From NCBI GenBank assembly GCA_964234715.1, contig OZ174276.1: 64,000 bases of DNA. One strand, given 5' to 3'. Under the pieces are notes generated by a model. It saw nothing but the letters and a program-made list of their open reading frames with translations. It was not told where the DNA came from and did no database searches. The stretch's first letter is position 1. Every line of letters begins with the position of its first letter. This document shows, in pieces, positions 1 through 64,000 of this stretch. The position numbers and the translations under genes are program-made. This DNA is from Podarcis melisellensis. Lineage: Eukaryota.

Positions 1-1408
1 CATATACATATTTACAAAACAAAACATTTAAAATATGAAAAGTTCCTATTTAGCAAATACACATTATGTTAAGTGATTTTAGCTTCTTTATACAAACTCC
101 CTGCAGCTTCTAGTATGAGGGCCTAATACTGCAGTCTGGTGTGAAATGCAATGAGAAGTATAGACTACTGATATGTCAAAACTATTGACATATTTTCTTA
201 TACATCTTATATATGAAGTGCATCCTAATTAAAAGCAATATACCTGATTCTATTAAAGCACAGGTATTGCATTCTCTAAATTCATGTATTACTGATCACA
301 CAATAGCTAATGAGTACATTAATTAATCCTACAGTTCTAGTATTTAACAGGATGCAATTTTGACAAGTCTATTATTCTTTCTAATCGTAGTGTTCTATAA
401 GGTAATAGTACCAAAAAAGACAGACTCTGTTGGTAAGGTTTGAAAACGCCTTCAGATACAGCAAAACCAATTACATAATCTTTACTAGCCTGGGCATTTC
501 TGTTGAAAGGAAGACGCATCTCAAAATTGTTTCACACTCAGTGCTGAAATTACTTTATATGTGCAATCAAGATGAAATTAAAGATATAAACAATGGGACA
601 TATACTGCACACCTTATGTAATCCTGCTCCTCCACTGGCTCACAAAAATTTTATTACAGTGATACAGATTACTAATACGTGTGGCATGAAGATGCACAAC
701 ATTTGCATTTCCAAACAGGTGTGACCAAATGCTGTTCATTTTAAGCACTATATTTTGTTACTGAACATCAAACATAGAAAATAGTTGTACTTTTGTGTAC
801 TTATTTTTATTTAGTTGTAGTGTATGTACTATAATCACTTTCCTCGGTGTAAACACTATTGAACTTTGTGGGACTTCTGAGTAAACATATAATTTACTGT
901 GGTGTTAGAAAACCCAAGTTTCACAGAACAGACACCACGACACTGCCACACCCCTTCCCATTAGAAAAAAGGTCTAAATGCTTATAAATTGATTGCACAA
1001 TAAAATACTAATTATTGTTCTATTGAATACGTTTAACTTTCCTCTTTTTCTTTGCCATGGTATACTTATTTGGTCAGTCTACAATGAGACAAACTGGACA
1101 CATAGGTATGTCCCCCTTAATGATAATAACAATGCAATAAATGATTTATTGGGTTCCTCAAGGCATTTGTGTATTAGATCAAATGAACTAAATTGAAGTC
1201 TGCAGGAGTAGGACTAATGACTAGAGATTTGTGATATTTATTTATTTATCAAAACCACTTGGTTGCTATAAAACCCATACACATAAAGAGTGAGATAGAC
1301 AAATAAGTTAACTAGCGGAGGTGGGAGCCTTTCGACATACTGTATAAGATTAAAACAAAAAAAAATTCCTTCCAGTAGCACCTTAAAGACCAACTAAGTT
1401 AGTCCTTG

Positions 1409-1446
1409 GTATGAGCTTTCGTGTGCATGCACACTTCTTCAGATAC
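1409..1446 (-). ncRNA. Minimal type I hammerhead ribozyme motif (mirror copy)
   Basis: Exact reverse complement of 1455-1492. Confidence 0.65.
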
Positions 1447-1454
1447 ACTGAAGT

Positions 1455-1492
1455 GTATCTGAAGAAGTGTGCATGCACACGAAAGCTCATAC
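1455..1492 (+). ncRNA. Minimal type I hammerhead ribozyme motif (PLE-associated)
   Basis: Stem I GUAU/AUAC, core CUGAAGA plus one extra A, stem II GUGUG-CAUG-CACAC, GAAA, palindromic A-GC-U stem III. Predicted cleavage after C1488. Confidence 0.65.
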
Positions 1493-2734
1493 CAAGAACT
1501 AACTTAGTTGGTCTTTAAGGTGCTACTGGAAGGAAATTTTTTTGTTTTGACTATGGCAGACCAACACGGCTACCTATCTGTAACTGTATAAGATTAGTAA
1601 GTCTGTCTTGCACACCTATCAATAAGAATATAAGTCTAAGAAAATCGTATTGCGATGAAACTATTCTACCAACACCCAGCCATAAACTTATGATTTGCTG
1701 CTGATAGCACAAGACTTGCTTCAGAGATCCCAGCACCACACAAGGGCAATCTTTCACTCAAATAGCACTATCATTGCTGCTTACGTTCAAAGAAGCATAT
1801 CCCTTACCAATAACAGAAGCATTATAACATGGGGGAGAGAGGCAATCAATTCCTTGTATCCCACCAGTCCAGGATATCTTTGGCTTCTAATTCCAGTATA
1901 GCTTTGCCCTGTTTAAGAACGGAATCAAAGCAATTTCCCATTTGCTTTTAAGGGCAAGCACCTTTCTGTGCTAGTTGATTTCCACACCAACGTAGTTTGC
2001 ATGGCTTTGTGTAAATGTGTAAGTTCCTGGAGGGGATTGGGGCTGCTGTGCTGCTTTCCTGGTCGTCCACCTGCCATACTACCATCAGCTAAGCCATGGT
2101 TTGGCTTACTATGTCTGAACCTGGGCTCATGGTTTGTCTTGCTCTAGACAAACTGTGGTTCTGGCTTTGGAGGACACCGCTAGGCCAAGCCATGGCTTAG
2201 CCCGGAGCAATAGGAGGACCAGGGAAGAATGTAGCACCTGTGATCTCTCTGGGAACTCGCATGTTGTGGTGTCAGCCTGTGCTTGCATCACAAATACAAT
2301 AGGAGATAGGATTAAGCTGTGTCTTTGGTCATAACCAGTTTCAAACTGGGCAATAACTGAGTATTCCAGTCCTCATGTTCACTCCTTGACTCCAGATGTT
2401 AAAGGATAAGCAAGCTTACTCTCACCACCATATGTAACACTAACAGGATACAACATTGTACCTGAAATATTGCCATAAAGAGCCTAAAAATGTGGGGGGG
2501 AGACTCCAACCCTTCTAAAGAAAGTTTAAAAGACATGTTCAGCCCAAAAGTTTACTTGGAAATTAGTCCAAATGGCTTCATTTCTGAATAAATATTGTAA
2601 AAGTCTGGGAGCATAAGACTTCAGTCCTATGCAAACTTTAAGCCACACTAAACAGTGTATGGATCACTTTCAAGCCAACATACAAAGCAGTGTGCTGCAT
2701 AGAAGCTACCATAATATACCTAAGAAGGAAGATA

Positions 2735-2950
2735 CTGTGGTACCTCGGGTTACATACGCTTCAGGTTACAAACTCCGCTAACCCAGAAATATTACCTTGG
2801 GTTAAGAACTTTGCTTCAGGATGAGAACAGAAATCGTGTAGCGGCGGCGCAGTGGCCCCATTAGCTAAAGTTGTGCTTCAGGTTAAGAACAGTTTCAGGT
2901 TAAGAACAAACCTCCAGAACGAATTAAGTTCTTAACCCGAGGTACCACTG
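2735..2950. mobile_element. Tc1/mariner-superfamily (Tigger/pogo-like) MITE
   Basis: TIRs c(t)gtggtacctcgggtt / aacccgaggtaccactg flanked by TA. Closely related to 16247-16489. Confidence 0.85.
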
Positions 2951-3479
2951 TACTCAGTACTGCATATGATTTGACCCATGCCAACTACACAACTGAAAGA
3001 GGAATTGTAAAGCACCTTGTCTTCTGAAATGTTCTATGTAAATAAATTTATGTGCAATAAAGTCATTGCATTAACCATGGCTATACATATCTAGTTATTA
3101 CTGTAAAGGTTTAACCATTTTATAGGTAAGTAGCATAGTTTATGACAAACTATTATATTTACTCAGACACCTCACAACAGCAGACAATAGCTCATCCTGT
3201 TCTAATGATAGCAAAACATTCTATGAGAAGGATTTCGTCTAATCAACTGTTTTAAAGCCCCGATTTTCTTTCACTATAGAAGCTGTCGTTCTCAACCAGA
3301 ATTGCATATAGTACTGATTTGCCATCTTAAAACTACATAAACATCCTACAGTTTTTTACCAGAAGAACTAGTGCACAGACTCCTACATCTGCATTCCTAC
3401 ATCTGCGCTTACTGACATTTGCTTCCAAGTGAACATCGTTTGGATCGGGCTGTATCAGTTTTACGTGCGGCTAAATTGT

Positions 3480-4330
3480 TCAAAACGCTTCGAGGCTTGC
3501 ATAGCGCTGCTTCTGCTTAGATCCGCTTGATGGCAATCCATGGAGGAACTCATCCGAACTACAACTCCTATGAAACCCCGCGCTGTTGCACAATCCGGGG
3601 CAGCGAGCGCAGGGCACCCCTGGAAGTTGTAGTTTCATTGGCCGGAAGCCTAGTAGAAGAAAAGGGGGACTTTCCGCCATCACCGGGACTACAAGCCCCA
3701 GCATGCTTTGGGTAACCCGGGGCGGTAATGGCGGCGGCAGCGCCTGCGCATTGCGGTCTCCGTGCGGACCGCGCAGAGTGAATAATAAAGCTCTCCTCCT
3801 CGGTGGTAGCGGGCGGCGGCGGAGGGAGTGGAAGGCAGGAGCATGTCGAAGGGCCCGGTAGCGACCGGGCCTCCCGCGACCGGGCCGGTGGCGCCCGCCA
3901 GCGCGCTCCAGGCGCAGCCCGAGAAGCCGCAGCACTACACGTACGTAGCGAGAACACCCGCAGCCGCCACTTACTGCTGCTGCGACCGCCGCCGCCGCAC
4001 CCCTCCGCCCGGCACCCGCCCGCGCGCCACACACGCCTGACGTCAGCGGGCAGCGTGCGGCTCGCGCGCACGGAAGCCAACCGCCCGCCCGGAACCGGCT
4101 GGAACCGGTCGTGGCCGGCCTGGGCCGGTGGAATTTCGCCTGAGTGGGAGGGGGCGGGGCGGGAGCTGACACCCCCCCCGCCGCCGCCGCGCGCTTTTCC
4201 GTTCCCGCGCGCGAGTGCGCGCGCAAGAACAACCCCACATACATAATACACACACCCCACAAGCTGAGGCGCGCGATACCCATGATGCGTTGCGGCTCGC
4301 GCACCCCATGGCTCCCTTTACGTTGACTTT
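3480..4330. promoter_or_regulatory. CpG island / UNK promoter, 5' UTR and exon 1 region
   Basis: Abrupt GC- and CpG-rich tract in an AT-rich background. Motif matches: ZNF143/THAP11-type ACTACA motifs (3558-3568 +, 3614-3633 -, 3688-3706 +), ATTGG 3637-3641, ETS CCGGAAG 3642-3648, GGGACTTTCC 3666-3675, YY1-like AATGGCGGC 3727-3735, NRF1-like GCGCCTGCGCA 3740-3750, CRE TGACGTCA 4038-4045. Confidence 0.85.
3843..3940 (+). CDS. UNK: UNK coding exon 1 (MSKGPVATGPPATGPVAPASALQAQPEKPQHY-T)
   Basis: MSKGP...LQAQPEKPQHYT matches the vertebrate Unkempt N-terminus. In-frame upstream TAATAA at 3783-3788. Donor AC|gtacgt, phase 2. Confidence 0.95.
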
Positions 4331-5355
4331 AGGGGGGTAGTGGGTACCTCTTGTAATCTTCCTCGCCCCCCTTTCCCCAAATCATCTGTTTTGTACTTGG
4401 TAGTGTCTCTCTATCTCGACTCTGCCTTCTTCCGCTTAGTAAAACGGTAATGCGTCTTTCCATGCCGCCAAGTAGGACGGTTGTGAAGTCAAATGTTGGA
4501 AAAACAAGTGGTTTAGTTTACTATGTTTCTATATAATCTTCGCTTTCTTTCTTAAGTACTAACCTCGTGTTAATGGCCGTGGGCTTGTGGTAAACACAAA
4601 TAAGGAGATCCTTTATCTTATTTCGAACTGTCTTTTCTAGAGTAAAGGGACCATCTCATAAAATCTAAGCTGCTCTTTGCCAGAGCTTTGACTTTCTTTG
4701 CTGTTCTTCCTTGGCACTGGGTTAGTTTGTCTTTCTCTCAGGAGATGCCCCGTTAACATTTCAAGAATAAGGGGAGCTGTGGTGTGTGTTTTGTGAAGTG
4801 AAGGATGCCAAGCCCAGGAGAAACGTTACGTAGAGTAAATTGCTATAATTCTAGGGGGGGAAATGGTAACAAAAGAGAGAGCATAAAATAGTGTTTTTTC
4901 CTCAGTCGCTGTAGTACAAAATGCTTTGGTAGAAAAATGTCAAAGGGATACTGAGTGCTGAAATAAATGGCCTGTTGGTGTTCTGTGGCAATTGTGTGAG
5001 GAAAGTATTGTTTTCACTCCATTCAGAAATCCTGGTAAATTCTCTTGTGACCTAATTCTGTGAATAACTGGCTAAGCAAATGCAGGTATTTTGGACCAGA
5101 CAGTGAATTATGTGCCACTGGTGACATCACCAACCTCTGTAACATTACACTGCAGGTGCAAATCCACAAAGGATGCTAGTACCTTGGCATAGTGTTGTGG
5201 GACAGTGGTACTATGCTAGAAACAGCCTCCATTTTTGTATGTGTCTTGTGGTATAATGCAAAGCTAATATATGGCACAGAATTGGCCAGAAATGCAGTAC
5301 AGCCAGGTTAGAACTGAAAAAGTGCAACCCATCTATCTTAGCCTGCAATCCTATA

Positions 5356-5596
5356 CAGTGGTTCCTCGGTTTTAGAACAGTCCTGTTTAAGAACGATTTG
5401 GTTTACGAACTCCACAAAACTGGAAGTAGTGTCCCGGTTTGCAAACTTTACCTTGGTCTAAGAACAGAATCCAAATGGTGGAAGGGCACCAGTGGCGGGA
5501 GGCCTCATTAAGTAAAGCGCGCCTCGGTTTAAGAACAGTTTCGGTTTAAGAACGGAATTCCGGAACGGATTAAGTTCGTAAACTGAGGTACCACTG
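5356..5596. mobile_element. Tigger/pogo-like MITE nested in a short palindromic repeat
   Basis: TA|cagtggttcctcggttt ... aaactgaggtaccactg|TA. Confidence 0.8.
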
Positions 5597-6918
5597 TACC
5601 TACATTCCTTGGACTAAACCCATTGAACTCAATAGGGCATACTTTTGATTGGACATGTGAATTGTCTCAAGGATATGGAGAAGTGGAATTAAAATGTTGT
5701 AAATCAATAAAATGCTTCAGAGCTAGTAATACCGCTACAAGCGGTCACTGTGTTTTAACTGATAACAAATGTTAGTGCAGAGTTGTCTTACTTGTAACAC
5801 AGAAGATCCTGCTGCTGTAGCTTGCTCCAGTATACCTCCTCCATGCAAATGCTCATTTATTTAATAAGTTTTGAAATTAATGGCTTCCTAGCCAGAATGT
5901 GGTACACTCCTGAAGCAGGCAAAGTTGAACAATAAAATAAATTGGATACATACGGTAACTGTTGTGCAAAATTGCTTGGGTATTTGTTCTGCTGGTCAAT
6001 TGGGACTCAACCAATTTTAATATCAGGCCTAGTTTACAAGTATGACTGTAACACACACAAAAAAAATCAAATGGTGAAATAAATGATACCAGGAATACAG
6101 TTCATAGGTGTGTTTTTTCATTTTTGCCTTGTGGGTGCATTTTGATTATTTTAAAGTTTACTGAACTCATCTGTGAGGTTTAAAAATCAGTTTTCTTGAA
6201 AAAATTTGCTCAGACAAGACTTGCTGATAGACTTTGCAAATTGATGTTTCAAATGCAGTCTATTCTTTGCATGATCACACGTATTTTACTATAGTAATCA
6301 GAGCTTATGCTGAAGTAAGTGTGAGCTTACTTAGGAGTAAGTGGGGTTAAGATTGCAGCCTTAGTGCAGCAAACACATTTGTGTTCACAGAATGTAATGC
6401 TTGGCATTCATTTGCTTATACTTTTGGCATTTATTTGTTGTTGTTGTTTTGTTGTTGTTGTTTTTGCAATGAGAGAACCATGTGTCTTCTGGTTCTGCTG
6501 ACTGTAATCTGTCCTTGATCCCTTCTCTCAAAAAGTTACTAAACATCTGCTTATAAGTATAAGGAATTTCTTGCTGGACTGTTCCTTGCATGCATATTTA
6601 TGAAGTAATTAGTAATATGTGTATTTAATAGTGTGTTATGACTTCATCTACTGTGAGGAATTAAACAGTTGTCTTTGCAAAGTGAAAACTTTGAGAACTG
6701 AGATAATCGTTACTATACACGTTGCTGATGACTGTAGATATCTCCCTGAAGAAACATTATTGTTGCTTGAATCTGCCTTCCCCAGAAGAAAAACCTGACA
6801 GCCACTTTTCACCAGCGTTAGAAACTGAGATATGAAAGCTAGGAGCTAAATGGCACCTTAAACCAAGGTTATGGGTGCAACAATGGAATATCTAGGCACA
6901 CTTTTTAATAACAAGAAT

Positions 6919-7116
6919 TGTTGCTGTTTAGTAGTTTAGTCGTGTCCAACTCTTCGTGACCTCATGAACCAGAGCATGCCAGGAACTCCTGTCTTCCACT
7001 GCCTTCCGTAGTTTGGTCAAACTCATGCTGGCAGCTTCGAGAACACTGTCCAACCATCTCATCCTCTGTCGTCCCCTTCTCCTTGTGCCCTCAATCTTTC
7101 CCAACATCAGGGTCTT
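6919..7116 (-). mobile_element. BovB (RTE LINE) 3' fragment
   Basis: Peptide TLMLGKIEGTRRRGRQRMRWLDSV, (CAA)n-type tail, 11-bp TSD ataacaagaat (6908-6918 and 7117-7127). Confidence 0.9.
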
Positions 7117-7176
7117 ATAACAAGAATACAAAGCTGAAAATTAATGAACTGCAGCTAAAATATTATGTTCATTTTT

Positions 7177-7242
7177 CTAGTCCTTCCCCTACCTCCCTCC
7201 CTACCTAATCTAGTCCTTCCCCTACCTCCCTCCCTCCCTAAT
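7177..7242. repeat. 33-bp tandem duplication, pyrimidine-rich
   Basis: ctagtccttcccctacctccctccct(a/c)cctaat, two copies. Confidence 0.85.
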
Positions 7243-7287
7243 ATTCTTAACAGGGTCTCTTCCCTAGTCTTTGGAGAGTAGCTGGAA

Positions 7288-7609
7288 GTAAAAGGTAAAG
7301 GGACCCCTGACCATTAAGTCTAGTCGCAGACGACTCTGGGGTTGCAGCGCTCATCTTGCTTTACTGGCCGAGGGAGCTGGCATACAGCTTCCGGGTCATG
7401 TGGCCAGCATGGAAGCCGCTTCTGGCGAACCAGAGCAGCGCATGAAAACACCGTTTACCTTCCTGCCGGAATGATACCTATTTATCTACTTGCACTTGAT
7501 GTGCTTTCAAACTGCTAAGTGGGCAGGAGCAGGGACTGAACAACGGGAGCTCACCCCATTGTGGGGATTCAAACCGTCGACCTTCTGATCGGCAAGCCCT
7601 AGGCTCTGT
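7288..7609 (-). mobile_element. Sauria SINE (5' head slightly truncated)
   Basis: (ACCTTT)n tail read as aaaggtaaagg, characteristic body, B-box-like ggtttgaatccc on the - strand. Confidence 0.85.
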
Positions 7610-8803
7610 AGAAAGGCAGAAAAAGGTCTTCCTTTCCTTCCACTCCACAGTTTTAATCCGAAATCTTAGGCACAGTACTGTTCTCAGAGCTCAGAAACTG
7701 CTCACGCCAATGAAATTCCGTGTTACAAAATGCGCATAGAACAATGAGAGTTTAGAACACTGCTTTCCACATTATATTAGGGACACTGAAATATGATCAG
7801 TTATCATTTTTATGTCTAATTGTCTCATAATGAAACATGGTTAAGATGACTGAGTTCAGACATGCTGATCCACAGCATACCTGTATCTTCTTTAGAGGCA
7901 GATACATATTTTCTTAAGCCTTTAACATTTTAGGAGGGTTTTTAATCTTGGAAATTTGAAGCAAGCAAATTTCCAATTTTGATAATTGGGTAAAGCAAAA
8001 TAACAACCCAGAGAGGGGGGGGAGGGAGTGTTCCTGTGTCCTTAAGCAGCTGTACACCTTATACTAGTTAAAGTAGTTGGGCTTGAAACGGTAGCAACAT
8101 TTTCTCTCTTTTATAAGATGTTGGAATGTATTGACAATGGAAGGAATATAATTATGAAGGGGTTGTTGCTGGAATGTAAAAGTAGTTTTTGTATGCCATT
8201 TAAAAAACACAAATCTAGAAATTGAGGTTGTGTGAGAAAGATAAAATGTTTAGGCATTGGGCTGCTTGAAATACAAAGCTAAACCATGGTTTGGTGTTAC
8301 TTAAACAAGCCTAAGGACCGCTCTCGTGCCCCTGGCACACATGATCCCACCTTCCCTTGCATGCCACAACACTTCCTTCCTGATTTTAAGCAAATCATAG
8401 TTCATCTCCCCCCCCCATTATTATTTTTTTGCAAACTATGGTTTGTGCTTGTGTGTATCCCAGTTCTGTTACGTAGAAGTAAGTTTGCACTGGTGCATTG
8501 TCACCAAGGCTATGTATACTTCGCAGAACTTATATTATTATTTTAAAATGTGTAGAAAGGAAACCTAAATCCTGTGTCAATTAAAGCTGGTTTTATTTTT
8601 ATTTGGAACAATTTTGCCCTTTTATGCTCTCATAAAATTCATTAGACTTCTAATTGTGGAGAGGAGCAAGAAGCTATGCAAGGTACTTATCCCTAGACCA
8701 CTAGAAAATCTGTTTAACCTCTTGTCAGTTAGGCTGTTGGCTTGTTTCTCTCCAAAAAATCAAGGGTTTTAAACCACAGTTAAGTTTCAACTATGGTTTA
8801 AAG

Positions 8804-9376
8804 AAGTGGTTCCCAAACTTTTTTGAGCCACTGTCCCCTTCGTTGCATACAATCAACTCTAGGGCTTCCTACCTTACCCTTCTGTATAAAAAGCATTGCT
8901 GTACAGTCATACCTCGGGTTACAGATGCTTCAGGTTGCTTTTTTTCAGGTTACGGACCGCCGAAACCCGGAAGTACCGGAACGAGTTACTTCCGGGTTTT
9001 GGCGGATGCGCAGAGGCGCCAAATTGCAGCCTGCGCAGACGCACCGCTGCGGGTTGTGAACGTGCATCCCGCATGGATCATGTTTGCAACCCGAGCGTCC
9101 ACTGTATTCAGAATAGTGGTTTGCACAAGCCACTAAGGAGTACAATAACACAAAAACATCAAAACAATAACCATTAATTGCATATTTACTGAAAATGCAA
9201 TTGAAACTATTTCGTTTAGATAGTGATGAACTTGATCCAGGGACACCAGTTTTTCGAAGTCATATAGTTATTTACATCTCCAGCACCTCCCTGCTGCCCC
9301 CGTACCTCTAAGCTCCCCCCCCCCAGGTAATCTCACCCACCCCAGAGGGCTGTACTGCACACTATGGGAGCCACTG
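8804..9376. mobile_element. Non-autonomous hAT element
   Basis: Termini (a)agtggttcccaaac / tatgggagccactg, 8-bp TSD gtttaaag (8796-8803 and 9377-9384). Confidence 0.75.
8904..9104. mobile_element. Tigger-like MITE nested in the hAT element
   Basis: TA|cagtcatacctcgggtt ... aacccgagcgtccactg|TA. Confidence 0.8.
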
Positions 9377-10565
9377 GTTTAAAGTCATGTGTAAACAAGG
9401 CAAGAAAGTGAGTGAAATCATAGAATCATAATACACTCCTGAATTTGCCTTCCTTTTTTGTAACACCACAAATTTGCAATAAAGTTATAAACAAAGGCGT
9501 GTCTGCTTGAGGTGATTTAACCCCAAGAGTTCAAGCAATGAGTATGACATATTAATTCTATCAGTCAACCATTAGGTCTTCCACTTGCAGTCTGCAGAGC
9601 AGTTATTAAAAGGGAAAGCCTGAATAAGAGACAGTTAAGAGTTTACTAGACGAGAACTATAAGGAGTAATAAGTGTGAAAAGCAGTGAGATTTCCATGTG
9701 AACAAAGCTCATTGTGCTGAAGAAGCTGAAGATCAAATGTAGTTATTGGCATGGTATGTTTGTCTCCTTTCATAGTAAAATGATCATGTGAAATATTTGC
9801 TTGAGTATTCCCATGCAAAACACTTAACTAGTGGTCTATTTTTATAAGCAAATAGAACAATGTTGGTGTTAAAAGGATTTCAGTGAGATTTCTAAGTAAT
9901 GCTTTTTTGGAATTTTGCATCTTGATCTTGGCAACATGTTTCCTTCTAGCCATGGGACCATGAACACAGACCTCATGGCTACCTACAGCAGACCGATTCA
10001 GGCGTAGTTTCTGTACCAAACTGAGCAAAACTTACTCCATTGCTGGATGTGGTTTTACTTTTGCAATGTAGCAGCCTGCTTTTACACATGGTCAAGCTGA
10101 TTAACTTGCTGATTAATAGGGAAACCTGTTTGGGGCAGTTACCTGAAAATTCTGTTGATTTTAGCAATTAATTTTTTTCCTCAGAGAAGCATTTTTGGTT
10201 TCATTTTCAGTCAAGGTACTTTGGCTTAACTCTGTTATGAATCTGTCACACTAGGGCTGCAGTATCTAATTAAGTCAATGGGATTATTCAGGAGTTGGCT
10301 GCAGGCTACAAGGTTTATACTAAGACAAAATAGCTCACATACTTCCCTATTCCTGGAGTTGAGGTGGCACCTGGAATCTGTTTACAGAGTTTTGGCTGTA
10401 GCGTTGGGAAGCATTCGCTGGAAATAGATATAAGGACATGCTTATTTTGAAATGCAATTTTATAATTGCACTAAGAATACGTAGTTCTTGAAATGTTTTA
10501 TTGGCTCTCAAGACCCCAGAAACATAGTCATATGAAAAATTTTACAATTTTGCACTCTGTGTTTC

Positions 10566-10567
<2 letters not shown>

Positions 10568-10614
<47 letters not shown>
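10568..10614. repeat. (GT)n microsatellite
   Basis: About 23 perfect GT units. Confidence 0.98.
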
Positions 10615-10619
<5 letters not shown>

Positions 10620-11899
10620 CCAGAGTTGGGTGGGGATAGAGAATCAAGAAATGTTACAAAATAACAGAATGTCATGGCAGTTGTTACATATGACAGCAGT
10701 TAGATGAGAGCTTTATACATTTGTGGCATTGTGTGAACATCTTACTGAATGTTTTCATCTTCTATTTAGCTACTTTCCTTAATTTTTGTAAATGAATGAT
10801 TAAAGGGACTAATCAGTGTCATTATTAATGCCAATACTCCCCCCCCCAACAACATCCAGAAGTAGAGTCACTGAGAGTTTGATTGCAGTTTGACATGTTC
10901 CCTGAAGTGAAGATGTTATACTGCAAGGCAATACCAGTGAGTTCCACATGATTTGAAAGTTAAACCCAAGAATCATTGGATTTTCACCTGTGTGTGGAAA
11001 TTATACCTTGGAATATGTTAGACTGAAGCAAAATAAGCATTTCTTATGACCAATTGACAAAGCTGTATTCAAAGGAAGTGAAAGCAAGTGATCAGGTGTG
11101 TTAGGAAAGAAAATATTCATTTTAAAAAATGACTGGTTGTGCCAGAATGTTAATGGAGATGCACATTCAAAAGCAGTCACATTGAAAATGATCCACTTGG
11201 ATTTATTCACTTGGATGCAAGCAGCATTGACACCTAGTGCATATTTAAATGCATTCTGCATTCAGGACACCACAGATGAAAAAGCCCTCTCCTGTGTTGA
11301 CATCTGCCTCATCTCTCCTAGTAGGGGCACTCTACAGAGGACAGTGGAGTAGAAACAGCTTAACAATCAGACACATTGTTTCAGGAGTAGGGAGCCCTTA
11401 AGGTACCTGAGTTCCAAGCTGTTAGGAGCTTTAAAGATCAAAACCAGTATCTTGAACTGTGCTCAGAAATAATCAATAGTCACTGAAGATCTTTTAAAAC
11501 TGGCAGGATACATTCCCAGTGAGCCATAGTTGGCTTTTAATGATTCCAAGTACATTAGTTTTTCTGTTAGTTAAGTTGATGATACTTTAACAGTTAGTTT
11601 GAATGCCAGATTGTTATTTAATTAATTGGTAACATTTGCTTCTCATACTTCTGTCAGAAAGGAGACCATCTTTAAGGAGTCAAGCAATATAAGGCCCAAG
11701 TTAACTGAGCAATCCTGTGCATTTTTGCTCAGAAATGAGTTCTCACTGTGTATAATAGAGCTTATTGCCAGGTTAGTGTGCATAGATTTGTAACCTTAAA
11801 TCTTCAGTAAATATTCAAATGATACTGACAGAGTGCATTTCTTTAATATTTGTAAATGTTTCCTTAAAAAGAGGCACAACTTATTACAGTAACCAAGTT

Positions 11900-12124
11900 A
11901 CAGGGAACCAGGCAGAGGGCCTTCTTGGTAGTGGCGCCCTCCCTTGGAACGCCCTCCCACCAGATGTCAAAGAGAACAACAACTACCAGACTTTTAGAAG
12001 ACATCTGAAGGCAGCCCTGTTTAGGGAAGCTTTTAATGTTTGATGTATTACAGTATTTTAATTTTTTTTTTAAGCCGCCCAGAGTGGCTGGGGAGGCCCA
12101 GCCAGATGGGCGGGGTAAAAATAA

Positions 12125-12163
<39 letters not shown>
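11900..12163 (+). mobile_element. L2-type LINE 3' fragment with (ATT)n tail
   Basis: ORF end ...PWNALP...FRRHLKAALFREAF, 3' stem-loop gccgcccagag...gggcgggg, (ATT)n at 12125-12163. Confidence 0.75.
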
Positions 12164-12170
<7 letters not shown>

Positions 12171-13905
12171 TGCAGACATGGTTTTCTTTTGTTTGGGTGT
12201 ATACAGTTTTTTTTACTAGTATCATGTACACAGCACCAATCTAGTGAAACCTTGTTATGGTTTTCACTGTTACCAGAGGTACAGATATCCTCCAGTTTAT
12301 ATAGTTCCTCATGGTCCTGGGCTTGTAGAAATCCCTGCCATTGGGAGATGTGTCAGATCTGAAATCTTGGATTGTGCAGACAGGCAGTTTATGCCTTTAA
12401 GTTTAGGCAAACATTTGATCTTTAATTTGATATTTTTTTCTTTCTGCTGTATTTATTGTTTTATAGAACATAGTCTGCGTATACACAGGTTGCAGAAGCA
12501 AGAGGTTGCTTGCAGTGCAGCCTATCTTTCCTTCTCGCCTACACCCACCCAAAAAGCCAGGGTGTCCAGGGACTTTCCTGAATGGCACAATGTGTTCACC
12601 TGAATTTGGACAGTTTCCCATCCAACTGTAGCTCCGCCCCCCATGACAAAGCTCATACTCCTTGGCCACCCACATTTCTTAGTGTTTTATGGTTTTATTG
12701 TACTCTGCTTTGAGAACTGCTTGTTACGCACCAAACCATAGTTAACCTGACCCACAGTGTCCTTATCACAACCCAGCATTTCATTCAGATTTCTTATGAG
12801 GAGAGGAAATTGATGCAAGGACTGCCACCTCCCCTAAAATAAATGGGCAGCCCATCCACAACACAGCTCTTTCTGTAAGCGAGCATGCAAGGAGCCCTAG
12901 GACCAGATACTGGTGTGGACACATTGGAATAATTGTCATTTGTATGGACAGACGCTAAATGACACCCAGCCTAGCTAGTGTGAAAACGAAGCATTCCTGA
13001 AAGGAAAAACTAAGTAACCAGACTTGTGTGGGCTGATCTTGCTTTCTCAGAGGTGAATTAATGGTACTATCATTCTGATTGTGGATTTCCTGGCTGTAGG
13101 AGTATGGTATTGAAAATGTGTTTGCGGGCTAAGTTTTCCTGCGCTCTACTTCATATTAAGTCTTACATGTGCCAGTATCTTTCAAATGAACTTGTTTTAT
13201 GAGAAATTAATATGGTATTTTATTCATCTAAGAGTTCTTTCAAACTGTTTATTCTTTTCTAATCTTGTAAAGCTGTTATAAATATATCCCTGTTTGTAGA
13301 TTCAAACCTATTCACAGTATGTTATGTACTGTACTATTCATTGGGGGGGGCAAGTTTCTCCAATGAGCATCCTTGAAAGGAAGTACATCTGCCTCTTTTA
13401 GTTTAAAAAGTAAACCTGTAATTCAAAATAATAAAGTTCAGGATTAAGCTGCAAGAAATATGAATGATGACAAAATATAAGATGCATGAGTGCAAGGCAA
13501 TGAATGCAGAATTTGAAGTGTGTGTCTATTTTGTGAAGCTTGGCTAGGTAGGTAATACTGTACTTGCTGGTAAAAAAATATTATACTTGTAAAAGGACCC
13601 TGTATTACTGAGAGTTTCTTTCTTTCAAGTATCAGCTTCTTAGTCATTAGCAGGAACTTCATAGCCCCAAGCTTCTTTTAATACCCAAACCAACAAAATC
13701 TGGACCAAATAAGCATTCAAAGCTGCCCTCTGTAGGCCATACTAGAGGCTGCCTAGCAGATCAGCTCCTATTAGCTGACATGAGGTTCCGCAAATAAATG
13801 TAATGATCCCTTGAGCCTTGACCTTTAAAAAGAAAATAATTAAAAGTAGCCACAAAAGGTTGTGAGGAGGAATAGTTTGGGGAAAGGTGCTGGCTTAAAC
13901 CTTTT

Positions 13906-14149
13906 AGAAGAGTTTGGATTTGATATCCCGCCTTTCACTCCCCTTCAGGAGTCTCAAAGCGGCTAATAATCTCCTTTCCCTTCCTCCCCCACAACAAACA
14001 CTCTGTGAGGTGAGTGGGGCTGAGAGACTTCAGGGAAGTGTGACTGGCCCAAGGTCACCCAGCAGCTGCATGTGGAGGAGCGGAGACGCGAACCCGGTTC
14101 CCCAGATTACGGGACTACCGCTCTTAACCACTACACCACACTGGCTCTC
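13906..14149 (-). mobile_element. tRNA-headed squamate SINE with MIR-like core
   Basis: The - strand starts gagagccagtgtggtgtagtggttaagagc (A box), then ggttcgcgtctcc (B box) and gggtgaccttgggccagtcac. Confidence 0.8.
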
Positions 14150-16246
14150 ACCTTCAACACTCCCTCTGCTGTTTTTCTCTGCGGGGTGGGGTGGGGGGGC
14201 AGAACTCTTCCACTCAAGTTCACAACTTCCTACAGCTGCTTTTCATTACAAAACTATCATGAGATTGTTACATGTATCTGCCATGTAATTTCTAGTTTGG
14301 TCTCAATTCCATTTTGTAACATGGTATTGTGATTTGGCTAGATGTCATGGCTGTGATTTCGATGTTTCCAGAAATCTCTTAGGATCAAGAATTCCATTTT
14401 AAGTTCTTGAAATAATTCCATAGCAAGGGTCATTATATTTTTTTTTTACTTGTGTTTCTTGATCAGTAGTGAAATGAACTCTGGTGACTTGGTGATCAGA
14501 TTTAATGCCTCCTTGAAATTAGGACAGGAATTTAATTTAGTGCAGCATTACATTTACATTGTCACAATACTTATAAGATTGCTGCAATTATTAATATACA
14601 TCAGTTACAGGGCTTATAATGAAGTTAATTTTGCAGCAATAACAGATCACCAGTAAAGTGGATGAATGCTGCACACAGTATAATGATAATTTAACTTAAG
14701 ACGATGCTTAAATATATGATGATCTGTAGGACAATTTTCATGTCAAGCAAATAAATAGCTGTTGGTCAATATCTTCTCCTTTGGGTTGATTCCTTTGACA
14801 AGGATGTGCTTAGGGACGCAGGCAGAGTTCCATTTCTTGCAATGAAATTATTACCCAGCACTGATTCTAGTTTAGAATTGTTGGAGTACTGAAAGGCAGA
14901 AAAAATCTCTGGGGTGGGGGGGCTGTATCAGGTCCTGTATCAATCTAGCAACTGACGTTCTTCCCAGCATAAGTATGCATCAGGGCAACTAAGGCTGCTT
15001 CTGTGTAAAAAAAAAAAAAAAAACTTACTAGGTATGAAGCTAGTTTAGAAATGAATCCAACCAGGCTCTTCCAAGATTAACCGCCACCACTCATTTGGAC
15101 ATCATGCCTGGGAATGTTAGCATTAACTACATTCTTTGGGTATATGAAGATGCTTCACTTGTGTTATTTCACAAGACATTTGAAAAAGCATGTTAAACAT
15201 CTCGGTCAGAGAGTTTAAAACCCCCCTGATATTTTACCTTCCCATGCTATTTTGCCCTTTTACAATCTTTAGTTGTGTTAAGTGGGAGAGCTGTTAACAT
15301 ACCCAGGCAACCCCTCATTTCCGCATGTTTAATATGTGTGCAACTGTGTTCGGCATCGCACCAACCTGGAAGTGACCTGGAAACATCATAAAGATGTAAC
15401 TGAAACATCACTATAAGGGTGGGGTGGAGGTGGAATGGGGCAGAGTGGAGCGGGGTAGCGTGTTTGCAGAGAACGTGATGCAGTAAATATTTCTAGAGCC
15501 TACCAGTGCTGTGTTTACGATTAATTGGTATCAAGTAAATCACTTCAAATTTAATCTCTTTGAAATCATACTAATAGTATGGTAAGAGCTGAATAAAAAT
15601 GAGAGGCTTAAAATTGTGGGCAAGACTTACCTGAATGATCTTTTCGTACTAATTAGTTGATATTTATTTAGGTGCTAAAGATTATTTCAAGGCATGCCAG
15701 AACTGTCATCTTGACAGATGTACATTTATTGAAACTCTTTCCCTTTCATCTATTTGCCACACCCCTTCATTCCCAATTTCATTTGTTTCCACAAAATGTA
15801 TGTTGTCTCGAGCAGCTTAAATGGTGGTTGATCTTTGCAAGGCTTGCAAAATTATGTCTTGCTGGTGGAAGGGAGATAATGCAATGGTAATCAGTGTTGT
15901 ATTCAGGAAAGAGACATATTGGTCTTTTTATGCCAGGAGGTGTCTTGAGAAATTAGAATTCAGCTATTTATTAGATGGTGCCAACCAATTTACTTTGGAT
16001 TGCTGATACAGAAAATTCAAAAATTTAGTTGGATGTTACAGTGTAGGATAATCTTAAGATAGAAGCATGTGTATATTCTCATGAAGTGATGATTTAAAGG
16101 GGGGCTGTAGTTCAGCAGTGGTTTGCATGCAAAAGCTGCTAGATTCAACATTAGGAAGCCACCTTATACTGTTACAGACCATAATTCTATCTACCGTAGT
16201 TCAGTATTGCCTACACAGACTCAGAGATTCTTCAAGGTTTCAGATA

Positions 16247-16489
16247 CAGAGGTACCTCGGGTTACAGACGCTTCAGGTTACAGATGCTTCAGGTTACAGA
16301 CTCTGCTAACCCAGAAATAGTACCTCAGATTTAAGAACTTTGCTTCAGGATGAGAACAGAAATCGTGCGGTGGTGGCATGGTGGCAGTGGGAGGCCCCAT
16401 TAGCTAAAGTGGTACCTCAGGTTAAGAACAGTTTCAGGTTAAGAACGGACCTCCAGAACAAATTAATTTCTTAACCCGAGGTACCACTG
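16247..16489. mobile_element. Tigger/pogo-like MITE
   Basis: TA|cagaggtacctcgggtt ... aacccgaggtaccactg|TA. Same family as 2735-2950. Confidence 0.85.
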
Positions 16490-19238
16490 TAGAAGCCTGG
16501 AGACTCCAGAAATTGGAGAAGAGCTATGACTGTGGTGCAGGGCATGTTTTCAGTGTAAGAGTTCCCAGCTTCAGTCACCAGCATCTGTAGTATGGGAAAG
16601 TGGAGGGTGAGAGGGAGCACTTGGAAAGCCCCCTGTTTAAAATCCCAGTGAATGTGAATGAGTCTTCTTCAACCTCATCTCTTCCCATTGTTGAGCTGCA
16701 ACTTCCATCACCCCTGATCATCGCTGTGCTGCTGGCAGTTGGTCCAACAACTGCCAAGGACACCAGATTGGGGAAGACTGTGTAAACAATGCTGAGCTAG
16801 ATGAATGTATTTTTTGACTCTGTATAAAGTAGTTTTCTATTGCTGCTGGTTATGAGTCTCATGCTCACACAAATGAACAAACAACTTGTGTCGTATTTGA
16901 TGCAGGAATGCCTTATAAGGAATGCCTTATAAAGAAGAAAGAAAGTAAGCTGTGGTGCTTAGCCTAAAAATCTATAGTCTCTTGCTTATAACAAAGATTT
17001 TTAGGTATCTGGTGGAAAGAGGATTTGGGGAACAATTAGCTTTCTGAAATGTGATGCTTTCTGTCTACCAGCCTGACTTTCTTAGCAGCTGGAATCCAGG
17101 CATTCCAAAATTCCATTTTGCAACATCTAGCATGCTTTGGCTTCAGCTACTGTTCATTCTAGATAGCTCACCATGAGGTTTTAGCAGATCCTATTTGCTA
17201 CTCCATGCATACAGTATGGTTTATTGTCTTAGCTAGCTAGTAATCTTTGACATTTGGGCAGTTGATTCTGCTTTACAGAGCAGGTGAAAGTTTTTGATAA
17301 AATTAAATTTGGCCAAGGTGTTGATTCTTAAGTATCAGCAGCTACAAGCCAAACTTCGGAAGAGTTGGCCAGCACTGGCATTTCCACTTAACTGAGACAC
17401 TGGATCATCAAATATGCACAAGCAGATGGTTAGCCTCATGTTAATTACAGAACACATTTGAGCCAAATTCAGACAGATATTCGTGTTGATTTGCATACTG
17501 CAGACTTAAGATTCCATTTTCCAATGGAAAAGCCCTTGAATGAATGACTTATGCAGCCTACTGGATATTTCTGATAAGGCCATCAGTTCAGAACCAATTA
17601 ACACTTGGAATAACTTCCTATCACAGGGTTCTAGGCAGCATTCTATATTTTTTTGAGATAAGCAGAGGAGTACAACATGTGACTTTGCAATTGCTGTAGG
17701 TAGGTATGTGTAATGTAAATTAACAATTGGTTCTGTTAAACTTTTATTTCTCTGGACAAAAGTATCGTATACAAAAAAGCACATTTACTTAAACTTTACT
17801 TCCAGCTGCCCTTATTTATGATCCTGCAAATGTTCCCTATATAAGCAATCTTATCTATAGGTGAGTGTTCTTGGAGCAGTCTTTGCTATCAAAGGAAGCT
17901 GTGGCCTGGAGGTTCTTACTTTTTATCTCTCTAAGTGCCTAAATCAGTTGTTCCAAATTGCCGATTTACTTAAAGGATGAGTCCTGGGCTATGTGTCCTG
18001 CTCTCATTTGACTAGAGAGAGGCTGTTTGGGTGACCTTAATTTTCTGAGGGTCCATTGTGGGTTATGTTCCTGATTTTCAAAGCTGGAGAAACAGTTATT
18101 GAACTGAGGCAACAGAGAGTTTTTTTAGCCCGTGAGTGACTAATTTAGCAACTAAGGGAAAATAAAAGAATAAAAAAATGTGGTGCTGTTCTATAAATGG
18201 AATTCTTACATACATTTAAAAATAGAGCTTCTTTGGGTTGCTTTTGAGGAAGTAGCATAATTGCAGAATAGTGTGCCTCTCCTACTTGGTTAAGTTTCTG
18301 ACGTATTAATGTAGTATCAGAAAGAAGTTGTATAGCTGTTCAGGAAAAAGGTCCTGCCATGATTAAGACAATATGCAGCGCTTTAAAACCATATGAACCC
18401 CAGAGGAATTGCTGCTGGTTGGATTGTACCCGCCACTTCTACTTGCTTGACGCATTGAGTAAATATATGTTGAAATTGGGCTAGCTAGTTCAATTTGAGG
18501 TTATCCACAGTAAAACCTAGGAACTGATTACGTTCTCTGAAGTGAAAATGTTAGGATGAATGGGGTAGAAACAATGTACTTATTTCCTTAGGATCCTGAC
18601 TCTGAGTGATCCTGATTGTATTTTGGTGATAACAGGGGCATGGTCTGAGATATTAAGAAGACAGATCTCCAAGTTGTGAACCTAAGAGATAAGATTTTCT
18701 GTGATTAATAAATAATCCATTCTGGAGTAATTTTTTGACTTTGCATGCCCTCAATCCAAGACTCATTATGTGAACAGCCCTCTCTCTCATGCAAGGAAGC
18801 CTTTGGGACACATGTCTGATAACTACTTAGTATGTGGCTTAACTACTTGGTTTGTGGGAGGAAAGTCTATTTTTGAGCCTGTGCTCATGTAGTAAAATGG
18901 ATATGCGGGCATTCTTTACACATGATGGTGTATATTTGTACAATATTTGTGTACTCCTTTTCTTATGTAATATTTCTCAAAGCAGTTCCCAATAATAGAA
19001 TTGGATTTATAGACAGGTCGTACTGCCTTGTCAATTCCGAATTGCAGGTGCTGTCAATGGGATCATGTGATTCCTTGTTCTGCCTCTCTCGAAGGTTGTG
19101 GCGACAAAGGGAGGTCCTAGTAGCAGATGTTTTTCAGAGTCCTAGACTGATACTTTTTGAGAGAGGAGACCACACACAAGTGCATGCCTTGTAGTGTTCA
19201 CCTCACCGTTCAATGTCTTTTGTGGCAGACCCTTTCTT

Positions 19239-19911
19239 TTTTATAAAAGTATTTTTATTAAAGATTCCTTGGTTTACAAAAGTGTGTGCAATGTCTCTTT
19301 TTTCAAGTTACATTTTCTACAGATCAGTTTCATTTGTTGAGACATTAGTATTATATTAGGAAGGAAACGGGGAAAGAGGTGGAGGGGGAATGGTGAATGG
19401 GGGTGGAGTCGGGTGGCAATGTTTCTGTTTTACTTAATGGGGGGTTGTGTCAGTGTCACTTGTGCAGGTTCTCTTTGCTATTTGCTTGTGTTCCTTTGGT
19501 GGTGAGAGAGGTTGGGGTTGGCCTTAGGCTTGGGTGTGGCTGTTCGTTTGTGATTGGCTGTGGTGAACTTTGTTTTCATGTGTGAGTGGGGTGGGTGGGT
19601 GTTTTGGATCAGGTTAGCCAAATTGATTCATATGCTGTTGGTGGATTCTTGTCGTTGTCTTGCTGGGCTGTGTATGTGATAAAGGGGAGCCATACCGGGG
19701 TGAAGGCGTCTTCTTCTATTTCTCCCCGTGTCAGTTTCAGCGTATTGGTAAATTTTTCTAGTAAGGCTGTTTCCCATGCTATTTGGTACCATTGGTCCAT
19801 GCTTACTCCTGACAGGTCTCTCCAGTGTCTGGTTATGATGTTTGTGGCTGCTGAGAGTAGGTAGGTTATGAGTTCTTTGTGATGTGTGGGGATTATTGTC
19901 TTGGAAGAGGG
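19239..19911 (-). mobile_element. L1/Tx1-clade LINE 3' fragment (ORF2 C-terminus and 3' UTR)
   Basis: Peptide LLSAATNIITRHWRD...WYQIAWETALLEK...FTPVWLPFITY resembles non-mammalian L1 ORF2 ends. AATAAA and A-tail on the - strand. Imperfect TSD agacc(c/a)tttctt. Confidence 0.75.
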
Positions 19912-20473
19912 AGACCATTTCTTCATACCCTACTTGAAACTTAACTTCTGGGCAACAATACAGGATTTATTCAAGTTTCTGAGCCCTGTTGGCTGGCTGA
20001 CTGTTTTTATAAAAAAAAATTGTTTGTATTATTTGGAAGAAGTTGCTAATGAAAGAATTCTGTGTTTGCAAAAAGACTGGCATGTAGCTCAGTATAATGT
20101 GTGGCATAGTGCGTCCTAGCAGCTATTGCACCATAAACTTAAATACGCTTACCCATTGAATGCCCAGGGATATGCTGTATGCTTTTATCGGCATAGAGTT
20201 GATACCTTTAGGGGTCATGCTAAAATAAAATTATTTATCGTCAATAGTGAATGTTTAATAATGTAATTTTTGGTACAGACCCAAACATTCAAGAAGAAAT
20301 CTGCTGCCTTGTTCTCAGCAGATTTCTCCAGCTGCAGCTGAAGTACTATTGGTTTTGACAGTAATCTTTTAGTGCTAGTAATCACACACTCCACACTAAC
20401 AGTTTTTATAGTAATAGCCAATGCTTGAGAATCCAAAAGTAATAATTCAACTGAAATAGTGTGAAATGGATTA

Positions 20474-20966
20474 CCATATTTTTCGCCCCATAGGATGCAC
20501 CGGCCCATAGGACGCACCAAGTTTTTTTGGGGGGAAATAAAGAAAAAAAATTATTTTCCCCCCCCAGGCGCTTGTGGGGCCGGCAGCAGGGAGAAGCGCC
20601 CTTCTCCCCACCGCCCGCCTTCAGACCAGGTCCGGGGACAGCGGGAAGATGCACTGCACCTTCCCGCTGTCCCCGGACCTTGCGGGGCTGGCGGTGGGGA
20701 GAAGCACGTGTCTCCCCGCCGTCAGCCTCCAAACCACCTCGGGAGACAGCGGGATGGTGGCGTTCCGCCTCCCCACTGTCCCCCGACCTTGTGGGGCTGG
20801 CGCTGGGGCTCTCCTGAAGCCTGGAGAGCAAGAGGGGTCAGTGCGCACCGATCCCTCTCGCTCTCCAGGCTTCAGTGAAAGCCTGCATTCACCCCATAGG
20901 ACGCACACACATTTCCCCTTCATTTTTGGAGGGGAAAAAGTGCATCCTATAGGGCGAAAAATACGG
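20474..20966. mobile_element. Tc1/mariner-superfamily MITE with GC-rich interior
   Basis: TA|ccatatttttcgccccataggatgcac ... gtgcatcctatagggcgaaaaatacgg|TA. Confidence 0.85.
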
Positions 20967-21399
20967 TAGATGCTTTCAATTCTTTCATGTGAATAATTTC
21001 AGGCTTTCATTCAGCAGTGAAGGAATGTCTGCTTAAGGGGTTTGAGGGTTTCTGTTTGTGTGTTCCTTTGTTTTGTAACTGACCCAGTATTTTCTTAGGA
21101 GAGTTCAAGTACATTTACCTATACAAGCACATGTGTATGCACGTGCTCGCATAACAATTGGATAGGACTGTATCTAAAAATACTGTCATCTTATTTAATA
21201 TTTAACCAGTTTTCTAAACATGCAGGCAGCCCTTTTCCCAATAGGATAGAAAATGAAACTGAACTGATTGTGGTGGCTACATTTTTAGTGTTTTCTTCTG
21301 TAATCCAAGTTTTAAAGAAATGGCTTTGGTTACATTTATCTCAGTGCCTTAGATAAATCAGCAGCTTCTATATTTCAGTTTTTTATGGTAAGTTGTTTT

Positions 21400-21630
21400 G
21401 GAAGTTGAATGGAATCCGTTCCGGAAGTCCGTTTGACTTCCAAAACATTCAGAAACCAAAGCGTGGCTTCTGACTAGCTGCAGGAAACTCCTGCAGCCAA
21501 TCGGAGGTTGCGGAAGCCCTGTCGGACGTTCGGGTTCCAAAGAATGTTCGCAAACTGGAACACTCACTTCTGGGTTTGCAGCATTTGGGAACCCCAAGTA
21601 CCAAGGCATTTGGGATCCAAGGTATGACTG
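21400..21630. mobile_element. Truncated Tigger-like MITE
   Basis: Right terminus ccaaggtatgactg|TA, CpG-rich interior, left end missing. Confidence 0.6.
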
Positions 21631-22269
21631 TATAGCCAGGAAGGTGGCATACATAAAGTGTGCTGTGCAGCAGGGGAATAACAGAGTTCTGACAAGGGTG
21701 ATTATACTTAAGGGTTTGCTTCCCCACACAGTCATTTAGCAGGGGCGAAACTAAACTTTATTTCGCCTGGGTCAAAGACCCAGTTTGGCACCCCATGCGC
21801 ATTTGCGCGTGTACACGCACAGGTTGGGAGCCTCGATGGTGCCTCTCTGGAGGCTTCACCTGGGGCAAAAAAACCTGGCTAGCCACCCCCACCCCCCTAG
21901 CTACAGCTCTGTCTTAAATTGGGTCCAATTGGCACACTTTCTTGTTCTCCATCAACTCCCATTTTCTCCTTGTGGCCTCTCCTTTTGAGTTATAGCAGAT
22001 CCATCCAATACCAGCGTGGTGTGTTCAGGTCCAATGCCACTGTGATAACAGCAAGAGGAGTGTTAAAATTTCTATAGAAACACCAAAGTTCAAAAAGCTT
22101 GTGTTCTGCTTCACCCGCCCCCTCTACTCACACACATGCATCTTTGGATTCAAGCCATAGTGAGTTCAGGCTGCAGGAGAGGGGCTTTTTGCTGGTGGCA
22201 TCCAAGCTTTGGAACACCCTCCTGAAGTAAGACTGGTGCTAACACAATCCTCATCCCAGGGAGACTATT

Positions 22270-22815
22270 AAACTCCTGAATCCCTGCGTTGAGGCTGTTT
22301 TGAACAACTGAGGGGGAGCAAGATGAACCTTAATTCGGATAAGACAGAGGTCCTGTGGAAGGAAAAGCATACGCTTTTGTATGGAGGTTTGAAACTGATT
22401 CTAGAAGGGGTTGCACTTCATCTGAATGATCAAGTTCACATTTTGTGAATACTTCTAGAATCCATGCTAAATGGGGATGATGAGGTGGCAGCTGTGGCCA
22501 GGGGTGCTTTTTCCAGTTTGGGCTTGTTTGTTAGCTGAAACTCTACTTGGAGAGAATGGATGTTGCCTCAGTTATCTATGCACAAGTGAGTATCAAGGAT
22601 GGACAGCTGCAATGTACATGAGGCTGCTTTTAAAAGTGGTTAAGAACCTTCATCTGGAACAAATAAATGTTGGTTGGGGCTGGGTGGTTAAAGCGCTTTA
22701 CACCTACATTATACCAGCTGCACTGTCCCAATGTGTTTCTGAACCCAAATTAAAGTGCTGGTGGTAATCTTAAAATCCCTAATCAGTTTGGGACTGGGTT
22801 ACCTACAGGACTGCA
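22270..22815 (+). mobile_element. Degenerate L2 LINE RT remnant just upstream of UNK exon 2
   Basis: Encodes NLNSDKTEVL (L2 LKLNPDKTEVL-like motif) followed by decayed ORF2-like sequence. Confidence 0.55.
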
Positions 22816-22878
22816 TGGGATGGAACCTCTGAATCTACCTTGTGGGCTCTGCTCAGGCCAGTTTCTTTCTTTTTACAG

Positions 22879-23088
22879 ATACCTGAAGGAATTCCGCACA
22901 GAGCAGTGCCCACTCTTTGTGCAGCACAAGTGTACTCAGCATAGGCCCTATACATGCTTCCACTGGCACTTTGTCAACCAGCGTCGCCGCCGGTCGATCC
23001 GCCGTCGGGATGGCACCTTTAACTACAGTCCTGACATTTACTGCACCAAATACGATGAGACCACAGGGATCTGTCCAGAAGGAGATGA
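22879..23088 (+). CDS. UNK: UNK coding exon 2 (YLKEFRTEQCPLFVQHKC...GICPEGDE; CCCH zinc-finger region)
   Basis: Acceptor ttttacag|, 210 nt, donor GA|gtaagt. Near-identical to Unkempt as recalled. Confidence 0.97.
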
Positions 23089-23525
23089 GTAAGTTACTCA
23101 AGGCTGCATCTAACTTGACCAGATGGAGGTTCCAGCCTGCACTTTCAGAGAGGAGAGAATTCAGCAAACCAGCTTTTTAAAAATCATGCAGAAGAACCCA
23201 TGAAGAAATGTGGAAACGCTGCAGTAGAAACTTGAACAAAAAATTAATTAGGATTGCACCACACCTATATATCCCCCCCAAAATTGAAGGCTGTAATTCA
23301 AATGTTTTTTTGCTCTGGAATAATTCTAGAGAAATTGGTGAGGTTTATTTTAAAATTAACGGCCTGAGGATCGTTTCCTCGTTTTATATCCTTATTTTAC
23401 AAAGGATACAAATGGGGAAAAAGTGCTGGATTTGACAACCGTGAGGACTAAAAAGAATTTCTTGTTGGGCAGCATGTTTCAGCCTTTGAGTTTCTACGAG
23501 CTCTCTTTTCCCTCCTCCCCTGTAG

Positions 23526-23702
23526 GTGTCCATTCCTGCATAGAACTACTGGTGACACAGAACGTAGATATCACCTGCGCTACTACAAAACTGGAATCTG
23601 CATCCATGAGACTGACTCGAAAGGAAACTGCACCAAGAACGGTCTCCACTGTGCTTTCGCTCATGGGCCCCATGACCTCCGCTCTCCAGTTTATGATATC
23701 AG
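23526..23702 (+). CDS. UNK: UNK coding exon 3 (CPFLHRTTGDTERRYHLRYYKTGICIHE...SPVYDIR)
   Basis: Acceptor cctgtag|, 177 nt, donor AG|gttagt, frame continuous. Confidence 0.96.
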
Positions 23703-25192
23703 GTTAGTAGACGATGAAGTTCCTTGTCTGCAGAAGTATTCTTGCTAAGCCAAAATGGAACAGATCAGAGTACAAAATGCCGCTGAATGTGTAGTGTTTA
23801 GCATCAGAAGTATGATGGTGTTCTGTTTTCTCTCTTCCTCCACCCCTGCCCCGCACCCCGCACAAAATAATGTGTTATATACAATCCTTTAAGGCCGTTT
23901 CCTGTGACTTTTTATGCATCACAAGGTGACTTGGGCAAGTATCTTGGTGCCAGGAGCCCCATTATTATGAATGGGTTTAATATAAGCCAGACTATTACTA
24001 AGCCTCAACCATTGCACTCACTAGACATAAGATAGCAAGGTGGCTAGGAAGAGGTTAAATCTGCCCCCTCCAACTATACCCCCCCCCGGCATATCTCCAC
24101 CACCAGATGACTGTCAAAAATCACCTATCAGTTTAAAGAAAGGGATGGTATGACTTTAATTTCTTAGAACAAGATTTTTATAGACACAAGCAGCCTAAGT
24201 GTTTGTAAGATTGGGTGAAACTGGACATTGGCAGCAAACACTGGTCTAGGAATTCTGGTCACCCCCATACATCTGTGAAACAGAGGGAGAGGACATGATT
24301 TGCAGGGAAGATGCTTATGGTATGGGAATATGCTCTGAGAAAAAACCCTTTTTTTTCTATCCACATTTCACCATAGTCTACAACCACCTTATCTGTTTTG
24401 TCCCACAATGCAGCAGATGCATATCTGAGTCCCATGACTAGAGAGGGAGTTGCAGTGGGAAAGTGGCAGCAGGGGAAGGATTAATTACCCTTCCCCTGCC
24501 TGCTGCTTCTTCCCTGCAGATCACACCCTCCCCCAGCTGATGTGTAGTTGTGTGTTACTGACTGGGGTTCCCAGCCCTGAGTCTGCAACCAAGTGTCTCT
24601 TTCAGCCCTTAGAGGTAAATATCATTTCATTAAGTATATGGGAGAGCATGTTTGAAGAGATGTTAACATTAGACCTAAGGTATTCTTTCCAATAGTTCTG
24701 TAAGATGAAAATACTTAAGTTTAGGAAATAGACATTGTATTTGTTCTATTTATGTTATGGCTATCGAAAGGGAATATGTGAAACATGCTAGGAGTTTACT
24801 TGAGTTTTGTTTTGGGAGGTGGGGAGGATGAATTATGCTATATTAACTTGCTGGAGGCACACCAGTTGAGATTCAACCAGGATCTTATTTTACCTTCTTC
24901 ATGAAGCACCATGCCCCTGCGTGCAAATAAGTGTGTGTGTTGTATAGGGGATTAATAGAACAACAGTGGAAAATGGGGTGCAATATGTCTTGTAGGAGTT
25001 TTCTCCAAAATAGCAGGAGGACAGAGTGCTCATACAAATCCTGAATCTCTAAAAGTGGGCTTAGCAAAAAAAGAAATAAAGAATAAATGTATGGGAATTC
25101 CTGCATTGTGGCAACTCCTATCTGGTAGACACACATCTCTTTCTCTGAATCTTCTCTGCCTGCCTATTGTTCATTTAACTCTGTTCCCTAAG

Positions 25193-25323
25193 GGAGCTTC
25201 AGGCCATGGAAGCTTTGCAGAATGGTCAGACTACATCAGAGGGTGGCATAGAGGGTCAGTCTGCAGTTGCCGCTAGCCATGCTATGATAGAGAAAATACT
25301 CAGTGAAGAGCCAAGGTGGCAAG
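25193..25323 (+). CDS. UNK: UNK coding exon 4 (ELQAMEALQNGQ...ILSEEPRWQ)
   Basis: Acceptor ccctaag|, 131 nt, donor G|gtgagt. Confidence 0.95.
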
Positions 25324-25455
25324 GTGAGTTCCTTAGGGTCTTACATAGGGCTGTCCATTGTTCTTGGACTGCCCGCTCCTCCTATCACAAGGTTCTTCAT
25401 GTAGGAAGCAATATGCTTGTCACCGTCAATTAACCAGCCACACCTGTCTTCACAG

Positions 25456-25591
25456 ACACAACATATGTTTTGGGAAACTACAAAACAGAACAATGTAAGA
25501 AGCCCCCACGTCTCTGTCGCCAGGGTTATGCCTGCCCTTACTACCATAATAGCAAAGATAGAAGAAGGAGCCCCAGGAAACACAAATACAG
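25456..25591 (+). CDS. UNK: UNK coding exon 5 (TTYVLGNYKTEQCKKPPRLCRQGYACPYYHNSKDRRRSPRKHKYR)
   Basis: Acceptor tcacag|, 136 nt, donor AG|gtacag. Confidence 0.96.
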
Positions 25592-25781
25592 GTACAGTGC
25601 CTCAAGATCTGGTGTTTTGGAAGGGACCAGTAGTTTTGAGTTTTCTTCAAACCTATTGAACCCATTTATGTGATTACTTCCTTTGTTAAGACATGGATTG
25701 TAGTAAAACAAATGGTTCTGTTTATTACAAGTGGGTCCCAATCAAATACTACTGTGTGTTCTAGGTTGCAGTTCTCAAGTC

Positions 25782-26163
25782 CAGGGGTGAGAACTGCAGG
25801 TGCAAGCACCAAATGTGACCCTCCAGGCCTCTCTGTCCCAACCCTCAGGACTCTCCCTGTTACCCTATCTCAGGCACCCCTCAATGGCCCTGCTTTGCAC
25901 CTTCCTCGAGTGCTTTTGCCTTGCTGGAATGTGTCCTAGAGCTGTAATAATGCCTCCTACTTGCATAGATTGAGAAATGCATGTAGGTGTATAGCCATCT
26001 CTGACTTTTGCATGGCTGGAATATAGCCTACTGCACAAAGGTAAGTCACATCCATTGAACTACCCGCTTTTTGCTTCTGCCTACACAACTAGCATGGAAA
26101 CCTCAGAAAGTTGCCCAGGAGGAAATGCAGCTGGAAAAGACTGGAAAAGGTTCTCCACCCCTG
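25782..26163. mobile_element. Probable non-autonomous hAT element
   Basis: Termini caggggtgagaac / gttctccacccctg. TSD degraded. Confidence 0.5.
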
Positions 26164-27380
26164 CATTAGTCCAGTTGAAAGCAATACATTTTCTTCACAG
26201 TTATACTCTAAGGATTAGTTCAGATATTGTTTTTGAGAGGAATAAGGGCTGCTGGGTTGTGTGTATACTTCTGGCAACTGTTAATACTGAAAGTGATCCT
26301 AATTTTTATATTTTAAAAAATGATTTGGGGCAGTTTCTTAACACTGGTTACTTGTTTTTATGCAACCTCTGAGTGTTCAGAATGGGTGGTGGTGAGAGCA
26401 CCCTTAATTTTTGTAGCTGGGGTAAGCTATTTTGCTATTTCTCACTGTTCAAGCATCTAGATACTAAAAATGTGGGTTATAAGCAATATAATATAATATA
26501 TAATATGGGTGATGAGAACACTTTTTAATCTTCTAGCTTAGAAAGTTTTGCTCTTTTATTTTTCTCTGTTGTGATTTTCTTGCCTTACATCGTTTTGTTT
26601 GATTAATTTATCGCCTTTTATCATACTTCATTTTTTGTTGTATTAATATGCCATTCAGCACTTTGGAGCAAGTTACTGTTGTTGTTGTTAATAATATTAG
26701 TAGTAGTGCTTAAAGGTAGTACTTGTTGAGACGATATAACTTCAAAAACTGGTGCCGGAATTCTATTGCTGTTCTCTTCCTTCCTTTTTCCTTATATATC
26801 ATGTCTATTAGACTCTGTATCTTTTGCTTTATAGCAACATAGAATTTGCTTTATAGCAACATAGTGCTAGCACAGTTTTCAGAGTGGGAATCTCTAGTTT
26901 TAAAGTCCTTCCTTGTGAAAATTGTGTTACACATTGAGACTTAATACTTCAGATAGAAAGGCCATGTGAAAAGGTATCTCTCTGAGATCACAGGTTTCCA
27001 TTAAACTCCCACACTTCATGTTCAAACTGTATTTCAAGCGTTACTCAGTTTGTTACCTTGTCTCCTGCTGTTGTGTGCTTTCCTCTTCTGTGGGGGCCGA
27101 AGAAGACGACAGTCTTAAAACCCACCAGCTTCTGTCCTAATTCAATGTGACTTGAAATCATATGTATTTAGCTCTGCATAATGAAGTAAAACCTTTCACT
27201 GCCTTGGGAAAAGCTACATTGCAGGTAGCTAAGGTATTCAATGTGCAGAAGTAAGTGGCAGGGATATCTGGAAGCAATAGACTGGGCATCCCTGTTTGGG
27301 ACAATGAGATAAGTTTATTTGATGGTACCGAGTTGGAATTGGGTTACTTATTCTATACCATTGCTGCCTTCTTTATGCAG

Positions 27381-27498
27381 GTCATCCCCATGCCCCAGTG
27401 TGAAACATGGAGATGAGTGGGGAGATCCCAGTAAGTGTGACAATGGAGATGCATGCCAGTACTGTCACACCCGCACAGAACAACAATTTCATCCAGAG
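27381..27498 (+). CDS. UNK: UNK coding exon 6 (SSPCPSVKHGDEWGDPSKCDNGDACQYCHTRTEQQFHPE)
   Basis: Acceptor ttatgcag|, 118 nt, donor GAG|gtacag. Confidence 0.96.
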
Positions 27499-28743
27499 GT
27501 ACAGTGAGCAACCCTTCCTGTTGGCTGCCTGGCTAGATAAATGGAGGGGCTCCAGGGTTTATATGTGCTGATAAACAGTAACACTTCTAATAAAAAGTAC
27601 AATAAGAACACTGGAAGAGAAAGAATCCAAGGGGTCCTGAGGAGCTGAAATTGCTTGAGATCTTGGATTCTTCACCCATAAGTGCTCCTATTGCCATCTA
27701 GACATGCTGGGAAGAATGTTTCCTTGGACATTGAGAGTACAGCTGGCAGGGGCTGCAGGAACCAAGGTGAGGGGCCAAATGGGGCTTGATGGTTGGATGT
27801 AGGAGAGTGAGAAAATATGGAGTGGAAGCCTAGAAGACACAAGAGGCTGAGGGAGGTGCATGAGATCTAAGTAGTACCCTGAAGGGTTAGGCTGACTCCT
27901 TGTCTCGTTTTTCTGAATTTGAGACATAATTCATCCAAAATGCGAAAAAAGAATTTTTACTGTCTTATAAGCAAAGTCAGAACAGTGATGGGGAACTAAA
28001 TGTCATGAAGGCTTTCAAAGTTGGAACAGAAGGTGTGATGAATTTGGGAACTGACACCTGTGCATACAAGGACAGCAGAGTTAGTCTTAGTGTACACAAC
28101 CCTTATCATAAGAAGACCATGTGTTTTCTAACAACATTTGATGTTACTGTTGGGACATGGCTGCCCTGTCTATCAGCAGGATCCTTTCAAATTCTAGTTA
28201 AACATAGTTGAAGTAGTTCAACTATGGTTCCTTTCCTCTTTCCCCAGAGACTGCTGTTCTGGCAGCATTGGGTGGTAGGGGCTTTGGGAGTGATTCCCAT
28301 GGATCCATATACACATGGAAACACTTCTCCTGAATGGATACTATACACTTCTTTTGCGCAAATGTTTTCATGTGGTCCAGTTCTGGATCCTTAGATAGAG
28401 CCAGTGTATGCACAGGACCATCCTTCAGTAAGTTCCAAGAGTCATTAAAGCTGCAGTCCTATACACACTTATATGGGAGTAAATCCACCCAAACTTTTGA
28501 GTAGACGGGCAAAATATTGTGATGAAGTTCTAATCAACTGTATTAATTATCAATGGTAATAATGCTAAAAGTAATTCTGTGAATGTCAAATATAATTTAG
28601 GATCAGAGTTCTATGTAAAGCATAACTGAGGCACATCAAACTCAGTTGCATTTCTTGCTATAGTTCTATTTTTTTTAAAAAAGAAATCATTATAGATAAC
28701 TATGGGTGCTCACTTGCATCACATTTTGTGCTTTCCCCCCCAG

Positions 28744-28828
28744 ATCTACAAATCAACAAAATGTAATGACATGCAACAGTCTGGCAGCTGCCCCCGAGGA
28801 CCCTTCTGTGCCTTTGCACATGTAGAAC
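28744..28828 (+). CDS. UNK: UNK coding exon 7 (IYKSTKCNDMQQSGSCPRGPFCAFAHVE; last CCCH finger)
   Basis: Acceptor ccccccag|, 85 nt, donor C|gtaggt. Confidence 0.96.
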
Positions 28829-30036
28829 GTAGGTGGTCTTATCTTTATCTAGCAATAAAGTGTAAGCTGTGAGAGAAGTGTCATCCTGGGTTCAAAGTGG
28901 GACTTCATTTGCTGGATCAAGCAAAATTCAAAACAAATTAACCCCCCTCCCCTCAGCAAGTCATGGGAAAGAATTTTATTTTGTGTGTTGTATCTTTTAC
29001 TTTGGAAAAGACGCTTTAGCCACCAGATGGTGTGCGCTCTAATTGCATTTCCTCAAAATTAAGTGACACCCAGTGGCCACTCAAGGTATTGTACAGTTTT
29101 AAGTTTTGCTGTGGGCATTTTGGGCTGCTGGTTTGTAATTTGCCTGCCTGAGGCTGTGAACACACAATTTCTTTCTGCGGAGCAAAGGAAAGAACTCATC
29201 TGTTGTAGTATTTGACCTGATCCTTTCATGAAGGAGTTTTCTGCTTTTGAGATTTCTTTTTAAGAAACCAGATCAATGTGGCACAGATCACTTGGTTGGA
29301 GTCTTAGAAATGATGGGCAAGAATTTTTGGACACTTGATCAAGACATATTTCATAGAGGGAGGAGCAGTGATAGGATTTTCCTCTTCAGCAAGGCACTGG
29401 TGAGTATGGATGGGGGGATCTGTGACTCCCCAGGTGCTGTTGGACTTCAACTCCCAGCCTGGTCAGTGGTTGTGAATGATGGGAGTTGTTATTCAACCAC
29501 GTCTAGTGGGGCACAGATTCACCACCCCTGCTGCAGCTCAACACTGGCATTAAAAGTGAAATAAGCAGTGTCTTGCCCTAACCTGAAATATGTAAGAAGA
29601 AAGCTGAAATGGTTTTTGAACTACCCACCCTCTGCAAATCAGGAATGAAGGTGAAGCCACCTCCACAAATCCAGTCTGAATCGGTGAAAGTCCTCTCCAT
29701 TCAACCCTAACCCTAACCCCACCCAGATCTTGTCTGCTGAGCTGAAGACTGGATCTACTTCATATTCTTTCCCTTCCAGGTGCCCCAGACATTTCAGGGT
29801 GGGCTTGCCATGCAGATTCACAACAACAGTTAACAGCTCTTGTTTCTCCATACATAACATATTCTGCCATATGAATTGTCTAGTTTGCTCTATTGGGAAC
29901 ATGCGATCTTTCCGTACGTAAAAAAAAATCAATTCTAGTGTTCTGAAATCAAATCAGTATACTAAGGTCTTTCTGTCTCCATTCCAAAACAGAGGGATAA
30001 CAACTGGGAAAGGGCTATTGCCTTTAGGCATCACAT

Positions 30037-30195
30037 CATGGGCGTAGCCAGGATTTATTTCAGGGAGGCAGACTTTATGTTGCGGGGGGGGGGGGCAGAA
30101 CCAAGTTATCTGCAACACAATTGTTTTTATTTATTTACTTACTTACTTTGGGTGGGACAGCTGCCCCCCCCCCCGGCTCCCTGGCTACAGCCATG
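30037..30195. mobile_element. Short hAT-like MITE
   Basis: TIRs catgggcgtagccagg / cctggctacagccatg, imperfect 8-bp TSD. Confidence 0.55.
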
Positions 30196-30715
30196 CCTCA
30201 CACCTGGGCTTTCCAGAAGTATATGGTTGGACATAGTTGGAAATAGAATGCTGGACTGTGTAGACAGTTGGTCTGATCCAAGAGGGTTGTTGTTATAGTC
30301 TTACGTTCTTCAGGCTATGATTCTAAGCAAGCATACAAAAGAAAACATTGAAATTGTAAGCTTGCTTACCTAGTAAATATGCTTAGAATTGGAGTGTCAG
30401 TCATCACCGTCAAGGTATTCTTAGCTATCATTGAACATTAGAGATGGAAACCCTGATTCAGTAGGTCTTTTGAATGAATAGTTACATCTGTCATTGCTTT
30501 AAGAGTGTAATTTATAATTTTAGGAAAAGCTAAGACACTCAAGGCAACAAACCAAACATTTATCAACTTTGTCTTATGAAAACTTTCTGTGCTGGTATGA
30601 GGATTGCTGCAAATAGATACGGATCTATGGAACCTCTGCACTTAGGAGAGCCACAAGATCCATTTTCATTTTTCTGCATACATTGTGTCATGTTTTTGTT
30701 TTGCATTTCTTACAG

Positions 30716-30858
30716 AACCTCCACTTAGTGAAGAGTTACAATCAACATCCTCTGTTTCCAGTCCTACACAAACAGGCCCTGTAATGTATATGCCCTCGGC
30801 AGCAGGCGATTCTGTTCCCGTTAGCCCTTCTAGTCCACAAGCCCCAGACCTTAGCAAT
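30716..30858 (+). CDS. UNK: UNK coding exon 8 (QPPLSEELQ...SPQAPDLSN)
   Basis: Acceptor tcttacag|, 143 nt, donor AAT|gtacgt. Confidence 0.94.
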
Positions 30859-31894
30859 GTACGTAGAAATTTTGAAAGTTATTCACTTTGTAGGTTTTTA
30901 CTGCAGACTTCTCTAAATATGAATGCCTTCTAGAAGAAGAAGCTGCCCCCTCGGACTCAATTACATTGCGTTAAGGAAATGGTGCCTATATTTCCCCCAT
31001 AAAATTTACTTTGAATTTGTGGGGGGTTGGCAGAGCACTGGGATGCAAAACAGGTTTCCATCTGTGAGCTGAGATTTTGAAGGAACATAGTGGCATGGGT
31101 TTAAATCACAACGGCCACTTTCAAACTGGATTAGACAAGCTGAGCTGCTTTAAATTTACTTGGAAGTCATTTTCAAGCTGCCATATGGAGCAGCCCAAGG
31201 CTTTTCTGTGAAATTTAATACTGTTGTAATGCTCCCTGCTTAGAATTTGTCCCATTTGGGAAGTACTCTTTCTTCATCTGAAAACGACTGCTTCTAGAAC
31301 ACCTATTCAAATCATTAAAATGTTTGCATGGTTTTGCTTTTCTCCTCTTGAATAAAGTGCTCCAAGCATAAAAGGGAAAGTTCAATCTCTTGTTGTGGGT
31401 GCTGAGCTCTCTTGTATAGGTCTCATCTGAATTGCTTACCTTGTGAATAGTGGCAGCTGCTCCTAACTAAATGTTTGGGAATACAGCCTTGGAGCTTGTG
31501 TACTATGATATGTTTGAAGAATTTAACCTGGGGTAGTTGCCCTCTGTTTTCATTTTAAGCTAAAATTAAGCTGTAGTTATCCCTTGGGAGAGTCTTGCAT
31601 ATTTCTAGTGAATCATATCAAGTCACTGTTTAGAAGTAGACATCCTGCTGTCTAGTGGCAAGCTCACACTCTCACCTTCTGGCGAGCAAATTGTAATGTC
31701 TCCTTCCAAGTCCACCTGCTTTTGTCATACTGAAGCACCCTTTGCCTGTTGTTACTTCAGCCTGCTCAGCTGTGTATGTAGGCTGCAAGCCGAGTGAATG
31801 ATGTTTTAATTATGCCTATTACGTATGACTGATTAAAGCTAAATAAATTGCTCATCCCACATATTCTGTGTTATGTCTTTGTCTTTGACTGTAG

Positions 31895-31942
31895 GTATGG
31901 AATAAACCAGGAACTCTGCCAACCAGCCCCACTTCTACTACA
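31895..31942 (+). CDS. UNK: Candidate UNK cassette exon 8b (VWNKPGTLPTSPTSTT), 48 nt
   Basis: Acceptor gtctttgtctttgactgtag|, 48 nt open in phase 0/0 matching exons 8 and 9, donor ACA|gtaagt. Confidence 0.7.
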
Positions 31943-33108
31943 GTAAGTATCCACTCTAACTGGGGAGAGAGAGCATTACACAACCTGTGCTGGTTGAATG
32001 AAAATTGTTATTGTAAGAGGCTCCCAACAGTCAGTCCCCTCTTCCTTAATTCAAACCTCATCTGTTTTACATTTCGAAACAGTTGCTATGTTTGCCACAG
32101 TCCTGTATGTTTGCAGATCAGTAGCTCCCAGCCAACGTGGCGTGTTATACCTCCACTGTTGGGAGGCAGTATGCCTCCGGATACCAGTTGCTGGGAATTG
32201 CAGATAGGCAGAGTACTGTTGTGCTCATATCTTGCTTGCAGGCTTCCCACGGGCATCTGGTTGTCCACTGTGAGAGCAGGATGTTGTGCCAAATGGACCA
32301 TTGACCTGATCCAGCAGGCTCTTCCAATGTCCTTCCATTATGTGCCCTTGGGCACATAAATTAGATTCCCTAAAAGTTTCTAGTCCTTATGGTTATGAAT
32401 ATCCACATAAACATCTCCTAGAAACTCTTAAGTACAGAATTCCTGACAAAGCACTCAGCCATTAAACATTTTGTCCTGAAGATACTCTCCTTTTCTTTTG
32501 TCCATTGTTCTTTAGCAAAGCAACCTTGAATGACTGCATATGTAAAAAACAAAGCCAAGTGGCTTCTGATAATTTGGAAGTTCTCTCTCCCAGTTGTGCA
32601 TAAATACTAAAGAACTCTCATTTTTCTCATTGCTGTGATGGGTCCAATAGTTATTTATGACAGGGAAGGATGGGAAGTCCCCAATAATAGTGATGCAATC
32701 AAACATTTTAAAAAAAAGTTTTTAGTTGCTTTCAATTCTGTACTTGTAAGCTGCCTTAAGCATTTTTCTACAGAAAGGTAGGGTGTAAATATTTTAATAA
32801 ATGAAAATATTAAGTTAATTAAAAATATTTATCAATTTAGGTCAAGGAAGAATGGAACACGTGGTTCATATGGGGCTGTAAATATGTAGGAAAACTGATA
32901 CAAAGAATTTGGGTTATGGGAATAAGAGTAAGAAGGTGTGCTGAGTGAAAATATTCAGCACTATGATCACTATAAACCACTTCCCAACCACCTCTGTTTT
33001 CTAAAGCACAGACTGACGTCACATTTTTAATACTTTTTTCTTTTAAACTTGAAGCATATAATTGTAAGATTCTGAAGAAGCAACAAGGTTTTGCACTAGA
33101 AATATGTA

Positions 33109-33461
33109 CAGTGGTGCCTCGCAAGACGAAATTAATCCGTTCCGTGAGGCTCTTCGTATAGCGGTTTTTTCGTCTTGCAAAGCAAGCCCATTGACAGCTT
33201 AGCGGATTAGCGCTACAGCTGTCAAGCGGCTTCCAGCGATCAGCTGTTAAGCAGCTTATCAGCGGAACAGCTGATAAGCGGCTTAGCGGCTTAAGAAAAG
33301 GGCGAAAACGAGAAAAAACCGCGGGGGGATGCAAGATTTTTTCCGTCTTGCGAAGCAACCCCATAGGGGAATTCGTTTTGCGAAGCGCCTCCAAAACGGA
33401 AAACCCTTTCGTCTAGCGGGTTTTTCGTCTTGCGAGGCGTTTGTCTTGCGGGGCACCACTG
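33109..33461. mobile_element. Tigger/pogo-like MITE
   Basis: TA|cagtggtgcctcgcaagac ... gtcttgcggggcaccactg|TA, with internal cgtcttgcga repeats. Confidence 0.85.
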
Positions 33462-33797
33462 TATTCTGCTATGGGATTATGTTGGCTGTGCTGGTTTCTA
33501 AACGTCACTTGAGAGAGCATGAAGAACTTGTGAACTGAATGAGAAGAATATGAGATTGTCTCTGGGATCAAGATACGGTTGTGCATTTCTGAGATGCTAA
33601 AGCATGAAAACTTGTGATTTATGTTCCCAGTTGACCTAGCTGAATCTAACAACTTAGTTATCTGGAGGTTTTTCCATCGAAGGCCATCTGCAGTAGTGCA
33701 AGACAGAATGTTACAATCCTAGGAATCTGTAACTGCACACTATATGAGTTCCTCTCATGTTGTGACCTGTGCTGTTTTTTCTTCCTTCTTCCATTAG

Positions 33798-33998
33798 ATT
33801 CTCTGTAGGAATAGCAGTCTTGGAAGCCCATCTAATATATGTGGGTCTCCTCCTGGTGCCATTGGAAAACCCCATAGTTTGGAAAGCATTGGCTTCCCCA
33901 CAGATTCAGTAACTGCAGCCAGCAGCTACAAGAAGGCACCAGGATTTGAGCGGGAAGACTTGGTTGGAGCAGAATACCTAAAGAATTTCAAATGCCAG
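33798..33998 (+). CDS. UNK: UNK coding exon 9 (ILCRNSSLGSPSN...KKAPGFEREDLVGAEYLKNFKCQ)
   Basis: Acceptor ccattag|, 201 nt, donor CAG|gtaggt. Confidence 0.94.
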
Positions 33999-34402
33999 GT
34001 AGGTGGGGAATACAGGGAAAGGGGACCTAAGGGTTTCATATTGGCTTCGAAGCCAACTGCCCAAACCACTGCAATATGTTGGTGAAACATCTTGGTACTT
34101 CCCTAAGCTACGAAATTGGCGCTAGACAAGCATGGCACAAGGCCTCCTGGTATTGTGATACATAATCAAGTAATCCAAAGAAAGAATCTGAAGCAAACTT
34201 ACAGATTTTTTACATACCACAAAATCAGCCACCTGGAACTTTCTATTGGGCTAGTCTAGAGACACATTTCTCGAAACATTTTTTCCCAGGCAAGGACCCG
34301 AGTAAGAGTTCCTTAGCATAAAGAAAATCCTTGCTATCTGTGTTATTGCACTTATCACGGTATATTTTTAGCCTAAAGGGATTATTTTTCTTCCTGAAAA
34401 AA

Positions 34403-34523
34403 TATCTGAAGAAGTGTACATGCACACGAAAGCTTATACCCAGAACAAACTTAGTTGGTCTCTAAGGTGCTACTGGACTATTTTTTTATTTATTTTGACT
34501 GCGTCAGACCAACTACCTGAATC
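34403..34523 (+). mobile_element. Penelope-like terminal fragment with degenerate hammerhead motif, sense in UNK intron 9
   Basis: tatCTGAAGAagtgtacatgcacacGAAAgcttatacc...ttagttggtctctaaggtgctactgga, homologous to 1456-1582. TSD cctgaaaaaa (34393-34402 and 34524-34533). Confidence 0.75.
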
Positions 34524-35110
34524 CCTGAAAAAAGGCATTTAGTATATAACTGCAATGATACTTAAAATGGACATATCTGAATATTTTCATGAAGAAATAA
34601 ACTCATGCTTGCAGAGAAGCCACTGGGAATTTAACAGCAGCAACAAACTTTATTACAGTCACAGACCAGCATAACTGGGACATTTATTCTGGAGTATTTA
34701 TGGAGTAGGATTTTTCTTACCAACTTTTCCTTAAATGCCCATTTTTTTCCTTACTAGGCATAGACTAAGAAAACATTCCACACTTTCTTTTCATTGTTAA
34801 TCTCACAGTGGAGTACAAAGATTACAGGGCAATCATATGCATGTTTAAAACTTGGAAAGTTTATTTCATTTATTTCAATTGGATTTACATCCAAGTTATC
34901 AGTACCATATGTGCTGGGAATCCCCACTACCACACCATTTATTGTCTAATTCTTTTTTTCCGTGTCTAATGGACTCTGAACTTTCTGGGAGCAGCCAAAT
35001 AGAGAAAGTTTTGTTAGAATCCCATAGCCCTCTCAAATGCTTGAAGTCAGCAATTTCACATTTGTATACTCCCCCTCCACTCGTCTTTCTTTTTGTTCTG
35101 TTTACTGCAG

Positions 35111-35179
35111 CAAGCAAAGATTAAATCCCATTCCTTGGAACACAGAACCCAAGAACAGCCTCTGTTACAACCAAAACAG
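35111..35179 (+). CDS. UNK: UNK coding exon 10 (QAKIKSHSLEHRTQEQPLLQPKQ)
   Basis: Acceptor ttactgcag|, 69 nt, donor CAG|gtatgt. Resembles human AKLKPHSLEPRSQEQPLLQPKQ as recalled. Confidence 0.9.
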
Positions 35180-36020
35180 GTATGTTACCCCAAATTGGCC
35201 CTAGACTATTCCTGTGTGTTTATACCATCTCATCCATGGCTTCCAAGCCTACTTGTGGATGCTGGATGAAGCATGGGTGGGTGGTGGTATTTTCCTAAGA
35301 ATTTTTTTTTTAAATAGCTCCTAACAAATTTATATTCAGGTATGTGCAAATGCTGAGGCTGTGTATATAGAGGAGCATCCAAATTAGAAATCTAAATATG
35401 AATTGGGATGCAGAGATAATTAAAGGGTTTAGTACAGCTTACTGAACCTTATTCTGATAAAATTGTACACAATTATGATTATATGATGCCTCTGATAATG
35501 TATGAGAAGTGTTCTGAAAGAATCAAAGTTGTCCTTCATAACTGCAGCATACATTTGTTTTGGCACTTTGTTGTATATTAACACTACTGTGAGCTGCCTT
35601 GAATGTATATTGATATAGAAGTCTGTGGTATAAATTATATATATATGTAGAGAGAGAGAGAGACTTCTCTTTCCCAAGGGAAATGAGGAAGAGAGCCTGT
35701 TATGTGCTGTTCAAGGCTCAGATTCTACTCTGAGTCTTGAAAAGTAGATAGAGCTGGAAGAGAAAGCAGGAAAGGGTGCCATTCTTTCAACTTCCTCCTT
35801 CAGAACTATTTCCTTTTTTTAGGAGGGGGCAGCAAAAGTTACCACCCTCTCCACCTCATGATGGAAGGGTAAGTGGGAGAGGGGGCTTTATGGGCACCAG
35901 GGAAAGTGCCCATAAGCACCATGTTGGCATCCCCAGAGCTAGGGACTTGCTCATGAACTTTTTAAATTGCATGCTGAGAATGCATTATCCAGTGTTTAAA
36001 TATATGTCTCCCTCTTTCAG

Positions 36021-36195
36021 GATATATTGGGGATTCTTCCTGTTGGCAGCCCACTGACATCTAGCATCTCTTCTAGTATCACTTCTAGTTTGGCAGCAAC
36101 ACCGCCAAGTCCAGCAGGCACAAGCAGTGTCCCTGGCATGAATGCAAATGCCCTTCCTTTCTACCCAACCAGTGACACAGTGGAGTCTGTGATAG
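36021..36195 (+). CDS. UNK: UNK coding exon 11 (DILGILPVGSPLTSS...GMNANALPFYPTSDTVESVI)
   Basis: Acceptor ctttcag|, 175 nt, donor G|gtaata. Includes the PAM2-like MNANALPFYP segment. Confidence 0.95.
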
Positions 36196-38187
36196 GTAAT
36201 ACTGCCTATACTCATGGGGGCCAGCTCTGAAAGGGAATATAATCAGCCTGGGAAATAGGAGCATGTTTTAGATCTAGATACCTGGGGAGTTTTGCAGAAT
36301 CCCATCTTTCTTTTAGAGGCGGCTAATATGACATACACAGTCTTCCATGCATCATAATTTCAGCTCTGAATTATATAAAAATGTGTCAATATGGTGAATT
36401 GGATATTATGATTGCTCTGAATTTTTTGTGTAGTGAAATTGATGTCTTGTTTGCTATCCTTCATCTTACTCTATGCTTGCTAAATTTACAGACCACAAAT
36501 TTGGCCCAAAGTGCTACTGTATTGGGCCAGTCCAGGACTCTATTTAATTCATGTGACAGGTGTAATTTTTTGTTTTCTGTTTTCATAAATTTTACAAGGA
36601 TGAAACTCTGATCTGTACACATCAAGCAGAAGTCCATAGCCAGTCTGTGCCTTAGGTGAAGATTTAAAAGGACCTTGTTTATACTTCCCTACAAGGGTGT
36701 GGTATGTCACCGTGTTTTAATCTCTTGATTTCCCAAGGAGATTAATAGCACATATTGTGTAGAGCAGGCATTTCCCCTTTTATTTTCTCCTCAGGCACAA
36801 CTTTATTTACTATTTTTTATTATTTCTAAACGGAGGATATATAGTGTTGCTTCCTGTTCGCCTCTCATTGTCCAGATATCTTATTATGATTGCTAATGGT
36901 TTACGTTCTATAACAGTGCTGTGCCACCACCCTCCCAGGAGGAGCACCATTGCTGCTTACTGGGATGGTGCAGGGGCAGTGTGGAGGCAGGATCAGGGCT
37001 CGGATTGGCTCTGCCAGTGCACCCTTCCAACCTGAACCTCACTGCTACCCTGCCCATCCCAGAAGGCAACACTGACCTTGCTCCCAAAAGGGCAGCAGAG
37101 TGACCCCGCCCCAGCTACTTCCGCCTGGAATGATAAAAAACCAAGAGAAAATTCCCTGCTTTGAAATGAAAAGTTTGCAGCAGTGTGGTGGAGGACAGGA
37201 AGGGCAACTTCTTTAGCCCCATACAGGCTCTTGTTACACATTTCAATAGGCATCCTGTGGGGAATTGCAGTCTTTTTTTTGAAAGGCTCAGAAAGCAACC
37301 TTTTGGGAAAACGCCAAACCACAATACAGGCTTTGGAGAAAAAGGGGCTGGGGAGCAACTATTTCAATACAGAAAACTGTGATCTATTTTATGGTCCACA
37401 TTTCTGAAGTAACATGAATAACATGAATATAACACATGCCATACTATTCTTTGAGAGACAACGTTAATGGGGCATATTTGCTGGACATAGTAAATTGGCT
37501 AGAAATGACACTTGGGAAGAACCTGTGGAGGCTTGCTTCATCTCATCCCAACTGGCAATGCCCATGCTATGTATCACTGATCCATTGTTGGGACACTGCT
37601 GGCTATAGCCTGCTTCCTAGGGTATGCTAATCCATCCCCTTTCCCCGATGCCCCTCACCTGACTGCTGCACTCGACTCCCTTCTTTCCACTGCCATACCT
37701 GCACCTCATTCCTACTGCCCATCTCCTCCTCCACTGAATTGCAACCCAAGTCACTGCTCCACTGTGGAATTCCTAAAAGAGGGAAATTCCAATCACCATG
37801 CATCATGGATACCCAGGTTACTAGGTGACTGGGATGGGCACCCTTCATTCAAGCTGTCCTTGGATGTATTTCTTCCCAAAGTCAAGCTGTACAGCAGGTG
37901 TCACTGGATGATCTGTTTTGCATTGCTGTTTATTTCTGGTGTCAATCTGTGGGAAAGAACCTGATGCTGAAAGCTTTTAGGGCTCAAAAACAATAGAAAG
38001 TGATGTGAAAAGCTGCCTTGTTTAGACAACTGTTGACTAATGGCAGTATTGTACAGTGGGGAGCAGGGCCCTATAGATCCTCCTGTCCAGAGCAGTGTCA
38101 TCTCTGCATGTAGGCTCTTTGGGCTTCCCTATCCCTTGAAGTTGTTGGTCCTTTTTGTATTATATAATTGGTGCCTCTGTCTGGCAG

Positions 38188-38289
38188 AGTCTGCCTTGGA
38201 TGACCTGGACCTGAACGAATTCGGAGTGGCTGCCCTGGAGAAGACATTTGACAGCAGCTCGGTGCCCCACACGAGTGGCATCATGATAG
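38188..38289 (+). CDS. UNK: UNK coding exon 12 (ESALDDLDLNEFGVAALEKTFDSSSVPHTSGIMI)
   Basis: Acceptor ctggcag|, 102 nt, donor G|gtacat. Confidence 0.95.
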
Positions 38290-40596
38290 GTACATGAAAG
38301 CAACAGAGCTTTCTTTGATCTTCTGCCAAGCAGGGTTCGCCCCATCAGCTGGCTGAAGCAGCCTAACAAGCTCTCAAAACCAGTCCCAACATTATATGTT
38401 GGTTTGCGGCCAATGGGAGACCTTGGAGCAAAAGGACTCTCATTGACTAGCAGATTGGAAATTTATTCCACTGGTTTCAGATGTCCCAGTTATGTTTATG
38501 AAATTGACATGGCTTATTTGACACACTAAACATGTTTATGAAATTATGACATGAACATTTCACGGAGGGGGGCGGGAAGTCATTTTAAAATAATGAGAAA
38601 CAAATTGGATTGTTTTCACTGTTCTGCTGTCACAGGACCATGGCAAGACATTATCGCCACACATTGACAAACTACCGCATATGTATCTCATCATTTGTAT
38701 GTGGTCATTTCAAACCAGCGTCCATTTTGTGTGTGTGTCTGGTTGTTCAAGTGAAAATAGTCCTTACAACCTTGGTCCCCTATTGTAAGAATCCCATAAT
38801 GCATTTACACAGGTTGTTGGTTTTTTGTGAACTAAGCCACATGCAAATTGGTAGGTGCGTGACTCGCTATTTCCGCTCACGCTGTCTGAACTCTGTCTCT
38901 GAATGGCATAGCCATCAGCTTAAACCTGATCCTCCATGGTGCCAGATGTTGTATGTTGCAGACCATTGCAGAATGCTCCGCAATGGCCTTCCATCAATAC
39001 ACAATTCTATTTTCACCACATCCTGCCCTCAATATTGGTTCAGATTTGAGCAGTAGCACAAATCAGAATGATTTTCCACATACCCAAGTGATCAAGTCTG
39101 CTTTCACAAAAACCAAAGAGGTAGAATTCAGCATGAGACAATTCTGCACTGGTATGGTGCCTATGCTTATTCTGGCTAAAACAATTTGGAAGTGGGTGCT
39201 GTTTATGGTGCAGACGTCACAGTTCAAGATAGGAGTCAAAATAGGGTCCAAATAATGCTTTTCATGCAACGTAGACACAGTGTTGGTTCCCGTGAAGGAA
39301 CTGCCCTTTTAATGATGGTTGCAAAGACTGTGCTCCTCAGATTATCAGTAAACTGATTGAGGGCTCTAGTTTTGTGGGCAGCACCTTGTATCACAGTCCT
39401 CCTGAGTCGACTTAGAATAACACGTTGGTTACTTCTATTGTAACTCTGTCTAGGTTAGAAGGAGGATGGAGAGTTCTATGAAATGTAAGAGTCCCTCCCG
39501 AGGCCATACTAGAAGTACTCTAATTTCTGAATCTAATTTCTGAACAGGTGCTGCTGTGCATTTTCAAGCTTTATAAACATGAGGGGTAAAAAACTGAGTT
39601 TTCAAAGAATGAAACCTGAGACTCTTATTATTCTGACAACATTAGCAAATTCCATGCTACTGCGTTTGATTCCTCTGAGCTCCTCTGTTGTTCAATTTGG
39701 GAGGTGATTTTCCCCACTCTCTTTCCTGTAGATCTAGCAGAAATAATTATGGTGTTGAAATTTAATGATCTGATCTTCTCAGACATCTTTTTACTGAAGA
39801 GTATAGTTTTTTACAGGTGTATTAAAAATGAAAGTTGTAATTTGCCCCATTGAATTTGTGGCTTCTCCCTTGACTTTGAATATCGAGAAACGGACCCATT
39901 TGCTGTTGTTTAACTGATATTAAGAACATAACTTTCATCCCTAATATTGGGGGGGGGGGGAATTGAACTTACAGAAATATTTTTGGCAGGATATGTAATG
40001 TGATGGGGAAATATATTTCTAACTAGTACAATAGCCCTTGGAAATGTAGTTGCTTAATCCATGTGATATGATGGACACATGTTTTTTTGTTCCTGTGAAA
40101 AGAGTCTTAAAGATGCCCATTATCACCATCGCTGGCCACTTCTTTGTTTTAGAGAAATGAAGCCTCTCGCACTCATAAACAGTGGAGATAGTGCAAAAGC
40201 AATTTAGTTTAAACATGCATAATATCAATTAGTGTATTGTCATTGTGGAGAGACAGATGAAAAAAGCTGTCTAAATGTCTCTCTTGACAGTCCCTTAAAC
40301 TCTTAAATGACCCCCTTGTATGCTGGAGTACAGCTGACACTGTCCACATGTCCTATTTTGCATAGTTAATACCCAAGAAAGTTGCTACTGTACCTTCCTC
40401 GGCCAGAGGAACAGTTCTCATAATGCTCTTTCTGAAGGTAAAGAGGGATGGAAAGTGGAGAAAACCCCCGGACTCCCCCGTCCTTTACTGGTGCAGAGAG
40501 TGAAGCAAACACCTGCTGTTCAAATTCCTGTGCTGTGCTTCCACTCATAACTCATGGCTTCTACATTCCCATCCTTTCTGTGTGTTCTTTGTCCAG

Positions 40597-40785
40597 GTGG
40601 GAGTTTGCTGCAAAGTTCTGCTCCTGTAAATATCCCTGGGTCCCTTGGAAGTTCTGCCTCCTTTCACTCTGCCTCTCCTTCTCCACCGGTCAGCTTATCA
40701 TCGCATTTCCTCCATCAGCCCCAGGGACACTTAAGCCAATCAGAAAACACATTCCTGGGGACATCAGCTTCTCATGGATCATTAG
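40597..40785 (+). CDS. UNK: UNK coding exon 13 (GGSLLQSSAPVNIPGS...GTSASHGSL)
   Basis: Acceptor tgtccag|, 189 nt, donor G|gtaaat. Confidence 0.95.
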
Positions 40786-43700
40786 GTAAATGCCCAGTGC
40801 GTATGTGAGAGTGTGCATGTGAACATGTACATACCTGTCTATACCATGTAAGTATTTTCCTTTTATCTTAGCTTTCATTTAAATGTCCTCATTTTGTGTT
40901 GCCACCTAACATATCTTGTGCCCAATGCCTATCAGATGAGGAAGAATTCACTAAGCCTAAGGACATCCCAGAAAGAATTTCCCCGCACAAAATAACCAAA
41001 CAACAGATGAGTTAAAATAGTTTGTGATATCCATACAACAAAGAGCAAATGTAGTAAAACACAGTAGGTAAAGTTAAGCAAATTCCAAATGTGTAAGGAT
41101 GACCCAAGAGTTAAATTCACAGAAGGTAGACTTTCTGCAGCTAAGAGAAGGAGGCAGATAGTCTCAACTGTAGCTCAGTAGATGGATGAGCATCTATTAA
41201 CCACAGCAGTAGCGTCTCATCAACAGAGTTGCTGCTGTTTACCAGGAGAGGAAAGGGTAGAGGTGAAGTGGTGAAGTCAGGGCTGTGTGAACACACCAGC
41301 AGGAGCAGTGGTTTGGCCCAACCAATTTGTCTGCACAAACCTTACTACCACCTCACTTCTCCTGGCAAACAGCACTGACTCTGCTGCTCAGAGGCTGCTG
41401 TGGCTCCATCCCACTGGGCAAGACACTCCTGTGTTACAGAGTATCAACAATCATAGAAAAAGGTTCAAATACGTGATACCATTCGCAATTAGCTTCTGAT
41501 GCACTTGGAATAGTTGACTTTATCAGGTTTAGACCTCTTAGTCATACCTGGTGAGTTACAGCTAACAGACATGAGCTCTGAAAATCAGATACTTGCAAGC
41601 CTATCAGAAGCTAAATATTTTATCTCTTCCTAAACAGTTTCCAAAAGACTCCTGGGGTTGTATCCAAAACATTTTCACTTGTACAATGGGACTTCTCCCC
41701 ACCCCCTTTGCTCCCTAAATCTGTTCTAGGGGTTTCCTCAACCCTCCAGAGTAGATTTAGGGAGCAGAGAGACAGGGGACGTCTCATTGCATAAGCAGAA
41801 ATTCTTGCACTGACGGAATGTGTTGGTTGGACGTCAGTCACCCTTGATAGTCAAAGTATAGCAAGGGCTCAGTTTTCCATGTGTAACAGACCTAACTTGA
41901 ATGATGCTCCTTTAAATCATGAAAGCTGTGCAGTGATGGGAGTACCTTTGAGTTTGCTCAGAGTTCCTTCCATTACCATTACACAGCCCTGCAACCAGAT
42001 CTCTCACTGCAAAGATTAGTCAGGCTGGGTTCCAGGAATACTTTCCATTTGCAAGACAATCCACCCCATACTGTCAGTTTAAAGGAACATTTGGCCTGCT
42101 TTAGAACCAGGGGTGGTGTGTTCCTTTTCACCATTTGAGGTGAAACGGGAAGTATCGCTTTGCCCTGCTGCTGCTCTAACCACTACCACCTACTTGCTCC
42201 TGCTGCAGCCATGCGCCTTGCCACATCTGCCTTTGGCAGAAAAGCTGCGCCACCATTGGCACTGAGTTGGGGCAAGATCATGCTCCTTTCAGTGTTGATT
42301 GCATAGAAGCAACAGGGAAGATGGGGTACTTGTGGGCATGCCACCTAGGGGGGCTTCTGCCACCTGAAGCAGCAGCCTCACCTTGACTGGTCCAGCTCTG
42401 TTTAGAACAGTTACATCAAATTTTGCCATGGTAGTAGGAAGGCAAGAGCAGACGCATTCCTTTATTGTTACTTAGAATGTTCCTGGGCTGGATTCTGGCA
42501 TCAAAATCAGGTTCAAAGGTTAAGCATTGGCTCCAGTTAAGAAGACATGATTATACAAATAATCTTTACAACCTGGGGGGTAGCTATAGTATCTATAAAT
42601 GGAAGCACCTCAGAAAATTCAACACTTGGCATTTGCTGAATGTCCTATGGATGGTACAGCATAGAAGTGTGCCTGTCTCTGGTAAAAAGCTTTAAAGTCT
42701 AGGCAGGACACACAGGAGAGAATAAGGTAAATGACAAAGCAGTGTGCAGGAAGTATGTGGGAAGAATTAAGAACTAGGTACTTGTTTTTATGTGTTTAAT
42801 CATGTCTTGTCTATCATCTGTATAACCACCCGCTTGGTGCATTATATTGCAAGTGGTAAATGTGTACATGTTTTATTTTATTTACCCTGCCCTTCAACTA
42901 CTATCAAGAGTAGCTTATAAAGAATTAAAATTAAACTAATTTTACAATAAGCGTCTTGTGCATGTGTAGACTCAATTCAGATCATGGCCTAATTGTAAGC
43001 CAAACCACGGGCATCTGCATTATTGACGCTCATTAGGCTGGCTACCAGTTGAAAATGTGTTCTCAATAAGCAGTTTTGCTATATATTTTTACTCCTGTAT
43101 TAAAATGTATTCCTGCATAAAAATAGCATGCATACATAGAAAACAGTAACACAATAGCAAGCCCAGGGTCTTTAAATAAAGCAAAACATATGACATTTTA
43201 AGAAGCAGAGTTAGCTTTTATAAGTGATAGAGTATTTTTATTGTTTATATCATCTTCTGCAGTAGCATGTGCCCTTGACCTGGTTCCTCTGCTGTGACCT
43301 AATTTATAACACGGCTATGACTGGAATCAGGATGAGCTCACACTAGCCATGCTGCTTAATAAATCAGTGTGGTGAGCAGTGCCTTAGTTCCACAGGAAAA
43401 ACTAAACTGTGGTGGGTAATTCAGTGTGAAGAAGAAAGCTTTAATAAAAACACCTAGAATAGTATTGCAGATATTTTTCTACTGCAGCTTATTCTACCGG
43501 AGCATATTTTTGTAGGAAATACACTTTATTTTATCTTTAACAAAATTTACATGCCATTTGATTGCAGTAAGCCATCTAAGTGGTTTACAAGAATACATAA
43601 TTTGTTATGACAGAATAAGAGCAGCAGTGGTGGTGTGTCGGGTGGGGTGGAGCTGCAAGGGCACACTTCTGGCACCAGTGTTGCTGCCTGAGAGGGGCTG

Positions 43701-44807
43701 GGATAGGTTGAGGCTGTGCAGGCACACCAGCAGGAGCACTCGACTGGCTCTGCTGCTGCCGCCACGCAGCCTGACTTCAGCCTTATCCAAAAGGAGCAGC
43801 TCCACAGCTCCACCCCATCACATGGAGCACTACTGGAGAGCACTCTCTGTTGCTCCACAGACTTTGTGGATCTATTTGCAACCTACCCCTTTGTATGTGT
43901 GAGCTCTGGCAGAAAACAGCAGCAGAAGAAACTGTATCCAATTTATTCCCACCTGGTTTGAGATGGTGAGCCATTTTGCATTATTTGGAGCAGAAAAAGC
44001 AGGTGTAAGACTCAGCTGGGAACCTCAGCCAATCCCTGCCCCTGGTGTTACACAGGTGTTTTTGCAAGCACATGTTCGTTGCACAGTACATTTTTAAGCA
44101 CTCTCATAAAAATGTGAACTGTGCAGTGAGCTTTATTTCCCTTAGTATTAAACTCTGCCTTATTCTAAAAAAATATATAACAAAATCTGAGGGCCACTTG
44201 TTCTGATGTGAAGTGAGCTGGTTCCTCAGATGAACTTCTGAGTAAGATCAGCAAAGGCACAGATTTGGACACTAAAAATGGCTTAGTGCTGGTTTGTACT
44301 GAAGAACCTCACGTGGTTAATAGATCTTAAGTATTGCAATTGTAGATTCTTATACTAAAGTATTCAAATCACATATGGGTTTGGTTTGTTAAAACGGTTC
44401 TAATTCTGATCAAAACAAAATGGTGTAATATTAGAGACAAATCTTTCAAAAGTAGAAGTGTGAATTGCAACAATGTTTGGAATAAGATCTAATTAGATTG
44501 ATTAATGAAGTCACAAGATTAATGGCTAAGGGCTTTTTAAAAACCATCCACACACAGGTTTTGCTGTTTAACCAGGCCTCTGCTTATACTGGCAGCTGCT
44601 AGCATATCTGTTTTAGTTGTGCTGTGGCTAATGTCTCATGTGGAGACCTTCCCTGTGTGGTGCATCTAAGCCTGTATCTCTCTGCACAGCAGCTATAGGT
44701 TAGATGCAGTACAAAGTGCTCAGGAGCACTCTTGGAACCAGCATGCCATGTGTCATATTTTTTAAATGTAGAGAATATTTACCGTGTTGCCATTTCTTCT
44801 CTGTAAG

Positions 44808-44834
44808 CCGGTGTGACAAACAGTAACTCTGCAG
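44808..44834 (+). CDS. UNK: Candidate UNK 27-nt microexon 13b (AGVTNSNSA)
   Basis: Acceptor ttgccatttcttctctgtaag|, 27 nt open in phase 1/1, donor CAG|gtacat. UGC at 44788-44790 and TGCATG at 44982-44987. Confidence 0.55.
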
Positions 44835-44993
44835 GTACATGAATGTCCGTCCCCAGAATCCCCAAATGAATCAATGCCCTGTGAAATATGGAACCATTTC
44901 ATTCCCTTTCCAAAACAGTGCCGGGCAAGGAAAGGGGTAATCCAGGGATATATGTGACGTAACATTTCCCCCCTTCCTGTCTGCATGAAACAG

Positions 44994-45175
44994 GTTTAAA
45001 CGGGATGAACAGCAGCATATGGGAGCACTTTGCTTCTGGAAGTTTTTCACCCAGTACCTCGCCTGCATTTCTGTCGGGTCCAGGTGCTGCTGAGCTGGCC
45101 AGGCTGCGGCAGGAATTGGATGAAGCTAACAGCACAATAAAGCAGTGGGAAGAATCTTGGAAACAAGCCAAACAG
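44994..45175 (+). CDS. UNK: UNK coding exon 14 (GLNGMNSSIWEHFASG...QWEESWKQAKQ)
   Basis: Acceptor aaacag|, 182 nt, donor CAG|gtagcg. Start of the coiled coil. Confidence 0.95.
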
Positions 45176-45820
45176 GTAGCGTCCGCTGGGAGGGGTGAGT
45201 GAGAGTGGTTTGCCAGGATACGAATGGGCAAAAGCATCCACCTAACTGCTGAATAAATAGTTTGAGGGTCCAAAAATAATAGACAAAGTCAGATTTGGTG
45301 TGTGTTTATACTGTAACATAGTTCCTTCACAGCAGACACAGGGGGTTTGTTTGTTTTTCTTTTTTCGCTCTTATCAATGGAGAAACGGATTGATACCTTA
45401 GATATGTTGAGGAGTAGGTTGCAAATTGTAATAGGATTTGAAAATGTTCATGCCAAGATTGCTAGTGTTCCTCTAGGAGTATTGGCTTTTTTCCAGTTGT
45501 ATCTGAGCACACCTTTCCAATTGTTCCAATCTTTTTGATTTATGTATCCCCTGAAAATTGATATGCTCCTCACCTTTTTGCAGTAATGCTCTAATTATTT
45601 TGAGGTTAGTAGCTGTGCACTGAAAGAATGGTAAGCCCCTCCTTCTGCATTCAAGATGCTGTGTAAATGTTCTCCCTCTGGGGATGTACGTTTCCACCCC
45701 GCTCTGGCCAGGTTGGCTAACAAGACTAGGGTGGGTGTGAATATATGTTTTTTGCTAAACTGTTCCCGTAACTAGATTGAGACAGATGGATTGCATTTAG
45801 TAAATTGTTCCTGGAGCTGG

Positions 45821-46418
45821 TGTTAGGCGCTGGAGTCAGGCATAGGTCAGCAATAAAACAATAAAGCACCCGATGCCAGTGAAGTTAATTCTTTATTCAA
45901 AGAAACAAAACAGCTCAGTGATCACAGCAACCCATCCCAGTAGGTCTTGCCCTAATGAGGCAGTTGTGAGGACTGAAGGTCCCTGCCTTCCCAACGCTCT
46001 CTAAGGCTCCTCCTCCAGTTCCTTCCCCAGCAGCCTAAGGCTCTGCCACCTTGTATCTCATTGCTCTGCCCTCTTCATTTCTCTGTGTGGTCTGGGAGAC
46101 CAGCAGGGATGGGAGCTGGTTGCAGTAGGAGAGGAAGACTCCCTGGCTTCTGCAGCCTGCCCCTACTCTGCCTCTTGACCCCACTCTGCTTCTGCCTCTG
46201 CTGCTGGAGTGTTCTCTGCCACAGCCTCTTCCTGCTCACTAAACCCTGTGGCCTCTTCAGCTTCCAACATCTCCTCCTCCTCCCAGTTTGCTCCCGTTTC
46301 TCCCTCTGACCATACATTGTTGTCCCACCACCAATCCCCTGGCTGTGAGCTTTCTTGCCCTGGGGGTTTCCCAGCTGGTGCCACCCACCACTCTTCTGTA
46401 TCCAGCCAGTCCATAACA
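45821..46418 (-). mobile_element. Solo LTR (probably Gypsy-type), antisense in UNK intron 14
   Basis: TGTTA...TAACA termini, 5-bp TSD gctgg (45816-45820 and 46419-46423), AATAAA on the - strand at 45892-45897. Confidence 0.8.
46001..46414 (-). pseudogene. Decayed LTR-encoded ORF (~137 aa; acidic/Trp-rich N-terminus, basic C-terminus)
   Basis: A single frame runs from the ATG at LTR nt 5 to TAG 46003-46001, interrupted by two stops (46165-46163 and 46060-46058). Confidence 0.5.
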
Positions 46419-47139
46419 GCTGGGCAGGCAGGATGCTCCACTTTAAGGCACTTTGGTTTTTTCCTGTTCACATGTCAAAGCCATGTAGCTAAAATAACCT
46501 ATAGAGGAGTTATGGTAAAATGTGGATGCCTGGGCTAGAAAACCTTTGTGTCACTTCTGTGTGTGCGGATTGAAAGGATCTCATTAGCTCAGGGGTGTGT
46601 TCCCAAAAATCTGTCTGGGCAATTATTGTGCCACAAGGAAAGAATGGAAAGAACAGCCCAGAGCTGGAGAAGGCTGCCTTTCAAGCTTTGGGGGAACAAT
46701 TTACTAAAATAATCTATATAAGTACCAACTACGACTACTTTATTTTAACTGCTTTATTATGCGTACAATAATAAAATACCAATTCCTCCCCCATCTCCAC
46801 CAAAATAGATACATGGTACCTTCTTGCCATGTGAATATATTTTTGAGAAGATAAACACTCTAGGATCCAATGTGTGTGCACACCTTTTGCCAGTAATGTG
46901 CCCACAATGTTTGCTTGGGAAATTTGCCATATTTTGTCTCACACTGATTTCAGGAGTTTGTATAGATACAAGAAATCTGCTCCATATACAAAGCTTTAAA
47001 TAGAATGCTGGGGAAACTATTCAAGCTGCGGAGTGAAGCCAAGTGAGGAGATGAGAGAATTCACTTCACATCCTCCTCTCCCACCCCACCCCCACACTGT
47101 TTCCCAAATTACAAATGACTTTTCCTTTGGGATACACAG

Positions 47140-47397
47140 GCCTGTGATGCTTGGAAAAAGGAAGCTGAGGAAGCTAATGATCGTGCCAACACGGCAACCA
47201 TAGAATGTGAGCTGGCCCGGGAGCAGAGGGAGGCCCTGGAGCTGCAAGTGAAGAAACTCCAGGAGGAAGTGGAGAGGATCCACACTGGCCAAGACCCCCA
47301 GTTCCTGCGTTCGCTCTCTGATGTAGAGACCCTCTCCCTCTCCACACTCTATAATCTCCAAAAACAGCTGCGTGCCAACCTGGAAAGAGTTGATAAG
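47140..47397 (+). CDS. UNK: UNK coding exon 15 (ACDAWKKEAEEA...LRANLERVDK; coiled coil)
   Basis: Acceptor tacacag|, 258 nt, donor AAG|gtaggt. Confidence 0.95.
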
Positions 47398-48465
47398 GTA
47401 GGTCTGAGTGAGAAGTCTTGTCCCACAATTAACTTAGCTTCCTTTTTTGAATCCTTAATAAAAGCAGCAACTGTGAAGTTTGCATTTTTAATCCATGGTA
47501 CATTTTGAACCCCATAGACTTGGCAACCATGAAATGTCTCATTCTTTCTCGGATGAGGGGGAGCCGTTTTATACTAGAATGCTCTCAGCTAGCAGGCAAG
47601 GCTTATAACATGATAATAGGAAAGGGCATTTCCCTCTGGATCAGAGTATGGTATGTCTGAAAGCAAATCCCACATTGGGCTCCCATGTAATGACTTGGGC
47701 CTGTAGAATGTGCTGAAATGGCACACACAGACTCCCCGTGTTTCCGGGTGGTTGAAGGAAGATGGAAAGGGATTTTATTTGGTAGTACCTAATTTGACAC
47801 TGCCTTAAAAACATTTACGGTCCCATAGCATTGATCTTGTGGGTGGGAGAGTCAAAATGTCATCTTGTTTCCCCCACAAAACCTATACTGCACAAGAGCT
47901 GCATATACACATTTGCGGGAATGAATTTGCGGGAATGAACACAGACAATTTGGTGGGGAGGGTGGTCCTCTTGCCCACGCATTCCATAGAGCTGCTTTCT
48001 AGGCAAGAGGAGTAACAGCTGTATCCTATGCATCTTGGGTCCTGGCTGCAGCCTAAGCCACTTCCTTCCTTCAGTGACTTAACAGAGCTAGCAGGCTGGA
48101 GGAGTCACTGCCAGGAGTTCGATATATGCCAGGTTCATGAGGCACGGCTGCCATCTATGTCATTTTGTCTGCCCAAAGGCACTCTCAGAACAGGTGACGG
48201 GAAGAGGAGAGAGGGATGTGGGGAGGTAAGCCAGATCAGGCATAGGAAGAGGGAGGCTGTTGCAGAGAGAGAGGCAAAGGACTCCTCTGCCTCTTTTGTA
48301 CTCCAGTTTCTTCCACCGCCCTCCTAAAAATGTCTGTGGGTTCTCCCTTGCCTACTCCTTGTGAATGCCTCTGACCCTTTAACGGCTGCCTCCTGAGTGT
48401 ACCAGGGCTCTGTTCTGTTTTGCTGACAACCCCTTTGGTTTTGCCCCCCGTTTCTTTCTTTCCAG

Positions 48466-48621
48466 GCAGTGTTTCAGATGCAGTCGGTGAAATGCCTCAA
48501 GTGCCAGGAAGAGAACCGGGTGGTACTCCCGTGCCAACACACTGTGCTGTGTGAAACGTGTGCTGAGGAGGGCGAATGCCCCATCTGCCATCCCAACAGG
48601 CCACACACTCTCCAGTCGTGA
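48466..48621 (+). CDS. UNK: UNK coding exon 16 (AVFQMQSVKCLKCQ...PCQH...CETC...CPICHPNRPHTLQS*; RING finger)
   Basis: Acceptor tttccag|, C3HC4 RING pattern, stop TGA 48619-48621. The joined canonical CDS is 2430 nt (809 aa). Confidence 0.97.
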   Translation, partial: AVFQMQSVKCLKCQEENRVVLPCQHTVLCETCAEEGECPICHPNRPHTLQS

Positions 48622-48671
48622 CCCTACTAGGACATTTGGTTTAGCATATCACACATAGAACTTTTTAACTT

Positions 48672-48734
48672 TATATATATATATATATAAATATAATATG
48701 AATATATATATATGAATATATATATATATATATA
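48672..48734. repeat. Interrupted (AT)n tract in proximal UNK 3' UTR
   Basis: Seen directly in the sequence. Confidence 0.9.
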
Positions 48735-48942
48735 CATAAAAACAAAAATTAGTTGCAGAGCACTTTTTAATACTTTGCATCTCCCATTTAAAGGTTCCCC
48801 CACCCACCCAGTCCTGCTAAGTCTAACTCCTTAGGGACTTTTATGGCTGTTTTTATGTAGATCAAAGGGCAGTTTGCAGAGTTTGTTTCCCCTCTCCCCC
48901 CCCTTTCCTATTTAGGATGTAACCCTTTTTTAGTCTTTTCTG

Positions 48943-48948
48943 AATAAA
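48943..48948 (+). terminator. Candidate proximal poly(A) signal of UNK
   Basis: AATAAA about 320 nt after the stop codon. No clear downstream GU/U-rich element. Confidence 0.3.
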
Positions 48949-51480
48949 GATTTAGAGGGAAGGGGAAGAGGGGCTTGCAAGTGCTTTCCAGGGTGAGGAC
49001 TGGATCTGTGGGGAGAAGAGACACGGAAATCAAATTTCTGATCATGTCTTTGTCCTCCTTCTCTTGGCTCTTACTTCATCATCATTTTCATCTTTTTAAA
49101 GCAGCTGACATGCTCTTAGCCTAACAACAAGAGAATCCCCTTTCCAGTTCTTCCCCGTTGAGAGCTTCAGGCATTCAGAACTCTTGTTGGCCTTCAGTAT
49201 GGGTGAGGATCTTTGGATATCTGTTTGAAAAACAAGCATTCGCTTTTTAAAAGTCTTTTTACACACTTGTAGGTTTCTACCAAAGCAACAAAAGGAGCAA
49301 AATTTCAAACAAACCAGTGATGGCAGGCCAGTAGTCACAATAGTTTTACTCAAAAGCATTACTTATCAGTAGAATTTCGTAAAGAGGAAAAGTCAGAGTT
49401 GGTGGTCTGTATTCTCTTGGCAATTAGGATGTGCTTCAGAGCTGTGGGTAATGCAAATGGAAGGCATTCTAGGTCGCAGGTAGAGGTGGAAGTGTGAAAT
49501 GATGAGGACCTGCTTTGGAAAAGCCTGTGTCTTTTCTGGTTGCTTGCTGGAGGTTGGGGCGGGGGTATTCTTCCTAGGCTTTGTTTTCATTGATAATTAA
49601 ATGGAGGTAGATGGAACCTTTTAAACTTTTTTAGTCCGCCTAATACAGGCCTGCATAACTTGTGACCCACCAGTTAGGTAGGGTGGCCCTTTGAGACTAA
49701 ATCAGTTTCCTGTTTTTGTCTGCCTGCCTGGGACTGCAGAAATGGGGTATTGGTCAAGTATCTGGCTAGAGGGTACAATGTTCAGTTGGACTACATTTGG
49801 TCAGCTGATACCGTGTTACTCACCCTAAACCTAATACTTGGTACTTCCTGATGGGTAGAAACAATATGTCTCTTCCGCTGCTGTTCCCATACCACGAATG
49901 GTACTGTTACCAGTGTCGCGGTGTAACATATCCACCCTATAGTTCCTATAGGGTTGGTTTTTTGCTTTGAGTGTTAAGAAAAAATCATTCAGGTTTTTTA
50001 CAGAGCAAGCTCATCTGTTTGCCCTGGACAGCACTTTGTGTTGCTAGCATAGAGTAAGATGTGGTGCACCACCATGAACTTGGGGAATGTAGAATGTGAT
50101 AGAGGAGCGGGGGACATTTTCAGAAGTTAACACTGTGTGTTTCTATCTTGCTGCCAAAAATTTGGAGTTGCATACTGAATTGAAACATGGATTTCCTTCA
50201 GATGTAATTTCTGCAAAGTAATAGCAGAGATATTGTGAGGAAGAAATAATTTTAAATTCACAGCCATGGGACAAACACAGAATTTTGCAAATGTTCAGGG
50301 ACCCCCAATATGAAAATGTTTCCAGTGGCAAGAAATAGATTCACAAAATGCAGAACTGGGAGCAGGCAAACAGAGAATCCAAGATATTGGAATATCCTCT
50401 CTTGAAAGATTAGCTAGCTGCTTAGGTGTCAAGTGGAGTTACGTTCCTAATCCGCTTCACATTCTTCTGATTTATAGTGAATGCCACGAGGCCATACTTA
50501 AAGCGCTGTTCGTAGGCAAGAAAAGATGGGGTTGCCCAGAGTCCACAGTGTTTCACTTCTCAAATACATTCCTTTTCCTTCTGACTAGGGAAACCTTCTC
50601 ACTCTTCTATCTTACTCCTCACTAGTTTAGGTTTCCAGTGAAGCTTGCCTGTCTTCTTTGCAGGAGGATATCGTTGGTTGTGATCCCTGTTTAGCTATAG
50701 ACGATCTGGGGACCCCCAAGGCTTTCTATAGTCTTAGGCTGCGTCTGGGATCAGTTGTGTTTGGTCCATTTGAATTGTGTGCAGTCCAATCTTTGTAGCC
50801 CAGAGGCTTGGGACTGGTCCCCAACAGATGGGAACATTCATCAGGCATGTATGTGATACACTGTTTGCACAGCCCAGAGAGTAATTCTGGAGTTGGTGGG
50901 GGCCTGATCCTCCTGTCCTTCTGCTTTGTCATCAAAAGCACCAAGCCGAAAATGAGAGACGCTCCCATGCAGACGTGCCCTTTCTACTGCTCTGCTCATT
51001 CTTACGAAAGATAATCTAGTTGTTCCTTTGGGTTAGGATCTCTGTTAACTCTGGGCCACCTTAGTGTAGCTGCAAATGCCCTTATTTGTCTGGGTACCTG
51101 CAGTAGACAGCTTCCATGAAGATGGAGGACATTCTCCCAAAACGACCATAAAGCCTGAGTCTATAAATGCATTCCTCCTTAATATTGGGTGTGCCCTTGC
51201 TAGAGAACTACTTAGACCAGAACCATTTGTCATGGACAGCATTGACTACTATTTATATTGCCCATCTCTTACTGGGCACAGTGCATCTAGCCTTGAGGGA
51301 TACATTTCATAGGTTAGGCTTTTTATACAAATAGACAGAAATCTTTTTGGGTCCCAAGCAACCATCAGCTGGATTATCGGAGCAATCATTAATTTATTTC
51401 TTGTGCTTTTGTAGGCCAGAATGAATAAGGTTTCCAAGCTCTTAGCAGTACATAACTACACCTATTAAAAGAGAAACTTA

Positions 51481-51569
51481 CAGTGCAATCCTAAGCATGT
51501 TTACTCAGAAGTAAGCACCATTGAATGCAATGGGGTTTCCCCCTAGTAAATGTGTTTAGGATTGCAGCC
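51481..51569. repeat. Short palindromic dispersed repeat (MITE-like) in the putative UNK 3' UTR
   Basis: Arms tgcaatcctaagcatgtttact / agtaaatgtgtttaggattgca. Degenerate relatives near 5340, 6310, 11707, 28450 and 30315. Confidence 0.65.
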
Positions 51570-52545
51570 TCCACTAATAATTTCCATTGAGATTAAATTT
51601 GCACTCTTCCCAGAGTGCTTTACAAATGGTGTTAACTCACTGATTATGTGTTAACCTTTGATTATGTGTGGTAGGCTTCCAGGAATATATATTGGGGCCT
51701 AAATCCAACTGACTTTCATTGAAATTTGTGGTTTGGAATATTTTTTGTGTTAAGCTTGTATCCAGTAAATGTGTCGTCCTGCAGTTCCCGAGTGGTAGAA
51801 CTCCCACTGCAGTTTGTTTTGACTTGTTCAGACATTGCAACAGCCTGTAGGCAACAAAAAGCAACGGTCCAGTCCAAAAGGACTCTAATCTGTCATTTTG
51901 AACTGGGGAGTTTGTTTAACATGTAAAAGTGTAATATTTAAATTTATAATCTCACTCCCTTGCTCACCAGTCTCTGCTTCATTTGCAGTAGTTGACCCAC
52001 CTTTCCCCAACCTGGAAAAGCACTGGAAACTCTAAGTTATCATTCTTTTTCATAAGGGTAATCCAGCTACTCACTGTCAGGTTTTTCCTCTGGAGTATTT
52101 TCATATTTAATGCAAGTACATCATTAGATTTGCTTCCACAATTCCACCCTCCCATATTTGGGGGGCTAATATGCATTCCCAGATGATCTCAAAGTGCAGC
52201 TCTGTTTAGGATTTATTTTTTTTTAAATTAACTTTTATGTTTGGTAAAACTGCTTTTTTTCAATGTGTATATTGTACTAGTATCTGTTGTGTTTTTTTAA
52301 AAGAACACCTAATTGGCTTCTTTCTTTTCTTTTTTGTATGGAGAGACGCTGCTGGCTGACTCTTGTGGTTGTGTTCGTTTTTGGTTGTAGCCTTTGAATG
52401 TCTGTGCCATGGGGCTTACCTGGTCTCCAAGGCCAGCAAACATGCCTCAGTCTTAAGGAAAGCTTGTTTGTTTAAAATATGTGAACATTTTTAAAACATA
52501 CACACACAAATTTAAATTATGGGGGAGTAATAATACTCTGCTGGA

Positions 52546-52599
52546 AATAAAATGTACTAAACTATTTTGGTAACTAACTTAAAGATCATAGGAAATAAA
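52546..52599 (+). terminator. Candidate distal tandem poly(A) signals of UNK
   Basis: AATAAA at 52546-52551 and 52594-52599, preceded by U-rich/TGTA-rich sequence and followed by GT/T-rich sequence. Confidence 0.55.
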
Positions 52600-55500
52600 C
52601 TCTTTGAATCGGGTCTACAGTGTTTATACAGAATTGCAGCCATTTTCAGGCTCTTTGGTGGTAACTGGTTTGTAACACTTAGTTTTGTAAACATTGTGTT
52701 TTATTGCTTCCTCTGCCTTTCTATGTGATTGTCCATAGTGAGACGATGATTTTGTGGGGGGCGATTTGTTTAGTCCTGAATTGCCACAGCTTTGTGTAAC
52801 TCCAACAGAATCCTACAGAGGGTGTTAGATGTGTCACTGGTCTCCTCAAGCGTAACTTAGAGGTAGTTTCTTTGTCCTGTTTTTAAGGCCTGGCAACTCT
52901 ATAGAATCTTGCTGGTTATCAGATTCCTCTTTCCCACTCCCCGCAACACCCCCCTAGGCAAATTGCTTTGCTGGTGCGATGAAGGGGAGAAATTATACCA
53001 GAGACAAAAGCCTGTTTACATTTAGTGCCACAACCCAATCTGTCTGTTTTATTGTGAAGGACCAAAGAATCCAAAATGGGATTTAAAAAATAAATAAATC
53101 TCCCAACCCCACAAATTCCGGACTGCTCCCAATCCAATTATGCTTTTTCCTCTACCTCGTCTCTGTCAGTATAATGCATAGGCACGAGGACATAGCAGCA
53201 GGCTGGTTTTATCCACACCTGGGAATCGTAGAAGCCCACGCTTCTCTATCCCATTCTTTAGCTCTTTTAAGACGCACTTTTTTTAGAAAAAAGAAAGCCT
53301 AGATTTCTATGAATTTTAATATTGAAATGAAACACCTGAAATGTGAATGCGTTTGTTAGGTACCAAATGAAAAAGCAAAACCAATCTGTTTTGTAACTTT
53401 GGGTTAAGTTTCTGCATAGGAATTTTTTGTTTACCGGGATAGGATGGGATGAACCATGAATGAGAGGAAATATGCATATTTTTGTTTAACCGAAAGCAAA
53501 TCTTGATTGAGCTAGTAGTTTCTGATTTGAATAGTACCTGCTCAGCACTGGGGGGTTTTTTAGGCTAACTTGATTATGTGATTGGGTTTTGCCTGATGCT
53601 AAAGCTATTATTTGGTGCTAGAGTAAATCATCCTAAATAGACAGCCCTAGGAGATGTGCTTGGATTATGAAAGTTCACACACTTCTGAGCAGAATGCCTC
53701 TTGTATTCCCTCTCTGGCCTCTATGCCAAGGCCTAATGGGGGGGGGGGGGAATCATTCCAAAAGTTTGGGGAGGACCTGCTAATATGACTAATTTTACCA
53801 GCCAAGGGAATATTGTGGTTGCAAAAACCAGAGTATCCAAAAAGGCTGGTAGACTTACCTTGATTAGCAGTAGAGAACTATCAGGTACCTGAAGAATTAG
53901 TAGAGAAGTAAGTGTTAAGAATTAACCTGTATATTGCTTCTTTTAAAATGATTGGCTTTGTGGGGCTGAGGAATTTCCACACATTCGGGCAGATGACCGA
54001 GTAATCATACAGCTCAGAGGTGCCGGGCTATGCTTCTCTACTGCCCTACTTCAGCAGAGGGAAAGCGGCACCTAACAATTTATTGTGGGGAATTGCCTAT
54101 ATGCAGCACACAGGGTCTGGGTTTGCATGTAACACTTAAGTGATGGCTCAGTATTATAAGGCTAAGCTGCAGCCCTGCAGTCTCTGGTGCATTCACACAA
54201 GCTTTCACTTCCATTTTAGACTAACCACAGATTCTTGTGACATTTAAATCTGGATAAACTGCATTTAATCTTAACTACAGATAGTGAAAGCAACTTCAAA
54301 CCATGGTTTATAAAGCTGCCTCTCTCCACCCCCATAACCATAGATACAATTAACCTCCGTTTACGGTTTGGCTGTAATGTTCAAGCAGAAGCTTCCAGTT
54401 TCCTCCTCGTTGCAGTGCTGGAGGTGGCAAGCAGAGCATACATACCCAAGGTTTCCTTCAGCTTGTCCTTCTAATGCTAAACCATCACTTAGCATCACAT
54501 GTAAACAGAGCCAGAGACCCCACACAGAATTCTTCACAGGAAAATTCCTTTTTCTTTTTAACTTTCCATAAGTCTCCAAGCTTAACCTGAGCCACTTCAA
54601 GGGCTGCACAGCTCAGACAAATGAAGAGAATTTCCTTCCTTAGCATGGAAAGACAAAGGACTCAACAGTTTAGTGCTGTCCCACTAGACAGACAGGACTT
54701 TCCCATATTGTTTCCTTCCCCAAAAGGGAAAAGTATTTACCACCAGTGTGGGGGCATTTTCTCATTTTTTCCCTCCTTTTGATTCCCTTCCGGGATTATA
54801 TCAGCCTTTAGAGCAATGCAACCGGAAAGTAGATGTTGCTGGCGAAAAGTATTATAAGTGAAGTATTCCTGCAAACTGGTGACTGTGGATCAAAAGATCT
54901 CTATGGGGCTTCCCCACTCTGTAGCTTCCAATGTTTGAAAGGAAAAAAATATATAAATACATTCTATATAAATTCTTAAAATTACACACTACAGTATTTA
55001 TGGTGGCAATTCTGAACCAGTCTCTCTCCTTGGATTTTCCTAGGCAGGGGAGGGTGGAGGGTGGCTGGGACAGAGAGCCGCTCAAGTCTGTGTAGAAGTC
55101 AGCCAAAAGGTAATAGGTGGTGTGTACAATGTGGTGTTTGATTCCATTATTATAGACTGTAATGCGGAACTGTGATTTCAGCTGTTGTTCTTTCTCGTAT
55201 TCTGTATATATGTGTGTTTGGCTGTCCAGAAACCTGGTTTTAGACACTCTTTCTTGGCAAAGTGGATTTGCATGTGGAGCTTAAAAAAATGCAATCTTGT
55301 GTCACAATTTCCAAGGGCAGGATGGATTTTCTAGAAGACAATAAATTTTTTTATTTTTTTGCTAAGAAAAAAAAGGCAGCAGTTTTGTGTGTGCATATGT
55401 ATGTGTGTTTTAGAGTGTATATGTGGTGTCTATGTGAGTTTTCTTAGTACCTTTGATCTCTACTTGAAAGCTAGAGAGGTTGGGGGGGGGACCTGCCTAA

Positions 55501-58144
55501 CATTCCACTAGGAAGGTCTCCTGTTCAAGCTCCATGAAGTGAATGGCAGGTATGTGAAGCATCTGCACCGTGGTAAAATGAACACGCTCCCTTTGCTCTC
55601 ATGGAACTTGTGCCGGAAGTGATTCTTTGTAGATTGTAGGCCAGGAATGCTGCACAATCACATCTTTTTTCACCTTCCAGTTGGTTATATAGAAACAATA
55701 GCCTTTGCAGCCTAGAGGACTGCAAAGATAGAACCCACTCAATTTACTGTATTTTATATAAATATATCCCTCATACTGCTCAAGATACAATACAATTTCA
55801 GGGTTTTGTGAAAGATGGTTTATCTTGGAATATCTCCCAACACACCACCTGCAACAGCATCTTGGATTCCATGGAAACAAAGTTCTAGATCTGGGGAGAA
55901 TCTGCTTTTGAATGGGAACTTTTCCTCAGTTGGCTTTTTAAGGACCCAACTGGAAATGGGGAAAGCTTATCTCTTTACTTAGAACTCCTAACCCAGAGAT
56001 CTCCGTATACTCTTCTCACTTCAAATTTTGTGTGCAGCAGTGCCTTGTCTCCTCTTTCCATTAACAAAAGAGAGAGAGAAACAATGACATTTTGTAATTG
56101 GCCTCCCAAAATCTTGAATCCAGAATAAAGTGAGCAAATTTGAGAATTCTGGGTTTGGACCATGGGGAAAAAAATTGTGGAAATTTAATAATGCTAATCC
56201 AGCTATTTAGTCAGCCTTAAGACCCATTGAAATCAGCAGGACATATTCTTGATTGAATTGAGACCCAGTGGTTGCTTAGCCCAAATTGCCCCATTGATTT
56301 CACTGGAACGTTTTGCATGATTAACTTTGTCTGAACTAGTATGTAGCTATCTTATTTGTAGTGGTAGCCAACATGGTGCCCTCCAATTCCTATCGACCCC
56401 AGTCAACATGACCAGTAGTCAGGGATGGTTCAGCAACCTCTGTAAGTCACCACATTGACACCCCCTAGCATAATGGTATCTCTGTTTGCTATCTGTACAA
56501 GCTGTCTTGTTTTTGTAATTGTGTCTCCATAGTGATTCTATCCCATCCCCTGTCCTCGCTTACTAGTATTCTCCTTTGGCTGAGTAAACACAGCCCCAAA
56601 GCGTGAATGATTAGGAATAAGTAATGGGTGCAGGCTGGAGAGAGATGGGACACACCGACAGCTTCTCAGTGCTAGAATGTAGGTTCTTTGGTCAATCACT
56701 GAACTAGAAAAGTAGTACCCACAGGCAAGCCTTTCTGGAAAAATAAAGATTCAACCACTCAACTACTCTTAATTAGATGAGGCAGAAGGATCAATCCACA
56801 TTTCATGAAATCACAACATAGAAGCTGCTGCAGCGGAGGCTAGCTAGCTAGTGACTTATTTACTTGTAAGACCAGCAAATGCTGAGATCTACACATGTGT
56901 TAATTACTATGCACATGTGCTTTCTATGCCTTGTCTCTGTAACAGGGATGAAGAACCATTTTCAGTTTGAGGGCTGTCATTCCCTTCTAGGGGTGACGAT
57001 AAACACTAAATAGAGGGTGGGGCAGCTTATATAAATTACACTCCTCTCTGTGACCCTCCAGGTGTCACCGGAATACAACTCCCATAATCCCCGACTGTTG
57101 GCAATACAGCCAGGGACTAATGGGGAGTTAGAGTCAAGCAGAAGCTGATGGCCACAGGTTCCCCAACCCTGACGTAGAACAAGATGCTTTATATTGGTAG
57201 CACAAGCATGGCTTGTACAAGTTGAAGTCTTGCTTCCCTAACATTTTAAGAAGCATCTGGGGGTTAACCAAATAGGTAGAGAAGTGATCTTATAGGCATC
57301 ATTTACTTTTGGTGACATAACTTCCCTAAGGCCTCTGCCTGAACTTAGTTGTCTCGGGATAAAATGACAGATCCTCTTTTTGCATCAAGATTTGGTTGGC
57401 GAACAGGACTCTGCACATAGAAAGAAGAGACTGTTATCACAGGAGGAGAAGGAGGTAAGTACTATGCCATGCCAAAGACCTGCGATGGGAGTGCCGCTAC
57501 TTCATTTACTCATAAGCGTTCTGGAGGTCAAGTCTGTGGAAGATAACAATTTTGCAGGGAGGTGACAAATGTGAGATGCCCCAAACTGGCCTTTCTACTA
57601 CATATTTCATAACCAACAGAATGGCATATGAAATCAAAAGTAAATGTAAAGTGGCAAAAAAATAACTTCACATATATACTGATAGAATTCTAAACTGACC
57701 TGGGACTCAAACTTGCCATCATAATGGATGGCACAATAAAAATGGCATAGCTGTGTAGGAATGAAGATTCCATGCTGGGCCCAGTTTGGAAATGGCCTGA
57801 AAATGGCCAATATAATAATGTCTTTCTTAAAACCAAGGGGCAACCACCTCTAGACTACTACATGCATGTTCTGGTCATGCCAACTCAACAAGGACATCAC
57901 AAAGCTAGAAAAGAGGCAGAGAAGTGCAGTCAATATGATCAAGCAATGAAAACGCCTTCCCAATTAAGAAAGGCTAAAGTGTTTGGGGTTATTAACATAA
58001 GAGATGACATGGAGAAAATAGGATATCAAAGGGTGCAATGGGTAGAAGGTTAAGAGTGAGCATTTTCTCCCCTCTCCCTTTCATACTGTACTGGAGCCCA
58101 GGTTACCCACTGAAACTGATAAAGGAATAGATTCACAACAGCCA

Positions 58145-58785
58145 AGCCTGGGCGATATATGAGGAGCAGACCGCGATGTCGGTTCCACTGAGAGGTATAT
58201 CGCTGCTGAAACTGCCACCACTCCTGAGTCCGTCTGCTATCAACATCTGCTGGAGGGAGTCAAGAGTTCGTCCAGTGGGCGCTGCTTAGCAGAGGGACTC
58301 TGAAGCGGTGGTGGTTTCACCAGCGATATACCGCTCAGTGGAACTGACATCGCGATCTGCTCCTCATACAATGCAGAGGGAGAAACAAGCTGTATTGGCG
58401 AGGCGCCGATACAGCTTGTTCCTCCCTCTGCATCTTTAAACTGCTCAACTGAGCAGTTTATAGCTGCTCTTGCCTCAGCTGAGCAGTTAAAGGAGCCCCG
58501 ATGCTCTGCCCATTCACCTGTGAGCGGCAAGAGCGCAGGGGCTGTCTCAGCTGGGGAGGGGGAAACTTTCCCAAGCCCCAGCTGAGCTGCACAAACTGTG
58601 TTGTCCCAGCCCATGAGCGTCTGGGTGAAACCGCATCAGTTCCCAAGGTGAGAGCTGGGGCACTTTCACCAGGTGCCTCACGGGCAGAGGCCAATGCAGC
58701 TTGCTTTTCAGCATCTCGGTATAGCACCACGATGTTTGGCTGGCGATATAGCGCAATTTTGAAAAGCTGATGTTGCCCAACCCTA
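58145..58785. mobile_element. Probable non-autonomous hAT-like DNA transposon with multiple internal hairpins
   Basis: Termini ...ctgggcgata / ...gttgcccaaccct, CpG-rich, with internal inverted repeats. Confidence 0.5.
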
Positions 58786-58969
58786 CCTACAGCACATGAT
58801 TTATGGCACTTGAGCCACAAAATGTGCTGACCCTTTGGTTGAATGGTTTTAATGCAGGCCTAGTCAAATTTAGGGAGGCCATGTTTAGCAGCAGCCACTG
58901 TAGTCATGATGTGTATGATGGCTAAACAAAACTCCCAGGTTCAGAAGTAGTATACTGTCCTCTCAGTTT

Positions 58970-58975
58970 TTTATT
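58970..58975 (-). terminator. Candidate UNC13D poly(A) signal
   Basis: AATAAA on the - strand (tttatt on +), about 2.6 kb past the stop. An ATTAAA alternative lies at 60845-60850. Confidence 0.35.
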
Positions 58976-61543
58976 CATACAGCCACAAACCTGCACAATC
59001 TCCATGAAATAGGGATTTGGCAACACACAAAAGGAAACCTGATTATCTGGGTTATCCAATTGCTGGTTCCACCCTGAGTAATTATTTTAAATGTTCCCAG
59101 TGACAAAAGTTAGAGCAGCCCATAGACTGGAATTGGGCACAAGTGTCTCCACCACCACACCAGCAACACTCCAAATGCAGGGTGGATCCTGAGCATGTTC
59201 CGGTGGGCATGAAATGGTTTTAAGAGAGTGAATGGTTGGGGTAGGGCAGTCGGGAGGGAATGGAGTAACCGGAACACTGAACAGAAGTGCCACATTCTGT
59301 TGCACTGCCACACTTCTTAGTTACACTTCCATTTGCAAAATTGGAGGGGGAGGCAAACAGTAAGGGAGAGCTGTTGCTTTCACACCCTGCTATGGGCTGT
59401 GCAAAACATCTGGTTGGCCATTTTTGGTACCAGGATGCTTCAAGGAGGACGCTCTTGCTTTGAATCAATGCAGGACTTATGCTACATCCCTTCCTCCTGC
59501 AACTACCCTAGCTGTCTCTGCAGAGGTTGCTTTCTACAGGCCTTTACAAAAGGAAATGAGATTACTTCATACTCCGTTTCCCTCCCTGCTGCCAGTGCCA
59601 CGGAATGCTACTATCCCCTTCTTACACTGTATTCACCAATTTAAACTGGAACACATTATAGAATAAGTGGTGTATAGTATGCCAATAAGTCTCCTGAGGT
59701 ACACTGGAGGAAAACACACCGTTTACCTTAAAAAAATCCTGATTTTTTTTATGGGGGGGTTTAGTAGATAAGACATCCAGCAGCTGTGCTCTATATAGAG
59801 GATGCTCTCGGGTTTTCTCTCCTCTGCAAAGGCTGTGTAGTAAGTGGAAGGCATTAAAGCACTACATATTTAAGCTGCTCAAAAATGCCTCCACAAGAGC
59901 CTGTCCACTCAGCTCTACCCTCAGGAATGTATGCACATACACACAGTTGTAAAAATAGGAAACGCTTTTGCTTGCTCAGAGCTCACCCCGCCCAAACTAA
60001 ACGAGAGCCTGGCCTGGTTTCTTTCACAGCCTTTAGCCTTTAGCTGCTAATGTGACAGAAATAGCATGCCTTAGCCTCACATAATCCTTTAGTTGTCCTT
60101 TTCACTTACAGGAAAGCAATTCCTCTTGATGGGAGAGGAAAGCAGCCGAGAACTACAGTCTACTGAGCAAATTTCCCCTTGCACAGAATTTCCCCTTGCA
60201 CAGAAACCTTGGCTATATCTACCACCACAACACTGACAACAATCTTTAGGAAAAACAGGAAAACTTAAGTTGTAGAGCAGGAGTGGGGATGGAATCTGTG
60301 GCCCTCCAGATGTCAGACTCGCAACTTGCAGCCAGCTTGGCCAATGCTATGGATGATGGGAATTGGGGTCCAGGTTCCCCATCCTTACTATAAAGACTTG
60401 GCATCACTGGCAGTGGAAACACCTGACTGCAAAGGAGTGGAGTGGGGGGGAACAAGTCTCAAATGCTCAGAAATTGAGGGAATGCTTCCTGCAGTGCTAT
60501 GATCAAAGCTTACGTTAGGCTGTCTTTAGGTCTACCTGTAGGTCAGGGTTCAAAGTAACACTTCACAAGCCTTTATGCTGAAATGCAGGTGAAATTCTAA
60601 TCGTGGTGGTGGTGACTGCAGTCTTATGCTCCCATCAAAGCCAAGCACAGCTTACAGGTATAAACAACAACAGCACTGTTCATAGAACATGCAGCTTTTC
60701 TTTTCAATTAAATCCTCCCCTGCTTTAAAACGCAAGAGTTTCCACTCCCCAGCAACATCTGTGCCTTCTTTGTGATAATCAGAATTGTGCCCTGGAGATG
60801 AGTGGGCATAGAATCCATCACAGCGTACAGCCAGCGGCTCTTCCATTTAATTCCTTTTTAAGTCAGTGATGCTTAAATCAGAAGGAAGTGCCAGTTCCTG
60901 TAGCAGAGATTAGTGATCGCAGGTCTGGGGTGTTTGCTTTTAACTCACCGAAAGCTGCTCTCCCACCCCCACCCCACCCTTTGGCTTTCTGGTGTACCAG
61001 GCTGCCTGCTTTCCATGCCATCTGGCGAACAGAGTAAAGCATTTCCTGGGGGAAATCCACAAGGGGCACATTACAAGCTTTGCCGGCCAAACAGGCTCTT
61101 TCTCAGTCCTCGTGTGCACGCATGCGTGCCAATTGTGCGCATGTGTTTGCTTGCAGCATCCCTTAGCCTGCAGTATGAAAATCAAATAGTACCACGTTTT
61201 ACATTGTTCTTAAAATAAAATAAGGGAAGTCCTTACTGCAGATGAAGAACGGATGAATGGGGATGGGAGTAAGTGGCACAACCCTTTCCTGTTGCCTCTT
61301 GAATGGAAAGGTCAAACATTCATCCAGACACAGCTTGCTCTTCAGCATGCACTGACAAAAGAGCCCCAGGGTCTGCTATGGCCAGGCTAGAATGCCGCAT
61401 GTCCCTCTGGCATCTAATGCACCAGCAGAAAAAGCTGGAGTGGAAGAAGGGCTTCCTGCTCAACATGGTGTATTTGCTGTCGCCATGGCAGCACAGGCCC
61501 TGCCTGCTGCACCTTTTCAGCTCAGTCCCTTCTGTTGCAGCCC

Positions 61544-61668
61544 CTATTGTTGCTCCTGCTGTCGCTCAGTCTCCCTGGATTGCTTTGCTCGTTGTCTGCG
61601 GAGCTTCACAAATGCCTGGGCTTCCTTGTCTCCTTTGCGGGTCTCCAGCAGCTTCAAGATTTCAGCGC
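61544..61668 (-). CDS. UNC13D: UNC13D (Munc13-4) terminal coding exon ([40 protein letters not shown])
   Basis: Minus-strand acceptor ctctctcactctgccccag|, phase 1, stop TAG 61546-61544. Matches the human C-terminus [27 protein letters not shown] as recalled, and UNK-UNC13D synteny. Not in the ORF track. Upstream exons appear to lie outside the window. Confidence 0.9.
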
Positions 61669-61924
61669 CTGGGGCAGAGTGAGAGAGTTGGCATGCAATC
61701 AGTGAGATGTGGAATCAAGTAGACTGCTCCTACAACTAAATGTCTCTTGACGTTTAACACAAACCCAGTTTCCTGCAGACAGACATCACAAAAGCTAGGC
61801 AACAAGCAAGACTTAAGCTTCTTCTAGGCCAAAGCCAAGAATCCTGGCCCCTCAAAAAGTTACCTATTGCATATATCCCAAAACATCCTAAAGCAGAGAA
61901 GCCCAGAGGTACCTGATGGAAAAC

Positions 61925-62024
61925 CAAACTGCGGGAGGCAGTGGAGGACAGAGGTGCCTGGCGTTCTCTGGTCCATGGGGTCACGAAGAGTCGGACACGA
62001 CTAAACGACTAAACAACAACAACA
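61925..62024 (+). mobile_element. BovB 3' tail fragment in the last UNC13D intron
   Basis: ...ggtcacgaagagtcggacacgactaaacgactaaa(caa)n, 14-bp TSD acctgatggaaaac (61911-61924 and 62025-62038). Confidence 0.9.
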
Positions 62025-63141
62025 ACCTGATGGAAAACTGCAGGACATCGCCAAGGCGTAACAAGCTAATGGATGCAGCTAATGGATACTATGCGAATGA
62101 TGTGTGTGCCCCATGAAGAACAAGGCTAATTGAAAAACAGCTGTTTCCATTTCCTGTTCTAGCTCCAAGCACCTCTTGTAACTCCCTTTAGTGAGTCAAA
62201 ACGCTGTTCCCCAATGGAGGTTGCTATGGAAGCAGCTTTCCAAGCAGTGAGGAAAAGGGAATCTTATTAAAAGGAGAATGGAGTTTGGGTGTGGTGGGTT
62301 GTGTTACTGTCCATCGCCTTTTGAGCTGTTGGAAGTAAAAGCAGGAGATCTCTAGTTAAGAGTCAACTGCTAACGCTGCTCCTATGATGCTCAGGTAAAT
62401 CCAGCAGCAGTCCAGTGGGTGCAGTCCAGCGTCCCTAGGAAGGGGGCAGTGTAGAAGCTACGGTGATAAAAAGGACAGCAACCTGTAATCTAAAAAATCT
62501 CTTCATCTTGCCTCACTTTTGGAAAATGCCTCACATTGTATATTTATTTATTTAGATGCCACTTGTATGCAAAAATGGCTCTGAAGCTGTTTACAAGTAT
62601 AAAATCAATTATTAAATTAACATATTATTAAAACACACAATAAAAACCATTCCAAAGCATTAAAAACATACACAATTAAACAAGCCATGTAAAAAACATA
62701 ACAATTTAAACAGTTTTTTTAAAAAACAAAAACACCACAACTTACACGTGGGTTTTGCTCTGGGGATAGTACCTGATAACAAACTTGTGTATGGTCAAAA
62801 CACATTGTGTGCAATGGCGGGGGGTGGGCATTGCTAAAGTCTTTTTCCTCAGTCTTTTTAAAAAAAAACAAAACAAACCTTATTTTGCCAAAAGTGCAAA
62901 GCTGAATGCTCACAAGTTAAATATATTTAAGTTGTGGATTTACTGTATCAGAAAGTTCAAGTTCAGGGGAATGCTTGCCTAAATGGCTGGGTCATCAAGT
63001 GCAGGGGGAATGCTGTAATTGAGGAAGCCTCTCCTACAGCAGCAGGGAAGGAATTTCTCAACACTGGTGCCACTGGTGAAAAAGCCTGCCTCCATGCTAC
63101 CCTCAAACCAATTATCATTTCATTTGCTATGGACACACTTA

Positions 63142-63353
63142 GGGCTCATCCAGACTTCTGCTTTCCCCTCTGCATTCCCCTGATCTTTTGTTCTCAATTG
63201 GAGCAAGCATCAATCAGGTGCTTTTGCTGGACTGATGTTTGCTCCAATTTAAAGCTAAAGTGCACATTTTCCCCAGGAACAGAGTAGGGCAAATGGAAAA
63301 CCACTTGGACCTTTGCTTTCTAGCTACGGGACAGAAGACATGTAGATGAGCCC
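63142..63353. mobile_element. PIF/Harbinger-like palindromic MITE
   Basis: TTA|gggctcatc ... gatgagccc|TTA (3-bp TSD), central hairpin aattggagcaa...ttgctccaatt. Confidence 0.65.
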
Positions 63354-64000
63354 TTAAAAGTCCTAAGTACAGTCAGTCCTTTGTTCCTGCTTGGCTTTTT
63401 CTGCCCATTCTGCAGATATTTGCCCCTCAAACATTACCCATTATCAGCCTGTTTGCCACAGAGCCCTAACTTTCCACCCATATTATACAAGGAGCCATCT
63501 TATGAAAATAAGCCATCCCTACACTCTCTCTGTCTCTGAAATGAAGCAGTAGAACAGAAGCCACGCCTAGCTCTATGGCTCCAGTAACAGATCAAAGCCA
63601 AGGTTCCAAAACCATACTAAGCCTGCTGTGTTCCATAACATCCTAGGTTCCAAACTTAGAAGACAGGTTATGAAACCAGCCTTCTAGTTTTTAGTTAAAT
63701 TGCTAATGCTGAAATGGCTGGGGGAATATTGACAATTCCCCCTAAACTCCCAGTGGGAAGGGATTGAAATGCAGGCAGCAGAACTCCTAATTCCCAGCAC
63801 CATTACGCCACCTACACTACACATTTAAAACAGTATCATGCCACTTCAAGCAGCCATGGTCTTCCTCAAAGAATCCTGGGAGCTGTAGTTTGTTATGTGT
63901 GCCGAGAGTTGCTAAGAGACCCCTACTCTCCTCAGAAAGCTACCACTCCCAGAGTTCTCTGAGAAGAAGGTTCAACAGTCCAGCCACTCTGGAAATTGCA

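Follow-up and report, generated by a model that had tools for sequence, protein, structure and literature searches.

A decayed reading frame in the U3 region of a lacertid solo LTR, possibly the tail of a polyprotein

Vertebrate LTRs are regarded as non-coding. An intronic LTR in Podarcis melisellensis raises the question of whether its U3 region once belonged to a protein and, if so, to which one. The window analysed is the whole 64,000-nt stretch of DNA around this locus. A sequence-only reading had described a 598-bp element with TGTTA...TAACA ends and a 5-bp target-site duplication (TSD), a minus-strand ATG at nt 5 that opens a frame over about 70% of the LTR, and an AATAAA about 100 nt after the frame. 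These descriptions stand. The element occupies 45821-46418 with GCTGG on both sides, the frame 46001-46414 covers 414 of 598 nt (69%) with an identical translation, and 103 nt separate its last stop from AATAAA (Table 1). The uninterrupted part of the frame amounts to just 83 codons, or 42% of the LTR.

The reading preferred here, with a probability of about 0.4, is that the U3 frame, now decayed in a dead solo LTR, encoded a disordered and acidic tail at the C-terminus of the polyprotein made by the parent element. Copy 45821-46418 is most likely inert.

The insertion and its family

The TSD abuts the LTR on each side, with no internal region and no second LTR at the locus, and the element is a solo LTR. 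The AATAAA near the 3' end points to the minus strand as the sense strand of the LTR. A 5-bp TSD is compatible with several LTR-element superfamilies. Because the rule of a 5-bp terminal inverted repeat plus a 5-bp TSD yields five places in the window and is a weak criterion alone, the LTR call depends on read data. Four further TG...CA stretches with a 5-bp inverted end and a 5-bp duplication (9413-9882, 23694-24130, 38350-38914 and 52891-53728) are taken as chance background. No other copy of the LTR was found elsewhere in the window.

Public contigs from 4 of the 24 listed sequencing runs were aligned to positions 45450-46800. In three DNA-type runs from three organisms, 5,645-6,209 contigs per run match the LTR, mostly at less than 95% likeness, and the flanks are matched by single contigs. 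Between 67 and 71 contigs per DNA run depart from the LTR precisely at 46418 into dissimilar flanks (agreement 0.34-0.35). A sharp family end is documented at 46418; the left end is absent among the matches listed. The LTR belongs to a high-copy, dispersed repeat family. Copies of this family turn up in Podarcis gene models, so the family is, to judge from these sequences, lacertid, in agreement with the earlier description of a solo LTR of a squamate family.

Contigs from organisms A, B and C bridge the LTR junctions on both sides, those from organism G the left junction only, with flank differences of, for example, 5 of 409 and 7 of 420 letters. Since these bridged junctions occur in close relatives, the insertion, common to the four related organisms, predates their split. 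An empty-site joint was not found among the matches listed, beyond which lie 359 more. The right flank carries an 11-nt insertion at 46613 and a 9-nt deletion at 46637 that are common to organisms B, C and G and missing from the window and from organism A. The host gene is assigned to the Unkempt family by matches to Pfam PF18384 and PF25427 in upstream plus-strand exons (2 of 50 ORFs scanned, of 106 listed).

Table 1. Features of the solo LTR, its minus-strand frame and the host intron; positions are those of the 64,000-nt window.
Feature	Position	Strand	Basis
Host intron, GT...AG, of an Unkempt-family gene; carries the LTR in antisense	45176..47139	+	Splice ends; Pfam hits in upstream exons
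Next host exon, positive control for codon periodicity	47140..47397	+	Host gene
Solo LTR, 598 bp, TGTTA...TAACA ends	45821..46418	-	Ends, TSD and read data
Target-site duplication GCTGG, left copy	45816..45820	+	Sequence inspection
Target-site duplication GCTGG, right copy	46419..46423	+	Sequence inspection
AATAAA, likely poly(A) signal	45892..45897	-	71 nt from LTR end; 103 nt past last frame stop
138-codon frame with 34 Asp/Glu, 11 Trp and two internal stops; predicted disordered	46001..46414	-	Translation; predicted structure
Open part, codons 1-83, Trp-rich then Glu/Ala-rich, with strong codon periodicity	46166..46414	-	Translation, periodicity
First internal stop, codon 84	46163..46165	-	Translation
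Second internal stop, codon 119	46058..46060	-	Translation
Terminal stop, codon 138; close to where natural copy P0004 ends	46001..46003	-	Translation, alignment
Short 6/12-nt tandem repeat; natural copies vary here by 1-3 whole codons	46184..46206		Sequence, alignments
Degenerate Arg/Ser/Leu motif, codons 122-128, R-W-Q-S-L-R-L, no intact RRSxRL	46031..46051	-	Translation, alignments

Other repeats lie elsewhere in the window. An inverted repeat at 1353-1548 has 97-nt arms that are 96% complementary and separated by 2 nt, and a related single arm lies 33 kb away at 34403-34496. A short repeat family with shared ends is present in several copies (2730-2952, 5382-5598, 16242-16491 and 33103-33438) and presumably resembles a Tc1/mariner-derived MITE. 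Nested inverted-repeat clusters occupy G+C-rich stretches at 20562-20875 and 58147-58433. Another G+C-rich stretch, 3480-4381, has long overlapping open frames on both strands and is probably a promoter CpG island.

A coding signature in U3

Base use by codon position over the 414-nt frame gives a chi2 of 32.5 (p 1.3e-5), which none of 1,252 other 414-nt windows equals, for a frame that was picked post hoc for these periodicity tests. When each block is given a random phase, which retains local repeats, the periodicity of the frame is equalled with p 0.0006-0.02. The same phase is chosen by all six 60-nt blocks of the frame. Of 46 GA dinucleotides in the frame, 34 occupy codon positions 1-2 (p 2e-8), as do 9 of the 12 in codons 1-43, the Trp-rich part without repeats (p 0.004). 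Over its first 270 nt the frame reaches a chi2 of 39.5, compared with 27.4 for an equal length of host exon. Seven purine-skewed control windows, which are few and less skewed than the LTR frame, reach a chi2 of at most 10.7.

One-phase periodicity holds for codons 1-90 and is weak beyond. The last 144 nt of the frame, which contain the Arg/Ser/Leu motif, give a chi2 of just 7.4; in the distal part, 2 of 9 45-nt blocks and 2 of 6 69-nt blocks adopt another phase, and periodicity is absent from the last 180 nt of the LTR. The U3 frame bears a real, decayed coding signature that is not explained by composition alone. Such a signature had been implied by the sequence-only reading and is confirmed by a periodicity that exceeds all 1,252 windows, keeps one phase and extends to the non-repetitive Trp-rich part.

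Stops are infrequent in this region, with 2 seen in 137 codons versus 5.7 expected at the composition of the frame (P 0.075). Another minus-strand frame runs without a stop for 112 codons in the region of the LTR frame; this second frame, 46075-46467 (-), is open for 130 codons in all, lacks Glu periodicity and illustrates how stop-poor U3 is. Frame 46001-46414 is already open at the first whole LTR codon, and 4 nt precede its ATG within the LTR. A Ty1-like arrangement, in which the frame would read from the 5' LTR into gag, is rejected because the frame closes 180 nt short of the LTR end in the window copy, and P0004 terminates near the same position.

Natural copies and the Arg/Ser/Leu motif

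A phmmer search over 1.84 billion representatives returns 8 matches to the frame at 49-65% identity, all of 61-194 aa, and later searches add 3 more copies; the alignment search contributed only P0010 and P0011. The resulting 11 translated natural copies match the frame at about 40-66% identity. All 11 look like translated copies of the same LTR and are evidence of DNA homology, not of translation. With stops read as X, word-index protein searches match 0 of 2,252 and 0 of 7,999 candidates. Searches of Pfam, PDB sequences and the ESM Atlas with the frame protein give no family match, and an Rfam search yields nothing usable. The protein, again with stops read as X, is predicted to be disordered apart from one short helix at residues 121-129, in a low-confidence AlphaFold model (pLDDT 54.6, pTM 0.16). 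Two motifs were scanned for at the DNA level. The first has 0 matches in metagenome, genome and viral collections; the second has 0 in genomes and 1 in metagenomes (L001), and this 26-nt match at 1041-1066 is a chance match within a helicase-like gene of a bacterial contig, unrelated to the LTR.

The natural copies extend and interrupt the frame in different places. Codon 84 is crossed without a stop in 5 of 9 copies. Across codons 53-135, P0004 matches at 51% identity without leaving the frame, and it ends approximately where the window frame ends. At least two copies, P0004 and P0007, carry frameshifts, seen as short segments that align with a different frame of the window. Gaps in the protein alignments, several of them inside the 3n repeat, are in frame by construction and are excluded as evidence. 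At the ATG position, 3 of 5 independent insertions have Met, and the other two have Thr and Ile.

Replacements were analysed in 9 of the 11 copies against an analytic neutral model, with P0010 and P0012 omitted because they represent the locus type of P0006. Mismatches are a little more conservative than the model predicts (BLOSUM z of about 2, on non-independent, score-selected pairs). Among 34 distinct states, 11 are Asp/Glu exchanges, where the model expects 5.2-9.5 (P 0.009-0.34); a count of 13 of 41 against 3.4-5.2 expected was dropped because it is inflated by repeated counts of one column. One-step changes over codon positions 1, 2 and 3 number 56, 47.5 and 15.5, where the expected shares are about 0.43, 0.45 and 0.12. 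Differences between the window copy and the family inside the frame number 11, 7 and 4 at these positions (n = 22 among those listed, with 244 more rows beyond them). Amino-acid changes among copies look close to neutral. This pattern fits old, decaying solo copies and is no test of selection on the parent element.

Three gene models from Podarcis lilfordi and P. raffonei (P0006, P0010 and P0012), all automatic predictions, extend, without a change of frame, through some 80 codons of a related copy of the LTR. Two of the three carry a Pfam SCAN domain. These models are candidates for an exonisation common to two species, or for a gene-calling artefact.

The sequence-only reading had also restored an RRSxRL chromatin anchor near the end of the frame, of which a weaker form survives. 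The motif reads W-Q-S-L-R-L in the window, Q-R-S-L-R-L in P0004 and R-C-S-L-R-P in P0011. The S-L-R core is thus present in all 3 sequences, namely the window and both natural copies that reach the motif in frame, and P0004 and P0011 each have Arg at one of the two positions preceding it; neither has both. Counted against RRSxR, the window copy has 1 of 3 arginines and P0004 and P0011 have 2 of 3 each. An Arg-rich motif near the end of the frame is therefore a plausible feature of the LTR family, judged from these alignments, and the full anchor, found in 0 of 2 natural copies, is not borne out. The degenerate pattern, which was chosen after the fact, occurs just 5-10 times in the 127,996 codons of the six frames of the window.

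Many contigs cease to align at 45993 or 46213, or join across the motif third of the frame, so the motif third is the variable part of the frame. Summed contig depth is about 11-fold lower over the motif third than over the acidic part, a measure that cannot rank the parts. Two reports give RRSxR as the nucleosome-binding motif of HMGN, Dsup and Dot5, with all three arginines required (PMC12487698, PMC13347269). The putative lizard motif resembles RRSARL of these proteins in its S-x-R-L core with the anchor Arg, present in the window copy and P0004, but differs in that both leading arginines are missing from the window copy and no natural copy has both.

Possible origins of the frame and known systems

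If the U3 frame is a polyprotein tail, the pol frame of the full element would continue across the polypurine tract and on into the 3' LTR, where the ATG at nt 5 would specify an internal Met of the polyprotein. The tail may end in a short Arg/Ser/Leu motif that possibly tethers integrase to chromatin, as is thought for the CR motif of plant CRM elements. Recombination between LTRs would have removed the upstream coding sequence from copy 45821-46418, and because none was left, the copy would be unexpressed and would decay neutrally. The open start at the first whole LTR codon and the presence of Met in 3 of 5 insertions both fit a reading frame that, in the full element, continues into the LTR from upstream sequence. 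The sequence-only reading had mentioned an ORF beginning upstream only as a caveat, and it is this caveat that is preferred here. The link to pol is tentative, drawn from the open start of the LTR and from plant precedent. The gag-pol frame reaches into the 3' LTR and encodes a targeting motif in CRM group A and Beetle/Bingo elements (PMC3059260, PMC3605345), and the C-terminus of Ty1 integrase is large and disordered (PMC8487063). Counting against a polyprotein tail are the lack of a Pol-fused protein among the matches, the near-neutral replacements, the weak periodicity of the last 144 nt and the plant origin of the precedent. A Pol-length protein with the tail of the frame is absent from the 8 phmmer matches and from the 7,999 candidates of a longer-protein search, which is a weak search, and a literature search found no vertebrate case of a pol frame entering the 3' LTR.

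The main rival holds that the full element had a stand-alone accessory gene, which would start at the ATG at nt 5 and be read through the 3' LTR from an RNA that is either spliced or subgenomic; its product might be an acidic transactivator with a chromatin anchor, and the gene would be dead in the window copy. This rival is possible though less probable than the polyprotein tail. It shares the same periodicity, and it draws on the frequency of Met at the ATG position (3 of 5 insertions), the 34 acidic and 11 Trp residues in 138 codons, the AATAAA 103 nt past the stop, the failure of protein searches to return a Pol fusion and the rarity of the degenerate motif pattern (5-10 occurrences per 127,996 window codons, for a post hoc pattern). 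Against it, the same 3 of 5 insertions mean that the ATG is not invariant, and Pfam, PDB sequences and the ESM Atlas give no family match. The complete motif is also found in 0 of 2 natural copies, and HMGN-like motifs need all three arginines (PMC13347269). The transactivator or anti-silencing function proposed by the sequence-only reading is unsupported, as no evidence beyond composition speaks for it. Rather unlikely is the alternative that the frame was never translated, and that U3, rich in purines, poor in T and grown by slippage of 3n-base units (GAG, GCAGAG), imitates a Glu-rich ORF, with the protein matches being the same DNA repeat carried in the same frame by gene callers. Such mimicry would account for the scarcity of stops (2 against 5.7 expected, P 0.075), the other frame open for 112 codons, the 6/12-nt repeat inside the frame, the near-neutral replacement spectrum, the frameshifts in at least P0004 and P0007 and the absence of a third-position excess in the 11, 7 and 4 differences listed (n = 22). 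It sits poorly with a single phase over about 270 nt that includes the non-repetitive Trp-rich part (p 0.004) and exceeds the signal of a real exon, with a block randomisation that retains local repeats and still gives p 0.0006-0.02, and with the seven purine-skewed control windows, few and less skewed, that peak at a chi2 of 10.7. Neutral change after insertion is, moreover, expected under every other reading.

Two further accounts have little probability. U3 might be a captured piece of host or foreign coding sequence with inherited, disused periodicity, which would reconcile a coding-like signal with near-neutral change; all 11 protein matches resemble LTR copies, however, and none indicates a donor gene, which makes a capture improbable. 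Lower still is the probability that solo LTRs, including copy 45821-46418, express a short acidic protein and disperse it through the genome. The first 83 codons are open, and the automatically predicted Podarcis gene models P0006, P0010 and P0012 place the in-frame translation of a related copy after a SCAN domain. The copy nevertheless lies antisense to the host gene and contains two stops, and other copies have frameshifts. With just 4 nt ahead of the ATG, LTR anatomy suggests that a solo LTR would lack a promoter or leader for the frame. Expression from its own promoter is unlikely on these grounds, and the earlier proposal that solo LTRs disperse the protein finds no support.

Several known systems resemble parts of this locus. 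LTR-overlapping frames are already known as a kind, and the lizard U3 frame adds a variant. HIV nef and MMTV sag are U3-overlapping accessory ORFs. Like such retroviral ORFs, the lizard frame lies over much of U3 and upstream of a poly(A) signal; unlike them, it has no Pfam or PDB match and is known here from the LTR alone, without env or internal genes. The locus shares with ordinary vertebrate solo LTRs its TG...CA ends, 5-bp TSD, poly(A) signal, thousands of diverged copies and antisense intronic site, but differs in exon-strength codon periodicity over nearly half of the LTR. Most vertebrate solo LTRs are not known to show exon-strength codon periodicity over such a length. The plant elements of CRM group A and Beetle/Bingo (PMC3059260, PMC3605345) likewise have a coding frame within the LTR and a short putative chromatin-targeting motif at its end, and their solo LTRs would carry an orphan piece. 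The lizard element differs in its host, which argues against membership in CRM group A, and in an acidic, Trp-rich frame; the likeness is drawn without sequence similarity or integrase continuity. A literature search, with subscription journals mostly outside it, turned up no squamate LTR with a described coding frame, and Repbase or Dfam may well hold the family.

The boldest form of the proposal is doubtful. It holds that U3 of this lacertid family may encode an undescribed disordered module, a Trp-rich acidic domain joined to an HMGN-like nucleosome anchor, serving as a transactivator or, in a vertebrate counterpart to the plant CR motif, as a tail that targets integrase, and that thousands of solo LTRs may have seeded this module into host genes, some in frame behind SCAN domains. 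If U3 does encode a chromatin-binding tail or an accessory protein, LTR-encoded targeting, described to date in plant centromeric chromoviruses, would gain a vertebrate example, and a mobile element would have put an HMGN-type anchor to a new use that can be tested. Every solo LTR of the family would then be a ready-made acidic exon, which may explain the in-frame SCAN gene models of Podarcis.
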